A stretch of DNA of 64,000 nt from a bacterium (GCA_030697705.1 JAUYPE010000005.1:602-64601); one strand, 5' to 3'; counted from the first letter of the stretch, positions 1 through 64,000 are shown. The notes: generated by a model not told the origin, from the sequence alone. Made by a program: numbers and translations.

Positions 1-1310
1 AAGCGATGCGATTCGTCGCGCACGCGCTGAAAAAAAAACATGACCGCTGGCGGAAGGGTCGCTAATCGCACAGGCAAGACCTTTCCTTGAAGATATAACT
101 CCTCATCCCGTTTTGCGAGAGCGGAGAGATGGATTCGTGGATTCTCTCTGCGTAAAATGGAGCGCACGGCGCCAAGCTGCGGTCTGCCGCCGTCTATGAC
201 AAGCAGATCGGGCGTACCCCAATCAGAAATGTGATTCAGGCGGCGGCGCATGACCTCCTTATGCATGGCGACATCGTTTGCCTGGTGGACGGTTTTAATC
301 TTAAACTTTCGGTATTCTTTTTTTGCCGGCGTACCGTCTATGAAAACAACCATGGATCCCGTCGCATCCGTGCCGGAGATGTTTGAAATATCATACCCTT
401 CCACCCGGCGAATAGGGCTATTCGTCTTGAATAATGCTTGAATAACGGGCTGAATGGCGCTCCATTCCACGGCTGAATTTCGCCGCGTCCGGACATTTTG
501 ACGAATCGCAGGACGGTGGCGAAAGACATTCTCCACGCCAAAAAGAGCATCCCGCAGACGCGCCGCTTCCTCAAATTTTTCCACCGCGACCGCCGTGCGA
601 AGTTCACGCTTGAGTTCACGCAAAAGTTCATGTTTTTTCCCCGTGAGGATGGCTATGATATTTTTAATGTTCTCACGATAGCGCGTTCGTTCCTCATCGG
701 TCGGCACATGCCCTCGCCGAGGATCCAAACAGCAAAATCCGAGGCATCGTCCAATCTGCGCATTCAGGCAGAGGCGCTTATGCGGCGTCCCACAGGTACA
801 GTAGGGGAAGACGCGGCGCACCATCCGCACGACCGAGCGTATGGCATACGCGCTCGTGAAGGGACCAATAAGAGGATAATGCTGAATGCTGAATGCTGAA
901 TGCTGAATAACTGCAGAAGATCTTACTTTTTTATTCTGCATTTGACATTTGGCATTTGGCATTTCTCTTGCAGGCTGTCGGGTGAAAAAGAATTTAGGAA
1001 ACTCCTCATCCGTAACGCCAACATACAAGTAGTCGGGCTGGATGACGTTGAACTTCGGCAGGTGGCGCCGGATGAGCTCCGCCTCTAAAATGAGAGCTTC
1101 TATTTCAGAAGGCGTTTCAAGAAATTCCAAAGTCGTCGCCTCCGCCGTCAGATGGCGTTCTTTTTCGCTACCGTTTTTACGAAAATACGAAGTAACCCGC
1201 TTTTTAATATTTGCGGCTTTACCGACATAGATCAGCGTCCTCCCGCGGCGAAATAGGTACACGCCGGGCGTTGTTGGAGCGGCTATTGCCGTTTTGTGGA
1301 TAGTTGACAT
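1..1310 (-). CDS. uvrC: excinuclease ABC subunit C (UvrC); C-terminal part runs off window start; carries an in-frame ~20-aa insertion encoded by a 7-mer-repeat hairpin (878-966)
   Basis: Minus-strand translation from the ATG (rc of 1308-1310) gives MSTIHKTAIAAPTTPGVYLFRRGRTLIYVGKAANIKKRVTSYF (GIY-YIG motif). It continues through the Cys-rich region (FPYCTCGTPHKRLCLNAQIGRCLGFCC), the UVR domain (FEEAARLRD) and the RNaseH-like endonuclease domain (GYDISNISGTDATGSMVVF...DLLVIDGGRPQLGAV) to QRVRDESHRF at position 1, with no stop. It is absent from the ORF track only because no stop lies within the window. Confidence 0.9.
   Translation of the reverse strand, partial: MSTIHKTAIAAPTTPGVYLFRRGRTLIYVGKAANIKKRVTSYFRKNGSEKERHLTAEATTLEFLETPSEIEALILEAELIRRHLPKFNVIQPDYLYVGVTDEEFPKFFFTRQPAREMPNAKCQMQNKKVRSSAVIQHSAFSIQHYPLIGPFTSAYAIRSVVRMVRRVFPYCTCGTPHKRLCLNAQIGRCLGFCCLDPRRGHVPTDEERTRYRENIKNIIAILTGKKHELLRELKRELRTAVAVEKFEEAARLRDALFGVENVFRHRPAIRQNVRTRRNSAVEWSAIQPVIQALFKTNSPIRRVEGYDISNISGTDATGSMVVFIDGTPAKKEYRKFKIKTVHQANDVAMHKEVMRRRLNHISDWGTPDLLVIDGGRPQLGAVRSILRRENPRIHLSALAKRDEELYLQGKVLPVRLATLPPAVMFFFQRVRDESHR
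878..966. repeat. hairpin-forming heptanucleotide-repeat cassette inside uvrC: 4x AATGCTG (878-905), spacer, ~3.5x CATTTGR (939-966, rc CCAAATG); translated in-frame as ...AKCQMQNKKVRSSAVIQHSAFSIQH...
   Basis: Direct reading of the tandem 7-mers. The two arms are partly complementary (AATGCTG vs AATGCCA units). The insertion falls where E. coli UvrC has only the short variable loop HRGAKHAKGE. Confidence 0.7.
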
Positions 1311-1451
1311 TAAATAGTTATTATGCCATATTGAGTGTAGCACGTTCATATAAAAGTATAAACCCGCATGGCAGAGAGCAATAGAAATGGAAGATGATTG
1401 CGGAAGATGATTACCCAAAAAAGCCACCCAACGCTTCACCGCCGTGGGTGG

Positions 1452-1479
1452 TTGATTTTTGTTAAAAATACGCTATACT
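1452..1479 (+). promoter_or_regulatory. sigma70-like promoter for uvrA: TTGATT (1452-1457) - 16 nt - TATACT (1474-1479)
   Basis: Near-consensus hexamers. The -10 lies 12 nt upstream of the uvrA ATG at 1492, so the ORF-track TTG at 1459 is upstream of the likely TSS. Confidence 0.4.
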
Positions 1480-1491
1480 GAAGCGTTTACG

Positions 1492-4400
1492 ATGAAAAAA
1501 ACCACTAAGAAACCTACACTGCCCTCCGGCGAGATTATCAGCATCCGCGGGGCGCGGACGCACAATCTCAAAAACATTGATGTTGACATCCCCAAGGGAA
1601 AATTGGTCGTCATTACCGGTCTTTCTGGTTCTGGAAAGTCATCGCTCGCGTTTGATACGATCTACGCCGAGGCGGAACGGCGTTATGTGGAGTCGCTCTC
1701 AAGCTACGCTCGCCAATTCCTCGGTGTGCAGGAGAAGCCGGATGTTGAATCCATTGACGGCCTCTCGCCGGCTATTTCCATTGACCAAAAGTCCGTCTCG
1801 CGCAATCCCCGTTCCACGGTTGGCACCATTACCGAAATTTATGACTATTTGCGAATCCTCTTCGCACGGATTGGCCGCCCACACTGCCCGGAGTGCGGCG
1901 TACCGGTAGAGCGCCAGACGATTGAGCAGATGCTGGAGGAAATTCGCCATGCTCTGCGCGGCAAAGAAGAAACGCTCATTCTCGCCCCGCTCGCCTCGGG
2001 GAAAAAAGGCGAACATCGCGGGTTATTGGAGGAAGCGCGCCGTGCCGGTTTTATCCGTGCACGCCTGAATGGCGAGGTGCGTACGATAGAGGAGTGGATG
2101 TCCTTGCCCATTAAGAAGAATAAAAAACATTCGCTGGAGGTCGTGGTGGATCGTCTCACGGAGAGCGCCGCCATTGAGCCGGGGCGTATGCGCGATTCGG
2201 TAGAGACCGCGCTTAAAATCGGTAAAGGAGTGATGATTGCGGCAATAAAGGATAATGCTAAATTACAAATGCTCAATGCTGAAAAGGAGCGAGGCAAGCA
2301 CGTTGCTTCAGCATTCAGCATTCAGCATTCAGCATTGTTTGAAGACCTTCTTTTCTCCGAACGGTTTGCTTGCAAAATGTGCGGTAAGAATCTGCCCGAT
2401 AGTGAGCCACGGACATTTTCTTTCAATAGTCCCTATGGGGCTTGTCCGCACTGCACAGGACTTGGCGCAACGCTGGAAGCGGATCCTGATCTTGTCGTTC
2501 CCAATGAGAATCTTTCCATCGCGGAAGGTGCTGTCCGCCCCTGGGCGGGCGCCTCACATCGTGTCGGACGGCAGAGTTGGTACTGGTGGATTCTTGACGA
2601 CCTCGCAACGCGTCATGGCTTCTCGCTTAAAGTTCCCTTTAAAGATATTGCCGCGCACGCACGAGCATTGATTCTTTTCGGTGAGCCGGGTGCTCGTGTG
2701 AAGAATGGAGAATCAATGTCAGATTTGGGAGATGAACGCGAGGCGCAAATCCGCGCAACGCCGGGTGGTTTTGAAGGCGTCATTCCCAATCTCAAACGGC
2801 GTTGGAAAGAAACCGATTCCGAATTTACCCGCGCCGAAATTGAGAAGTATATGATTATTCGCACCTGTACGGCGTGCGCGGGGCACCGGCTGCGTCCCGA
2901 GGCGCTTGCCGTGCGCATCAACGGCGAGAATATCGCCGGTGTTGCCGACCGCACGGTGGAGCAGGCGGCCGCGTGGTTTGAGGGACTTGTTGATAAAAAA
3001 ACGGCGCTCTCTGCAATGGAATTGAAAATAGCCGCGCCCATTGCCAAAGAGATCGCCAAGCGGCTGACTTTTTTGCGGGATGTGGGGCTGGACTATCTTA
3101 CCCTCGCGCGCGAGTCAACCACGCTTTCGGGTGGCGAGGCGCAACGCATTCATCTTGCCACGCAAATCGGCTCACGCCTCACGGGAATTATCTATATTCT
3201 TGATGAACCGAGTATCGGTCTGCATCCGCGCGACAATGCGCAACTTATCACAACCCTCAAGCAACTGCGCGATCTCGGCAATACTGTTCTTGTTGTAGAG
3301 CACGATGCCGAAACGATGCTCGCGTCGGACTGGATTATTGATATCGGACCGGGCGCGGGGAGCCATGGCGGACGGATTATTTTTTCCGGTACGCCGGCGG
3401 CATTGCTCAACGCCAAAACATCAACCGCCGACTATCTTTCCGGCAGGAAAAAAATTGAGCGACCTAAGATTACGCGTCATTCCGAACGCAGTGAGGAATC
3501 CCGACAACATACGGGATCCCTCACTCATACCCAGGATGACCAACAAAAGAAAGGACGAGATGCGATACATTTTCTCACCATTTTCGGTGCCACGGAGCAC
3601 AATCTCAAAAATATCACCGTCCGCATGCCGCTCGGGCAATTCATCTGTATTACGGGTGTTTCCGGCTCCGGAAAGTCAACGCTCATCAACGATATTCTTG
3701 CCAAAGCGCTTCTGGCAAAATTGCACGGAGCGCATACCATTCCTGGCGCACACAAAAACATTACCGGCATTGAGCATCTCAACAAGGCGATCGTCGTTGA
3801 CCAGTCGCCCATCGGTCGTACCCCGCGTTCCAATCCTGCCACCTACACCGGTGCGTTCGGATTCATCCGTACGCTTTTTGCAAGCACGCCCGAAGCGCGG
3901 GCGCGCGGATATCTGCCCGGCCGTTTCAGCTTTAATGTCAGAGGCGGACGGTGCGAGGCGTGCGAGGGACAGGGCGTGAAAAAAATAGAGATGCACTTCC
4001 TTCCCGATGTGTATATTGAATGTGAAGAGTGCCGCGGCACGCGGTATAATCGCGAGGCATTAGAAATTCTGTATCGCGGTAAGACGATTGCGGAGGTCTT
4101 AAATATGCCGATTGAAGAGGCACTGGACTTTTTTGAGGCCGTTCCCGCCGTACAGACAAAATTGGCAACCATGGTGGAGGTGGGCTTAGGTTATATGCGA
4201 CTCGGCCAGCCGGCGCCGACGCTCTCGGGAGGTGAGGCGCAGCGCATCAAGCTTGCCACCGAACTCTCACGCCGTGATACCGGCGCGTCGCTTTATATTC
4301 TGGATGAGCCAACGACCGGACTCCACTTTGACGACATTAAAAAACTCTTGGGAGTTTTACACGCCCTGGTGGAAAAAGGCAATACCGTTCTCGTTATTGA

Positions 4401-4557
4401 GCACAATATGGATATCATCAAAAACGCCGACTGGATCATTGATCTTGGTCCCGAGGGAGGGGAGCGCGGCGGTACCCTTGTCGCCGAAGGAACTCCCGCC
4501 GATGTGGTGAAAGTAAAGCAGTCCTATACGGGACAATGGTTGATGAAAAGTTTATAG
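1492..4557 (+). CDS. uvrA: excinuclease ABC subunit A (UvrA), with an in-frame ~27-aa insertion encoded by a 7-mer-repeat hairpin (2250-2336)
   Basis: MKKTTKKPTLPSGEIISIRGARTHNLKNIDVDIPKGKLVVITGLSGSGKSSLAFDTIYAEAERRYVES; two ABC modules (GLSGSGKSS and GVSGSGKST Walker A; LSGGEAQRI signatures); zinc-finger Cys pairs. The whole 3.1-kb ORF is continuous. Confidence 0.95.
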   Translation: MKKTTKKPTLPSGEIISIRGARTHNLKNIDVDIPKGKLVVITGLSGSGKSSLAFDTIYAEAERRYVESLSSYARQFLGVQEKPDVESIDGLSPAISIDQKSVSRNPRSTVGTITEIYDYLRILFARIGRPHCPECGVPVERQTIEQMLEEIRHALRGKEETLILAPLASGKKGEHRGLLEEARRAGFIRARLNGEVRTIEEWMSLPIKKNKKHSLEVVVDRLTESAAIEPGRMRDSVETALKIGKGVMIAAIKDNAKLQMLNAEKERGKHVASAFSIQHSALFEDLLFSERFACKMCGKNLPDSEPRTFSFNSPYGACPHCTGLGATLEADPDLVVPNENLSIAEGAVRPWAGASHRVGRQSWYWWILDDLATRHGFSLKVPFKDIAAHARALILFGEPGARVKNGESMSDLGDEREAQIRATPGGFEGVIPNLKRRWKETDSEFTRAEIEKYMIIRTCTACAGHRLRPEALAVRINGENIAGVADRTVEQAAAWFEGLVDKKTALSAMELKIAAPIAKEIAKRLTFLRDVGLDYLTLARESTTLSGGEAQRIHLATQIGSRLTGIIYILDEPSIGLHPRDNAQLITTLKQLRDLGNTVLVVEHDAETMLASDWIIDIGPGAGSHGGRIIFSGTPAALLNAKTSTADYLSGRKKIERPKITRHSERSEESRQHTGSLTHTQDDQQKKGRDAIHFLTIFGATEHNLKNITVRMPLGQFICITGVSGSGKSTLINDILAKALLAKLHGAHTIPGAHKNITGIEHLNKAIVVDQSPIGRTPRSNPATYTGAFGFIRTLFASTPEARARGYLPGRFSFNVRGGRCEACEGQGVKKIEMHFLPDVYIECEECRGTRYNREALEILYRGKTIAEVLNMPIEEALDFFEAVPAVQTKLATMVEVGLGYMRLGQPAPTLSGGEAQRIKLATELSRRDTGASLYILDEPTTGLHFDDIKKLLGVLHALVEKGNTVLVIEHNMDIIKNADWIIDLGPEGGERGGTLVAEGTPADVVKVKQSYTGQWLMKSL
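2250..2336. repeat. hairpin-forming heptanucleotide-repeat cassette inside uvrA: left arm AATGCT units (2254-2283), 23-nt spacer, right arm 4x TTCAGCA (2307-2334); translated in-frame as KDNAKLQMLNAEKERGKHVASAFSIQHSAL
   Basis: Direct reading. The right arm is the reverse complement of the AATGCTG repeat also seen in uvrC. Alignment with E. coli UvrA places it where only the 6-aa loop MDGSVE exists (RIAE...MLFSE). Confidence 0.7.
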
Positions 4558-4620
4558 TTATGATAGTATCTACACAGTAAACTTCGGTTTAAGGCGAGTC
4601 CTATCACAAGGAGAAATCTG

Positions 4621-5145
4621 ATGGAAGTTACCAAGCTCTTTTTACAACTGCTAGAAACACAAGGATGGGTATCGTGGATCTCACATGGTGTTTGGGATGC
4701 CCATCAAGCAGGACTGCTTCCCGATGTTAGTGTTGGCGGGAATTGTCCGGAGAACCTCCGTCTTAAGCTCCAGCAGAATGTTCCCTATCCGACATTTTTT
4801 GAAGAGGATCAGTGGAATAGTGTTCTTGATTATTGTGGAATGAGAAGTGGAAACAGTACTGCCTATGTGAGCGATAGGACAAATACCTATTATATCAAGA
4901 GAGCGACAATCGCTTTCTTTGAAGACAAAGTGGGGTATGATGTGACTTGCAGAAAAGAACGGCGCAAGAATTTTCGGCGCTATGGGCTACCAGTTACTTC
5001 CATGCATGTTACTCACCTTATTGTAGGGTGTGCTCAATATACTGCGGCGCATTTTGCCGAGCTTCGCGACCAAATAATGCTGCGACTCAATCAGGGAGAT
5101 CCAGGAGATATAGTGAAAATAGCCAAGATACTGAAGATATCTTAA
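4621..5145 (+). CDS. hypothetical protein (174 aa), no recognisable domain
   Basis: Strong SD (AAGGAGAAATCTG-ATG). ORF MEVTKLFLQLLETQGWVSWISHG...; lower GC than flanks; convergent with the adjacent toxin-antitoxin pair. Confidence 0.55.
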   Translation: MEVTKLFLQLLETQGWVSWISHGVWDAHQAGLLPDVSVGGNCPENLRLKLQQNVPYPTFFEEDQWNSVLDYCGMRSGNSTAYVSDRTNTYYIKRATIAFFEDKVGYDVTCRKERRKNFRRYGLPVTSMHVTHLIVGCAQYTAAHFAELRDQIMLRLNQGDPGDIVKIAKILKIS

Positions 5146-5216
5146 AATCTCGGATTGTGTTCCCAGCCAACAAGGAGTTCTTGCCCCAAGCGGAGCTCCT
5201 TTTTATTTTGGGGATA

Positions 5217-5474
5217 TTAGCGGTAACTGTCTTTGCGATGGTCAACATCAAAAAAGATCACAACCTCCGGATTTTGGAGATAGAAAAAGGCGCGATAGCG
5301 CCGGGTAATCCGAAGAGAGAATACCCCTCCCGTGTCATGTAGCTTTTTACCGTGAAGCCGTGGGTCGCGTGGACTTTCCTCAAATCGTTCCAGTTGCACA
5401 TCACAGAGTTTCTGAATCTCTTTTGGCAGATTCCGATAGGCACGGTCAAAATCGACGGTACGAAAAACTTTCAT
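5217..5474 (-). CDS. type II toxin, RelE/ParE superfamily
   Basis: 85 aa: ...KKLHDTGGVFSLRITRRYRAFFYLQNPEVVIFFDVDHRKDSY matches the RelE/ParE core. The start overlaps the upstream gene's stop by 4 nt (ATGA). Confidence 0.8.
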   Translation of the reverse strand: MKVFRTVDFDRAYRNLPKEIQKLCDVQLERFEESPRDPRLHGKKLHDTGGVFSLRITRRYRAFFYLQNPEVVIFFDVDHRKDSYR

Positions 5475-5674
5475 ACGCCAACGGGCGGATATTCCTTGAG
5501 CGCTCGACGAAGCGAGTGGCGGATGCGCTTGGGATGTTCGTACTCCTCAAAATGATCTTCGGGTAGTACCAAAGTGACTTCACTGCGAAGGAGCCGAACT
5601 TCGCGCAGTAATGATTGAAGCATTTGGGCGTTTGACTGCTTATTTTTTACTTTCTGTATTTTAGTAGTAGTCAT
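5471..5674 (-). CDS. putative antitoxin partner of RelE/ParE toxin (67 aa from MTTTKIQ...)
   Basis: Small ORF immediately upstream with 4-nt start/stop overlap with the toxin gene. Sequence ...LQSLLREVRLLRSEVTLVLPEDHFEEYEHPKRIRHS; family not recognised. Confidence 0.55.
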   Translation of the reverse strand: MTTTKIQKVKNKQSNAQMLQSLLREVRLLRSEVTLVLPEDHFEEYEHPKRIRHSLRRALKEYPPVGV

Positions 5675-5744
5675 ATTCTGATTATAGTAAAAATCATAAT
5701 GTGCGTCAATCGCTTGACAGTGACAAGTAAGGGCGTTACCATGG

Positions 5745-5771
5745 TTAGCAGTCATAGGTCGAGAGTGCTAA
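5745..5771 (+). promoter_or_regulatory. CIRCE operator (HrcA binding site) TTAGCAGTC-N9-GAGTGCTAA upstream of groES
   Basis: Matches the consensus TTAGCACTC-N9-GAGTGCTAA with one mismatch, 40 nt upstream of the groES ATG. A TATAAT at 5790-5795 follows. Confidence 0.8.
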
Positions 5772-5810
5772 CCGACTGGCAATATATACTATAATTTTTA
5801 AGAAAAATTT

Positions 5811-7794
<1,984 letters not shown>

Positions 7795-7827
7795 CCGGTA
7801 CAGGTAGGAATGACAGAGTTCATAAAA

Positions 7828-7850
7828 CCCCGCGTCATGCGGGGTTTTAT
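7828..7850 (+). terminator. rho-independent terminator after groEL (CCCCGC-GTCAT-GCGGGG + TTTTAT)
   Basis: 6-bp GC stem, 5-nt loop, U-tail. Confidence 0.7.
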
Positions 7851-7856
7851 GATGAT

Positions 7857-8486
7857 GTGATAAAAACTTTCTTTGCCGCGATGGATGGTCTTGTGGATTG
7901 TGCAGATACCCGTGCGTATCGTATACTAGTTGCAATGGCGACGTTTTCTCTCCCCCAGATACAACAAACAAAGCTTCTGCAGGCGAGCGCCGAGCAGATC
8001 TGGGCGCATCCCACCTGGGACTTGATTCTTATTTTTGTCCTTTTCGGGGCGGGGCTCTTGTATGCTGTCACGGTGGGACGGCAAAAGATCTTCTCCACGA
8101 TTATCTACACCTATATCGCAATAGCGCTGTATAACGCCCTGCCTCTGCAAACGATTGCCGGATTTTTCCAGAAACAGAATGATTTTTTCGTGCGCGCCAG
8201 CGTCTTTCTGGGACTCCTGGTCATATTGACCGTGCTGCTCGGTCACGGGAAGCATAAAGGTTACGCGCGCATGGGTACCTGGTGGCAGGTATTTGTCTTG
8301 AGTTTTTTGCAGGTCGGTATGCTCATGCACATTATTCTCGGCTTTCTCCCGCACGAAAAAACGACTCTGCTTGCCCCGCTGACCAAATACGTGTTTGCCA
8401 ACCCGGGACTTGATATTTGGTGGCTTCTCGGGCCCATTATCGCACTTATCTTCATCCGCCGCCTCAACGCTCATCACGAGTGGTAG
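7857..8486 (+). CDS. hypothetical membrane protein (multi-TM)
   Basis: Hydrophobic segments throughout. Start uncertain (GTG 7857 or ATG 7881). Confidence 0.45.
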   Translation: MIKTFFAAMDGLVDCADTRAYRILVAMATFSLPQIQQTKLLQASAEQIWAHPTWDLILIFVLFGAGLLYAVTVGRQKIFSTIIYTYIAIALYNALPLQTIAGFFQKQNDFFVRASVFLGLLVILTVLLGHGKHKGYARMGTWWQVFVLSFLQVGMLMHIILGFLPHEKTTLLAPLTKYVFANPGLDIWWLLGPIIALIFIRRLNAHHEW

Positions 8487-8507
8487 CCCCCGTTTCACTT
8501 CCTTAAA

Positions 8508-9080
8508 TCACCTCGCTTGGATGCGGGGTTTTTTCTTTTTGCGCGCGACCATAAAAAACATGGGGAGGAAATTGCGCGGTTCAAGCTGGAGATCTATTTT
8601 CGCAAAATACTTCTTGAGCAGGGAACGCATGAGAAGTGAGTACTGATAGATGAGGAATATGCCGTCGGGTGCCAATGCCCGGGCGGTGTCGCGCACCACT
8701 CGCTCGCGTATGCGGGGCGGGAAAAAAGTAAACGGAATACTGGAGAGTACCGCGTCTATGCGAGGGACGCCTATTTTTTTGAGCGTGCGGGAGATGACGG
8801 TAACGTCGCCCGCTACGACGATGAGGCGCGGATCTTTGATAGTCCGAAGTTCGGCAAGAAACTTAGAATTGAGTTCAATAGCAACCACCTTCCCGCCAGC
8901 GGGAAGGTGCCGGAGCAGTTCGCGCGTTACTACTCCGTCGCCCGCGCCATACTCCACGATATATTTCCGTCCGGCGCCAAGTTCGCGCCGGATGCGGCGA
9001 ATGACAAAGCGCGAAGAGGGCGTAAATGCACCGACTTTATAGTCCGTAAGAGCAGTTTTTATATATTTTATTCCTCGCAT
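8508..9080 (-). CDS. class I SAM-dependent methyltransferase
   Basis: Motif I IVEYGAGDGVVT; post-I acidic residue; ~190 aa Rossmann fold. Confidence 0.7.
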   Translation of the reverse strand: MRGIKYIKTALTDYKVGAFTPSSRFVIRRIRRELGAGRKYIVEYGAGDGVVTRELLRHLPAGGKVVAIELNSKFLAELRTIKDPRLIVVAGDVTVISRTLKKIGVPRIDAVLSSIPFTFFPPRIRERVVRDTARALAPDGIFLIYQYSLLMRSLLKKYFAKIDLQLEPRNFLPMFFMVARKKKKPRIQAR

Positions 9081-9225
9081 AATACGAAAGCACCAATTAA
9101 AATACTTTTTCAGTGTATGCGATTATGGCGGAGAGGGCAAATGAGATATGCTTGCACGATAGAGGATTCCATGGAACGAATGATTGGAATTGTTTTTTAA
9201 CAAACTCAAAAAGGAGGGTGAGTTG

Positions 9226-10332
9226 ATGTATCAAGAATATATCAGTCCGTGGCTGGACAGGCGAGACTCGGAGACATGGCACAATCGCGCCAAAGATATC
9301 ATGCACGCGGCGGAGACGACACCGATGACGAGATTCGCACTGGAGCTCGTCGGAAACGGCGGGCGACGCTTCACCGATCCGCGCCTGCAGGTGGAATCTG
9401 CGGGAATTAAGTTTGATAATCCGCTTGTTGTTGCCGCAGGCTGGACCCCCGACGGTAAAGCGTGTCATGCGCTCTACCTGCTCGGTTTTGCGGGCGTTAC
9501 GGTCGGATCGGTACCGGAGTTCGGACAGCCGGGCAATCCGAAACCGCGCCAGTTTATGATCGGACATGGTGTCGCGCTCAACCGTAAGGGATTTGCCAAT
9601 CCGGGTATGAAAGCGGTGAGACGAATGATGAAGCGCTACGAGGGGAGTCGTATTCCCATCGGTATAAGCATTGGTAAAAATAAAGAGGTGTCCGACCGCG
9701 ATGCCCCTGCGGCATATGCGCGTGTCGCGACGTATCTTGCTCCCCTGGCGCGCTGGCTTGTTATCAACGTCTCTTCGCCCAACACGCCGGGACTACGGAA
9801 TCTCCAAGGCAAAGAGCTCCTGACTGATATTATGTGGAATGTTCAAGGTACCGTGCGACAGTCCATGAGTCGTTCGATTCCGATATTCATCAAGATAGAT
9901 CCCGACATGCCGCTCGCGGCGGTTGATGATGTTATGATGGTCGCAGTGGAAACGGGAGCTGCAGGAATCATCGCCGCGAATACGACGGTTGATGAAAGGA
10001 TTAAACGGAAGTACGGGGAACGCTGGGCGAGTGAGCCGGGAGGAGTGAGCGGATCGGATCCCGATTATCGGGATAAGGTGGATGAGAAGATCACGCACAT
10101 TTATCGGAGTGTTGGCAATGAGCTTGATGTCTGGGGTGTCGGCGGTATAGACAGTACGGCATCAGCCATCCGGAAGATCAAGCGTGGCGCGCGCATAGTA
10201 AAAATCCATACCGGTATCCGTACACTCGGTCCGCGCGTTGCCAGTATGATTAATCGCGGCATCGCCGACTATCTCACGCGAGAGGGGATAGCACGCGTGA
10301 CGGACTTAATCGGCACCGACCTCGCCGCATAA
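9226..10332 (+). CDS. pyrD: dihydroorotate dehydrogenase (class 2/quinone-type PyrD-like)
   Basis: SD AAGGAGGGTG then ATG 9226. Motifs NRKGFANPG, SIGKNK, INVSSPNTPGLR, GGI. Confidence 0.8.
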   Translation: MYQEYISPWLDRRDSETWHNRAKDIMHAAETTPMTRFALELVGNGGRRFTDPRLQVESAGIKFDNPLVVAAGWTPDGKACHALYLLGFAGVTVGSVPEFGQPGNPKPRQFMIGHGVALNRKGFANPGMKAVRRMMKRYEGSRIPIGISIGKNKEVSDRDAPAAYARVATYLAPLARWLVINVSSPNTPGLRNLQGKELLTDIMWNVQGTVRQSMSRSIPIFIKIDPDMPLAAVDDVMMVAVETGAAGIIAANTTVDERIKRKYGERWASEPGGVSGSDPDYRDKVDEKITHIYRSVGNELDVWGVGGIDSTASAIRKIKRGARIVKIHTGIRTLGPRVASMINRGIADYLTREGIARVTDLIGTDLAA

Positions 10333-10447
10333 CGGATAGTCCACGGAGGAGAAGATCGCGCCGCACTCATGCTATGAGATGCGGCGTTTTTAGTGCAGTG
10401 TCTTCTCTACCGTGAAAGAACATAATGAGGTACGCTGAAAGAAGATT

Positions 10448-12460
10448 ATGAAAATTACACCTTACGCTAAAAAGGACTTTCACTGGGCGCGATGGAAGCC
10501 GGAGGATATCCGTGCCGTCGTCCCCGCGATTCTTGCCGAAAAAAAACGCCGTTATGCTGAAATCAAAGCTATTCCCGATGCGGAACGGACATTTCAGAAT
10601 ACCGTTGCCGCTCTTGAGCGGGCGGGCTCGGATGTGAGCGACCGCATCCATTGCATTGATTTCTTGATGAATGTGAGTTCGGACGACGCGGTGCGCACCG
10701 CGGCGCATGAGGCGATCAATAAGCTTCGCGCAGAACTTATTGAGCTTGATTACGACAAAGGTATTTGGCGCGCGCTTGTCGCGTATGCAAAAAAACGGCG
10801 GGAGCGGCTTATCGGCGCGGATAAAAAACTTTTTCGCGACACCCTGCGCGACTATCGGCGCATGGGGTTCGTTTTGCCGCCGAAAAAATGCGCTCTCCTC
10901 AAAGAAAACACCAAAAAACTTGCTCAATGGGAAACGTCATTCCAAAAAAATATAAACGACCACTATGATGCGATGGCGCTCCCGCCCGCTGAAACGGACG
11001 GGCTTCCCGTCGCGTATCTTGCCGGACTCAAAAAAGATGCGCGAGGCAATTATCTTGTTTCGCTCGCCTATCCGGATTACTTTCCTTTTCTTCAAAACTC
11101 CCCGCACGAGAACCGACGGCGCGAGCTCATGGACAAATATCTGCATAAGGGCGGTGCGGCGAATATCAGGATTCTCAATAAAATGCTCGCCGTGCGGGAT
11201 AAAAATGCCAAACTGCTCGGCTACCAAAACCATGCGGCATTTCGGACGGAAATAAAAATGGCGAAAAAACCCGAAGCGGTTTTTTCTTTTTTGAACGGTC
11301 TTGTAAAAAAACTGGAAAAAGGAATGGTGCGGGAGCTCTCCGCGGTACGCGCACTGAAGCGCACGATGACAGGCGATTCGCGTGCAGCATTGTTCTACTA
11401 TGACATCGCGTCAAGCGCGGCATCGTACTACATGAACGAACTTAAAAAACAAACTCTCGCGCTTGATGACGAAGAGATTCGCGCCTATTTTCCTTTGAAC
11501 CGCGTTCTTGCCGGCATGTTCGGCATGTATGAAAGATTGCTTTCGGTGAAATTCATCCCGCTCTCCGGCTACCCACTTTGGCACAAAGACGCGATGCTTT
11601 ACGGCATACGCAATAAAAAGGAGAAGGGGAGTGGCATGTGCGCGTACTTCGCCATGGATATGTATCCGCGCGAAGGAAAGTATGGTCATGCCGCGGCATT
11701 TGAAATTTTCGGTGGCCGCGCAGAACAGAGCGGTAAAAATGAGAACTACCGCGCGCCATTTGCTGCACTTGTCTGTAATTTCCGCAAACCCACCAAACAG
11801 GCACCTTCGCTTTTGAGCCATAGCGAAGTAGAGACGCTTTTTCACGAGTTCGGTCACATTATGCATCAAACGCTGACGACCGCGCGCTGGGAATCGCAGT
11901 CCGGCTCCAACGCGGCGCAGGACTTCGTTGAAGCGCCCTCGCAGATGCTGGAGAATTGGGTGTGGGACGAGAGTATTCTTAGACGCCTCTCGGGACACTA
12001 TGAGAATAAAAATAGAAAGCTTCCCAAGCACCTTATCAAAAAACTTGCCATGGCAAAAAATTTCATGGCAAGCTACGATGCAACGCGCCAGTGCGCTCTT
12101 GCTTTGTTTGATATGCGCATTCATACCGAGCGCGTCAAAAAACCCGTTGCGGAACTATTCAGCGAAACCTTCCGCAAATTATTCGGTGCGGATATGCCGT
12201 ACGGTCATCTCTGGCCTGCGGGGTTCGGACACTTGGCGGGGTATGATGCCGGCTACTATGGGTATCTGTGGTCAAAAGTGTATGCGGCGGATATGTTCAC
12301 CCGCTTCGCCCGTACCGGATTATTAGACAAAAAAATGGGCATAGTGTACCGGAAAAATATTTTAGAGGTCGGGTCCAGCCGCGAAGAGCTTGCCTCCCTC
12401 ACCGCGTTCCTCGGCAGAAAACCCAATAATAAGGCATTTCTTAAAGCGCTGGGACTGTAA
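10448..12460 (+). CDS. M3 family zinc metallopeptidase (oligopeptidase A / Dcp-like)
   Basis: 670 aa with HEFGH (LFHEFGHIMHQ) zinc motif and M3-family length/organisation. Confidence 0.85.
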   Translation: MKITPYAKKDFHWARWKPEDIRAVVPAILAEKKRRYAEIKAIPDAERTFQNTVAALERAGSDVSDRIHCIDFLMNVSSDDAVRTAAHEAINKLRAELIELDYDKGIWRALVAYAKKRRERLIGADKKLFRDTLRDYRRMGFVLPPKKCALLKENTKKLAQWETSFQKNINDHYDAMALPPAETDGLPVAYLAGLKKDARGNYLVSLAYPDYFPFLQNSPHENRRRELMDKYLHKGGAANIRILNKMLAVRDKNAKLLGYQNHAAFRTEIKMAKKPEAVFSFLNGLVKKLEKGMVRELSAVRALKRTMTGDSRAALFYYDIASSAASYYMNELKKQTLALDDEEIRAYFPLNRVLAGMFGMYERLLSVKFIPLSGYPLWHKDAMLYGIRNKKEKGSGMCAYFAMDMYPREGKYGHAAAFEIFGGRAEQSGKNENYRAPFAALVCNFRKPTKQAPSLLSHSEVETLFHEFGHIMHQTLTTARWESQSGSNAAQDFVEAPSQMLENWVWDESILRRLSGHYENKNRKLPKHLIKKLAMAKNFMASYDATRQCALALFDMRIHTERVKKPVAELFSETFRKLFGADMPYGHLWPAGFGHLAGYDAGYYGYLWSKVYAADMFTRFARTGLLDKKMGIVYRKNILEVGSSREELASLTAFLGRKPNNKAFLKALGL

Positions 12461-12476
12461 GATATGGTGAATAAAA

Positions 12477-12504
12477 AACCATCCTCATTAATGAGGATGG
12501 TTGA
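12477..12504. terminator. hairpin terminator (AACCATCCTCAT-TA-ATGAGGATGGTT)
   Basis: 12-bp perfect stem after the peptidase stop. Confidence 0.55.
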
Positions 12505-12811
12505 AATCTGTCTTCCTTTGCAGAATATTATTTTTTCTGGCGAGCAACCCGTCGCCATGCCAGCCGCTCTGCGTGATCCAAGCGATCAAGCAGAAAGGTG
12601 AGATAAAAAGGAGCGTTATAGGTAAAATCTATGTGAATATTCATGATGCCTTGACTGGGAGGATTATGCTTAAGATCCTCTTTGATCATCTCAAGGGTGG
12701 TACTTCGCCGTCGTCCAATAACCTCATGATTCATCTCCTTCTCGGCGACACTCTAGATTCAGAACTGTACGAAGCGTAGTAAAAAATGCCGATACTGTCA
12801 ATGCGTGCGGG

Positions 12812-13177
12812 TTGCAGATAGCGGAGCAAATGCCGTATGCTTGGGGTATCAATGGATTCCCTATGGAAGCGCACAAGCCAAAAAAACTAGGAGAACTGCT
12901 GGCAACCGCGATCTGCGGGAACGGGATTTTGAGTTCAACGCTCTATGTCTCGGGGATTGCGATTATTTTTGCCGGTGTATGGGCGCCGCTCGTCATGCTC
13001 GTGGTCGCCGGCGTACTGTGGCTTTACAAAGTCGTGTATACCGAAGTGGTGGAAGCGTTACCGCTTAACGGTGGGGCGTACAATTGTCTCCTGAACGGTA
13101 CGTCAAAAACAATTGCCGCCGCCTACGGCACGCTTTATTTCGTCCGGAAGAAGATCAAAATCCGCCGTAACCGTTAG
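12812..13177 (+). pseudogene. N-terminal fragment (~120 aa) of an APC-family amino-acid permease; truncated
   Basis: KKLGELLATAICGNGILSSTLYVSGIAII...YTEVVEALPLNGGAYNCLLNGTSKTIAAAYG matches the APC TM1-3 consensus, but the ORF stops after 121 aa where ~450 aa would be expected. Confidence 0.55.
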
Positions 13178-13204
13178 GAAAAAAATAGTGCAGAATAACC
13201 TCTT

Positions 13205-14059
13205 ATGTCGTTTTTTATCCCGCTTCTTTCAGCCATATTTCAGGCCGGATCGTTGACTCTGGACAAGATCATCCTTTCATTTCGCCGCATGGGTTGGCGA
13301 GAGTATGTGGGCGTGAGTTTCCCGCTCTCGTTTCTTGTTGTTTTTGCACTTTTTCTCATAGTTCGGCCGCCGCTCACCCTTGCGCTCTTCAGTGGTGGGC
13401 TGGTCTGGCTCCTTGTCGCCTCCATCCTGCTCGCGGCGGGGAGTAATCTCTTTTTTTATTATGCGCTGGATCGCGATCGGCTTGCAGAGCTTGGTATCGC
13501 AGGCCTGCTCAACCGCATTCCGATTATTCTTTTTTCAAGCATATTCTTTGCCGATGAACGACGGTTCGGTATTCTTATCCCCGCGCTTATCGCCAGTACA
13601 GCCATCATTTGGTCCCACTGGGAGCGACATCATCTTAAAATGGCGCGCGGGACGATTATCTTTATCTTGTGGTCATTTCTTGCCGGACCGCTTCTGGCAA
13701 TGACTTCCAAAAGCATCCTCATCGTCATGCATCCCATCAGTTATGACCTCATCCGCACGGGCACCCTGGCGGTTATTTTCGGTCTCGCCTTCTTCCGTCA
13801 TGCGCGGTCTATTCCCCGTGCCGCTGTCCCGCTGCTCCTTGCAACGAACACGCTTACCTCGCTCTCTAATATCCTTTTTTTCTTCAGCTACCAACTTTCC
13901 GGCATTGTCTATACCTCGCTCCTCTTCTCGTTCGAGCCGCTCCTGGTACACTTCAGTGCCGTTTTTTTTCTTAAAGAACGTCTGCACTGGAAAAAATCGA
14001 TTGCTTTCGCCGTTGTCCTCCTCTCCATTCTCGCCGCGCAGTTCTATGGCGCACGCTAG
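13205..14059 (+). CDS. EamA/DMT-superfamily transporter
   Basis: 284 aa, ~10 TM segments, duplicated EamA-like halves. Confidence 0.7.
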   Translation: MSFFIPLLSAIFQAGSLTLDKIILSFRRMGWREYVGVSFPLSFLVVFALFLIVRPPLTLALFSGGLVWLLVASILLAAGSNLFFYYALDRDRLAELGIAGLLNRIPIILFSSIFFADERRFGILIPALIASTAIIWSHWERHHLKMARGTIIFILWSFLAGPLLAMTSKSILIVMHPISYDLIRTGTLAVIFGLAFFRHARSIPRAAVPLLLATNTLTSLSNILFFFSYQLSGIVYTSLLFSFEPLLVHFSAVFFLKERLHWKKSIAFAVVLLSILAAQFYGAR

Positions 14060-14064
14060 ACTCT

Positions 14065-14150
14065 GGGGATAACTTAACTATCCCCCTTGTGGGGATAACT
14101 TAACTATCCCCCTTGTGGGGATAACTTAACTATCCCCCTTGTGGGGATAA
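14065..14150. repeat. tandem array, 3.3 copies of 26-bp unit GGGGATAACTTAACTATCCCCCTTGT; each unit is internally palindromic (GGGGATA...TATCCCC)
   Basis: Exact repeats at 14065-14090, 14091-14116 and 14117-14142, plus a partial 14143-14150. No unique spacers, so not CRISPR. Confidence 0.9.
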
Positions 14151-14192
14151 GTGGTGCGAGACAGTGTTTGTCGCGCATGGTATTATTACGGG

Positions 14193-14456
14193 ATGAAGCC
14201 CGTCACGCTGGAAGTCCTCGCCTCGCCCGGATGCCACACCTGCAAGGCGTTTGAAGAATTTTGGCACACGATAGAGAAAGAATGGCCGAATGTTTTATTC
14301 ACGCACATTGAGGTAACAACACCCGAGGGTGTTGCGATGGCGGGAAAGTATATGATCTTCACCTCGCCGGGCATTATCCTTAATGGCGAATTGTTCGCCG
14401 CTGGCGGATTTGATAAAGAAAAGTTTTTGGCAAAAATTAAAGAACTTTCGCAATGA
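14193..14456 (+). CDS. thioredoxin-fold (glutaredoxin-like) protein with CxxC (SPGCHTC)
   Basis: MKPVTLEVLASPGCHTCKAFEEFWHTIEKEWPNV... Confidence 0.65.
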   Translation: MKPVTLEVLASPGCHTCKAFEEFWHTIEKEWPNVLFTHIEVTTPEGVAMAGKYMIFTSPGIILNGELFAAGGFDKEKFLAKIKELSQ

Positions 14457-14857
14457 AACTATCCTCCGCACGACTTCCCGAATGGTCGCTTCGGCTCGGA
14501 CTTGCCGCTACCTACCTCTATTCCGGGCTTGATCTGGTGCGTCATCCTACGGCATGGTACTGGGCATTGCGACCCTTGCCTGATTTTTTTCAGAGTATCA
14601 TACATACGGTCGGGACGGATCGCTATTTGCGATTGCAAGGCGCGAGTGAACTTGTGTTTGCCGCTGTTTTTCTTGCGTGGTTCCTGCCTTTAAAAATTGT
14701 CCGCATTGTTGCCGCTCTTACCGCACTTGAAATGCTCGCCATTCTCCTTATGGTGGGCACAAACGGCGAGACATTCCGCGATATCGGGATTTTGGGCGCT
14801 GCCGCCGGTCTTTTTTTTCTCATAAAAAAAACTACCAATGCAATGCCCTCAATGTAA
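14453..14857 (+). CDS. DoxX-family membrane protein
   Basis: 134 aa, 4 TM; LAATYLYSGLDLVRHP...; typical DoxX size and hydropathy. 4-nt overlap with the upstream thioredoxin-fold gene. Confidence 0.6.
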   Translation: MKLSSARLPEWSLRLGLAATYLYSGLDLVRHPTAWYWALRPLPDFFQSIIHTVGTDRYLRLQGASELVFAAVFLAWFLPLKIVRIVAALTALEMLAILLMVGTNGETFRDIGILGAAAGLFFLIKKTTNAMPSM

Positions 14858-15377
14858 CCAACCGCTTGAAACGAAGCACCACCAGGAGCTGGATCTTCAT
14901 CACTGCATACAATGCGGGGGGTTGTGGTTTTCTCATAACGAACTGTCCGAGGCGATTGCGAAGGAGGATCCCGTTTTACAATGGATTGCGACGGATATTT
15001 TCAGTGATCCTCAACGCTTTCAGGGGACGGTAAGCTCGTGTCGGTGTCCTGTGGACAAACTGCCCCTTCGCACGCTAACCTATGACGGAACTTCGGTGAA
15101 GGTGGATGTCTGCGCGCTGTGCAAAGGAATATGGTTGGACAAGGGTGAGTTTGAGAGCATTCGTGCAAAATTAAAAGAGCGAATCGCCGCAGAAGACCTC
15201 CCGAGCTTCATACGTTACTTCGGCAAAGAGATGGCGGAGGTGGTAACCGGAGAGAAGGGGATAGGGGAGGAGTTGGCGGACATTGGTGCTGTAGGGAAAT
15301 TATTGGAATACCGTATTCTTGCCGAGTGGCCAATTCTTGAGGATATCCTCTTCGTCGTGGAAGAAAATATTGGTTAA
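14838..15377 (+). CDS. zinc-ribbon protein with two zf-TFIIB-like CxxC...CxxC modules
   Basis: MQCPQCNQPLE...HHCIQCGGLWFSHNEL and CRCPVDKLP...VCALCKGIWLDKGEF. Confidence 0.55.
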   Translation: MQCPQCNQPLETKHHQELDLHHCIQCGGLWFSHNELSEAIAKEDPVLQWIATDIFSDPQRFQGTVSSCRCPVDKLPLRTLTYDGTSVKVDVCALCKGIWLDKGEFESIRAKLKERIAAEDLPSFIRYFGKEMAEVVTGEKGIGEELADIGAVGKLLEYRILAEWPILEDILFVVEENIG

Positions 15378-15414
15378 GTTAAGATGGCGTATAGCCACCG
15401 TACCTCAAAAAGCC

Positions 15415-17679
15415 ATGCCCGAACAAACACAAACTCCCGGAGCAAGGATCATACTTGCCGCGAGCGCGGTGGTGCTTCTTGCCGTCACGGTCATCGGGCT
15501 TGCATGGTTTTTTACGACGACGCTTGATGTGAATGATGCGGCGAGTGGACTTGAGCAGTCCGGTGCTACGATTGGATTGGGTTGGTTTATTTTTAGCTTT
15601 GCCGCAGGCCTCACGATGATCGTTTTGCCGTGTACACTTCCCCTTGCCTTCGTCATCGTCCCGCTCACGATGAGCAAGGGACCAAGAAAAGGTCTCGGTA
15701 TCGCGCTCTCTTTCGGTCTTGGTGTCGCCATCACCTTGAGCTTGTACGGCATTGCCGCCGCCACCATCGGTAAAGTCGCCATCGGCACACTGGGCGCCCC
15801 ACTAGAAGTCGTTAAAAACTGGCTCTACTTCGGTGCTGGTTCGTTTGCCTATCTCTTTGCGCTCGGCGGACTGGGGCTCATCAGCTTTCGCATGCCGAGC
15901 TACACTGGCTCGGCCCCCGCATTTATTCAGAAACAGCAGGATTATCTTAAAGCGCTTTTGCTCGGTCTTTTTCTCGGTAACGTCGGCGTGGGATGCCCGC
16001 ATCCGGCAACGCCGTTTATTCTGGGTCGCATCGCCGTCTCGGAAAGCATCACCTCCGGCTGGCTGCTTTTCTTCGTCCATGCCGTCGGACGCGTTATCCC
16101 GCTCTTGCTTCTCGCCGTGTTAGCACTTCTCGGCGTCAATGGCCTCTCGTGGCTCGTCACGCGCAAAGACAAGATAGAACGCGCCACGGGGTGGGGGATG
16201 GTCTTTGTCGCCGGATTTATTTTGATCCTTGGTCTCTTCAGCCATGACTGGTGGGTCAACTCCGGCCAACACACGCTCCTTGAGGAGATCACGCAAGAAC
16301 AATATTTCTTGGGAAAAATCATTAGGAACTTCAATTTCGCCGGTGTACCGCATCCGCATGGCATAGAAACGGGGACCGGTTTGTTCGGACTTCCTTTATG
16401 GCTTGGCAACTGGGCGCTTGCGGCGTTATGGATAGTGCCGTTGTGGTGGTATTATCAGCGCAAGAAAAAAACTATGGCGACGCTTTCTGAAGAAGATAAA
16501 AAATGCGAGGAGCGCATTTTGCCGTGGCGATTGTGGCTGAATGTATCACTCTCCGTGCTTATCGCCCTTGTCGTCATACGGGTTTTGCCGGATAGATTTT
16601 TGAATCAGTTTGGTTTTATAGACGCACCAATGGAGAATGTGCTCGTGCATGAAGACAAGCACGGGGAAGGTGGCGAACATAGTGCTGCTGTGTATCGCGA
16701 GGCAAAAGATGTGCAAATGGGATTAAGTTCTGATTGGTCTGATCTGACGTCCATTTTTGGACCCATTACGACCGGCTCCACTACGCCGCTCATATTTTTG
16801 ACGAGTGAGAAACCGGCTGGTGCGGTAATTTCATCCCCGGACTTAGAGAAAGAGCATACGAAGTATATGCATGTCATTGGTGTTCGTGATGATCTTAATG
16901 AATTTTTTCATGTTCATCCCGATGAAGATTATCCGGGAGAGTGGCTTGCGAGCCATATCTTTGCCAAACCCGGTCGCTACAAAATCTGGTCTGAAATAAG
17001 AAAAGACGGAACGAATTATGTATTTGGACAAGAGCCGATTGAGGTGACGGGCGAGGGCGATGTCGGGCAAGGTATTGAGCCGATATTTGTGAACACGACG
17101 ATTGCGGGAGATTATCTGGTTGAATTTCTTCACGATCCACTTATCGTGCAAAAACAAGAAGCGCATATTGGCTTTACTATTCGTGATGCGAAGGGAAGAG
17201 AGGTACCTCTTGAGCCGTATATTGCCGCCTCCATGCACTTGAATATCATCAAGAGCGACTGGAAGGAGGAGATTCATGTCCATCCTGAAGAAAATGGGCA
17301 CATGACGCAGAACTCCGGCTTGCCCACATTTATTTCGGTAGCCCTAGCCAATGCACAGGATGCGCATGATGATGATTCCTTTGATGATGATCACGAGGAT
17401 ATTCCTTTGCGCGAAAGCTCGGGTGCGGCGGAACAGGCGCAAGTCCATTTCACGGTGGCATTCCCCGAACCCGGTCTTTACAAGGCATTTGCACAGTTCC
17501 GTCCATCTGGGACAACTCTTTCTCCCGAGGAGGCGGTTGTCGCCAGTTTTTGGATCAAGGTGGAAGAAAAAGCCCCTTCCGCAAATCCTCGCGTTGTCCT
17601 TGCTCTTGCCTCGCTTGTCCTTATCGCATTGTTGTCCTGGGGTATAAAAAAATATCTGGAACCGACAAGTGCACCATGA
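15415..17679 (+). CDS. CcdA/DsbD_2-type transmembrane thiol-disulfide transporter fused to a large extracytoplasmic His-rich tandem-domain region (HVHPDEDY / HVHPEENGH)
   Basis: N-terminal TM domain with VLPCTLPLAFVIVPL and a second Cys region (GVGCPHPATPF). The C-terminal ~380 aa has two repeats each carrying MHxI/L...HVHP(D/E)E plus an acidic DAHDDDSFDDDHED stretch and a final TM anchor. Confidence 0.7.
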   Translation: MPEQTQTPGARIILAASAVVLLAVTVIGLAWFFTTTLDVNDAASGLEQSGATIGLGWFIFSFAAGLTMIVLPCTLPLAFVIVPLTMSKGPRKGLGIALSFGLGVAITLSLYGIAAATIGKVAIGTLGAPLEVVKNWLYFGAGSFAYLFALGGLGLISFRMPSYTGSAPAFIQKQQDYLKALLLGLFLGNVGVGCPHPATPFILGRIAVSESITSGWLLFFVHAVGRVIPLLLLAVLALLGVNGLSWLVTRKDKIERATGWGMVFVAGFILILGLFSHDWWVNSGQHTLLEEITQEQYFLGKIIRNFNFAGVPHPHGIETGTGLFGLPLWLGNWALAALWIVPLWWYYQRKKKTMATLSEEDKKCEERILPWRLWLNVSLSVLIALVVIRVLPDRFLNQFGFIDAPMENVLVHEDKHGEGGEHSAAVYREAKDVQMGLSSDWSDLTSIFGPITTGSTTPLIFLTSEKPAGAVISSPDLEKEHTKYMHVIGVRDDLNEFFHVHPDEDYPGEWLASHIFAKPGRYKIWSEIRKDGTNYVFGQEPIEVTGEGDVGQGIEPIFVNTTIAGDYLVEFLHDPLIVQKQEAHIGFTIRDAKGREVPLEPYIAASMHLNIIKSDWKEEIHVHPEENGHMTQNSGLPTFISVALANAQDAHDDDSFDDDHEDIPLRESSGAAEQAQVHFTVAFPEPGLYKAFAQFRPSGTTLSPEEAVVASFWIKVEEKAPSANPRVVLALASLVLIALLSWGIKKYLEPTSAP

Positions 17680-17682
17680 TCC

Positions 17683-17795
17683 TCCCTCTCTGTCATGCAG
17701 AGCGAAGCGACTGCCAGCAGGCGTCCCGTGAGGGAAGCATCCCGATACCTACAGGTATCTAACGGGATTCCTCGTTTCACTCGGAATGACGGGGG
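17683..17795. repeat. intergenic modular palindromic element, family 'GTCATTCCGAG...CGAGGAATCCCGT' (copy A; motif in minus orientation at 17763-17793 plus shared module GAGCGACTGCCAGYAGGCGTCCCGTGAGGGA)
   Basis: Sequence shared with copies at 21536-21610, 34786-34920, 50341-50482 and 31191-31312. Confidence 0.6.
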
Positions 17796-17801
17796 TTCTC
17801 T

Positions 17802-18239
17802 ATGAACAAATACATTATTCTCATCATCCTCGCCGTTGTTATTATAGGCGGAGGCATCGGCTACCGCGTCTATTTTTTGCCGGAAACATCGGTTCCCGTG
17901 ACGACAGGTAAGACCCGCGAGATTACGATTACCGCAAAAAGAGATGAGTGGCGTTTTGATCCTGAATTCGTGGAGGTTGACCGCGGCGACAAGGTAATCC
18001 TTCACATGGTGAATGAGGATGAGTACGACCACGGTATCGCGATTGACAAGTACGGCATCTCCCAGCGCATGCCGCCCAACGCCACCACGCATATTGAATT
18101 CGTCGCGACACAAGAAGGCGACTTTCCCCTTTACTGCTCGGTACCCTGCGGTGAGGGCGAGGTGGATGGAAAACATCGTGGGCATGTGGACATGGTGGGC
18201 AAGCTCCATGTCAGGAGTTTAATTTCCAACACACAATAA
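17802..18239 (+). CDS. cupredoxin-like (plastocyanin/azurin-fold) copper-binding protein, N-terminal TM anchor
   Basis: HMVNEDEYDHGIAI...FPLYCSVPCGEGEVDGKHRGHVDM gives an H...C...H...M ligand pattern. Confidence 0.65.
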   Translation: MNKYIILIILAVVIIGGGIGYRVYFLPETSVPVTTGKTREITITAKRDEWRFDPEFVEVDRGDKVILHMVNEDEYDHGIAIDKYGISQRMPPNATTHIEFVATQEGDFPLYCSVPCGEGEVDGKHRGHVDMVGKLHVRSLISNTQ

Positions 18240-18251
18240 AATCAAGGCGCC

Positions 18252-18551
18252 ATGATTTCATTTCTGAAACCGAATTTTACGAAGATCATATTGTCCCTTG
18301 CACTTTTCTTATTCATTCTGCCGGGTTTTGAGACGATTTGCGTCGATTTTGAATTTGGCGGATATTGTAGTCCTACAGTAGTTCCTCTCGGTGGCACTTT
18401 CTTTCTCATAAAAGTTGTGGGCCAAGAATTATCATATTTGATAGCACAGAAATGGTTTATGCGAGACATCCTTTATTTCCCCGTTGCCTCATATTTTTTC
18501 TCATGTGTAATTGTTTTTGTTGTGCAGAGGATAAGCACAAGAAAAAAATAA
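18252..18551 (+). CDS. small hydrophobic hypothetical protein (AT-rich ORF)
   Basis: 99-aa ORF with 2-3 TM segments; no SD evident. Confidence 0.3.
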   Translation: MISFLKPNFTKIILSLALFLFILPGFETICVDFEFGGYCSPTVVPLGGTFFLIKVVGQELSYLIAQKWFMRDILYFPVASYFFSCVIVFVVQRISTRKK

Positions 18552-18560
18552 TCTAAGTTT

Positions 18561-21059
18561 ATGACCAAACTCGTTCTTAAAGTAAAGGGGATGCACTGTG
18601 CCTCCTGCTCCACGCTTATTGATAAGCTGGTGGGGAGGGAGGCGGGTGTCGTCCAGATAAAAACAAACTACGGTGCGGAGAAAACCGCAATTGAGTTTGA
18701 TGAGACGAAAATTTCGCTTGAAAAAGTGGACGAGCTTTTGCATAAGCTCGGCTATGACTTGATCCGGCCGGATGAAAAGAGCTCCAGCGTGGAAGAGGAA
18801 GAAAAGAAAGAGGCGGCGCAGCTCGCCGCCGCGCGTCGTCGCGTCATCGCCAGTTTCGCGCTTGCCGCGCCCATTATCCTGTACTACATGCTCATCCACA
18901 TGTTCAATGTGTCGCATGTTCATGAGTTTTTCGATTTTCTCAATCAGAGACAGCCCATTTTTGTCGCCGGCGCTTCCGGTTTCGTCGCCTACGGCGCATT
19001 TTACACACAATATCTTTTCTGGATTATCGCCCAGCCCTTGCGGGTCATCGCAGGATTCTTTGTGGATGTTGCGAATCCGCCGTTTGAAATTGACCTCAAC
19101 TATATCTACTGGATTCTCTCCACGCCCATTCAATTCGTCATCGCCTGGCCCTTTTATCGCAACGCATTTACGGCGATCCGCGTCGGTTCGGCAAACATGG
19201 ATGTCCTCGTCGTTCTCGGGACCAGCGCGGCGTACTTTTACTCCATGGTGGGATTCCTGTTCTTTAATATAGACCATCCGTTTTGGGAGTCGTCAGCCGC
19301 GTTGTTGTCATTTATTCTTCTTGGTCGATATTTTGAACTCGTCTCTCGTGGGCGCGCCTCGGTGGCAATTAAAGAACTCTTGAAACTTGAAGCGAAAGAA
19401 GCGCATGTCATGCGTGACGGCGCGGAGATAACCGTACCTATTGATCAGATTAAAGCAGGGGAGACGGTTGTTGTGCGCCCCGGCGAGAAGATACCCGTTG
19501 ACGGCGTTATTCTTGAGGGCAAGACGCATTTGGATGAGAAGGTGGTTACCGGCGAGTCGTTTCCTGTTTCTAAAACCGTAGGCGATGAGGTCATCGGTGC
19601 GACGATTAATCAGGAAGGATTTTTGAAATTCAAAGCGACCAAGGTGGGGAAAGAGACGCTTCTATATCAAATTATTCAGATGGTAGAGGAGGCGCAGGCG
19701 ACGCGTGCGCCCATCCAGAATCTCGTAGACAAGATAAGCGAAATGTTCGTCCCCGCCGTTGTTATACTTTCCGTCATTACGTTCGTTATCTGGTTCTTCT
19801 TCCTTGCCTTTCCGTTTGAGGCATCGCTCCGTTTCATGATCGCGGTTCTCGTGATCTCCTGTCCGTGTGCCATGGGACTTGCCACGCCGACCGCGCTTAT
19901 TGTTGGCATTGGCCGAGCCGCAAAGTTCGGCATTATTTTGAAAGGCGGCGAGGCGCTGGAGAAGGCGTATAAAATCACCGCCATCGCGTTTGATAAAACA
20001 GGAACGCTCACCGAGGGTAAGCCCATCGTTACCGATTTCGTGCCTATCGGCAATTTCTTGCCGGAAAATCAAGTGCTTGCGCTCATCGCGGCGGCGGAAA
20101 AGGGTTCCGAGCATCCGCTCGCTCGTGCAATCATTGAGAAGGGGATGTCAGCGTCAAACAGCGCTCTTCCCGATGTGCAGAATTTTGAGGCCGTTGCGGG
20201 ACTCGGTATACAGGGCGCCGTTCTCGGGCATCAGATTGCTGTTGGCAACGCGGCATACATGCAGACGCTTGGCATTACCACCGACGAGCATGCCGCCGTT
20301 GTTAATAAACTTCAAAATGAGGCAAAAACGGTGGTGTATGCAGCGGCAAACCGCAAGCTCATTGCCCTCATCGCCATGCGTGATACGCTTAAGCCGTTTG
20401 CCCGCGAGGCAATCGTGGCACTCAAAAAAATCGGCAAGGAGATTATCATGATTACGGGAGACAATCCTAAAACAGCCGAAGCGATTAGTAAAGAAATAGG
20501 CATTGATCGCGTGCTCGCTCAAGTACTTCCCCAGCAAAAAGCCGAGGTCATCAAAAAACTCCAGAAAGAAGGCAAGGTCGTGGCAATGGTAGGGGATGGC
20601 ATCAACGACTCGCCCGCACTTGCGCAAGCGGATGTCGGCATCGCCGTCGGTTCGGGCACGGATGTGGCGGTGCAAACTGGTCAGATCGTCTTGGTCAAGG
20701 ACGACTTGCGGGATGTCGTGACCGCCATTCAACTCTCGGGCAAGACAATTACGAAGGTGTGGCAGAATCTCTTCTGGGCGTTTTTCTACAATGTCGTGGC
20801 AATTCCGATAGCGGGAGGGCTTCACTTCTTCATCACGCAAGCCGCTAGCGGCGCGCCCGCACACTGGGTCTTGAGTACGGTCGGGTTCTTTCAGAGTATC
20901 GGTCTCACCACGCTTGCCGCCATTTTCCTCAACTTCTCCCAAACCCCCCTGCGTCCCGAAATCGCCGGTTTCGCCATGGCATTCAGTTCCGTGTCGGTCG
21001 TCACCAACTCGCTGTTACTCCGAAGATACACGCCGCAAATGGAGAAAGGTAACCGGTAA
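18561..21059 (+). CDS. copA: copper-translocating P1B-type ATPase (CopA), N-terminal HMA domain
   Basis: GMHCASCS; CPC ([12 protein letters not shown]); DKTGTLT; [10 protein letters not shown]. Confidence 0.95.
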
Positions 21060-21068
21060 AATTATACG

Positions 21069-21305
21069 ATGAAAAGAAGATTACTACTTCTCATAACCAT
21101 AACGCTCATTATTTTTTTAGTTTTATGGTTACTTCTAGCCATACTGGGTGAAGCTTTGTGCATTACAAGCAATGAAGGTGATTACGCTTATTTTTCTCTT
21201 TACAGATTGGCTTATTGTTCATTACATGGACAGAAGTTCCTTCTCATAAGTTTGCTGTTGAGCAGTCTATTCTTTATTACAACCTTCACGATTCATAAAA
21301 AATAA
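21069..21305 (+). CDS. small hydrophobic hypothetical protein (AT-rich ORF)
   Basis: 78 aa, 2 TM; located between copA and copZ. Confidence 0.3.
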   Translation: MKRRLLLLITITLIIFLVLWLLLAILGEALCITSNEGDYAYFSLYRLAYCSLHGQKFLLISLLLSSLFFITTFTIHKK

Positions 21306-21308
21306 ACT

Positions 21309-21515
21309 ATGGAAAAAATAACGTTACATATAGAGGGAATGCACTGCGGGGCGTGTTCAATCGGGATTCAGATGCTAGTGTCGCAGATGGACGGAGCGGG
21401 TAAGGTGGAGGTGAGTTATGAGGGTAAAGAGGGAATATTTGAGTTTGATCCCGCCAAGACATCAAAAGAGGCGATTATTAAAGTCATCGCCGAGCTTGGG
21501 TATACGGCATCGTGA
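21309..21515 (+). CDS. copZ: copper chaperone CopZ (HMA domain)
   Basis: MEKITLHIEGMHCGACSIGIQ... Confidence 0.85.
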   Translation: MEKITLHIEGMHCGACSIGIQMLVSQMDGAGKVEVSYEGKEGIFEFDPAKTSKEAIIKVIAELGYTAS

Positions 21516-21535
21516 GAGATACTATCGCCACTCAC

Positions 21536-21610
21536 AGTCTGTCATTCCGAGCGTCCGCGAGGAATCCCGTAAGTTAACGAGATGTTTTGCCTGACGGATT
21601 AGCATGACGA
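21536..21610. repeat. intergenic element of the GTCATTCCGAG...CGAGGAATCCCGT family (copy B; motif in plus orientation at 21541-21570)
   Basis: GTCATTCCGAGCGTCCGCGAGGAATCCCGT. Confidence 0.55.
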
Positions 21611-21660
21611 CTAATAGCAAACCTTGCTTTACTGGCAGAGGAGTTGTATGATCTCCCCAT

Positions 21661-22218
21661 ATGAATCAACTCTACATCATCGGAGGTGTTGTCGTGCTCG
21701 CGATATTCTTTTTTATCGGTATTTATAACGGTCTCATCCGGCGGCGGAATCAAGCCGAGGAGGCGTGGTCGGACATTGAAGTCCAGCTCAAGCGCCGGTA
21801 CGATCTCATCCCCAATATCATAGAGACGGTGAAGGGATATGCGGGACACGAACGAGAAACACTGGATAGTGTCACCATGGCGCGCACGCAAGCGATGGGA
21901 GCCCAAACCGCTGATGAGCATGCCAAAGCGGAGAATGTCCTTGCCGGAACGCTCAAGACGCTTTTTGCCGTTTCGGAGAATTATCCCCAGCTCAAGGCGA
22001 ATGAGAATTTTCTGGAGCTTCAGCGTGAGCTCTCCGACACGGAAAACAAAATTCAGTCCGCGCGGCGCTTCTTCAATGGTGTCGTCCGCGATTACAATAT
22101 CGCTATCCAGTCCTTTCCCTCCAGCGTTGTTGCCGGTATGTTTGGCTTTACCCGCAAGGAACTTTTTGACTTGAGTGATACCGATGTGGCTCAACAGCCG
22201 GTAAAGGTTCAGTTTTGA
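21661..22218 (+). CDS. lemA: LemA-family membrane protein
   Basis: N-terminal TM; YNGLIRRRNQAEEAWSDIEVQLKRRYDLIPN...ENYPQLKANENF. Confidence 0.85.
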   Translation: MNQLYIIGGVVVLAIFFFIGIYNGLIRRRNQAEEAWSDIEVQLKRRYDLIPNIIETVKGYAGHERETLDSVTMARTQAMGAQTADEHAKAENVLAGTLKTLFAVSENYPQLKANENFLELQRELSDTENKIQSARRFFNGVVRDYNIAIQSFPSSVVAGMFGFTRKELFDLSDTDVAQQPVKVQF

Positions 22219-22221
22219 AGA

Positions 22222-22318
22222 AAGTGCTTAGTCCTTAGCCACTAGCGATGAGAGGAGAAAAGGAAAGAGAACTTCTCCTCTTGTCTCTGCTGATGGCTAA
22301 GCACTAACAACTAAGGAC
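22222..22318 (+). terminator. long imperfect hairpin (~40-bp arms) ending in TTTTT between lemA and htpX
   Basis: AGTGCTTAGTCCTTAGCCACTAGCGATGAGAGGAG pairs with CTCCTCTTGTCTCTGCTGATGGCTAAGCACTAACAACTAAGGACT, followed by a T-run. Confidence 0.5.
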
Positions 22319-22327
22319 TTTTTCGTA

Positions 22328-23245
22328 ATGACCCTCTACACGCAAAAATACGCGAATATCCGCAAGACGTGGCTTCTCATGACCATGTTTTTGGGCATGG
22401 TCATCGGAATTGGCTGGATCTTTAGTCGGGTCTATAACAACCCAAGCATTCTCGTATTTGCCGTGTTTTTGAGCATTGGAATCAATGTGGTGAGTTATTG
22501 GTTTTCGGACAAAATCGCGCTTGCTATTCACGGCGCCAAGCCGGTTGATCTCAAGCAACAGCCTGAAATCTATCGTATTCTTGAAAATCTTTCCATCGCC
22601 GCCGGTCTTCCTATGCCGAAGTTTTATATTATTCCTGACGCCGCACCCAACGCCTTCGCCACCGGTCGCAATCCCCAACATGCCGTAGTTGCCGTTACCG
22701 CGGGTCTGCTTGAGCGGCTTGACCGCTCGGAGTTGGAGGGAGTTCTTGCGCATGAGCTCTCACACATCGGCAATCGCGACATACTTCTTTCCACCGTCGC
22801 CGTTGTGCTTGCCGGACTCATCTCTATCGCCTCGGATATGTTTTTGCGTTCGCTCTGGTGGGGTGGGGGGCGGCGGAGTAATGATAGCGAGCGCGGTGGT
22901 GCCGGCATTCTCATTATTGTTGGTATTGCACTTTCTATTCTCGCACCGCTTTTTGCCACACTCATGCAACTTGCCATCTCGCGACGGCGTGAATTTTTAG
23001 CCGATTCCTCGGGCGCACTCCTTACGCGCTATCCTGAAGGTCTTGCTTCCGCACTCCGAAAAATCGCCGACTACCCCCAAAAAATGCGGAGCGCTACGAA
23101 TGCAACGGCACATCTTTTTTTTGAAAATCCTTTCGGTGCGGATCGTAAAAATTCGGGCAAGACCGCATGGCTCGTAAAATTATTCTCAACCCATCCCCCC
23201 GTTGAGGAACGCATTCGCGCGCTCCAGCAGGGGAGAGAGATATAA
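22328..23245 (+). CDS. htpX: zinc metalloprotease HtpX (M48)
   Basis: HELSHI motif; 4 TM; typical HtpX length. Confidence 0.9.
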   Translation: MTLYTQKYANIRKTWLLMTMFLGMVIGIGWIFSRVYNNPSILVFAVFLSIGINVVSYWFSDKIALAIHGAKPVDLKQQPEIYRILENLSIAAGLPMPKFYIIPDAAPNAFATGRNPQHAVVAVTAGLLERLDRSELEGVLAHELSHIGNRDILLSTVAVVLAGLISIASDMFLRSLWWGGGRRSNDSERGGAGILIIVGIALSILAPLFATLMQLAISRRREFLADSSGALLTRYPEGLASALRKIADYPQKMRSATNATAHLFFENPFGADRKNSGKTAWLVKLFSTHPPVEERIRALQQGREI

Positions 23246-23246
23246 T

Positions 23247-23265
23247 CAGGCATTTTTTTGCCTGG
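23247..23265 (+). terminator. hairpin CAGGCA-TTTTTTT-TGCCTG after htpX
   Basis: Direct reading. Confidence 0.5.
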
Positions 23266-23347
23266 CGAAACGGCAACTGTTTCCATAACAGATTTTTTTG
23301 GAAAAAGAACCTCTGTGGCACAGTCTGCGGGCCCCTTTTGAAGGGGC

Positions 23348-23376
23348 TTGACTTTTGATTGTCGTTCAGTTATAAT
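23348..23376 (+). promoter_or_regulatory. consensus sigma70 promoter TTGACT-17-TATAAT
   Basis: Perfect -10 and near-perfect -35 with 17-nt spacing, 65 nt upstream of the TauE/SafE gene. Confidence 0.5.
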
Positions 23377-23441
23377 AGACGGTAGAAAAGGAAAGTAATT
23401 TTACAAAACAATACGAACGACTAAACAAGCGGGAGGGACAC

Positions 23442-24311
23442 ATGACGGATCGTGCGGCCTCGCGTGATGGCCAAAATCTGATGGGTATAGGTTTTTTGAC
23501 CGGTGTGGTGAGTGCGTTGTTTGCCGCCGGCGGAGGACCGTTCTTCAGTATCGTCATGCAGTGGCGGTACAAACGTAGTATCAAAGAAATCAATGGCGCG
23601 GCACTCGCTCTGTTGGCAGGTGTTGCGTCAGTGAATCTTTCAGTCCGTTGGCTCATTGAGCCAAAGGACATCGCATTCGGCATCGGCATTGTGGCGCTGG
23701 TCTTCGGCCTTATTGGATCACAGTTTGGCAAATGGCTGGAAACGCGATGCAATACGCGCCAACTGGCAAAGGGGTTTGCGTTTCTTCTCATTATCGCAGG
23801 ATTGAGGATGATGAAGGTATGCATTTTTCCCGCGTTTCCAGTGCCGGAAATGCTTGTGTTTCCGATTGCAGGGGTAGTCGGATTCATCGCCGGAACAGCA
23901 TCCCAGCTCTTTGGGATGGGCGGAGGACTCGTCCTTGTTCCGGTCTTTGCGCTTTATGGGAGATTGTCGGCGAATGAGGCACTTGCCACTTCACTTTTTG
24001 CAAGCGTTCCCATGATGTTCTACGGCTCCAACCTTTATCATCGTGAGGGCAGAGTAAAAGGTGACGACATTCGTCAGCTTTTACTCCCGGGACTCGCAGG
24101 AGCGGCTGTCGGTGCATTTTTTTCGCGCCAGTTCATTCCCGATCAGATCCTCCAGACGGTGTTTGGAACCATTCTCATCGCATGCGCGATGAAGGCATTT
24201 GTTGAGTATTTACCGCAATTTAAAAAAGGGGTTGCCACGGCGGTAGTGGAATCATCACCCAAGCGGACGAAAGTACTGCCTAACCGGCCGCTTCGGCAAA
24301 ATTTTTTTTAG
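23442..24311 (+). CDS. TauE/SafE-family (sulfite exporter-like) membrane protein
   Basis: Two 4-TM halves with GGGxFxxP/VP motifs (AAGGGPFFSIVM; GMGGGLVLVPVFAL). Confidence 0.75.
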   Translation: MTDRAASRDGQNLMGIGFLTGVVSALFAAGGGPFFSIVMQWRYKRSIKEINGAALALLAGVASVNLSVRWLIEPKDIAFGIGIVALVFGLIGSQFGKWLETRCNTRQLAKGFAFLLIIAGLRMMKVCIFPAFPVPEMLVFPIAGVVGFIAGTASQLFGMGGGLVLVPVFALYGRLSANEALATSLFASVPMMFYGSNLYHREGRVKGDDIRQLLLPGLAGAAVGAFFSRQFIPDQILQTVFGTILIACAMKAFVEYLPQFKKGVATAVVESSPKRTKVLPNRPLRQNFF

Positions 24312-24330
24312 AAAGGAGATACAAATGAAA

Positions 24331-24365
24331 AGCACCCATCTGTCATTGCGACACGGGTGCTTTTT
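24331..24365 (+). terminator. hairpin AGCACCC-N16-GGGTGCT + TTTTT
   Basis: Direct reading. Lies inside a 15-codon SD-preceded mini-ORF (MKSTHLSLRHGCFFN). Confidence 0.55.
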
Positions 24366-24452
24366 CAATTAAAAAAATCGCACAAAGCCGCTCTGATCCT
24401 CCATGAGTGAGATACCTTGAGATTATACTAAAAATACGGTAGAGTATGACCC

Positions 24453-25334
24453 ATGCACTTCCTCATACGCATTCGCCAAAGCGTCTACGATCCCAAGTTT
24501 TATTTCACGCTCCGCTTCCGACCGCTCCGTACCGCCTTTTCATATTTCTACACCCTTCTCACGGGGCTTTCTTTTCTCGTCGCGCTCTCCGCACTTTTTA
24601 TTCTCGTCCCGCCTCTTACCTCTTTTATCCATCGCGCGCCCGGATATCTCAATGCTTTCTATCCCGACGGCCTCACGCTCACGATAAAAAACGGTACCAT
24701 CAGTACGAGCAAGCTGGAGTCGTATTCTTTTCCGCTTCCCAACGGGCTTAAAGAGAGCGCCGTCATTCCTCCGGATATTGACCGGCTTATTGCAATCAAT
24801 ACACGCGAGGATCGTCCCGTCGAGCATTTCCCTGAATACCGTACACTTCTCCTGGTTGGCAAAGACACACTTGCCTACCGCGATGAACGCGGCATCCAAA
24901 CGATACCGGCAAGCGAATTGCCCAACACGACCATCTCGCGCCAAAGTCTTGACCATGCTGTTGCGCGCCTTCAGTCATTTCTTCCTTTTCTCGCTCCCGC
25001 CGCCGTCCTTGCCGCGTTTCTCGCCTCATTCATACTCTTTAATTTCACTCTCCTCTTTCTTGCCGCCGGAGCGTTTGTTATTCTTATTTTTACAAAAATA
25101 AAACATGCACCGCTCACCTATCGTCAGAGCTATGCTATTGCCCTCCACGGCGCGACGCTTCCGCTTATCATGAGCGTTCTCCTGTGGTGCTTTACGTTCA
25201 TTCTCCTCCCGCCGATTTTTTTCACCCTCCTCTTTCTTGTCAGTATATTTTTTAATATGCAGTACGACATCAAAAAACCCGCCACCGCTCCCGCCACCGC
25301 AGAAAAATCAACCGAAACACCACCGAAAGAGTAA
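24453..25334 (+). CDS. DUF1189-family membrane protein
   Basis: 293 aa. N-terminal TM pair, central soluble region, C-terminal TM cluster. The DUF1189 family assignment is from memory. Confidence 0.55.
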   Translation: MHFLIRIRQSVYDPKFYFTLRFRPLRTAFSYFYTLLTGLSFLVALSALFILVPPLTSFIHRAPGYLNAFYPDGLTLTIKNGTISTSKLESYSFPLPNGLKESAVIPPDIDRLIAINTREDRPVEHFPEYRTLLLVGKDTLAYRDERGIQTIPASELPNTTISRQSLDHAVARLQSFLPFLAPAAVLAAFLASFILFNFTLLFLAAGAFVILIFTKIKHAPLTYRQSYAIALHGATLPLIMSVLLWCFTFILLPPIFFTLLFLVSIFFNMQYDIKKPATAPATAEKSTETPPKE

Positions 25335-25458
25335 TACTTGCGTTAAGGAGAGGTTACATAGGTGGTCTCGTGCGCACGATTGTTCCCGATTTGTCCAAGA
25401 TTCCGAGTTTTTAAGAACGAAGAAATCTTGGCTCACAAATCACAATCCCGTACAAACC

Positions 25459-25545
25459 GGAGGCGTCGCATAGTGGCCTAGTGCGCTCGCTTGGAAAGCG
25501 AGTAGACCTTAACCGGTCTCGGAGGTTCGAATCCTCCCGCCTCCG
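25459..25545 (+). tRNA. tRNA-Ser (anticodon GGA), 87 nt, long variable arm, discriminator G, no encoded CCA
   Basis: Acceptor GGAGGCG/CGCCTCC; anticodon stem CUCGC/GCGAG with loop UUGGAAA; variable arm AGACC-UUAACC-GGUCU; T-arm GGAGG-UUCGAAU-CCUCC. Confidence 0.9.
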
Positions 25546-25612
25546 GTTTGTACGGGAGAAAGCGTGTCTTAGGTTTTAGATACCTGTCAATACACTCATT
25601 TTATGTAGAATT

Positions 25613-25852
25613 ATGAAAGTGTGGAATTTTATAAAAACTCCAGAATTTTGGATAACCATAGTTTTAGTCCCGCTGATTAGTGGGCTTATTGTAAACTACT
25701 TTTCCAAAAAACCTACGGCGGTCGAGGAAACCGAAAATAATGGTGGGGACATAATTATCAAAGCAGGTGATGGGGGTCCTCATGGTAATGGTGGAAATGT
25801 TAATATTGGACCAGGGACATATAAAGCAGGCGATGTAATTCAGAAAAAATAG
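25613..25852 (+). CDS. small hypothetical protein: N-terminal TM helix + Gly-rich tail (GDGGPHGNGGNVNIGPGTYKAGD)
   Basis: AT-rich ORF, first gene after the tRNA. Confidence 0.35.
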   Translation: MKVWNFIKTPEFWITIVLVPLISGLIVNYFSKKPTAVEETENNGGDIIIKAGDGGPHGNGGNVNIGPGTYKAGDVIQKK

Positions 25853-25893
25853 ACCCGACCCATATATCCCAAATTGACGATTCAATAGAAAAC

Positions 25894-26190
25894 ATGAAGA
25901 AAGAAAATATAATTATCTATCAGGCGAAAAACGGGGCGATAGAGCTTCGGGGGGATTTTAATCGGGACACTCTGTGGGCAACACAGGCGCAGATCGTTGA
26001 TCTTTTTGGTGTGGACCAGTCAGTGGTATCCCGCCATATTAAAAACATATTGAGGGACGGTGAAATTGAGGAAAAAAGCAATATGCAAAAAATGCACATT
26101 GCACATTCGGACAAGATTGCAGCGTCTTATTCTCTGGGTATCATCCTTGTAGTCGGATGTCAAGCCTATAAAAAAAGAATACCCGTATAA
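25894..26190 (+). pseudogene. N-terminal fragment of a RhuM-family protein (truncated at 98 aa)
   Basis: IIIYQAKNGAIELRGDFNRDTLWATQAQIVDLFGVDQSVVSRHIKNILRDGEIEEKSN matches the conserved RhuM N-terminus. Full-length members are ~330 aa. Confidence 0.5.
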
Positions 26191-26294
26191 CTATTTTTAT
26201 AAGCTGTGCGGTTGATCATAATGAACCTATAAAATCAATTGATCAAACATCTCAAGCCATTTTAAACGTCTTTTCAACATTTCTTTCAACATCT

Positions 26295-26786
26295 TTGATG
26301 CATATGGAAAATGGCGAAGAAAAATTTACAAAATGCAGAGAAGACGCAGAGAAGTACTATAAGATGCTTACCACGGTGTGGTGCCCTTATCTGCAGGACA
26401 GCGTTCATTTCAATGTCGAAGGATTTGAGCATTTGCTTTTTAAGTCGTGGAACAAAAACAGAACTCAAATAGAACAATATACACGCTTGCGCTTGCTTCG
26501 TTTTGCACCCGAGATAATTTCTAAATCTCATACCTTGCAAGAGTATGATGAGCGATCCATCCTCGTCCGGCAAAAAATAAATTCCCGATGGGAGCGGCGA
26601 ATGAAAAACGTTCAATACTATATCTTTGTTGCTATTATAAAATCCGTGCGCTTGAAGATCGTCGTTAAGGAAATTGAGGGTGGTAACAAATTTTTCTATA
26701 GTTTATATCCCTCATGGAGAATTGAGGAGCAGACGAATGGCAATAAGAAAAAAGTGTTTTACTCGGGTAATCCGGAGGAGGATTGA
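26295..26786 (+). CDS. hypothetical protein (163 aa), AT-rich, no recognisable domain
   Basis: ORF only. Confidence 0.35.
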   Translation: MMHMENGEEKFTKCREDAEKYYKMLTTVWCPYLQDSVHFNVEGFEHLLFKSWNKNRTQIEQYTRLRLLRFAPEIISKSHTLQEYDERSILVRQKINSRWERRMKNVQYYIFVAIIKSVRLKIVVKEIEGGNKFFYSLYPSWRIEEQTNGNKKKVFYSGNPEED

Positions 26787-27091
26787 AATCAAAAACACCG
26801 CTTTCGCGGTGGCTTTGATGGTACTTGGCTACGGTTTATGAATTGACCGTGAGAGGACCAAAGTCCTCACAAGCACCGCGCTTATAGTAGTCCTTTGGGA
26901 GGAAAAAGTCAAAAGTTGTCCACAGGGGTGGGTGGGGGGTCAGTAGATGCCGCCCACTATGTCCATCTTTGAATTTAGATTATAGATATTCCCTATGTCT
27001 ATGAGAGCAGTACAGCGTTTGAGTTGTTGCATTTTTTGCAACAGCTGAGATAGACAGAAAAAATTACTCGTATAGCTCACTATAAAACATC

Positions 27092-27853
27092 ATGTCCCAG
27101 TATTACAACGCACAGCGGGTGAGGGGGTTGTATGATCCGCATGCGGCTGAGCCGTTTAAATTGTCGCGGTCAAAAATCGATCTTTTTTTGGAGTGCCCGC
27201 GGTGTTTTTATTTTGACCGGCGATTAGGTGTGGGAAGGCCGCCGGGATTTCCTTTTGCCTTGAACTCTGCAGTAGACCATCTCCTCAAACAAGAGTTTGA
27301 TATTCACCGCGCGAAGGGGAGCAAGCATCCATTGATTGAGGAGTACGGTGTTGACGCGCGCCCGGTTCCGCATGAGGATCTTGAAAAATGGCGGCATAAC
27401 TTTACGGGTGTTCAGTATCTGCACCAACCCACGAATTTTCTCGTATTCGGTGCGATTGACGATCTGTGGCAAAATGCGGCGGGGGAGTATATCGTTGTGG
27501 ATTATAAGGCGACGGCGAAAAACGAAGCAATCACGGAGCTTAATAAAACATGGCACGGTGGCTACAAGCGCCAGATGGAGGTGTATCAATGGCTTCTGCG
27601 CCGCAACGGCTATCATGTATCCAATACAGGTTATTTCGTCTATTGCAACGGGAAAACCGACCGCGAGGCGTTTGATGCCAAGCTTGAGTTTGACGTTACG
27701 CTGATCGGTTACAACGGAAACGACTCGTGGGTGGAAGGTACGCTTGCCAAAGTGCATATGTGTCTGAACACGGATGCCATCCCCGATGCCAATCCCGAGT
27801 GCGATTATTGCGCCTATGTCCGGACGATCAACGCACAGGCGAGAGGTCAATAA
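27092..27853 (+). CDS. PD-(D/E)XK nuclease, Cas4/RecB-like with Fe-S cysteines (orphan; no cas genes in window)
   Basis: N-terminal Cys (ECPRCFYF); catalytic VVDYKA (D-x-K); QxxxY (KRQMEVYQWLL); C-terminal Cys triad C-x12-CDYC. Confidence 0.65.
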   Translation: MSQYYNAQRVRGLYDPHAAEPFKLSRSKIDLFLECPRCFYFDRRLGVGRPPGFPFALNSAVDHLLKQEFDIHRAKGSKHPLIEEYGVDARPVPHEDLEKWRHNFTGVQYLHQPTNFLVFGAIDDLWQNAAGEYIVVDYKATAKNEAITELNKTWHGGYKRQMEVYQWLLRRNGYHVSNTGYFVYCNGKTDREAFDAKLEFDVTLIGYNGNDSWVEGTLAKVHMCLNTDAIPDANPECDYCAYVRTINAQARGQ

Positions 27854-28044
27854 AATAATAATACCCGTATCCGGAGGAGGAACTTTTGAAACAGTCGGAC
27901 GGACAAAGGAAAACGTCGGAAATAAAAAACCGTCCCCCCTTTTTTTAAAAAAAGGGAGAGACGGCATAGTTTGCACGAGCGCGCTTGACCGGCTACCGGG
28001 CCACTGTCTTTCGAAGATCCCTACCCGGCTTGTCGGACAGACCG

Positions 28045-28275
28045 TCAATACCGGATTCTAAAAAACGCTTTATCCATTTGTATATGATTTCTACCCATAT
28101 TCAGCGTACGGGCAATATCGGTGATTGATCGTTTTTCTACGGCGAAGAGAAGAATAATACGCCCCCTCTTGACGCGACGGGTGGGAGCTGTACGGGAGCG
28201 CACAAGTGAGCCTAGTTCCTTCTTCTCCTCGGGTGTTAAAGAAATCTTGAGCGCCGTTTTCAGTCCTTGCGTCAT
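28045..28275 (-). pseudogene. transposase N-terminal HTH fragment (IS630/Tc1-like), remnant
   Basis: LTPEEKKELGSLVRSRTAPTRRVKRGRIILLFAVEKRSITDIARTLNMGRNHIQ is a typical IS630-type HTH; only 76 aa, with no DDE domain following. Confidence 0.45.
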
Positions 28276-28411
28276 ACCCTTCTCCTCTGATAAAATAGGG
28301 AAAGAAATAGGAGCTCGTTCACGAGAACCTTACTATTCTTTATCACCTATCTATTGTGTTGTCAAACAGGATATTTCCGTCTTGAAGAATTCGTTTTAAA
28401 AAAATGTTTTA

Positions 28412-28885
28412 TTGATGCGCCTTAAACCCATGCCACATCTCCATGAATTAATTGATTTTACGGTGGCGGCGTTTGTAGTGTATGACCGCCGCGTTGTTTT
28501 GGTTTTTCACAAAAAACTGCAGAAGTGGCTCCCGCTCGGCGGGCATATTGAGCTTGACGAAGATCCCGAACAGGCGCTTTTTCGCGAGGTTCGGGAAGAA
28601 AGCGGACTGGAAATCGAGGTCATGGCGGAGAAGCCCAACGTTTCCTTTGCGGGAAAGAAATTCCTCTACCCGCCGAGCTTTTTGGATATCCATCCCATTA
28701 CCGCAACGCACCGCCACATCGGACTGGTGTATTTTGCTCGTGCACAATCGGATCGTCTTGTCCTTGCCGTCGACGAACATGACGCTATTCGTTGGTTTAC
28801 GGAAAGCGAGCTTGCCGATCCCGTATTCAACGTACCCGACGATATCCGGTTTTATGCCCGTGAGGCGCTACAGCGCGTCAAGTGA
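28412..28885 (+). CDS. NUDIX hydrolase
   Basis: Nudix box GGHIELDEDPEQALFREVREESGL. Confidence 0.8.
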   Translation: MMRLKPMPHLHELIDFTVAAFVVYDRRVVLVFHKKLQKWLPLGGHIELDEDPEQALFREVREESGLEIEVMAEKPNVSFAGKKFLYPPSFLDIHPITATHRHIGLVYFARAQSDRLVLAVDEHDAIRWFTESELADPVFNVPDDIRFYAREALQRVK

Positions 28886-29000
28886 AAAAATAATACTGGA
28901 AAAATTAAAAGCGGGGGATATGATTCGTATCGGCGCACCCTCGCGGTTATTGGCGCGGATCGTATCGGAAGTGCGTGTAATTATAGTCACTCGTACGCTC

Positions 29001-31025
29001 CTATCCTTCTTTCTCATCCACTTCCTCGGTATTCTCCAAGGATTCGTCTTTCTCACTTTCCCGCTCGTCGCGCTCCTCGTCGTTTAAGAATCCGCCCGCC
29101 TGAATGCTCCAAAGCTTTTGGTAGAGTCCGCCGTGCCGGAGCAATTCCTGATGTGTTCCGTCGGCGACCAGGGTGCCGTCTTCCAGAACGACAATGCGAT
29201 CCATTCTCATAATAGTGGAGAGGCGATGAGCGATAACGACGACCGTCTTGCCGCGCATGAGTTCAGCGAGCGCATCTTGAATAAGCGTCTCCGATTCGGA
29301 ATCCAAGCTTGAGGTTGCCTCATCCAATACGAGGATAGGTGCGTTCTTAAGTATGGCACGGGCAATCGCCACGCGCTGGCGCTCGCCGCCGGAGAGTTTG
29401 ACACCCCGCTCGCCGACGAACGTCTCATAACCTTCGGGAAGGCGGGCGATGAACTCATGGCAGTGCGCGCGTCGCGCCGCATCCATAATCTCTTCGTCAC
29501 TCGCCTCGCGGCGGCCATAGCGGATATTTTCTTTGAGCGAACGGTGAAAGAGTACCGGTTCTTGGGGCACGAACGAGACGGTATTGCGTACACTCTCCTG
29601 CGTAACGGCGGCGATATCTTGTCCGTCAATCTCAATCCTGCCGTGGGGGATATTGTAGAGGCGGAGGAGCAGTTTTGTCACCGTTGACTTGCCAGCACCC
29701 GACGGACCGACAAGGGCGACTTTCTCTCCCGCGCGAATCGTGAATGTAAAATGCTCAAGCACGGGGCGCTCGGCGTGGAAATAAAAATCAACATCCCGAA
29801 ACGCAATCTCGCCCGCGCCGACGACAAGTGCTTGAGCGTGCGGTGCATCGGCAACCTCGTGCGGCGTCTCCAGCATGCCGACCATCTCGCTTGCGTCGGC
29901 GAACGCATCGTAAAACCTTCGCAATTCGCGGTTGATGCTGATAAGCCGGTCAATCGTTATGATCAGGTATGACTGAATAAGAACAAAGTCGCCGATGGTG
30001 AGGAGTCCGCGCCGCCAAAATACCATGGCGCCGTACAACAGGGCGACATTGATGGCGATCATGAAGATGCCGAGTGCCGCCCAAATGAGCTCATCCGCAT
30101 TCCATGAGCGAATCGTCGCCGCACGCCAACGCTCCACGGCATCGCCCAGTCGCCGGCGTTCGTGCCGTGCACCGGAAAAAAATAAGATGCTCATGTGGTT
30201 TGCAATCGCGTCCGAGAGCGTGCCAGTGACTTTACTGTCCTCCTCGGCACGGGCGACGCGAAGCGGTTGGCGCAAACGCGAGACGAAAACTTGAAAGGCG
30301 ACGAAACAGACGACCCATACGCCGAACATGATGCCGAGGGTATGATTCCGCACAAAAAGAATGCTGACCGCGCCAGTGACATACAAGAATGTGGGAAAAA
30401 ACTGAAGCATGAAGCAGTCGAACATTCCCTCAAATGCGCGGACGAATTTATTGACGCGATGCACGAGCGAGCCGGTAAAATGCGAGATGAAAAAATTATA
30501 TGAATGGCCGACGAGATATTCAAACGCGGTTGCAAAAAGATCCGCCATGACATGCGACTCCAGATGCACAATACTGAACGTCTGTATGCGCCGCGCCGCC
30601 CAGCCGGCAAGCGAGATGAGGGCAATCGTGCCGATAATCACAACCAATTCGTATCCCATGGTCGCATTCGGTGTGCGGCTTGCGAGGATATCGAAAAAAC
30701 GCCGCAAATAAAGCGGTGAAGCCAAATCGGCTACCTGTAGAGCGATTGAGCCAGAAAGGAGCGAGAAAAATAGCCATGGATACTTGCGTGTATGGCGATA
30801 ATAAACTTTGAACACCGACCCTGCACCGCTTTTATAGCGAGGTGATAGCATACGGCGGAGCATAGCACATTTTGATGGTATGTATGTAATGGTTGGTAGC
30901 CGCATCCCGATCAGGAAAAGAATGACGAGAAAAATTAATTTTGAACGCCAGCCGACTGCGTCTTGACAGGGGAATAGGGATTGGAGTACACTAGGGGCAC
31001 TGAAGGAAAGGGTGTCATGGGACAT
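29001..31025 (-). CDS. ABC exporter, fused permease + ATPase (MsbA-like), acidic C-terminal tail
   Basis: 6-TM N-domain; Walker A GPSGAGKST; LSGGERQRVAIARA; Walker B ILVLDEATSSLD. Confidence 0.9.
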   Translation of the reverse strand: MSHDTLSFSAPSVLQSLFPCQDAVGWRSKLIFLVILFLIGMRLPTITYIPSKCAMLRRMLSPRYKSGAGSVFKVYYRHTRKYPWLFFSLLSGSIALQVADLASPLYLRRFFDILASRTPNATMGYELVVIIGTIALISLAGWAARRIQTFSIVHLESHVMADLFATAFEYLVGHSYNFFISHFTGSLVHRVNKFVRAFEGMFDCFMLQFFPTFLYVTGAVSILFVRNHTLGIMFGVWVVCFVAFQVFVSRLRQPLRVARAEEDSKVTGTLSDAIANHMSILFFSGARHERRRLGDAVERWRAATIRSWNADELIWAALGIFMIAINVALLYGAMVFWRRGLLTIGDFVLIQSYLIITIDRLISINRELRRFYDAFADASEMVGMLETPHEVADAPHAQALVVGAGEIAFRDVDFYFHAERPVLEHFTFTIRAGEKVALVGPSGAGKSTVTKLLLRLYNIPHGRIEIDGQDIAAVTQESVRNTVSFVPQEPVLFHRSLKENIRYGRREASDEEIMDAARRAHCHEFIARLPEGYETFVGERGVKLSGGERQRVAIARAILKNAPILVLDEATSSLDSESETLIQDALAELMRGKTVVVIAHRLSTIMRMDRIVVLEDGTLVADGTHQELLRHGGLYQKLWSIQAGGFLNDEERDERESEKDESLENTEEVDEKEG

Positions 31026-31190
31026 CCATGCGGTTCTGGTGGGGTTAGGCGGTAACTATTCCGATAACTGAACCACTATTTGCGTACTTAGCCAGTAATC
31101 GCAAAATTTGTTTGTCACCCCTAGAAAGCATAGGGTTTTTGTTGTTTTATTTTTTTGGGGAAACAGTACAGTAGTATATTTTCATAGCGA

Positions 31191-31312
31191 TAATCATTGC
31201 GAGCGAGGCGATAAGGAAGCGATTCGGTACGCGTAGTTAAAAGCTATAGGTTGCTTCATCCCGCCACGCTACCGCTCGCGGCTAAGGGATCACTCGCTTC
31301 TCGCAATGATTA
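31191..31312. repeat. ~120-bp imperfect palindrome in the rpoB leader with terminal arms AATCATTGCGAGCGAGGCGATAAGG / CCCTTATCACTCGCTTCTCGCAATGATT; diverged member of the GTCATTCCGAG family
   Basis: Arm sequence ATCATTGCGAG-AAGCGAGTGATCCC vs family half-site GTCATTCCGAGTGAAGCGAGGAATCCC. Confidence 0.55.
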
Positions 31313-31431
31313 AAGAAGGCGAAAACATTGGTCGCAAGGGCGAAGAAGTACGCAGAGCAAAAGAGGTTGTTTATAAACCGTGACCAAAAGACCATTTTTC
31401 TCTCTCATTATCCACTAAACCAAAAGGCGCC

Positions 31432-34400
31432 ATGGAGAAAAAATACTTTTCACGCTATCGTTCGGCGTTGGTAGAGCTTCCGCCACTGGTGGAGGCGCAA
31501 GTCAATTCATACGCATGGTTTTTTACGCGGGGACTCCGCGAGCTTTTTGCCGAGGTCTCGCCGATTAAGGATTTCGGCGGTAGCGAACTCTTTTTGGAAT
31601 TTATTGATTTTTCCCTGGATGATCCGAAATACGACGAGTTCAAGGCCCGGGAGCTCAACGCTTCATTTGAAGCGCCGCTTCGCGTGCGTGCGCGTTTGAC
31701 CAATAAAAAAACGGGTGAGATAAAAGAACAAGAAATTTACCTTGGTGAATTTCCCATTATGACGCCGCGGGGGACTTTTATCGTCAACGGTGTGGAGCGT
31801 GTTGTCGTCTCGCAGCTCATTCGCTCTTCGGGCGTGTATTTTACGAGCTCCATGGCGCGCGGCAAGAAATACTTCGGTGCCAAAATCATTCCCAATCGCG
31901 GCGCATGGCTTGAATTTGAAACCGACGCCGACGGGGTATTGCAGGTAAAAATCGACCGCAAACGCAAGATTCCCGCGTCAGCCCTCTTGCGGGTTTTCGG
32001 CATGGAGAAAGATGAGGCGATTTTAGCCAAGATGCCGAATGCCATGATCGGTGACGTGAACGCCGTTGCCAAAACGCTTGAACGGGATCCGTCAAAAACG
32101 CGCGACGAGGCGTTCATTGAGATTTACAAGCGTATTCGTCCGGGCGACCTCGCAACGGTGGACAATGCGCGTACGCTTATCCAGTCGCTTTTCAGCTTTG
32201 ACCGGTATGATCTTGCCGAAGTGGGGCGGTATAAGTTTAACCAGCGATTGGGTCTTCCTTTGCCTGAGCATTTAGCGCACTCGTCGTTTGTGCACGGCGG
32301 GGAGGTGGTTGATGCCGAGGCGAAAGCCATACGAGCGGTGGGGACGCTCGACCGCTCAACACGTATCTTAAGCGCTGATGATATTTGCGCAGTGCTTGGT
32401 GAAATTGTGCGGTTAAACAATATCGGTGATGCGCCGGCAGACGACATTGACCACTTGGGCAACCGTCGCGTGCGCGGTGTGGGCGAGATGTTGCAAAACA
32501 AGCTTCGCATCGGCATGACGCGGATGGCGCGCATTATCCGCGACCGGATGTCCACGCTTGATCCCTTTACCATTACGCCGGCACAGCTCATTAACGCGCG
32601 GCCCTTTATGGCTTCGGTTAAAGAATTTTTCACCTCATCCCAGCTTTCGCAATTCATGGACCAGGTGAATCCGCTTTCAGAACTTGAACACAAGCGTCGT
32701 CTCTCGGCGATGGGACCGGGCGGACTTCAGCGCGAGCGCGCGGGCTTTGAGGTGCGCGACGTGCATCCTTCGCACTATGGTCGCATCTGTCCGATTGAAA
32801 CTCCGGAGGGTCCGAACATCGGTCTCGTCGGTCACTTGGCGTCGTATGCGCGATTGAACGAACTCGGTTTGATTGAAACGCCGTATATCGTCGTCAAGGA
32901 CGGGCGCGTGACGAAAGAAGTCAAATATCTGAATGCCGTTTCGGAAGTTAAACACAATATCGCCCATGCGGGCGTGGCAGTGGACGCACACGGCATGATC
33001 GTGGAGGATCGTGTGGAGGCGCGCATCGAGGGTAATCCCGGTATCGTGCGTCGCGAGGAGGTGCATTATATGGATGTTTCGTGCCAACAGCCCATTAGTA
33101 TCGCGACGAGCTTGATTCCCTTTCTTGAGCATGACGACGCGAATCGCGCACTGATGGGTTCTAACATGCAACGACAGGCGGTACCGTGTGTTCGCGCGCG
33201 TGCGCCGTTGGTGTCCACTGGCATTGAGTCTCGTGCGGCGCGGGATTCGGGGCGCGTTACCCTTGCCGAAGAAGAAGGTATTATTGAAGAAGTTGATCCG
33301 AATCACATTTCCATTAAAGAAAAATCAGGCAAGATGAAGGACTATCCCTTGGTATCGTTCTTGCGCACAAATGCGTTTACCGTTATCCGCCAGAAGCCGA
33401 TCGTGCGTCCCGGGCAGAAGGTGAAAAAGGGTGATGCGCTTGCCGACAGTTCATCCACCGACGGGGGTGATTTGGCGCTGGGGCAAAATATTCTCGTCGC
33501 GTTTTTGTCATGGTTCGGAAGCAACTACGAGGACGCGATCATCATCTCCGAGAAATTATTAAAAGACGACCGGTATACCTCAATCCACATTGAGGATTTT
33601 ACGATTGATGTACGCGATACGAAATTGGGTCCTGAAGTAACGACGCCCGATATTCCCAATGTCGGTGAGGAAAAGTTAAAAAATCTTGACGAAGACGGCG
33701 TCGTCGCCATCGGCGCGGAGGTGCGCTCGGGAGATATTCTTGTGGGAAAAATTTCGCCCAAAGGCGAGTCCGATCTCACGCCGGAAGAAAAACTCTTGCG
33801 CGCGATTTTCGGCGAAAAGGCGCGGGATGTCAAAGATACTTCTTTGCGCGTGCCACACGGTAAGCGCGGCCGTATTGTCGGTGTGCGCGTGTTTTCTCGC
33901 GAGCGGGGGGATAAACTGGACGCAGGCGTTATCAAGCAAATTCAGATTGATATTGCCCAGATGCGTAAAATTGCGGTAGGCGACAAGCTCGCGGGGCGCC
34001 ACGGCAACAAAGGCGTTATCGCAAAAATCTTGCCGGAAGAAGATATGCCCCATTTGGAGGATGGCACGCCGGTGGAGATGATTTTAAACCCTCTCGGTGT
34101 CGCTTCGCGTATGAACTTGGGGCAGATTCTTGAGACGCATCTTGGATGGGCGGCTAGTAAACTTGGCTATCGTGCGATTACGCCAGCGCTCGCGGGTGTC
34201 ATGGAGGAGGAAATCAAAAAAGAACTTGAACGTGCGGGGCTCCCCGGAGACGGCAAGGTCGCTCTTTACGACGGTAGAACAGGAGAGCGATTCGGAGAAA
34301 AAATTACTGTCGGCTACTCGTATATCATGAAGCTCATTCACCTTGTGGAGGACAAGATTCACATGCGCTCTATTGGGCCCTATTCGCTTATTACCCAACA

Positions 34401-34761
34401 GCCGCTCGGAGGCAAGGCGCAATTCGGCGGCCAGCGCTTCGGCGAGATGGAGGTCTGGGCGCTTGAGGGATACGGCGCGGCGTATACCTTGCAGGAAATG
34501 CTTACGATTAAGTCCGACGATGTGATGGGGCGTTCTTCAACCTACGAATCAATCATCAACGGCGAAAAAATCAAGACACCCAATATCCCCGCATCGTTTA
34601 ATGTCCTCGTGAATGAATTAAAAGGTCTTGCGTTCAAAGTTGAGTTGATGAAGACGGATGAGGCACTGGTCGAAGCCGAGGCGGAGGAGGAGGAGAGAAA
34701 ATCAAGACCCGCCGTCATACCGATGCAGAAGGTCGTGCGTGAGCGGGTGAAGATGGGATGA
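31432..34761 (+). CDS. rpoB: DNA-directed RNA polymerase subunit beta
   Basis: 1109 aa; conserved blocks ([30 protein letters not shown], etc.). Confidence 0.97.
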
Positions 34762-34785
34762 CCAACCCTGGGCTGGTCATCCCCG

Positions 34786-34920
34786 CGAAGGGGGATATCC
34801 AGTCATTCTGTATATATTGAACATTAGCGTGATTCCTCCCTCACGGGACGCCTACTGGCAGTCGCTCTGCTCGCCCGGACGACCCAGTCGGACGGGCTCG
34901 GAATGACGGCATGAGGAGGG
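34786..34920. repeat. intergenic element of the GTCATTCCGAG family between rpoB and rpoC (copy C; shares module GAGCGACTGCCAGTAGGCGTCCCGTGAGGGA with copy A)
   Basis: Degenerate plus-orientation half-site at 34802-34850 and minus-orientation half-site at 34894-34909. Confidence 0.6.
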
Positions 34921-34950
34921 GCAACTGCCTAAGTCCTACTCAAAATACCT

Positions 34951-37900
34951 ATGGAACAAACATCACTGACAGATTTTAACGCGATCGTACTGCGACTCGC
35001 CTCGCCCGAGGATATTTTGTCGTGGTCGCACGGCGAGGTGACGAAGCCGGATACGATTAACTATAGAACTGCCAAGCCGGAACGCGAAGGTTTGTTTGAC
35101 GAGAAGATATTCGGGCCTACCAAGGACTGGGAGTGCTACTGCGGAAAGTATCGCCGTATCCGGTATAAGGGAATCGTATGTGACAAGTGCGGCGTGGAGG
35201 TGACACGCGCCATCGTCCGCCGCGAGCGGATGGGGCATATTTCGCTTGCCGCGCCCGTTTCGCATATTTGGTTTTTGCGCGGCATTCCTTCGCGCATCGG
35301 TCTTATGCTTGACATGTCGGTTGGCGAGCTTGAGAAAGTGGTCTACTTCGCCGGCTATATTATTACGAAAATTGATGAAAGTGCACGCATTCAAAGTTTG
35401 GAAGAGATAGAGCGCGAGTTTAAATCAAAGGCGAAGGAACTTGACGGCAAGGAGCTTGAACAATTAAAAGAAGCAAAAGATAAGATCAAGGATGATTTGC
35501 GCGGATTGCGGCTTTATAGCGTTATCTCTGAAATAGAATACCACCGCCTTTCCAAAAAATTCGGCGAGGTATTTGAGGCGGCGATCGGTGCGGAGGCGAT
35601 TCGCAAGATTCTGGAAAACACAAATCTGGAGGAGCTCAGAAACCGCCTGGAACTGGAAATACAAAACCAATCGCCCATCGCTGAGAAAAAAACGGCGCGT
35701 CGCATTCAAATAATCAAAGGAATGATCAATGCCAATATCCGTCCGGAGTGGATGTTTCTGACGCACATTCCGATTATTCCTCCCGATCTGCGGCCGATGG
35801 TGCAACTGGACGGCGGGCGCTATGCGACCTCGGACTTAAACGATCTCTATCGCCGTGTTATTAATCGCAATAATCGCTTGAAGCGCTTAAATGAACTCCA
35901 CGCGCCGGAGGTTATTACGCGCAATGAAAAACGCATGTTGCAGGAGGCGGTGGACGCATTAAACGACAACTCCATTCGCCGCGGCTCATCTCCTGTCGCC
36001 TCGCAGGTACAGCGCCGACCGCTCAAGTCGCTTGCCGATATTCTCAAAGGCAAGCAGGGGCGCTTCCGTCAGAACTTACTTGGCAAGCGCGTGGACTACT
36101 CCGGGCGCTCGGTCATCGTCGTGGGACCTGATTTACAGCTTCACCAGTGCGGCATCCCAAAAAAAATGGCACTGGAATTATTCAAGCCATTCGTCATCCG
36201 TCGCCTTATTGAGCGCGAAATTGCGCATAATATCCGCGGTGCGGGCAAGATGATCGAGGATCAAGATCCGGTGGTATGGGAGAGTTTGGAGGAGGTTATT
36301 CAGGGCCGTTGCGTTCTACTCAACCGCGCTCCCACCCTTCACCGTCTGGGTATCCAGGCATTCCAGCCCGTGCTGATTGAAGGTGATGCTATTCAGATCC
36401 ACCCACTCGTATGTCCCGCATTTAACGCCGATTTTGACGGCGACCAGATGGCCGTTCACTTGCCGTTGACTGACGAAGCGCAACGCGAAGCGCATGAGAT
36501 TATGCTCTCGTCAAAAAATCTCCTCAAACCGGCAACGGGAGATCCCATTGTGGATCCGACCAAAGATATCGTACTCGGCTGTTATTATGCCACGCTCATC
36601 ACGGAGGGCGCAACGGGGGAGGGGAAGGTATTCGCTTCCAAGGAAGATGCTTTTCTGGCGCACGAGTGTGGCGTGGTGCATCTGCAGGCGCGGATTAAAG
36701 TCCGCGTGTCTAAGGCGAAACTTGCCGGCGAAATGGAGAAAAAATCAAAACGTGTTACTCTGGAAATGCCCAGAAATCTTGGGATGATTGAAACGACGGT
36801 CGGGCGCCTGCTCTTTAATCATGTGCTTCCCGTTGATTTTCCTTTTGTAAACCAACTGCTCAAGAGCCGTGATCTCGCAGAAATAGTAACGCGCATTATC
36901 AAGCGCTACGGCATCGCCGGCACGCCGCCGATTTTGGACAGTATTAAAAAATTCGGCTTCGCCTACGCGTCGTATTCAGGATTTTCGTGGGGCATGGACG
37001 ACCTGAACATTCCCACCGAGAAGCGCGGTCTTATTGATGAGGCGGAAAAAGAAGTTGAGACGATTCTTGACCAGTATGCGCGGGGACTGCTTACCGAGCG
37101 CGAGCGTTACGACCGCGTCGTGGAGGTGTGGGAGGAGGTGGTCAACAAAGTGACGAAGCTTGTTCCTAAGGTGCTTGATCCCAAGGGGCCGATTTTCAGC
37201 ATGGTTGACTCCCGTGCGCGCGGTTCATGGGGGCAAATTCGCCAGATGTCGGGCATGAAGGGACTGGTGGTAAATCCGGCAGGCCGCGTTATTGAACTGC
37301 CCGTGTTGTCTTCATACAAAGAGGGTTTAAATGTGCTTGAGTATTTCATCTCCACGCACGGTGCGCGTAAAGGAACGGCCGACACAGCGCTCCGCACATC
37401 AGCTGCAGGATATCTGACGCGCCGGCTGGTGGATGTGGCGCAGGACATGATTGTCATTGAAGGCGAATGTCGGACTAAAATGGGACTGGAACTCACACGC
37501 AAAGAATCGGAAGAAATCAACAAAACGCTCGGCGCGCGCGCCTTCAGCCGCGTGTTATTTGAGGATGCGAAAAATGCCAAGGGCGAGGTGGTGCTCAAAA
37601 AAGGCGAGGCGATAGACCATGAGAATGCGAAAAAAATTGAGGAGCACAAAATAGAACGGTTGGTTATTCGTTCGCCGATTACCTGCCGGAGTATTAAGGG
37701 CGTCTGCCAGCAGTGCTATGGCTATGATCTGGGCAATAATATGATCGTGCGTTTGGGCGAGGCGGTCGGCGTGGTTGCCGCGCAGGCGATTGGCGAGCCG
37801 GGCACCCAGCTCACCATGCGTACCTTCCACATGGGAGGCGTCGCCGGAGGGACCGATATTACTGGCGGCTTGCCACGTGTGGATGAACTCTTTGAGGTGC

Positions 37901-38595
37901 GTCCGCCAAAAGGTAAGGCGGTGATGAGTGATGTAAACGGCGAGATTATAGACATTGCGGAATCAGGTCGCGAAAAGACCCTAAAAATCGCGCTTGAGCC
38001 GGACGAGAAAAAAACGGGTACTGGCAAAGATAAAGATTCACTTGAAAAAGAAATTAAAATTCCCGCGGGTTTGGGTCTGCTTGTCGCGCGCGGGGCGAAA
38101 CTTACCAAAGGTATGATTCTTACCGAGGGTCATGCGGACTTGCGCGAGCTCTTCAAATATGCCGGCAAGGAGGTGGTTGAGCGGTATATTATCAAAGAAG
38201 TACAGAAGATTTATTCCTTGCAGGGCGCACCTATTCACGATAAGCATGTGGAGACGATCGTGCGCCAGATGTTCTCGCGTGTGAGGATAAAAGACACGGG
38301 AGAGACGAGCTTCAGTTCCGGAGAGGTGGTGGAGAAGCGCGACTTCCGCACCGAGAATCGCGCCGCCATTCGCGCCGGCAAGAAACCGGCGACGGCGGTT
38401 CAGTTACTGCTTGGCATCAGCCGCGTGGCGCTCTCAACCTCAAGCTTTCTTTCAGCCGCATCGTTTCAGGAGACGGCGCGCGTATTAATTGAAGCATCCA
38501 TACGTGGACGCAGAGACGAACTTCGTGGCCTGAAGGAAAATGTCATCATCGGTCGCCTTATCCCCGCCGGTACGGGATATCGGAAGGGGATGTAA
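34951..38595 (+). CDS. rpoC: DNA-directed RNA polymerase subunit beta'
   Basis: 1214 aa; NADFDGDQMAVH catalytic motif, zinc-binding Cys. Confidence 0.97.
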   Translation: MEQTSLTDFNAIVLRLASPEDILSWSHGEVTKPDTINYRTAKPEREGLFDEKIFGPTKDWECYCGKYRRIRYKGIVCDKCGVEVTRAIVRRERMGHISLAAPVSHIWFLRGIPSRIGLMLDMSVGELEKVVYFAGYIITKIDESARIQSLEEIEREFKSKAKELDGKELEQLKEAKDKIKDDLRGLRLYSVISEIEYHRLSKKFGEVFEAAIGAEAIRKILENTNLEELRNRLELEIQNQSPIAEKKTARRIQIIKGMINANIRPEWMFLTHIPIIPPDLRPMVQLDGGRYATSDLNDLYRRVINRNNRLKRLNELHAPEVITRNEKRMLQEAVDALNDNSIRRGSSPVASQVQRRPLKSLADILKGKQGRFRQNLLGKRVDYSGRSVIVVGPDLQLHQCGIPKKMALELFKPFVIRRLIEREIAHNIRGAGKMIEDQDPVVWESLEEVIQGRCVLLNRAPTLHRLGIQAFQPVLIEGDAIQIHPLVCPAFNADFDGDQMAVHLPLTDEAQREAHEIMLSSKNLLKPATGDPIVDPTKDIVLGCYYATLITEGATGEGKVFASKEDAFLAHECGVVHLQARIKVRVSKAKLAGEMEKKSKRVTLEMPRNLGMIETTVGRLLFNHVLPVDFPFVNQLLKSRDLAEIVTRIIKRYGIAGTPPILDSIKKFGFAYASYSGFSWGMDDLNIPTEKRGLIDEAEKEVETILDQYARGLLTERERYDRVVEVWEEVVNKVTKLVPKVLDPKGPIFSMVDSRARGSWGQIRQMSGMKGLVVNPAGRVIELPVLSSYKEGLNVLEYFISTHGARKGTADTALRTSAAGYLTRRLVDVAQDMIVIEGECRTKMGLELTRKESEEINKTLGARAFSRVLFEDAKNAKGEVVLKKGEAIDHENAKKIEEHKIERLVIRSPITCRSIKGVCQQCYGYDLGNNMIVRLGEAVGVVAAQAIGEPGTQLTMRTFHMGGVAGGTDITGGLPRVDELFEVRPPKGKAVMSDVNGEIIDIAESGREKTLKIALEPDEKKTGTGKDKDSLEKEIKIPAGLGLLVARGAKLTKGMILTEGHADLRELFKYAGKEVVERYIIKEVQKIYSLQGAPIHDKHVETIVRQMFSRVRIKDTGETSFSSGEVVEKRDFRTENRAAIRAGKKPATAVQLLLGISRVALSTSSFLSAASFQETARVLIEASIRGRRDELRGLKENVIIGRLIPAGTGYRKGM

Positions 38596-38635
38596 GCGTT
38601 TGACAGGTTTAAATAAGGCACTATACTGCTCTCAT

Positions 38636-38848
38636 ATGGTAGTGAAGATGACAATTGAGAAACTTGCCGAGATGACGCGTGATGAATTTGGACATGTGAG
38701 AGGAGAAACGAAAGAAATGGGGCGATTGTTAAATGAGAAAATGGATGGTGGATTCATGGCGGTACGGCGAGAGATGCAGGAAAACACTCGTGCCATCCTT
38801 GCCGGATTGTCCGCCCAAGGCGGATCCGCCTTTGGCGGAAAAGCGTAG
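38636..38848 (+). CDS. small hypothetical protein (~70 aa)
   Basis: ORF after rpoC; start at ATG 38636. Confidence 0.3.
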   Translation: MVVKMTIEKLAEMTRDEFGHVRGETKEMGRLLNEKMDGGFMAVRREMQENTRAILAGLSAQGGSAFGGKA

Positions 38849-39075
38849 AATATGTAAAACTCCGCATGCGGATTGACTCATTGGAAACACGGATGGGCAA
38901 AGTTGAGCGGTTGGGAAAAAGATAGGAATATACCGCAAGATATCTACATAAAACGGCTTATTAAAGCTGTTCTATGATGTACTATTGACATAATTTATTA
39001 TTAGTGCTATCCTCTTATTATTCGTTGGGCCTAAATTCACCCCTAGAATTTTTTTCTTAACAGGAGGAACTGGAC

Positions 39076-39402
39076 ATGGAGACAGGTGAGTTCTTTTTAG
39101 ACGAAGTGCGAGAAGCTATGCGGTTTGAAAGGGTAGGTGACGAGATCAAAGCCAAACAGATTGAGATGGAGATTTATGAGTATTTTCAAGAGAAGGATGA
39201 AGTGCTCGGCATGAGTGTCCTGAACTATTTTGATCCGGAATTGTCCGATCACGATAATTGTTCCGGATTTGTCGCGACTCTTGAAGATGATCGCGAGAAA
39301 TATGAGAGGATGCTTAATGGGGAGGAGGAGTGGGACAGATCTGATCCGGTTGACATGATTGACAGGATCAACAAGTGGCTTAGATTTTTTTCTGAGCGCT
39401 AG
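39076..39402 (+). CDS. hypothetical acidic protein (108 aa)
   Basis: Good SD (ACAGGAGGAACTGGAC-ATG); highly acidic; no recognised domain. Confidence 0.5.
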   Translation: METGEFFLDEVREAMRFERVGDEIKAKQIEMEIYEYFQEKDEVLGMSVLNYFDPELSDHDNCSGFVATLEDDREKYERMLNGEEEWDRSDPVDMIDRINKWLRFFSER

Positions 39403-39433
39403 GATAGTGTTCCATGCATAGCTCACAATCTTA

Positions 39434-39466
39434 AGCGGCAGTGCTTTTTGCACTCGCCGCTTTTTC
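39434..39466 (+). terminator. hairpin AGCGGCAGTGC-TTTTTG-CACTCGCCGCT + TTTTT
   Basis: Direct reading. Confidence 0.5.
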
Positions 39467-39495
39467 TTGCCACAAAATGCGGTTTCGCGTACAAT
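39467..39495 (+). promoter_or_regulatory. sigma70-like promoter TTGCCA-17-TACAAT, immediately upstream of ftsK (near-leaderless)
   Basis: Hexamers with 17-nt spacing; the ATG lies 8 nt after the -10. Confidence 0.4.
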
Positions 39496-39502
39496 AGAGG
39501 AC

Positions 39503-41665
39503 ATGGCGAGGAGAAAAAAGAATAGAGACAGAAGAAGGGAGCGAGGACGCGGTGCAAGGGAAGACGCCAGTATGCACCTCAACTTGGCGGTGCATCCGGA
39601 GGTGAAAAAAACGGTGCTCGCGATTTTGTTTTTTGTCGCCGCGCTTGTTTTTGCGTTAAGTTTTGTAGGGAAAGGCGGGACGGCTGGCGCAATGCTTTTT
39701 CGCGGGCTTGATTTTTTGCTCGGTCGCGGTTATTTCTTTGCGCCGTTGACCTGCTTGTTAGCAGGATTCTCACTTCTCTTTTCAGAAACGCCCAAGCTCG
39801 TGCGCGCGACGATGCTTGGGGCGCTTTTGTTTTTGCTCTCGTGCTTAAGCTTATTGCCGATTGTTTTCGGTCCTGGAACGGGCGGGGTGCTCGGCGGGCT
39901 TATTGGCGCGCCATTATTAAAGCTTTTTGATTTTTGGGTGAGTTTGATTATCGTGCTCGCCCTGCTCATAATTTCCCTACTTCTTACGCTTAATGTGCCT
40001 TTTTGGAAAGAACTTTTCGTGCGTGGGGAAGAGGAAGAAGATGAGGAAGAGGAACCGGCAACGGTCGGTGTGGCGGAGGCGGCGGCGATGGGCGTGAAGG
40101 GTGTAATGGATACTATTAAGAGTGCGCTGGAAAAAAATCAACCGGCGGCTGAAATGTCGGCGGCGGTCTTGGCGGCGAAAGAAAAAGATGACGAGGCGAC
40201 GATTGCGGTTCGCCGCGTTGCGAAAAAATTTGATTATAAAAAACCACCACTGGAATTACTCCAGAGCGATCGCGGCAAGCCGACCTCGGGTGATATCCGC
40301 GCCAATGCCAATATCATCAAGCGCACGCTGGAGAATTTCGGTATCAATGTGGAGATGGACGAGGTGAGTATCGGACCAACGCTCACGCAGTATACGCTGA
40401 AGCCAGCGGAGGGAGTGAAGCTCGCGCGCATTACGGCGCTGGGAAATGATCTTTCATTGGCGCTCGCCGCGCATCCCATACGGATAGAGGCGCCGATTCC
40501 GGGCAAGTCGCTCGTCGGTATTGAGGTGCCGAACCGCTCCATCGCGATGGTGGGGCTTCGCACGCTTCTGGAGTATCCGGCGTTTATTGACGCCACTCAG
40601 CCACTACTCATTACGCTCGGTCGCGATGTGACCGGTACGCCCGTTTTTGCCGATCTTGCAAAAATGCCCCACCTGCTCGTGAGCGGCGCGACTGGTTCGG
40701 GAAAGTCGGTGACGATTCATTCTATTATCACTTCGTTGCTCTACCACAATCCTCCCGAAATGCTCCGCTTTATTATGGTTGACCCGAAGCGCGTTGAGCT
40801 CTCGGTGTATAACGACATTCCCCATCTCCTCACGCCAGTTATTACCGATCCCAAAACAACGATTCAGGCGCTCAAATGGGCGGCAAAAGAGATGGATCGT
40901 CGTTACGGACTCCTCTCCGGTAAGAAGTGCCGCGATATCGGGGGCTATAATGCTATTGCATCCAAAGTATCAGACGAAGAAATTATTCCCTACATCATCG
41001 TGATGATTGACGAGCTCGCCGATCTCATGATGGCCTTTCCTCGTGAAATGGAATCCAGTATTATTCGCCTAGCGCAAATGGCGCGGGCGGTTGGGATTCA
41101 CCTGCTCGTTGCGACCCAGCGGCCTTCCGTGGATGTGATTACCGGCCTGATTAAGGCGAATATCACCTCGCGCATCGCTTTGCAGGTCTCCTCGCAAATC
41201 GATTCGCGCACGATTCTTGATATGGCGGGTGCGGAAAAACTGCTTGGCAACGGCGATATGCTTTTCCTTGCCGGGGACACATCCAAACCGCGCCGCATTC
41301 AGGGCGCGTATGTTTCAGAACAAGAGGTGAAGCGCGTTGTTGATTTCCTACGCGAAGAATCCGAAGCGGTTGAGTATAAAGAAGAAATTCTCACGACGAA
41401 AGTTGAGGATGAAAATAAAGGAGCGACCGGGCTCGACGATTTGAACGAAGATGATCCGCTGTATCAGGAGGCGGAGGCGCTTATCCGTGACGCAGGCAAG
41501 GCGTCTGCATCATATCTGCAGAGACGGCTCCGGGTCGGCTACGCGCGCGCGGCACGGATTCTTGACCTGCTTGAGAATAACGGCGTTATCGGTCCGGCGG
41601 ATGGCGCCAAGCCGCGCGAGGTGCTTACCCGGACGGCGGATAGCCGCGAAAACGATCTTATCTAG
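39503..41665 (+). CDS. ftsK: DNA translocase FtsK/SpoIIIE
   Basis: N-terminal TM segments; acidic linker; ATPase domain (VSGATGSGKS Walker A; HLLVATQRPSVDV); C-terminal gamma winged helix (RVGYARAARILDLLENNG). Start is ambiguous: 39503, or 39572 (MHLNL). Confidence 0.85.
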   Translation: MARRKKNRDRRRERGRGAREDASMHLNLAVHPEVKKTVLAILFFVAALVFALSFVGKGGTAGAMLFRGLDFLLGRGYFFAPLTCLLAGFSLLFSETPKLVRATMLGALLFLLSCLSLLPIVFGPGTGGVLGGLIGAPLLKLFDFWVSLIIVLALLIISLLLTLNVPFWKELFVRGEEEEDEEEEPATVGVAEAAAMGVKGVMDTIKSALEKNQPAAEMSAAVLAAKEKDDEATIAVRRVAKKFDYKKPPLELLQSDRGKPTSGDIRANANIIKRTLENFGINVEMDEVSIGPTLTQYTLKPAEGVKLARITALGNDLSLALAAHPIRIEAPIPGKSLVGIEVPNRSIAMVGLRTLLEYPAFIDATQPLLITLGRDVTGTPVFADLAKMPHLLVSGATGSGKSVTIHSIITSLLYHNPPEMLRFIMVDPKRVELSVYNDIPHLLTPVITDPKTTIQALKWAAKEMDRRYGLLSGKKCRDIGGYNAIASKVSDEEIIPYIIVMIDELADLMMAFPREMESSIIRLAQMARAVGIHLLVATQRPSVDVITGLIKANITSRIALQVSSQIDSRTILDMAGAEKLLGNGDMLFLAGDTSKPRRIQGAYVSEQEVKRVVDFLREESEAVEYKEEILTTKVEDENKGATGLDDLNEDDPLYQEAEALIRDAGKASASYLQRRLRVGYARAARILDLLENNGVIGPADGAKPREVLTRTADSRENDLI

Positions 41666-41701
41666 AAAAAATCAGTGGCGGGCGGGTAGTTTTTTGCTTT
41701 C

Positions 41702-42604
41702 ATGAATAATAATGCGCTGAAACGGACACACCGTGCTTCTTCGGTCAGTTCGGCGAAGCGGCACACTGGCGGACAGAAAGAGTTTGTCCGTGCGGCAAGC
41801 CATGTGAAGGTGCTGGGCGGGACACATGAAGAAATTGTCAGTGAGAAGGCGGGTTATCGCGCTGAAATGTCTGCCGACGGCGATTTTGCAGAAGATGTGC
41901 GACAAGCGGGTAACCGAGAGATCGTTTCTACTGATACTATGCCGGTCGATATGGCGTCAGAATCGCTCGGCGCGCTCTTGCGCACCATTCGGGAGCGACG
42001 CGGCATGAGCATTGACGAGCTTGCGCGCGAGGTGCATATTGCCGTCGCGTATGTTCGTGCGCTTGAAGAAGAGGACTATCGCGTATTTCCGGCAAAGGTA
42101 TACGCGGAAGGATTTTTGAAACGGGTGGCGCATGTGTTGATTCCCGAGGCGACGGAACAGTGCCTGGCTGTTTTGCGCGAGCATTGGGATCAAGAGATGG
42201 GGACGGGTATGAGTGCGGTTGCCACCACCCGGTCGCTCCGTGCATCGCATCGCGCACCTTTTGCCGTCACCCCGCACCGCATAGTGTTCGGCATTACGGG
42301 GATTTTTTTTGTCGGCGTGATGGTTTTCCTCGGTGTGCGGGTTGTTTCTTTTTTAAGTCCTCCACGGATTTTCTTGGAGAGTCCGCGTGAGGCGGAGACG
42401 GTATCCGTACCGCTTATCCGCGTCAAGGGACGCGTGAATCAGGAGGGGCGTTTGACAGTCAATAATCGTGAAGTTAGGATGGACGAGTCAGGAAATTTCA
42501 ATGAAGAAATTGAAGTCGGCGCAGGCACGAATACGCTTGCCTTTGTTGCGGAAAATAAGTTCGGCAGGCGGGCGGAAGTCGTGCGTCATGTGGTGGTAAA
42601 ATAA
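41702..42604 (+). CDS. RodZ-like protein (XRE-type HTH + TM + C-terminal DUF4115-like domain)
   Basis: HTH LGALLRTIRERRGMSIDELAREVHIAVAYVRALEE; single TM (IVFGITGIFFVGVMVF); C-terminal beta domain. True start probably an internal Met (~41939). Confidence 0.55.
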   Translation: MNNNALKRTHRASSVSSAKRHTGGQKEFVRAASHVKVLGGTHEEIVSEKAGYRAEMSADGDFAEDVRQAGNREIVSTDTMPVDMASESLGALLRTIRERRGMSIDELAREVHIAVAYVRALEEEDYRVFPAKVYAEGFLKRVAHVLIPEATEQCLAVLREHWDQEMGTGMSAVATTRSLRASHRAPFAVTPHRIVFGITGIFFVGVMVFLGVRVVSFLSPPRIFLESPREAETVSVPLIRVKGRVNQEGRLTVNNREVRMDESGNFNEEIEVGAGTNTLAFVAENKFGRRAEVVRHVVVK

Positions 42605-42658
42605 CGATTGGTGAAGAAAAACATTTTTTAATCAATCCATAGTGTTACTTCATTTCTT

Positions 42659-43675
42659 ATGGCAAAAGAAAAAATAAAAGACGGACGACTGGACAAGGTT
42701 AAAATGCTTGATGCGGCGATCAAGCAAATTCAAGAAAAGTACGGCGAGGGTGCAATTATGCGGCTCGGTGAGCACGACCGTGTGGATATTGATACCATCT
42801 CCACGGGTTCGTTTGCGTTAGACCACGCGCTCGGCGTTGGCGGTTTGCCACGGGGGCGCATCGTCGAACTCTTCGGACCGGAGTCAAGCGGCAAGACGAC
42901 TCTGGCGCTTCATGTCGTGCGCGAGGCACAAAAAAAAGGCGGTCTTGCGGCGTATGTAGATGCGGAGCACGCGATGGATCCCGAATACGCCAAGCATATC
43001 GGCGTGAATATTGACGAACTGCTTATCTCGCAGCCCGATACAGGCGAACAGGCGCTTGAAATCGTTGAGTCGCTGGTGCGTTCTCACGCCGTGGATGTCA
43101 TTGTTGTTGACTCCGTCGCCGCGCTCGTTCCCCGCGCGGAGATAGAAGGAGAGATGGGGCAACAGCATGTGGGACTTCAGGCGCGGCTGATGTCGCACGC
43201 GCTCCGCAAGCTCACCGCCATTGTCGCGCACTCCAATGTGATTATTATTTTCATCAACCAGCTCCGCATGCAAATTGGCATGATGTGGGGCAATCCCGAG
43301 ACGACGCCGGGAGGCAAGGCGCTGAAGTTCTACGCCTCGGTGCGCATAGACATCCGCCGCGCCGCACAAATTAAAAAAGGCGAGGAGATTATCGGCAATC
43401 GCGTAAAGGCAAAAATAGTCAAAAACAAAGTCGCCGCGCCGTTCCGTACCGCCGAGTTTGATATTTTTTACAATGTCGGCATTTCGTTTGAGGCGGAGGT
43501 TATCAATGCGGGCATCACCCACGGGCTTATTAAAAAAGCGGGTGCAAGTTTGAGTTATGATACGCTTCGCCTTGGTGTGGGCTTTGACGCCGCCAAGACC
43601 TACCTCAAAGAAAACCCGAAAGTATGCGAAGAGATCATGGAAAAGATACGAGAAAAGATGAAAGAGAGCTCATAA
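42659..43675 (+). CDS. recA: recombinase RecA
   Basis: GPESSGKTT Walker A; canonical RecA sequence throughout. Confidence 0.97.
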
Positions 43676-43819
43676 CGCTACTTTTTAAGACACACCCGCC
43701 GCACTCCTGCGGTGCGACGGGCTAAGGGTCGGAAGAAGTTTTGCACAGAGCGCAAGCCGAGCAACTTCTTCCTCCCATTGTCTTAAAAATCAGCGTTATT
43801 TTTTGGGAATATAAAAAGG

Positions 43820-43863
43820 AAAATAAAATGACTTTCCCTGCTTGTGGAAAGTCATTTTATTTT
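43820..43863. terminator. perfect 18-bp-stem hairpin AAAATAAAATGACTTTCC-N8-GGAAAGTCATTTTATTTT (bidirectional terminator between recA and rpsR)
   Basis: Direct reading. Confidence 0.7.
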
Positions 43864-43879
43864 GAGAGGTAATAATTTT

Positions 43880-44092
43880 CTATCGTGTGGTGAACGGTAC
43901 GAGGGCGAGAGAGCGGGCGCGTTTGATAGCGGTGGCAAGTTCGCGTTGGTGGGAGGCGCAGAGACCCGATTTCTTACGCGGGTAGATCTTGCCGCTCGCG
44001 CTCAAAAACTTACGGAGATTCTCCACATCTTTATAATTAGCGCCACTGCGGCTCGTCGTACAAAAAAAGCACTGTTTTTTATTCTCTTGCAT
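43880..44092 (-). CDS. rpsR: 30S ribosomal protein S18
   Basis: [53 protein letters not shown]. Confidence 0.9.
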
Positions 44093-44098
44093 ATTATG

Positions 44099-44259
44099 AG
44101 ACCCACTGCTTAATAACCTTTTCTACTCCGACCGTGCTTTTTCGGCTGCAAACAACTCATCGCTCGTCGATGAATACCTTGCATTCACCTCCTCGCGTTT
44201 CATTGTTTTCGCCCGAAAAAGCATGGTCTCGCTACGAAAAATTATTAAGCAGTGGGTCT
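44099..44259. repeat. 161-nt nested-hairpin element with perfect 18-bp terminal inverted repeats (AGACCCACTGCTTAATAA / TTATTAAGCAGTGGGTCT), wedged between ssb and rpsR; paralogous to 53065-53223
   Basis: Perfect outer IR plus an inner IR (CGACCGTGCTTTTTCGG / CCGAAAAAGCATGGTCTCG). Internal sequence blocks are shared with the dnaB-upstream copy. Confidence 0.6.
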
Positions 44260-44260
44260 A

Positions 44261-44788
44261 TTAAAAAGGTATATCTTTGACATCTATTTCTTCTCCGTCT
44301 TCCGGAAGCTCAATAATGGGCGGTTCTTCCTGTCCACCGCCGTCAGCGCGTGCCGACGGTTGATTCTGATTGTTCCGGTCGCGCGATGGCGTGCTGTTAT
44401 ATCGCTCTCCGCGCATCAGCGATGCTCCTTGCTCTTGTCCTCCGCCCATTATCGCTCCCGCCGGTCGCGGACCGAATTGAAATTCATCCACGACAATTTC
44501 AGTGCGGTAGTGTTTGACACCCTGTTGATCCTGCCATGAGCGCGTTTGCAGTCGCCCCTCAATAAACATACTGCTGCCTTTTTTCATGTACTGGGCGATG
44601 ACCTCGGCCTGTCGTCCCCATGCGACCAAATTATGGAATTCCACCTGGTCGCGCTTCTGCCCGCTCGCGTCGTTGAAGGTGCGATTGGTCGCAATCCCGA
44701 ACGTGCACACCGGCTGACCGCCGGGCGTTTGGCGAATTTCCGGGTCGCGTGTAAAATTGCCGAAAAGGAATACTTTGTTGAGGTTCAT
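44261..44788 (-). CDS. ssb: single-stranded DNA-binding protein
   Basis: OB fold (MNLNKVFLFGNFTRDPEIRQTPGG...), Gly/Gln-rich linker, C-terminal DIPF. Confidence 0.9.
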   Translation of the reverse strand: MNLNKVFLFGNFTRDPEIRQTPGGQPVCTFGIATNRTFNDASGQKRDQVEFHNLVAWGRQAEVIAQYMKKGSSMFIEGRLQTRSWQDQQGVKHYRTEIVVDEFQFGPRPAGAIMGGGQEQGASLMRGERYNSTPSRDRNNQNQPSARADGGGQEEPPIIELPEDGEEIDVKDIPF

Positions 44789-44873
44789 GGGGTTAGTTTG
44801 TAGTAAGTAGTTGGTAGGGGATAGAGGATGGTATCTTCGCTTTTCCTAAAACCTATCCACTAAAATCTACTCA

Positions 44874-45344
44874 CTATTTTCCTAATATCTCTTCCAATTT
44901 TTTATCCAACGCCTCTAGATCCAACTTGTCATCCGTCTTATCCGCCTCGCGGAGTATGACCAATGTTTGCTGTTGGGTGCGCGGCGGCATGGCGGGGCGA
45001 GCGATGGCGGCGTCAAAGGGCTTCATCTGGCGCAGCTTTTGCTTGTGCTCGTCCTGTTGGATAACCATAAACCGCAAAAGCTCCGGTATGGTTTGGAGTC
45101 GCTTTTCCAAACTCGCTATCTGCATCGGTTCGCACCGGAACGCTGTCCAGCCAAAATAAGCGTTCCGCTCTTTTTTGACCCGATATGCTAAGCGATACCG
45201 CGAGGGCTGTTCCGCATGCTGGATGAGCCCTTTGACCTCCTCAATCAAGTTATTGAGCTTGTGGGTATGCCCCAGTGCCTCCTCCTCGGGTATGGAGGGG
45301 GAGAGTAGGTAGGCAAGCTCATACGACCGTGGTTCTGATTCCAT
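44874..45344 (-). CDS. rpsF: 30S ribosomal protein S6 with C-terminal extension
   Basis: YELAYLLSPSIPEEE...YRLAYRVKKERNAYF...RFMVI. Confidence 0.8.
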   Translation of the reverse strand: MESEPRSYELAYLLSPSIPEEEALGHTHKLNNLIEEVKGLIQHAEQPSRYRLAYRVKKERNAYFGWTAFRCEPMQIASLEKRLQTIPELLRFMVIQQDEHKQKLRQMKPFDAAIARPAMPPRTQQQTLVILREADKTDDKLDLEALDKKLEEILGK

Positions 45345-45508
45345 AGTCCATTGATACTACAAAAAGGAACGGCTGTCCACAAGGTTGACAGAACCGTAAT
45401 TTCTTTTTATACTCTTACTTGAGTCGTTGTTATGTTATTCCGAATAATAGAGGTGCCCTCATGTTGCCATCGGATGAATTATAATTCGGTGGCATTTTTT
45501 TGTTTTTC

Positions 45509-46609
45509 TTAAACTCTAAACTCAACGACATCGCCGTCCTGGACGATATATTCTTTACCCTCTATGCGGAGTAGGCCGAGTTCGCGGGCACGGGCGTATG
45601 AGCCGGCTTCCAGTAGTTTTTTATAATGGATAACTTCGGCGCGGATAAATTTTTCCTCAAAGTCGGAGTGAATGGTGCGTCCCGCTTGCGGTGCGGTGGA
45701 GTCGGCACGAACCGTCCACGCCCGTGTCTCGTCCTCGCCCGTCGTCAAAAAAGTAATGAGTTCGAGTGTGTCGTATGCCGTGCGAATGAGCCGGTCGAGT
45801 CCGCTTTTTTCAAGACCGATACTCGCAAGATATTCTCGCCGTTCATCGTCGCCGAGCTCCGAAAGCTCCGCTTCTATTTTTGCGGAGACGGCAATCCATG
45901 GAGCCAAACCAATTTTTTGCTGAAGTTTTTCATCGGGTTGCCAATGGTGCTGGATTTGCCGTTCACTCACATTAAAGATATAGAGGATGGGTTTTGCCGT
46001 GAGGAGATTGAGCTCGCGATCAATGGTCGTCATCGTCTCGCGTTGGGACATTGAAAAATGTTCCAGGGCGGCGCGGGCGAGTAATCCTCTTTCCAATTCT
46101 TTTTGTAAAAACTCCAGCATTACGGCTATTTCTCCAGCTCCTTTCTTCTTCGCACGGGCATCGGTATGAGCCGTTGCCAGACGCCGCGTTATCGTCTCCA
46201 GATCTTTTAGGATAAGTTCATACTCGATAACTTCAATGTCTGAAACGGGGTCGGGTGTTTCGGAGACATGGATAATATCACCGTCCTCAAAAATGCGTAC
46301 GACCTCGGCGATAGCGTCCGTTTCGCGAATGTGCGTAAGAAATTTATTGCCAAGTCCCTCACCCTCCGCCGCACCCTTGACGAGTCCGGCGATATCCACG
46401 AACTCAATGACCGCCGGAACGACTTTCTGTGAATGCGACAGTGCGGTAAGTTGAGCAAGCCGCTCGTCGGGAACGGGAACGACACCCACATTGGGCTCAA
46501 TAGTGCAGAACGGATAATTTTGGATATCAACTTTCTGGCGCGTGAGGGCGCTGAAAAGGGTTGACTTTCCCACATTCGGCAAGCCAACTATGCCTATCTT
46601 TAAAGACAT
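45509..46609 (-). CDS. ychF: ribosome-binding ATPase YchF
   Basis: [23 protein letters not shown]; TGS C-terminal domain ([13 protein letters not shown]). Confidence 0.95.
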
Positions 46610-46742
46610 ATCGCGCCATGATATAACAAAAAAACACGAAGATCAATCGGTAGGCTGTTGACAAAAAAACGGGTAAGGATTACAAGTATAAGTATGTGTG
46701 TTGTCCGGAAAAAACGCGTGCGGGCAACACAAGAGGAGAGAG

Positions 46743-47531
46743 ATGATGAAGTGGATTGTTTCCGTAAGTATGGTTCTTTTTTTAGCGCTGTGGATCGCGT
46801 CTCCTGTGACTGCGGGGAGTGCCGTCACGGGATTGCCATCCCATGCGCAGATCACGGCGGCGCTTGAAAAGGCGTGTGCCAAGGGGGTTAATAACGGATC
46901 CATTTTCTCGCCGTGCGAGATGTGGGTCGGCGTGGTGCGTCTTGACGGGACAGTCGCCGTTGTCGCCAAGAACGGCCATGATCCCTGGAAGGGCAGTCGG
47001 GTCATCGCCATGCAGAAAGCGAATACCGGGCGTCTTTTCAGTAAAGATCGGGGATTAGCGCTTTCAACGGCGAACTTGTTCAGTGCCGTGCAGCCGGGAG
47101 GGAGTTTGTTCGGGTTGCAATTCAGCAACCCCATTGACACGCACACGGCGTATCGGGGACCTGCCACGCAGTATGGCACGCTAACCGACCCGGCAGTTGG
47201 TCGGCGCGTTGGAGGTGTAAATGTGTTCGGCGGAGGTCTGGCGTTGTATGATGCCAAGGGACGCATCATCGGCGGATTGGGTGTGAGTGGCGACAGTCCA
47301 TGCGCCGATCACAACATTGCGTGGCGTATCCGTCACGCGCTCGGTCTTGATCATGTCCCTGCGGGTGTTAACAAGGCCGGATACGGTGGAGCAGTGGCGC
47401 CGGTCACAGGTGATGACAACATCATCTATGGACCGGGAGGTTTTTCCCACGCTGAATGCGGATTCGGCGAAAAGACCGTTACCGATCTGCCCGCCGTCTC
47501 TCCAGTTCCGACCGCCACAGCTATGAAGTGA
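46743..47531 (+). CDS. secreted GlcG/HbpS-like (DUF336) heme-binding-fold protein
   Basis: Signal peptide; GGLGVSG motif characteristic of DUF336. Confidence 0.65.
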   Translation: MMKWIVSVSMVLFLALWIASPVTAGSAVTGLPSHAQITAALEKACAKGVNNGSIFSPCEMWVGVVRLDGTVAVVAKNGHDPWKGSRVIAMQKANTGRLFSKDRGLALSTANLFSAVQPGGSLFGLQFSNPIDTHTAYRGPATQYGTLTDPAVGRRVGGVNVFGGGLALYDAKGRIIGGLGVSGDSPCADHNIAWRIRHALGLDHVPAGVNKAGYGGAVAPVTGDDNIIYGPGGFSHAECGFGEKTVTDLPAVSPVPTATAMK

Positions 47532-47644
47532 AAAAACAACTACCCGCACGCGTTTTAACCAGACCACTTTGCATTCGTGCGGAGTGGTCGGTTCTTTTTA
47601 TAGGATTGTATCTGCAGGTGTTATAGTGATAAACTAGAAAAACT

Positions 47645-48451
47645 ATGAAAATTACCAATCTTAAAAAACTCAAACCAAAAGAGGCGATTGTCTTTGATCT
47701 TGACGGTACGGTTGCCCCGACCAAGGCGCCTATAGACGCGGAGATGGCGACGCTGATCACGCGCCTGCTTGCCGTGCAGAAGGTCGTCATTATCGGTGGC
47801 GGCAAATACGGTATTTTCAAGACCCAGTTCCTTCAGCAGTTAAAAGCTCCAAAACCTCTTCTGAAGAATCTTTTTCTCTTTCCCGCCACGGCAACCTCAT
47901 TTTATAAATATGACGCTGGCTGGAAAAATATCTACGCGCTCCATCTGACCACGGCAGAAAAAGAAAAAATCAAAACAGCGTTTCGCGATGTATTTGAAAA
48001 AACCGGTTATCACCATCCTCGAAAAGTATACGGCAAGGTAATTGAAGACCGCGGCACGCAGATTACGTTTTCGGCGCTGGGTCAGGATGTCGTCGCGGTG
48101 CTTGGGGCGAAACGGGGAGTTCCGTTGAAAGAAAAATGGTTGCATGAAAACCGCGCGGTCAAAATGAACATGGCAAGACACCTCGCCAAGCTTCTGCCGG
48201 ACTTGGAGGTGCACGCCGCAGGATTCACCTCCATCGATATAACCAAAAAAGGCATTGATAAGGCGTACGGTCTGGAACAAGTTAAAAAGCATCTGGGAGT
48301 GGAAATAAGAAGTATGCTTTTTGTGGGAGACGCAATCTTTCCCGGCGGCAACGACTACGCGGTCGTCAAAACGGGAGTGGATTATGTTCCCGTAAGCGGA
48401 CCAGCTCAAACGAAAACGATCATTCGTGCGCTCCTTGCCAAGGGGGAATAA
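47645..48451 (+). CDS. HAD-IIB hydrolase, phosphomannomutase (eukaryotic-PMM)-like
   Basis: FDLDGTV motif I; GGNDY motif IV; PMM-like cap. Confidence 0.7.
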   Translation: MKITNLKKLKPKEAIVFDLDGTVAPTKAPIDAEMATLITRLLAVQKVVIIGGGKYGIFKTQFLQQLKAPKPLLKNLFLFPATATSFYKYDAGWKNIYALHLTTAEKEKIKTAFRDVFEKTGYHHPRKVYGKVIEDRGTQITFSALGQDVVAVLGAKRGVPLKEKWLHENRAVKMNMARHLAKLLPDLEVHAAGFTSIDITKKGIDKAYGLEQVKKHLGVEIRSMLFVGDAIFPGGNDYAVVKTGVDYVPVSGPAQTKTIIRALLAKGE

Positions 48452-48813
48452 TGAAGATGAGCGAATGAGGTTATATTTGACTTTATTCACCTCTATGTTA
48501 TATTGGTCATCGTCGTGAGTATTGGTTGTTTTTGCAAGAAAGAAAAGAGGGGGTGCTCGTAATGGATACAATTCATACGACGAATAGTGTTGAAGGTGTA
48601 GAAATAGAACGCAAGTGGCGGCTGTTTCGCTTACCGCCGCGTGAAATTCTGGGAAAAGGGTATATGCGGTGCCAGGGGTACTTAATCGTGGAGTATCAAG
48701 GACCGCTTAAGCCGCTTATGACCATTTAAGTATAAGGGTTCTCAAGCATATTTTGCGGAGGAGCCCTTTTTATTTTGAGAATATTCGCGTGTGGTGTATG
48801 ATGCTTCGTATCC

Positions 48814-49899
48814 ATGAGTGTAGAATTTTTCATAATTGCCGTGGTGGTTGTAGCTGGATTCGTCGGCATTTTTTTCGTATTGGTGAAACGGACGGGGAGG
48901 CAGGAGGTCATACCGCAAAACAATGACACTCTTTTACTTTTGCAGAACCAGATAAATGAAATCGCTCGGGCGCTGGACGGGCGGATGGCGGAATCATCGC
49001 GTCTCATGCAAACACAATTTGGAACGATGCAGACCGCCATGCAGTCGCAGGTGGGAGCGAGCGCGCGAATCGTGCAGGAGGTGACGGAACGGCTGACCAA
49101 ATTAGACGAGACGAACCGGCAGGTTGTTGGTTTTGCCGATCAGCTCAAAAATTTGCAGGATATTTTGAAAAACCCCAAACAGCGAGGGATTTTAGGGGAA
49201 TATTTTTTGGAGACCTTGCTCAAAAATGTCATGCCGCCCGGGAGTTTTCAGATGCAATATGCCTTCCCCGACGGGCTCGTTGCGGACGCGGTTGTCTTCG
49301 TCAAAGAGAAAAAAATCTGCATTGATTCAAAATTTTCATTGGAAAATTATAATCGTATTCTAGTCGCCGGCGACGCTGTGGAGCGCGAGCGGTTGGAGCG
49401 GGTTTTTCGTGCTGACCTCAAAGACCGCATTGACGAAACGGCGAAATATGTAAAGCCGGATCAGGGGACGATGGATTTTGCATTTATGTTTATTCCCGCC
49501 GAGGCGATTTACTACGACCTTCTCGTCAATCAAGTCGGCGCGGTGAAGGTCAATACCCAGGACTTAATTCAGTACGCCTTTAAAGACAAGCATGTCATTA
49601 TCGTTTCGCCGACATCTTTTTTGGCATATTTGCAGACCGTTTTGCAGGGATTGCGGGCGTTGCAAATAGAGGAGTCAGCGAAAGAAATTCGCAAGAATGT
49701 GGAACAGCTCACGCGCCACATGAAAAGCTATGAGGAGTATTTTGGAAAAATTGGTACGCATCTTGGTACGACGGTTAATATGTACAACAACGCACGCAAG
49801 GAGTTCGGCAAAATTGACAAAGACATGCTCCGTATCACGGGGGAGGGAGTGGGCATGGAGCTTGAGGCTATTGAGGGTCCTGCCAACGAGGAGGGGTAG
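48814..49899 (+). CDS. rmuC: DNA recombination protein RmuC
   Basis: N-terminal TM; coiled-coil; KNPKQRGILGEYFLE; RmuC C-terminal domain. Confidence 0.85.
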   Translation: MSVEFFIIAVVVVAGFVGIFFVLVKRTGRQEVIPQNNDTLLLLQNQINEIARALDGRMAESSRLMQTQFGTMQTAMQSQVGASARIVQEVTERLTKLDETNRQVVGFADQLKNLQDILKNPKQRGILGEYFLETLLKNVMPPGSFQMQYAFPDGLVADAVVFVKEKKICIDSKFSLENYNRILVAGDAVERERLERVFRADLKDRIDETAKYVKPDQGTMDFAFMFIPAEAIYYDLLVNQVGAVKVNTQDLIQYAFKDKHVIIVSPTSFLAYLQTVLQGLRALQIEESAKEIRKNVEQLTRHMKSYEEYFGKIGTHLGTTVNMYNNARKEFGKIDKDMLRITGEGVGMELEAIEGPANEEG

Positions 49900-49955
49900 T
49901 TCCTAAAAAAAGCCATATTGCAAAAGAAAACAGTCCATGCTACCATCGAGAAACT

Positions 49956-50273
49956 ATGATACATCTCGCAGTTATTCATACGGGCGGGAAGCAATATGTT
50001 GTCTCGCCGGGGGACAAACTAAAGATAGCAAAGCTTGAGGGCGCCGAAGGGTCGGCGGTCATTTTTTCCGATGTTTTTTTGACGAGTAATGGGGAGAAAA
50101 CGGCCATCGGCACGCCAACCATTTTGGATGCACAAGTTGAGGCGACCATTCTCAAGCAAGCCCGTACGCGGAAAATGATCATCTCTAAATATCACAACAA
50201 AACGCGCTACCGCAAGCGCCAAGGACACCGCCAGCACTACACCGAGGTTGAGATTGGGAAGATAGTTGTATAA
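49956..50273 (+). CDS. rplU: 50S ribosomal protein L21 (no rpmA/L27 following)
   Basis: MIHLAVIHTGGKQYVVSPGDKLKIAKLEG... Confidence 0.9.
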   Translation: MIHLAVIHTGGKQYVVSPGDKLKIAKLEGAEGSAVIFSDVFLTSNGEKTAIGTPTILDAQVEATILKQARTRKMIISKYHNKTRYRKRQGHRQHYTEVEIGKIVV

Positions 50274-50277
50274 AAGG

Positions 50278-50303
50278 AGCCCACCTGTGGAGAGGTGGGC
50301 TCT
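50278..50303 (+). terminator. hairpin GAGCCCACCT-GTGGAG-AGGTGGGCTC after rplU
   Basis: 10-bp stem; weak U-tail. Confidence 0.5.
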
Positions 50304-50340
50304 TGGTGGAAGGCGAGCTTGGTGTTAGCAGGTAATATAG

Positions 50341-50482
50341 TTAGGACTTCCGCATTTGATTGTCATCCAGAGTCCGCCCAGGGCGGACGAAGGATCCCGT
50401 TAGATTTCAGTATACTGAATATTCACGGGATTCCTCGCTTCACTCGGAATGACGGATCAAGAGGCAAACGCGTAAGTCCTAA
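50341..50482. repeat. 142-bp palindromic element of the GTCATTCCGAG family (copy D): 13-bp terminal IRs TTAGGACTTCCGC/GCGTAAGTCCTAA, two opposed half-sites around central palindrome TTCAGTATACTGAA
   Basis: Right half rc = GTCATTCCGAGTGAAGCGAGGAATCCCGT. Left half = GTCATCCAGAGT..CGAAGGATCCCGT with an embedded CCGCCCAGGGCGG palindrome. Confidence 0.65.
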
Positions 50483-50877
50483 TTGATACCAATACCGAAC
50501 ACCTCACGCAAGTCCTGCAGGGTTGTCACGAACCGGAGCTCCTTAAGCTGGTATGGCTGGTCATTGGAGCCGAGCTGATAACCCCATTGATGCCCATTGC
50601 TGAAGGGAACATATCCATCCCATCCGGAACGAGAACTTTCAAGTATCAGATGCTTCCCCGTTTCTACGAGACACCTTAGGTTTTCATAGTTTCCACTGAA
50701 GATCATTTTCTGCGAAAAATTGCGCTCCATGCTGTCTTTGGAGCAAAAAGTGAACACGCGACACCCTGCGGCAATGGGGTCTCCGCCAGCGCGTTTGACA
50801 AGAGCGTACCTATTGGCATGCTCTTCGGAGATGACTGCAGTTACGCCGTTGTTGGAGGACGAGAAAAAGCGAGCCAT
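50479..50877 (-). CDS. hypothetical protein (132 aa), downstream of recR
   Basis: ORF only. Confidence 0.4.
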   Translation of the reverse strand: MARFFSSSNNGVTAVISEEHANRYALVKRAGGDPIAAGCRVFTFCSKDSMERNFSQKMIFSGNYENLRCLVETGKHLILESSRSGWDGYVPFSNGHQWGYQLGSNDQPYQLKELRFVTTLQDLREVFGIGIN

Positions 50878-50943
50878 TAGCTTACTCCTTAGAGTTTGGG
50901 ATAGTGCTGTTTTTGGGAAAGGACTTGTGGGGATGATAGTATA

Positions 50944-51579
50944 CTATTTCCTATTTGTCAAGGCATTGGTGAGGGTGACCTCGTCGGCGTATTCAAGCTC
51001 GGCGCCGAGCGATAAGCCGCGGCCGAGGCGCGAAATGGTGAGATGCGGGTGTTTTTCTTTGAGCGGCGAGAGAATCCGTTCAATATACGTGGCGGTCGTG
51101 TCACCCTCGGCTGTAGAACCGGTGGCGAGAATGACCTCAATCGGTTTATCGTTTTTTTGTACGAGATCCTCAACGCGATTATAGAGCGCGCGCAGATGAA
51201 GGCGTTTGGGCGAGTCGGCATCAAGTGGTGAGATAACGCCACCGAGAATATGATAGGTGCCGTGGTAGGTGGCGAGCTTTTCAAGATTGTGGAGATCGGC
51301 TTCTTTTTCAACCACGGCAATTTGGCGGGCATCGCGCCGTTCGTCTTTACAGATGGCGCAAAGTTGCTTGTCTTCTTTTGTATAAAGCTCAAGGGAACGC
51401 CAGCATTGCGCGCATTCGCCGATATGCTCGCGCATGGTTCGTAACGACTCCGCAATATCATCGGCAACGCCTTGCCGGTCTTTCAATAAAAAAAAAGCTA
51501 ACCGCGTGGCTTGGCGCGGCCCGATCCCCGGCAAGTGCGTCAGCGCATCTATTAATTCTTGTATGGGCTTGGGGTACAT
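50944..51579 (-). CDS. recR: recombination protein RecR
   Basis: HhH (LPGIGPRQATRLAFFLL); C4 zinc finger (CAQC...CAIC); Toprim. Confidence 0.95.
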   Translation of the reverse strand: MYPKPIQELIDALTHLPGIGPRQATRLAFFLLKDRQGVADDIAESLRTMREHIGECAQCWRSLELYTKEDKQLCAICKDERRDARQIAVVEKEADLHNLEKLATYHGTYHILGGVISPLDADSPKRLHLRALYNRVEDLVQKNDKPIEVILATGSTAEGDTTATYIERILSPLKEKHPHLTISRLGRGLSLGAELEYADEVTLTNALTNRK

Positions 51580-51594
51580 GAATGCTCCTGATCG

Positions 51595-53016
51595 CTACAG
51601 CGGCTCCTCAAAGTGTTTTTCAATCGGACGAAACGAAGCGCACTCTTCCTGAAAATACATCTCCATCTTGCCGGTGGGGCCGTTGCGGTGTTTCTCCACG
51701 CGGATCTCGGCGATATTTTTTTTGTCAGAATTCGGATCCGCCTTGTCGGGGCGATAAATAAACATGACGACATCGGCATCCTGTTCTATACTCCCACTTT
51801 CTCTCAAATCCGAGAGTTTGGGAATGGATGAGGGACGCATCTCAACGCCGCGCGAAAGCTGTGAGAGGGCGAGGACGGGCACGTTCAGCTCTTTTGCCAT
51901 GCCCTTTAATGAGCGCGAAATTTCCGAAACTTCTTGCACGCGTGACTCAAAGTTTGAAGAGTGGCCGCGAATAAGCTGGAGGTAATCAATAACGACGAGG
52001 CCGAGATTGTGCTCCGCCTGCAGGCGCCGCGCTTTGGCGCGAAGTTCAATAACCGACGGAGAAGGGGAGTCGTCGATGAAAATAGGCACATCGGAGAGCG
52101 ATGCCATCGCGGTCTGGATGCGCGTGAAGTCGTTGTCCGGTCCGTCGGCACGCAGATGTCCCGTGCGGAGCCGCCAAAGATCCACACTACCATGTGCGGC
52201 GATAAGGCGGTCAATGAGCTGGTCTTTAGACATTTCTAAACTGAAGAGTCCGACTGCGGTGCCGGCAAGTCCGACATTACGGGCAATATCAAGCGCGAGT
52301 GAGGTCTTACCCAAGCTTGGCCGTGCGGCAAGAACAACAAGGTCTGACTTCTGCAAGCCGCCGAGGATATTATCAAGGTCTTTAAATCCCGTGCTTATGC
52401 CGCGAAGCGCGTCCTTCTCGCGATGAATGCGGTCAATGCGCTCCCATGCTTCCTCCAACGCCTCGCGCACCGCGAAAAATTCCTGGCGCATGGAATCCTT
52501 AGCGATACTGAAAATTCTCTGCTCCGCCTGGTCAAGCAGTGCCTCCACATCGTCCGCCTCGCGGTAGCCGAGTTCCGCGATATAGCCGGAGGCGTCAATG
52601 AGATCGCGCAGAAGCCGCTTGCGGCGCACCAGTGTGGCATAATGGTCAACATTGCTTGCCGTGGGGACGGCATTGGCGAGTGTGGTGAGAAATGCTGATC
52701 CACCAATGCGCTCTAGTACTCCTTTTTCGCTTAATCTAGCCGATACGCTCAAGACATCAATAGGTTCGCGGTGATTGAAAAGGTCCAGCATCGCCTCAAA
52801 AATTTCGCGGTGGGCCGGTTTATAGAAATCGCGCGCGGCAATCGCGTCCGCGACACGAAAAATACCATCTTTGTCCAGCATAAGCGCGCCCAACACGGAA
52901 ATCTCCGCCTCAAGATTTTGCGGTGGCACGCGGAGGTGGCCGCCAATACCGGAAGATGATTTTTTTTGAACGGAAGGCATGCAGACATTATACAGCAGGT
53001 AATGCCATTGGTACAC
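51595..53016 (-). CDS. dnaB: replicative DNA helicase DnaB (true start probably MPSVQKK at 52980)
   Basis: N-terminal domain (PQNLEAEISVLGALML); Walker A LAARPSLGKTSLALD; H2-H4 motifs. Confidence 0.95.
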   Translation of the reverse strand: MYQWHYLLYNVCMPSVQKKSSSGIGGHLRVPPQNLEAEISVLGALMLDKDGIFRVADAIAARDFYKPAHREIFEAMLDLFNHREPIDVLSVSARLSEKGVLERIGGSAFLTTLANAVPTASNVDHYATLVRRKRLLRDLIDASGYIAELGYREADDVEALLDQAEQRIFSIAKDSMRQEFFAVREALEEAWERIDRIHREKDALRGISTGFKDLDNILGGLQKSDLVVLAARPSLGKTSLALDIARNVGLAGTAVGLFSLEMSKDQLIDRLIAAHGSVDLWRLRTGHLRADGPDNDFTRIQTAMASLSDVPIFIDDSPSPSVIELRAKARRLQAEHNLGLVVIDYLQLIRGHSSNFESRVQEVSEISRSLKGMAKELNVPVLALSQLSRGVEMRPSSIPKLSDLRESGSIEQDADVVMFIYRPDKADPNSDKKNIAEIRVEKHRNGPTGKMEMYFQEECASFRPIEKHFEEPL

Positions 53017-53064
53017 ATTGACAAAGATGTGCTTTTTGCGTTGCAGATAGTAGGGTGGTACATT

Positions 53065-53223
53065 AGACCTGTCCCCTTATAACCTTTCTACTGCAATGTT
53101 CACATTTCGGCTACGACTTTACAAAAATCTTGAAGCATATACAGCGTATATGTTGAAAGATTTTTGTTTTGTCTCGCTCGAAATCTGAACATCTCGTAAC
53201 GAAAATTATAAGGGGACAGGTCT
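53065..53223. repeat. 159-nt nested-hairpin element with perfect 18-bp terminal inverted repeats (AGACCTGTCCCCTTATAA / TTATAAGGGGACAGGTCT) immediately upstream of dnaB; paralog of 44099-44259
   Basis: Shares start CCTTTCTACT, TTTCGGCT, GTCTCGCT and CGAAAA blocks with the rpsR-upstream copy. Terminal stem sequences differ but remain perfectly paired in each. Confidence 0.6.
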
Positions 53224-53235
53224 ATTGAAAAAACT

Positions 53236-53355
53236 ATGGCGAAGAAAAAACAGCGCGCAGGAAAGAAATTTTTCCATGGCGATGATCTGACGAAAATCAA
53301 AGAGGATCGCCGGCGGCGTTCCAAAACGGAGCCGTGGGAGAAGAAAAAGCGCTGA
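53236..53355 (+). CDS. very small basic ORF (39 aa, MAKKKQRAGKKFFHGDDLTKIKEDRRRRSKTEPWEKKKR)
   Basis: ORF starts 13 nt after the element above; no SD. Confidence 0.25.
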   Translation: MAKKKQRAGKKFFHGDDLTKIKEDRRRRSKTEPWEKKKR

Positions 53356-53395
53356 TGGCAGGATCACGGCATCATGCGGCACTGATTTATTTTTT

Positions 53396-53638
53396 ATGAG
53401 AATTCATGTTCACGCGGTGCCGGGCGCGCGGAAAGAGGAGGTTGTAGAGATGACATCCGGCGAAAGCGGTTCCGGAGAGCGACTTTTCCGCGTTTCGGTG
53501 AAAGAACCGCCCGTGGCCGGACGGGCGAACCGGGCGATTATCAGCGCGCTTGCCGATTATTTCGGAGTCCCCGAGACGCGCGTGCGTATCGTGAGTGGTG
53601 CAATGAGCCGGAGGAAAATTATTGCGATAGAAGAGTGA
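53396..53638 (+). CDS. DUF167 (YggU-like) protein
   Basis: RANRAIISALADYFGVPETRVRIVSGAMSRRKIIAIE matches the DUF167 C-terminus. Confidence 0.65.
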   Translation: MRIHVHAVPGARKEEVVEMTSGESGSGERLFRVSVKEPPVAGRANRAIISALADYFGVPETRVRIVSGAMSRRKIIAIEE

Positions 53639-53664
53639 TGGTATATCGCGCGATGACGCGTCAA

Positions 53665-55047
53665 TCAGTCAATACTGCCAAGATCTTCGCGGTATAAAAC
53701 TTCGGAGCCGATTCCCGCAACGGGCGTGCCGGCACTTTTCGTTACGCGGAGAAGTTCTTCAAGTGTGGTAATGCCAGCCAATACTTTTGCCATGCCATCG
53801 CTCGCCATATCGCGGAAACCCGTTTCTTCGCACGCCGCTTTTATCACCTCCGCGCTCGCATGGGCGAGGATGAGATCGTGCACTTGCTTGTTGAGTTCCA
53901 CCATCTCAAAAATGCCGATACGGCCGAGGTACCCGGTGTTCATGCATCGCCGGCATCCCGTGCCGCTCTTAAGCTCCGTGCGGGCAAGCTCATCCGTGTC
54001 TTTGCCGAGGATGACAAGCGCTTTGAGAAGGTCGCGGTACTCGCTCATTTTTTTAATAATCGCCGGATCGGGTGTACGGGCGACCGTGCAGTGGGGGCAC
54101 ACGCGGCGCACGAGGCGTTGGGCGATGACGAGATTGACGATAGAAGCCGTAACGAAGTCGTCAATGCGCATTTCCAACAAACGCACAAAAGCCGAGGGAG
54201 CGTCATTGGTATGAAGCGTAGTGAAAACAAGATGACCGGTGAGCGCGGCATTGGCGGTGATGACGGCGGTCTCCGAATCCCGTATCTCACCGACCATCAT
54301 GACATCTGGATCCTGCCGCAACAGCGCGCGGAGCCCGTTGGCAAACGTAAGGCCGATGGCGGGATTGACCTGCATTTGCGTGACGCCGGCGAGCGAGTAT
54401 TCTATGGGGTCCTCAAGTGTGGAGACGTTGATATTTCCTTTGGGCAGGAGATTGATAAGACCGTAGAGTGTTGTCGTCTTGCCCGATCCCGTGGGTCCGG
54501 ACGAGACGATCATACCGAACGGCTTTTGGATGTTGCGCATGACAATTTCTTGATGCGCGGATGAAAAACCGAGCCGGTCAAGCGAAAAGTCGCGTAGCTC
54601 GTTGCTCTCCAGAATGCGGAGCACCGCTTTTTCGCCGTGAAGCGTGGGAATGGTTGATATGCGCAGAGACGATGCGGCGTAGCGATCAAGCTCAATGCGG
54701 CCGTTCTGCGGGCGGCGCGCCTCGTCTGTCTTCAGACTTGCAAGAATTTTAAGCCGTCCCATGATGGCAAGATAAATCTCGCGCGGCAGTTCAAGGAATG
54801 TGTGGAGCGCTCCATCCACGCGCAAGCGCACCGTCGCACCCTCGCGTGATGGTTCAATGTGGATATCGCTGGCGCGGCCCTCAATCGCATGCGCGATAAT
54901 GGCATCGGTCGTCTCAATTATGGTAAGATGCGTACCGAGATTGGGAATGGTATACACGGGTGCGATCATGTCGCCGTTCGCCGAAAAAAGATCGCGGGCG
55001 CTTGGCTGATCCTTGATGATTGTTTTAGCGATATTCGGAAGATTCAT
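53665..55047 (-). CDS. pilB: type II/IV secretion ATPase (PilB/GspE family), orphan
   Basis: Walker A SGPTGSGKTT; Asp box; His box; tetracysteine (CPHC...CRRC). Confidence 0.85.
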   Translation of the reverse strand: MNLPNIAKTIIKDQPSARDLFSANGDMIAPVYTIPNLGTHLTIIETTDAIIAHAIEGRASDIHIEPSREGATVRLRVDGALHTFLELPREIYLAIMGRLKILASLKTDEARRPQNGRIELDRYAASSLRISTIPTLHGEKAVLRILESNELRDFSLDRLGFSSAHQEIVMRNIQKPFGMIVSSGPTGSGKTTTLYGLINLLPKGNINVSTLEDPIEYSLAGVTQMQVNPAIGLTFANGLRALLRQDPDVMMVGEIRDSETAVITANAALTGHLVFTTLHTNDAPSAFVRLLEMRIDDFVTASIVNLVIAQRLVRRVCPHCTVARTPDPAIIKKMSEYRDLLKALVILGKDTDELARTELKSGTGCRRCMNTGYLGRIGIFEMVELNKQVHDLILAHASAEVIKAACEETGFRDMASDGMAKVLAGITTLEELLRVTKSAGTPVAGIGSEVLYREDLGSID

Positions 55048-55133
55048 GATGTTATTTTTTTAACGCGTAGATTCAGAGAGTACCATTAAAGTCCATATAA
55101 ATCAAACCGATCTCTCGGGCACTTCAAATAAGA

Positions 55134-55162
55134 TTGACTGTATACCCCCAGGGGGGTATACT
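55134..55162 (+). promoter_or_regulatory. promoter TTGACT-17-TATACT with embedded CsoR-type operator TATACCCCC-AG-GGGGGTATA (55141-55160)
   Basis: Perfect 9-bp inverted repeat with G/C tracts, typical of CsoR boxes, sitting between the -35 and -10 directly upstream of csoR. Confidence 0.6.
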
Positions 55163-55172
55163 TCTTTAATAT

Positions 55173-55448
55173 ATGCAATACATGGACGATAAAGATAAGA
55201 GCCGGATCGTTCAGCGGCTGAGCATTCTTGAGGGTCAAATTCGCGGCCTTCAAAAAATGGTTGAACATAATACTTATTGCGTTGATGTGATCACGCAGAC
55301 GTCCGCAGTCAAACAAGGGTTATCAAAGATTGAGGATTTATTGCTTGAAAATCACCTTGGGAGTTGCGTTCTTAATCAGATGAAATCAGGACAAACACGC
55401 AAGGTAAAAGAGGAAATCCTCAAGGTATATAAACTCAAGCGTAAATAA
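55173..55448 (+). CDS. csoR: CsoR/RcnR-family copper-sensing repressor
   Basis: YCVDVITQTSAVKQGLSKIEDLLLENHLGSC carries the C-H-C ligand pattern. Confidence 0.85.
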   Translation: MQYMDDKDKSRIVQRLSILEGQIRGLQKMVEHNTYCVDVITQTSAVKQGLSKIEDLLLENHLGSCVLNQMKSGQTRKVKEEILKVYKLKRK

Positions 55449-55449
55449 T

Positions 55450-57744
55450 ATGCATACGCAAATTTACAAGGTAAATGGAATGCACTGCGCCTCATGCTCC
55501 TCAATTATTGAGAAGACATTCAAGAAAATTGCGAGCGTGCAATCGGCAGAAGTAAATTATGGCACAGAAAAAGCAAAAATCTCTTTTGATCCATCAAAGA
55601 CAAATCCTCACGATCTTTCCAAGTATATCGAGCCGCTCGGCTATTCGCTAGAAGTTCCTACCACGGTCGAGGAAATGGGAACGTCCGAGAGTGATCATGC
55701 GGCGCATCTTGGTTTAAATCAGTCCAAGAAAGAAAAGCTTGCCGAGGTAGCTGACATGGGGACTAAAGTCATGGCGGCTATCCCTCTGGCGATTTTCAGT
55801 ATCCTTGTCATGGGCTGGGATATCCTCGCCCAATTTGGAATTGTTTCCGAAATGTCTACCGTTATATATAAATTCGTACATCATCTTTTGCCCATCTTTG
55901 CGACGTATGTGCTTTTTGTCGTAGGCAAGCCGTACCTCTTGGGTTTCTATCGCTTCCTTCGATACGGCAAAGCGAATATGGATACTCTCATTGGTATTGG
56001 TACATTTGTCGCTTTTCTTTACAGTTTCATTATCACTGCTTTCGAAGAACCGTTGCGTCAATTTATAAATGTTGAGCATACCTACTACGACGTTACTATT
56101 GTTGTCATAGCGTTCATAACGCTTGGCAAATATCTTGAAGCTAAGGCAAAAATTAAAACTGGAGACGCTATTGAGAAGCTTCTTAATCTGCAAGCTAAAA
56201 CAGCAATAGTAGTTCGAAACGGCAAAGAGCAAGAAATTTCTATAAATCAGGTAGTACACGGCAACCACATTGTTGTAAAACCTGGAGCCAGAATTCCGGT
56301 GGATGGGATCGTTTCCGACGGCTCATCGTTTGTTGACGAATCTATGGTTACCGGTGAGTCTATGCCGATTGAGAAAAATATCGGCGATACGGTTGTCGCC
56401 GGTACGATCAATACCACTGGCTCATTTACATTTAAAGCTACTAAGGTGGGTGCAGAAACATTACTTGCCCACATCATCAAAATGGTTGAGGACGCTCAAG
56501 GCAGTCGTGCTCCCATTCAGGCATTGGCTGATAGAATTTCGGCTGTATTCGTTCCCATTGTGATTGTCTTAGCGTTCCTTGCTCTTGGCGCATGGCTTTT
56601 ACTTGGCACGAGTGCATTTGGTTTCTCTCAAGCTCTTTCCTATGGCCTCGTGTCATTCGTCGGCATCCTTGTGATTGCATGTCCGTGTGCGCTTGGCCTT
56701 GCAACGCCGACAGCAATTATTGTGGGTGTTGGCAAGGGAGCAAAAGAAGGCATTTTGATCAAGGATGCCGCAACTCTCGAAAAACTTCACAAGGTTAATA
56801 CCGTGGTGGTTGACAAGACCGGAACTATAACCAAAGGAAAGCCGGAACTCGTACACATACAAAACATAGCCGATTTTTCCGATGAAAAAATAATTTCTAT
56901 TCTTGCTACATTAGAAAGTAAATCCGAACATCCAATTGCTCATGCTGTTTTAGAGTATGCAAAAGCCAAAGGCATTTCTCTCTTGCCTCTTTCTCACTTT
57001 GAGGTCGTTCAAGGCAAAGGACTGAAAGCAATAATTGAAAAAGTTGAATTCTTTGCTGGAAATACGAAATTGATATCTGATCTTAAACTACCTTTTGATT
57101 TGAAAAAAATCGAGGCAGAAACTCTACAGGGCAAAACGCCAGTCATTCTTGCGAATAAGGATAAAGTTCTTGGCGTGGTCATGGTGGCTGACGCAATTAA
57201 ATCCGAAACGATTGAAGCGATAAAAAATCTCCATAAGCTTGGCATTAAAGTCGTCATGCTCACCGGTGATCACAAAAATACAGCTCTTGCCATCGCCAAA
57301 GAAGTCGGAATCGACGACGTGGTAGCAGAGGTACTTCCAGACGACAAGCTCAACAAAATAAAAGAGTTGCAGAATCAGGGTCGCATTGTGGCCATGGCCG
57401 GTGACGGTATTAACGATGCTCCAGCTCTTGCACAAGCGGATGTCGGTATCGCTATGGAGACCGGTACCGATGTGGCGATTGAGACGGCCGGTATTACTCT
57501 TTTGCATGGCGATATTTCAAAGCTCGTGAAAGCGATTCGTCTTTCAAAGTTCATTATGCGAGGGATCAAACAAAATCTCTTTTGGGCGTTTATATATAAC
57601 ATAATCGGCATTCCACTCGCCGGAGGATTGTTTTATCCTATATTTGGCTGGCTCTTAAATCCCATCTTTGCCGGGCTTGCTATGGCATTCTCAAGCGTTT
57701 CGGTTGTCAGCAATTCATTACGGCTTAAAGCAAAGAAATTATAA
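55450..57744 (+). CDS. copA: copper-translocating P1B-type ATPase, second copy (lower GC than the 18.5-kb copy)
   Basis: GMHCASCS; CPC (IACPCALGLATP); DKTGTIT; GDGINDAPAL. Confidence 0.95.
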   Translation: MHTQIYKVNGMHCASCSSIIEKTFKKIASVQSAEVNYGTEKAKISFDPSKTNPHDLSKYIEPLGYSLEVPTTVEEMGTSESDHAAHLGLNQSKKEKLAEVADMGTKVMAAIPLAIFSILVMGWDILAQFGIVSEMSTVIYKFVHHLLPIFATYVLFVVGKPYLLGFYRFLRYGKANMDTLIGIGTFVAFLYSFIITAFEEPLRQFINVEHTYYDVTIVVIAFITLGKYLEAKAKIKTGDAIEKLLNLQAKTAIVVRNGKEQEISINQVVHGNHIVVKPGARIPVDGIVSDGSSFVDESMVTGESMPIEKNIGDTVVAGTINTTGSFTFKATKVGAETLLAHIIKMVEDAQGSRAPIQALADRISAVFVPIVIVLAFLALGAWLLLGTSAFGFSQALSYGLVSFVGILVIACPCALGLATPTAIIVGVGKGAKEGILIKDAATLEKLHKVNTVVVDKTGTITKGKPELVHIQNIADFSDEKIISILATLESKSEHPIAHAVLEYAKAKGISLLPLSHFEVVQGKGLKAIIEKVEFFAGNTKLISDLKLPFDLKKIEAETLQGKTPVILANKDKVLGVVMVADAIKSETIEAIKNLHKLGIKVVMLTGDHKNTALAIAKEVGIDDVVAEVLPDDKLNKIKELQNQGRIVAMAGDGINDAPALAQADVGIAMETGTDVAIETAGITLLHGDISKLVKAIRLSKFIMRGIKQNLFWAFIYNIIGIPLAGGLFYPIFGWLLNPIFAGLAMAFSSVSVVSNSLRLKAKKL

Positions 57745-58268
57745 TGAAAACCAAGCTTTTCACGTTGCTCATGGTAGTCAGCATGCCTTTCATCGCTTTC
57801 GCAAATGGAGGAGATCAACGCGTTGCAGATGGATATTTAGTAAATCTCTCTCGTGCCCCTTTTACGCCGATTGTCGGAGTCAAGACCGCACTACTTGCCT
57901 CATTCGTTGACCTTAAAACGGGAAATCTGATAAAAAATGATATTTTAGTTTCGATTCGAATAGCCGAAGGAAGAGGATCGAGGGCTTTTATCCACGAGAA
58001 AAAAGATATTCCGATACGAGGAGGAGTGCTGGAGTATTTGTACACATTCCAAAATCCAGGAATACATGAAATATTTTTTGACTTTAAACTTGTAAACGAT
58101 CCGGAACAGAAAGTTCACGAGTTGCCAGACTTTCTTTTAGACGTGCAAAAACCCACGTCTAAAAAAATGCTAGACAATAAGTCGTTTATCTTTGGTATTT
58201 GCGTCGGGATTGTGTCAGGTCTGATTATCGAATGGCTTTTGGGAAAAAGGCAGAATGTAAGGTTATGA
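57744..58268 (+). CDS. secreted protein with C-terminal TM anchor, function unknown (copper-cluster context)
   Basis: Signal peptide; beta-rich; C-terminal TM. Confidence 0.45.
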   Translation: MKTKLFTLLMVVSMPFIAFANGGDQRVADGYLVNLSRAPFTPIVGVKTALLASFVDLKTGNLIKNDILVSIRIAEGRGSRAFIHEKKDIPIRGGVLEYLYTFQNPGIHEIFFDFKLVNDPEQKVHELPDFLLDVQKPTSKKMLDNKSFIFGICVGIVSGLIIEWLLGKRQNVRL

Positions 58269-59299
58269 TCAACAAAAATCAAAAAACATACACATTCCAT
58301 GTTAACGGCATGCACTGCAATGCCTGTATCGTGCTCACAGAAAGTGAACTCACTGACGTGCTGGAGGTGATAAAAGCAAAATCATCACTTGCAAAGCATA
58401 GCGTCGAGGTAACCGGAGATTTTGGAGACAAAGAGCCAGAACATATTGCGAGATACTTAAGCGAGGTATTAAAACCGCACGGATATACTCTCTCGCTTGG
58501 GAAACAAAAACATGCAGTTAAGTGGTCTGACTTCAATCTCGCTTTACCAATTGCCGGAGGGTTTATTGCTCTATTCATCATTTTGCAAAAACTCGGAATA
58601 GTGAACTTGGTGAACACATCAGAAGTTAGTTACGATACTGCATTCGTTATCGGTCTTGTTGCCTCGGTTTCTACCTGTATGGCAGTGGTTGGGGGTCTAG
58701 TACTTTCAATGTCTGCAAACTTTGCCAAAGAAGGTGACAGGATACGACCGCAGGTGTTGTTCCATGTCGGCCGATTGGTTTCGTTTTTCATTCTTGGTGG
58801 CGTGATCGGAGCACTTGGTTCGGCATTCCAGCTCGGCTCAACAGGCACTTTTATTCTTAGCTTTATTATTGCCCTAGTACTGCTGATCCTCGGCATTAAT
58901 CTCCTTGATGTATTTCCGTGGGCAAAGAAACTCCAGCCGACTATGCCAAGTTTTATCGGTAAACGAGTGTATGGTCTTAAGAATGTAAACCATACGCTTA
59001 CGCCTCTCTTGGTGGGCGTTGCGACATTTTTCTTGCCCTGTGGCTTCACCCAGTCAATGCAAATTTATGCGCTGACCACCGGTAGTTTTTTGACTGGCGC
59101 GTTGATCATGGGTGTGTTTGCGCTTGGCACGCTCCCCGTACTTTCACTTTTAAGCTTCAGCTCGCTCGGCATTCATAAAAAAGCCCAATCGGGAGTATTC
59201 TTTAAGGCAACCGGGCTTGTTGTGTTGTTTTTCGGAATTTTTAATCTGATAAACAGCTTAGTCGCCGTCGGTATTATCCCACCGCTCTTCAGTTTTTAA
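58265..59299 (+). CDS. HMA domain fused to DsbD_2/CcdA-like polytopic membrane domain
   Basis: FHVNGMHCNACI HMA; TM Cys motifs (VSTCMAVVGG; FFLPCGFTQSM). Start overlaps the upstream stop (ATGA). Confidence 0.65.
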   Translation: MINKNQKTYTFHVNGMHCNACIVLTESELTDVLEVIKAKSSLAKHSVEVTGDFGDKEPEHIARYLSEVLKPHGYTLSLGKQKHAVKWSDFNLALPIAGGFIALFIILQKLGIVNLVNTSEVSYDTAFVIGLVASVSTCMAVVGGLVLSMSANFAKEGDRIRPQVLFHVGRLVSFFILGGVIGALGSAFQLGSTGTFILSFIIALVLLILGINLLDVFPWAKKLQPTMPSFIGKRVYGLKNVNHTLTPLLVGVATFFLPCGFTQSMQIYALTTGSFLTGALIMGVFALGTLPVLSLLSFSSLGIHKKAQSGVFFKATGLVVLFFGIFNLINSLVAVGIIPPLFSF

Positions 59300-59326
59300 G
59301 CGTCTTGTGATACCATACGAATACTC

Positions 59327-59722
59327 ATGAAAACTACCGCCCTATCCATAGCAATTACCGTAGTCCTTATCGGAGGAGCAATCATGCTCGTCAGAGGAAA
59401 TAAGGATTCAGACAACACTCGCTCGCAATCCGCGAATAATGTAAGTGTTGTTGGCAGCAAACAGGTTATTGAAATAAATGCTAAGGGCGGTTATGCGCCA
59501 AGAATCACGACTGCTAAAGCCGACACGCCTACGGTGATAAAACTAACGACTAACGGCACATTTGACTGTTCGTCTGCCGTACGCATTCCCGGTCTAGGCT
59601 ATCACAGTAATCTCCCGCCCTCCGGTGAGACCTTTGTAGAGGTACCTCCGCAAAAAGTTGGTACGACCGTGCAAGGACTCTGCGCTATGGCGATGTACAA
59701 CTTTACAGTAAATTTTAAATAG
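59327..59722 (+). CDS. secreted cupredoxin-like protein
   Basis: N-terminal anchor; beta domain with C...H...C...M-like ligands (FDCSSAV...GLCAMAMYNF). Confidence 0.45.
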   Translation: MKTTALSIAITVVLIGGAIMLVRGNKDSDNTRSQSANNVSVVGSKQVIEINAKGGYAPRITTAKADTPTVIKLTTNGTFDCSSAVRIPGLGYHSNLPPSGETFVEVPPQKVGTTVQGLCAMAMYNFTVNFK

Positions 59723-59749
59723 AATCCATCTCAAAAAATACCTCCCTCT

Positions 59750-60259
59750 ATGCCTGTGCGTCAAAAGATATTATTTCTCGGGGGAGCCGGACTTATCGCA
59801 CTCGGATTGCTTATTTTTTTCGCGAGTAAATTTTTTTCGGAGCGGCTCACTCCTATCGTTCCGTCAGTAACCATCCCAACACCGGCTTTCGAGCGTGGTA
59901 CATCCCCCGAAGTACTTCCGACTTCTTCACCAGCAGTGCGCGTTGTCCCGGATCAAGCGGATACTATTCCACGCACCCGTTATGACGGGAATTCCTTTAC
60001 TCCGCGCGTGCTGACGGTTGGCGACAAGGGTAGTGATGTACCCTGCGCGGTACGAGTTGAAAACACGAGCCGCGAGTCCCTCACCGTTCGTCTCGGTCCA
60101 GCACATGAAAATGAAGAACGTGGATTCTTGTATTCTCCCGTTCCTGCTGGTCAGTTCCTTCTCATTGATCCGCGTTACCACCTGCCATTGGTCTCGTTCT
60201 ATAGTCGTGAACATCCCGCAATAACGTTTGAGGTTCGGGTTGAAGGCACCTGCCGCTAG
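59750..60259 (+). CDS. hypothetical membrane-anchored extracytoplasmic protein
   Basis: ORF with N-terminal TM. Confidence 0.4.
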   Translation: MPVRQKILFLGGAGLIALGLLIFFASKFFSERLTPIVPSVTIPTPAFERGTSPEVLPTSSPAVRVVPDQADTIPRTRYDGNSFTPRVLTVGDKGSDVPCAVRVENTSRESLTVRLGPAHENEERGFLYSPVPAGQFLLIDPRYHLPLVSFYSREHPAITFEVRVEGTCR

Positions 60260-60305
60260 TGCTCAAAAAATACAATATGACTTATCCTAAGGAATAAAAA
60301 CTATT

Positions 60306-60969
60306 ATGACTACCATAACCATTCCCATCGCCTTTATCGCCGGGCTCGTGAGTTTTCTTGCACCCTGTGTTCTCCCGCTCATTCCGGGCTTTCTGTCTTA
60401 TCTTGCGGGATCTTCCGGTGCGAGTGGGGTGCCGCGGCGCAGAGAGGTGTTCTTGAATGCACTTTTTTTTGTTCTCGGTTTTTCCGTTGTCTTCACTCTG
60501 CTCGGTGTACTTTTGCAAACGATTCTCGCATCGGTGGCGTATGCGGCAACTGCATGGCTCTCGCGGATCGGCGGTACGTTGGTGATTTTTTTCGGACTCT
60601 ATTTAACGGGACTCATACATATCCCGTATCTTGAACGAGATCATAAGATGCGTTGGACTTGCTTTCGCGGTCGGTTGGACACCATGCGTGAGCGCCGCGC
60701 TTGGCGTGATACTTGGACTCGCGGCTGCGCACCCGGGTACCGCATTTATCCTTCTGCTCGCCTACGCGCTGGGTCTGGGTATCCCGTTGCTCGTCATGGG
60801 ACTTTTTGTCTCGCAGGCGGCCGCACTTATTGCACGGTATGGGCATATCGTGCATACTATCAATATTGTTTTTGGTATTATTCTCATCGGTCTCGGGATT
60901 CTTATCTTTACGCAAGAATCGGCGCTCATTGCGAATTTCAGCTTTCTTAATCGATGGCTTTTACAATAA
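60306..60969 (+). pseudogene. ccdA: cytochrome c biogenesis thiol-disulfide transporter CcdA, disrupted by a frameshift near 60625-60650
   Basis: Frame 0 (60306..) gives LAPCVLPLIPGFLSYL...LIHIPYLERDHK and then nonsense. Frame +1 (from 60631) gives IIRCVGLAFAVGWTPCVSAALGVILG...FTQES, the C-terminal CcdA half. The linker is shorter than in B. subtilis CcdA. Confidence 0.6.
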
Positions 60970-60991
60970 TTTTTAACCACATCTTACCTTC

Positions 60992-62179
60992 ATGTCGCGC
61001 ACACACATCATTCTTCTTATTATCGCGCTTGTCGTCATCAGTATTGCCATTCTGCTTATTGAACGGCGCAAGCCCATGTCGACGACGGCGGGAAGTGCGG
61101 AAATTCCTTTTAAAACTCTATCAACCGCGCAGATAGATGGAGAGCAAGGAAAATCACAGCATGAGACGGCGGCGCAGATTCAAGCAATTGTTGAAAAAAA
61201 AGCGGCGACGTATCCGCGCGCAAAAGAAATCGTTAATCCTTCGGGATTCATCAATGCACCCGACTCGCTCCATATCGCCGATCTCATCGGCAAGAAAATT
61301 ATTCTCGTTGATTTCTGGACCTACAGCTGTATCAATTGCCAGCGCACCTTGCCGTATCTGAACGAATGGTACAAAAAATATCGCGCCGCTGGACTGGAAA
61401 TCGTCAGCATACACACGCCGGAATTTGATTTTGAAAAGGATCGTGCCAATGTGGTGTCTGCCGTCAAAAAATACGGCATAGAGTATCCGGTGGTACAGGA
61501 CAACGACTATGCGACCTGGAGCGCGTACCAGAATCTTTACTGGCCGCACAAATATCTTATTGATACTGATGGCTTTATCGTCTATGACCACATCGGCGAG
61601 GGTAGTTATGAGGAGACGGAGCAGAAAATTCAAGAGCTTTTAGTGGAACTGCACGTGCGTCTTGGCGCAAAAGAAATGCCGGTACCCGCCATTACCACAC
61701 CGGCGGCGGCGATAGATGTCGCATTTGATAAAGTCGGTAGTCATGAGACGTATTTCGGTTCGGCGCGTAACGAATTTCTTGCCAACGGCGAGCGAAAAAA
61801 GAGTGGTACGCAAGTCCTTACCTTGCCGGACCAAACTGTACTGAATGCGCTTACTCTTGGAGGGACATGGGATTTCTCGCCCGAATTTGCGGAAAACAAA
61901 ACTGCCAACGCCCGAATCGTCTATCGTTATCATGCAAAGCGTGTGTATCTCGTAGCGAGCGGAGGAGCGGGCGTGGAGCTGGAAATCCTCCGTGATGGCA
62001 AGCTCCTCGGCAAAGCGGCGGGCAAAGATATTCGTGAAGCGGGCGGCATATCGCGCGTAACCATACGGGAGAGCCGTCTCTATGAACTTATCAGTGATCC
62101 GGACGGTTATGGTACGCACACGCTTGAAATTATCATGAAACAGCCCGGTCTCAAGGCGTTTGCTTTCACGTTCGGATAG
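60992..62179 (+). CDS. TlpA/ResA-like thiol-disulfide oxidoreductase (thioredoxin fold, WTYSCINCQ) with extra C-terminal domain
   Basis: N-terminal TM; WxxxCxxC motif; ~150-aa C-terminal beta domain. Confidence 0.7.
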   Translation: MSRTHIILLIIALVVISIAILLIERRKPMSTTAGSAEIPFKTLSTAQIDGEQGKSQHETAAQIQAIVEKKAATYPRAKEIVNPSGFINAPDSLHIADLIGKKIILVDFWTYSCINCQRTLPYLNEWYKKYRAAGLEIVSIHTPEFDFEKDRANVVSAVKKYGIEYPVVQDNDYATWSAYQNLYWPHKYLIDTDGFIVYDHIGEGSYEETEQKIQELLVELHVRLGAKEMPVPAITTPAAAIDVAFDKVGSHETYFGSARNEFLANGERKKSGTQVLTLPDQTVLNALTLGGTWDFSPEFAENKTANARIVYRYHAKRVYLVASGGAGVELEILRDGKLLGKAAGKDIREAGGISRVTIRESRLYELISDPDGYGTHTLEIIMKQPGLKAFAFTFG

Positions 62180-62401
62180 TTAATTCAATCACACCTCATG
62201 AGGGGATTCTCGGTTGAATAGACCCCGTAAGGCAGTTGCGGGGTATATTTTTTCGCGTTCATTGTAGAATAAAAAAGTGCGAAAAAAGGGCGTTACGAAA
62301 GGAGTAAATCATGACTTTTTGTGTGTGAGCCTTAAGCAAAAGAATGGCTTATTTATTGTGTTTTGATGCTGTCTTCTGATAAGGAGTGAGAATCGTAGCG
62401 C

Positions 62402-62429
62402 TTGACTTTCTCCCCCACGGTGATATACT
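62402..62429 (+). promoter_or_regulatory. promoter TTGACT-16-TATACT followed by ~210-nt untranslated leader before the Rpf-like gene
   Basis: Hexamers read directly. Confidence 0.35.
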
Positions 62430-62645
62430 TCTTGGCACATACCGCCATAGGGCGGTTTTATGGTGGAGGGGGTATAAATATGACTCTTCGGCGGTGCTAT
62501 GGCGTAACGACCATATTGCCGGCGGGAGTGATGGGGGCTGGGGCGATGATTCGAAGATATAGAACGATACTACCATTCAGGACGCACGAAATGACATCGG
62601 CCGGTTCTTCTAAGAGTTATTAGTATCTACCTTACGATTCTGTTA

Positions 62646-63062
62646 ATGGCGGTTGCGGCGGCATCGCCTCGTGCGGCGTATACAAGCCAGGCAGTCAGCA
62701 CACCCGCAGTCCAGGAGAGTGTTGTTATGTCGTTGGCATCAATCCCACTTCTTGAGGGGAATCGTACGCCTCCCGCGGAGGCAGTGCCCCAAGAGCCCGT
62801 TCCGGCAATCTTGGAACGGATTGCATGGTGTGAATCGCGTGGCCGACAGTTTGATAAGAATGGTGCGGTACTACGCGGTGTGGTGAACCCTGACGATATC
62901 GGGAAGTTCCAGATTAACGAGAAACATTGGGGCGCCGAGGCAAAACAGCTGGGGTTTAATCTTGCCTCCGAAGAGGGCAACCGAAAAATGGCAATGTCGC
63001 TTTTTGAGCGGTACGGTACGCGGCCATGGCACTGGAGCCAGTCATGCTGGGATAAAAATTAA
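62646..63062 (+). CDS. Rpf-like transglycosylase-domain protein (lysozyme-like)
   Basis: IAWCESRGRQFDKNG...GKFQINEKHW resembles the Rpf transglycosylase core (CESGG...GLfQ...W). Confidence 0.5.
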   Translation: MAVAAASPRAAYTSQAVSTPAVQESVVMSLASIPLLEGNRTPPAEAVPQEPVPAILERIAWCESRGRQFDKNGAVLRGVVNPDDIGKFQINEKHWGAEAKQLGFNLASEEGNRKMAMSLFERYGTRPWHWSQSCWDKN

Positions 63063-63231
63063 TCTGCGATTTTGTGCTACACAAAGAACATCCCGTACCG
63101 CTCTCTGAGCAGTGCGGGATGTTCTCGCTCATAGTACCTGTATTAAACATTGCGCGAGTCAATCGGTTCGGGTATCATCAAGAATATCAGTAAGGATTTT
63201 ATTATTATTCATTATCTCTTTTCTTAAACCT

Positions 63232-63966
63232 ATGAAAAGATTGCCGATAGTTCTGGGAGTGTCGGGAGTAGCGCTACTCGCTCTTTTATTCGTTGTTGGC
63301 AATAGGTCGTCTTCAAATCCTTCAACGGCTTCAACTCCGCCTGCCGAACAAGTTGCTCAAGATCAACAGGTACGTGAGAAAGTAATCGTTGATGCGAAGA
63401 GTGAGAGCGCGATGGCGGGCGCCGCAATGCCGTCCGAACCCGCCATGATGAAGGATGATTCCACAGCACACGCCGCATTAAAAAACAATATGCATCTTAT
63501 TACCCTTACGACAAATCTCGGTGTTATTAAATTCAAGACCTACGATACGGATGCTCCCAAGACAGTGGAGAACTTTGTCACTCTTGCTGGCAAGAAATTT
63601 TACGACGGCATTATTTTTCACCGTGTTATTAAGGGATTTATGATCCAAGGAGGAGATCCGACAGGAACCGGAACGGGGGGTCCCGGATATTCGTTCGCCG
63701 ATGAGCTTAATCCGGCAACCGAGTCGGGGAAGACCGGCTATAAGCGTGGCGTAGTCGCTATGGCGAACGCCGGACCCAATACCAACGGGAGCCAGTTCTT
63801 CATCATGCTCGCGGATACGCAGCTTCCATACAGCTATACGATTTTCGGTCATGTTGTTGAGGGTCAGGACATTGTGGATAAGATAGGCGCGACGCAAACC
63901 GGCTCGGGCGATCGTCCCGTCGCCGCAGTGACGATGCAAAGCGTGCGCGCGGAACTTCTGCCATGA
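63232..63966 (+). CDS. ppiB: peptidyl-prolyl cis-trans isomerase, cyclophilin type, secreted
   Basis: FHRVIKGFMIQGGDPTGTGTGGPGY...NGSQFFI. Confidence 0.9.
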   Translation: MKRLPIVLGVSGVALLALLFVVGNRSSSNPSTASTPPAEQVAQDQQVREKVIVDAKSESAMAGAAMPSEPAMMKDDSTAHAALKNNMHLITLTTNLGVIKFKTYDTDAPKTVENFVTLAGKKFYDGIIFHRVIKGFMIQGGDPTGTGTGGPGYSFADELNPATESGKTGYKRGVVAMANAGPNTNGSQFFIMLADTQLPYSYTIFGHVVEGQDIVDKIGATQTGSGDRPVAAVTMQSVRAELLP

Positions 63967-64000
63967 GATAGATGCTATGCCGCGCGATCAAAAAAGTGCA

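Follow-up and report, generated by a model that had tools for sequence, protein, structure and literature searches.

Two hairpin elements beside rpsR and dnaB

The window analysed here, a 64-kb (64,000 nt) stretch of bacterial DNA, contains two elements, E1 and E2, next to the minus-strand genes rpsR and dnaB (Table 1). The identities of S18, SSB, S6 and DnaB are supported by Pfam. E1 lies inside the operon, as the first-pass annotation of this DNA had stated, between the ssb stop codon (44261–44263) and the rpsR start codon (44090–44092): the stop codon is 1 nt from one end of the element and the rpsR ATG follows 6 nt past the other. E2 is located 84 nt upstream of the dnaB ATG (52980), its insertion point being the divergent region upstream of that gene. 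A TATAAT box is found at 52987–52992 between E2 and the ATG, 6 nt from the latter. Because E2 is situated upstream of this box, it is probably outside the dnaB transcript.

Table 1. Positions of the genes, the two elements and their parts in the window (S strand: the better-folding strand of an element).
Feature	Position	Strand	Description
rpsR (S18)	43880..44092	-	Pfam PF01084, E = 2.4e-22
ssb	44261..44788	-	Pfam PF00436; 100% identical to an NCBI MAG protein
dnaB	51595..52980	-	Pfam; 461-aa product (ATG 52980) 100% identical to NCBI protein
E1	44099..44259	-	161-bp MITE copy; subfamily with interior 'GCAAACAACTCA...'; S strand = window minus
E2	53065..53223	-	159-bp MITE copy; second subfamily, interior 'ACGACTTTACAAAAAT...'; S strand = window minus
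E1 terminal helix, 5' arm (S strand)	44237..44259	-	AGACC + variable 9 nt + AUAAUUUUU; corresponds to IS-like inverted end
E1 terminal helix, 3' arm (S strand)	44099..44121	-	AAAAGGUUAU + variable 9 nt + GGUCU
E1 module 1, 5' side	44229..44232	-	GCGA on S strand; conserved internal loop with 44126–44129
E1 module 1, 3' side	44126..44129	-	GGAG on S strand; GCAG in most copies
E1 module 2, 5' side	44209..44212	-	GCGA on S strand; opposite 44146–44149
E1 module 2, 3' side	44146..44149	-	GCAG on S strand
E2 module 1, 5' side	53194..53197	-	ACGA on S strand; partner 53091–53094
E2 module 1, 3' side	53091..53094	-	GCAG on S strand
E2 module 2, 5' side	53174..53177	-	GCGA on S strand; partner 53111–53114
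E2 module 2, 3' side	53111..53114	-	GUAG on S strand
E1 target-site duplication, left copy	44096..44098		ATG, plus strand; 2/3 positions match right copy
E1 target-site duplication, right copy	44260..44262		ATT, plus strand; overlaps ssb stop (TAA minus strand, 44261–44263)
E2 target-site duplication, left copy	53062..53064		ATT
E2 target-site duplication, right copy	53224..53226		ATT, exact match to left copy

Both elements end in perfect 18-bp terminal inverted repeats (AGACCCACTGCTTAATAA / TTATTAAGCAGTGGGTCT in E1 and AGACCTGTCCCCTTATAA / TTATAAGGGGACAGGTCT in E2), which agree in position and sequence with the first-pass annotation. Its further observation, that E1 and E2 have different terminal stems and that the two arms still pair within each element, likewise holds. 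A short stem closing a loop of ~125 nt, as had also been described, is however not what the sequence forms: the arms are 82 nt long and 72–73% complementary, making each element an imperfect palindrome from end to end and one long imperfect hairpin over its whole length. Overall identity between E1 and E2 is only 59%. Folded as RNA, both are far more stable than their shuffled counterparts (z = -11 to -15, 0/200 shuffles), with -85.3 kcal/mol for E1 (z = -13.8) and -80.6 kcal/mol for E2 (z = -14.6). Our covariance model R1 scores E1 at 163 bits on the minus strand vs 79 on the plus strand and E2 at 149 vs 94 bits, and in the 64-kb window it matches E1 and E2 only. Inside the two elements no promoter-like site was detected on the S strand. 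A comparison of both with Rfam, at gathering as well as E-value thresholds, gave no match other than chance similarity to miRNA-precursor hairpins, at scores far below the cutoffs of those families.

Copies in CPR genomes and marks of insertion

A search for further copies, proposed when the elements were first described, yielded ~60 beyond E1 and E2 in MAGs across the CPR/Patescibacteria. Among species-representative genomes, 68 loci fit the search pattern. A matching far end at 157–165 nt is present in ~46 of them, and these come almost exclusively from CPR MAGs of many classes. Pattern matches in non-CPR genomes without the far end received no covariance-model hit and were set aside as chance matches. 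The covariance model added copies, including five within 8 kb of locus L010 among housekeeping genes, and several MAGs hold three or four element loci each. Most copies measure 157–165 bp, with short forms of 72–81 bp and long forms of up to 334 bp, the latter carrying nested hairpins. The elements are A/T-rich (GC 0.21–0.50) and have no long ORF and no coding capacity. E1 has ~88% identity with copies from other CPR MAGs. In one such MAG, with a copy at 87.6%, SSB and S18 share only 44% and 50% identity with their counterparts in the window, a disparity that points to horizontal spread. E2 has 76–80% identity with copies from MAGs of Portnoybacteria and Parcubacteria, and its variable 9-mer TGTCCCCTT is shared with L008 (Saccharibacteria).

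Of 50 copies, 25 are bordered by exact 3-bp direct repeats; 2000 permutations gave 5.8 on average and never more than 14. These repeats are confined to the register flush with the element ends, every other offset giving at most 2, and in the copy set defined by the covariance model they are found at 28 of 53 copies. The duplicated triplets are A/T-rich, mostly TAT, ATT and ACT, and the insertion sites are the very short intergenic spacers of CPR genomes. We compared filled and empty sites for the junction of E1, i.e. ssb-rpsR. In relatives with SSB 89, 85 and 79% identical to that of the window the junction lacks the element and consists of TAA, 7–11 nt and ATG, and in most of ~70 more distant relatives the spacer comprises 1–20 nt. 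The element is likewise missing from this junction throughout 312 kb of CPR ssb loci, and in the 80 other CPR loci examined no copy separates the two genes.

These data bear on the proposal of the first-pass annotation that E1 and E2 represent a cis-regulatory leader RNA or sRNA family controlling rpsR and dnaB. Such a role would fit the shared orientation of the two elements 5' of minus-strand essential genes as well as the very stable, covarying hairpin, but neither position nor orientation is preserved: the closest relatives have an empty ssb-rpsR junction, the 80 other CPR loci have no copy there, and elsewhere the copies adjoin unrelated housekeeping genes in each of the four orientation classes, with the S strand oriented at random relative to its neighbours (11, 9, 10 and 8 copies). 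The 3-bp flanking duplications are marks of insertion, E2 lies upstream of the likely -10 box of dnaB, and an Rfam match is absent. We therefore regard a leader or sRNA function as highly improbable.

The ends of the elements suggest a link to the IS5 family. L162 and L163 contain an 895-bp IS with perfect 20-bp inverted ends (GAGATGGTTGCAAAACTCAT); the two loci have a common left flank and differing right flanks, the IS contigs being short and probably the product of collapsed assembly. L164 carries an IS with the ends GAGACCGTTAAAAAACTC, and in L161, from the MITE-rich MAG Gr01-1014_33, a transposase C-terminus is followed by GAGACCATTACAAAACTCAT. The complete IS, which come from related DNA, are ~0.87–0.9 kb long, with GAG... 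inverted ends and two ORFs joined by a -1 frameshift. The frameshift-joined transposases of L162 and L164 scored 197.5 and 205.5 bits against NCBIfam NF033580 (IS5 family; cutoff 110) over profile positions 1–256 of 258, which places the candidate partner IS of these two loci in the IS5 family by its sequence. A MITE variant in L060 (5388–5562) has ends equal to the IS end of L162 at 21 of 22 bases and is flanked by an exact AAT/AAT duplication. The GAGACC... ends of the L161 and L164 IS resemble the AGACC-type MITE ends only partly (AGACC, then ~8–9 matches in the following 13 bases and a 1-nt indel). Both IS and MITE copies are present in Gr01-1014_33. Outside of the three IS loci no transposase gene was found in the window or in the ~0.95 Mb of CPR DNA fetched.

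Taken together, E1 and E2 very likely result from separate insertions of a non-autonomous DNA transposon, a MITE with wide occurrence in CPR/Patescibacteria; a MITE was the other candidate offered by the first-pass annotation. Mobility is supported by the 3-bp target duplications, the empty site and, in one subfamily, ends shared with an IS5-family element, and several features of a MITE are found here: a small non-coding element, terminal inverted repeats, 3-bp duplications, dispersed copies and an empty orthologous site. The elements would be moved in trans by an IS5-family DDE transposase. Terminal repeats belonging to a known IS-derived MITE had been named in the first-pass annotation as an observation against its reading; the present result comes close to this, except that the IS concerned is one newly seen here and not a named one. 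E1 would be included in the rpsF-ssb-rpsR mRNA by read-through transcription. Its hairpin would then bring the ssb stop and the rpsR start together, which may explain why the insertion is tolerated.

Compensatory pairing and the favoured strand

In an alignment of 35 copies compensatory changes occur at 34 of the 51 hairpin pairs, and 94% of the alignment cells are paired, compared to 78% in shuffles and 38–47% in slid controls. The terminal helix (helix 1) is 97.7% paired over the 35 copies and has compensatory changes at 8 pairs. The covariation noticed initially between E1 and E2 is real and is kept in the larger alignment. Selection on RNA structure does not follow from the terminal stems alone: since both inverted ends must fit the same transposase, covariation of these stems is predicted by transposase co-evolution. 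The ends of two IS variants differ in line with the difference between their transposases, and the stems of E1 and E2, which differ yet pair with themselves, would reflect that both ends of a copy have to fit the same transposase variant.

The compensatory pairing in the interior of the hairpin goes beyond what transposase recognition accounts for. In addition, the two strands are not equivalent. In all 36 copies compared the S strand gives the more stable fold (mean -69.2 vs -54.7 kcal/mol), and oppositions other than Watson-Crick are purine-purine on this strand (400 vs 29). It carries two conserved purine-rich GA/GCA internal loops, ~20 nt or about two helical turns apart, and the element ends form the base of the hairpin. 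In 40 of 55 copies the 5' half contains RCGAR twice and the 3' half contains GYAGY twice; with the halves swapped the count is 0 of 55. The same helix-plus-loop motif, twice per hairpin, is also present in subfamilies with different ends. Pairs 20–159 and 21–158 are U.G in 32 and 34 of the 35 copies, respectively; in E1 the 3' arm of the terminal helix holds two conserved G residues forming U.G pairs. Neither the strand asymmetry nor the conserved U.G pairs and the internal loops shared across subfamilies with different ends can be attributed to a DDE transposase that works on double-stranded ends. The interior covariation and the two conserved loops on one strand suggest an additional role of the folded single strand, RNA or ssDNA, for the element or its host.

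It is conceivable, though doubtful, that the MITE additionally contains a functional single-stranded module, in which the S strand folds as RNA or ssDNA and a conserved CPR protein binds the two GA/GCA loops. The module might serve to process or stabilise RNA, to insulate operon expression or to take part in a structure-dependent mobilisation step. Strand preference, purine-purine mismatches, compensatory changes, pairing in excess of both controls, retained U.G pairs and the twofold motif in subfamilies with different ends all speak for such a module, and the bcr1 repeat of the Bacillus cereus group, mobile and transcribed with a compensatory RNA structure, offers a precedent (PMC3184786). 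The copies show no orientation bias, on the other hand, so that transcription would yield the weaker strand for about half of them. Neither a promoter-like site on the S strand of E1 and E2 nor an Rfam match supports the module, common ancestry of the copies means that a master copy could have passed on part of the asymmetry, and the left end of the IS already bears a similar ATTTCGGGC motif on its sense strand. The more far-reaching claim, that the S-strand hairpin is a protein-binding RNA (or ssDNA) module conserved over CPR classes and the element more than a selfish MITE, appears to us less likely still. If true, the module could hold the upstream stop and downstream start codons together, making the insertion compatible with an operon, or could direct RNA processing; alternatively, it could be needed for a structure-dependent mobilisation step of a kind not known from IS5-type elements.

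Conservation of structure beyond sequence, an element length varying from 72 to 334 nt by its apex, one special strand and two protein-sized modules ~20 nt apart recall the R and L boxes and the variable terminal structure of attC sites. We thus also considered folded single-strand recombination sites (attC- or REP/REPIN-like) used by a tyrosine recombinase or an HUH (RAYT/IS200-like) enzyme. Such enzymes, however, do not make variable 3-bp target duplications, and the ends resemble those of IS5-family elements. The element sequence contains neither RYYYAAC/GTTRRRY boxes nor GTAG/CGTC tags, and no integrase or RAYT gene was seen beside any of the copies, making recombination sites of this kind a very unlikely explanation.

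Comparison with known mobile elements

The MITE family can be placed among several known systems. With attC sites and REP/REPINs it has in common that structure is conserved above sequence, that one strand is favoured and that the apex varies in length; it differs in its variable target duplications and in the absence of their signature motifs. Assignment as an integron attC site was rejected on account of the AGACC/GGTCT ends, the housekeeping neighbours and the variable 3-bp duplications. REP/REPIN, typically G+C-rich palindromes of 20–40 nt, was rejected as well, the elements being 160 nt long and A/T-rich, without the tag and with target duplications.

Correia/NEMIS elements of Neisseria are ~100–160 bp long, have inverted ends, a long hairpin and short and long forms, often adjoin gene starts and are co-transcribed with their neighbours (PMC3184786). 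Size, inverted ends, hairpin, position at gene starts and the two length forms are shared with the CPR elements, whereas the TA duplication, the 26-bp ends of unrelated sequence and the restriction to a single genus are not. Strand-specific conserved loops are not known from Correia elements. The bcr1 elements are ~155 bp long, mobile and flanked by short direct repeats, and compensatory base changes keep their structure (PMC3184786). They resemble the CPR elements in size, mobility, flanking repeats and structure kept by compensation, and differ in their 5-bp direct repeats, a two-hairpin cruciform-like fold, unrelated sequence and a Firmicutes host.

Tourist MITEs and PIF-Harbinger are the eukaryotic relatives of IS5, and Tourist MITEs are mobilised in trans by an IS5-like DDE transposase. 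Small size, lack of coding sequence, inverted ends, A/T-rich 3-bp duplications and a position beside genes are established properties of Tourist elements and are shared with the family described here. In contrast, Tourist elements belong to eukaryotes and duplicate TWA specifically; here TAT, ATT and ACT predominate, and the host is bacterial, with a genome size of ~1 Mb.

Within the IS5 family (small two-ORF type, DUF4096 + DDE_Tnp_1_2; NCBIfam transpos_IS5_3) the subgroups IS1031, IS427 and ISL2 produce a 3-bp duplication. One MITE subfamily matches the IS ends (21/22) and the AGACC-type ends resemble them; the IS copies found lie outside the window. The interior of the MITE is, however, not simply two IS ends joined, and it differs from the IS in its full-length hairpin and in the two conserved loops that persist over subfamilies with different ends.

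Two palindromic insertions adjoining rpsR and dnaB

The first-pass annotation had described paralogous inverted-repeat elements at rpsR and dnaB, here called E1 and E2. We confirmed their coordinates and perfect 18-bp ends, and found that both are palindromic from end to end (82-nt arms, 72–73% complementary). The single strand of each forms one long hairpin interrupted by internal loops, and none of 200 shuffled sequences was as stable (z = -11 to -15). The overall identity between E1 and E2 is 59%; as had been noted, the terminal stems differ between the copies while each pairs perfectly with its own partner. The neighboring gene products were confirmed as S18, SSB, S6 and DnaB (Pfam); on its other side E2 is flanked by a plus-strand ORF of 39 codons. 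Neither element could be assigned to an Rfam family at gathering or permissive thresholds, the remaining hits being one tRNA and chance miRNA-like hairpins.

Locations of the elements and of related features in the window and in the database loci (L-numbers)
Feature	Location	Strand	Description
E1	window 44099-44259	minus (S strand)	161 bp, fills the gap from ssb stop to rpsR start
E2	window 53065-53223	minus (S strand)	159 bp, 84 nt upstream of dnaB ATG
TATAAT box and dnaB ATG	window 52978-52992	minus	perfect box (52987-52992), 6 nt upstream of dnaB ATG, between E2 and the gene
Hairpin 3' of rpsR	window 43820-43863	minus	18-bp stem and T-rich tail, directly 3' of rpsR
tRNA-Ser (GGA)	window 25458-25546		sole Rfam/ARAGORN match in the window
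IS	L162/L163		895 bp, perfect 20-bp ends GAGATGGTTGCAAAACTCAT
IS	L164		ends GAGACCGTTAAAAAACTC
MITE variant	L060 5388-5562		ends match those of the L162 IS at 21 of 22 bases
MITE copies with mini-hairpin	L024 3406-3612; L010 1611-1790		from Gr01-1014_33
MITE copies in "Gammaproteobacteria" bins	L022 3372-3532; L028 1672-1836		150 and 137 bits
Start codon inside MITE stem	L048 952-964 and downstream		YqeY-family gene, ATGCAAGAGGTCT|TAAAG...
Hairpin repeat in ssb-rpsR spacer and degenerate MITE copy after rpsR	L020 4972-5127, 5330-5483		hairpin repeat ~150 nt, CCGTCATTGCGAG...CTCGCAATGACAG; MITE copy ~125 nt
Rejected autonomous copy	L005 382-1693		1.3-kb inverted-repeat pair with AGACC ends
Palindromic inserts in ssb-rpsR spacers	L072, L076, L077, L086, L096, L100, L103, L107, L113, L115, L118, L122, L127, L135, L142, L144		85-415 nt

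Analysis of the flanks of related copies showed exact 3-bp direct repeats around 25 of 50 copies; permuted flanks gave 5.8 on average and never more than 14 (2000 trials). Any register other than flush 3 bp accounted for at most two copies, and in the set defined by our covariance model 28 of 53 copies carried the duplication. Since the triplets vary in sequence (TAT, ATT, ACT, AAT, TAA, CTA, GTC and others), the repeats are target-site duplications and not a fixed motif. E2 is flanked by ATT/ATT and E1 by ATG/ATT.

The ssb-rpsR junction was then compared between genomes. Relatives with an SSB identical at 89, 85 and 79% (protein search) share the layout rpsF-ssb-rpsR-(recA); in their contigs just 7–11 nt lie between the stop codon of ssb and the ATG of rpsR, with no element. 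Removing E1 and one copy of the duplication from the window leaves TTTTAA-TAAT-ATGCAA, a junction like that of the relatives. Among some 70 CPR relatives at greater distance, the spacer mostly comprises 1–20 nt, and longer spacers are filled by unrelated palindromic inserts. Because the junction is empty in relatives and short in distant ones, E1 is a lineage-specific insertion and not a conserved leader. For E2 no empty site was obtained, the nearest DnaB relatives being at most 78% identical with a different upstream gene order.

The NCBI DnaB product begins at the ATG that follows the TATAAT box, and the spacing suggests a leaderless dnaB mRNA; with the box located between E2 and this start, E2 probably lies outside the transcript. 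On the S strand, the better-folding strand of the element, scans for consensus promoters and terminators found nothing convincing as a promoter within E1 or E2. The hairpin downstream of rpsR is likely the terminator of the rpsF-ssb-rpsR operon. Given this hairpin and no promoter-like site in E1, the operon mRNA probably includes the element by read-through.

By S strand is meant the strand with the sequence AGACC..AAUAAUUUUUCGUARCGAAAU. With crude ORF calls, neighboring genes were co-directional with the S strand in sense (11) or antisense (9), divergent (10) or convergent (8), so that no orientation bias is apparent. Such an even distribution speaks against a cis function tied to one strand and, weakly, against a mechanism acting on lagging-strand ssDNA. 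The initial proposal of a leader RNA or sRNA of rpsR and dnaB was therefore rejected on the grounds of the empty junction and the unbiased orientation.

All elements are intergenic, often 0–30 nt from a gene end, and 23 of 106 element ends are located within 12 nt of an ATG opening an ORF of at least 60 codons. In one locus (L048) the terminal stem supplies the ATG of a YqeY-family gene, whose Pfam match starts at residue 6; the original start codon and first few codons are replaced by the insertion. We also noticed the arrangement "GGTCT t ATG", in which a gene starts 1 nt past the element after a TAT duplication, seven times at the 5' end of the S strand and once at the 3' end. This excess possibly reflects a fine-scale orientation effect, the numbers being small.

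Palindromic inserts between ssb and rpsR were observed in many CPR relatives, and repeated TACGAATT-like motifs occur in those of L115, L127, L133 and L142. The covariance model run on these spacer inserts gave only weak matches (about 21 bits) in three of them. In L020, from another Parcubacteria MAG, the spacer contains an unrelated hairpin repeat, and a degenerate MITE copy of about 125 nt, preceded by a tandem duplication of ATAATTTATTAGACCT, is found directly 3' of rpsR. It seems that small hairpin elements have landed at this junction repeatedly.

A widespread family and its candidate IS5-family partner

We searched one genome per species (596 Gb) with the pattern AGACC-N9-ATAACC-N0-1-TTTCTAC. 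This yielded 68 loci, with about 35 chance matches expected from 18 specified bases. A matching inverted end at a distance of 157–165 nt was present in about 46 of them, nearly all in CPR/Patescibacteria MAGs and often in several loci per MAG. Pattern matches outside the CPR without a far end were discarded as chance, as none was matched by the covariance model. This model, built from 35 copies, detected additional ones in the first set of loci, among them five within the 8 kb of L010, where they separate genes for a glycosyltransferase, a NUDIX protein, an amidase, CTP synthase and L9. Unrelated ssb loci of CPR (312 kb) held four strong copies. In the window it found E1 and E2 only. Hosts of the loci with both ends comprise Saccharibacteria, Parcubacteria and Falkow-, Yanofsky-, Berkel-, Doudna-, Portnoy-, Harrison- and Komeilibacteria. 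Short forms of 72–81 nt retain the basal helix and first internal loop only; long forms reach 334 nt and have additional nested hairpins.

Viral contigs gave no match to the 5'-end pattern and two loci with the 3'-end motif, neither of them a covariance-model match, and blastn against phage and plasmid collections returned nothing. Two contigs binned as "Gammaproteobacteria" contain full-scoring copies, and represent either mis-binned CPR contigs or transfer beyond the CPR. In copies from Gr01-1014_33 we noticed a nested mini-hairpin of 25–31 nt (..AAACGATTGGCAATCGTTT..), in L024 once per arm in the same orientation, which may be a second, still smaller mobile palindrome. Other G+C-rich nested hairpins occur in copies of L016, L036, L042 and L048.

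E1 is 88.2% identical to a copy in Gr01-1014_33 and 87.6% to one in MAG JACPHC01. The SSB and S18 of JACPHC01 share just 44% and 50% identity with the window proteins. An unusual variable 9-mer of E2 recurs in L008 (Saccharibacteria). Copies of about 88% identity in distant hosts and the shared 9-mer suggest that the family has moved horizontally between CPR lineages.

No transposase was detected in the window or, apart from three IS loci, in another ~0.95 Mb of CPR DNA. In Parcubacteria Gr01-1014_33, a MITE-rich MAG with a DnaB 78% identical to that of the window, one contig ends with the C-terminal part of a DDE_Tnp_1_2 transposase and, after it, GAGACCATTACAAAACTCAT. Homologues of this fragment are located on short contigs with one complete IS each. 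Every IS encodes a DUF4096 ORF and a DDE ORF connected through a -1 frameshift (A AAA AAG), and the fused products score 197–205 bits (cutoff 110) against the entire NCBIfam profile NF033580, "IS5 family transposase". The 3-bp duplication and GAG ends presumably fit small IS5 subgroups of the ISfinder tables. IS sizes and the two-ORF layout agree with elements of the IS1031 and IS427 groups (PMC3196728).

The MITE variant in L060 shares 21 of 22 end bases with the L162 IS, and its AAT/AAT duplication is exact with these boundaries. Canonical MITE ends (AGACC-T-ATTGCAAAAT...) are less close to the GAGACC-type IS ends (AGACC-ATTACAAAAC...). The two IS variants have different ends and transposases of 62–68% identity, a pattern that would be expected if ends co-evolve with the enzyme. 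L162 and L163 contain one IS copy with identical left and different right flanks, probably an assembly collapse across the repeated IS, so that its target duplication is unreadable. The inverted-repeat pair in L005 proved to be a chance match, its right arm lying within an ORF and no transposase being present.

Variable target duplications, the empty site and the ends that one MITE variant shares with an IS5-family IS support the MITE alternative of the first-pass annotation. Readings as attC, REP/RAYT or retron-like elements were rejected in view of the target duplication and the absence of signature motifs.

Covariation and strand asymmetry

In an alignment of 35 copies the consensus fold comprises 51 pairs, 34 of which show compensatory double changes. 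Paired cells amount to 94.0%, compared to 78.2% in shuffled alignments (0 of 500 reached the observed value) and 38–47% with slid partners; the covariation score is 0.486 versus 0.185 for shuffled and about 0.1 for slid controls. The covariation noticed between E1 and E2 is therefore real, but in the terminal stems it is on its own no proof of selection for secondary structure: in the terminal helix it is explained by the need of both ends to fit one transposase, which does not account for the interior.

The S strand forms the more stable fold in 36 of 36 copies (mean -69.2 vs -54.7 kcal/mol). Non-Watson-Crick oppositions on the other strand are pyrimidine-pyrimidine in 400 and purine-purine in 29 cases, the loops thus being purine-rich on the S strand, and two U.G pairs are retained in 32–34 of 35 copies. 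Each hairpin contains two examples of one small motif, spaced about 20 nt: a helix with R-Y and C-G as closing pairs, leading into a GA/GCA internal loop. This double motif is present in 40 of 55 copies, with the halves swapped in none of the 55, and also in subfamilies with quite different ends (GAAAC..., GAACC..., GAGATGG...). A similar ATTTCGGGC is found at the left end of the IS on the sense strand, which makes the S strand the counterpart of the transposase-sense strand of the IS; some of the asymmetry may thus have been inherited. The folded S strand, either in RNA form or as ssDNA, is a candidate for use by the element or its host. The mobile repeat bcr1 of Bacillus, with compensatory changes at the RNA level, provides a precedent (PMC3184786).

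Significance of the family

The family appears undescribed: it has no Rfam family, and the searched literature on MITEs and palindromic repeats in CPR, Parcubacteria and Saccharibacteria does not mention it. CPR/Patescibacteria genomes, about 1 Mb in size with very short spacers between genes, are regarded as poor in repeats. A MITE family across many CPR classes, dense in some MAGs and with insertions at start codons and even within the rpsF-ssb-rpsR operon, shows that such genomes are still being invaded and reshaped. It is a marker of horizontal exchange among CPR lineages, breaks assemblies and can provide start codons, as for YqeY. For annotators it is a warning that a transposon hairpin scores as structured RNA with excellent covariation. 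The strand-specific loops pose a small, testable question on how MITEs coexist with compact operons. The value of the family lies in its breadth over the CPR, its insertion, in minimal genomes, into essential operons and start codons, and its strand-specific conserved loops. The evidence supports an IS-related MITE, a well-known kind of element for which Correia, bcr1 and Tourist-type elements offer parallels.
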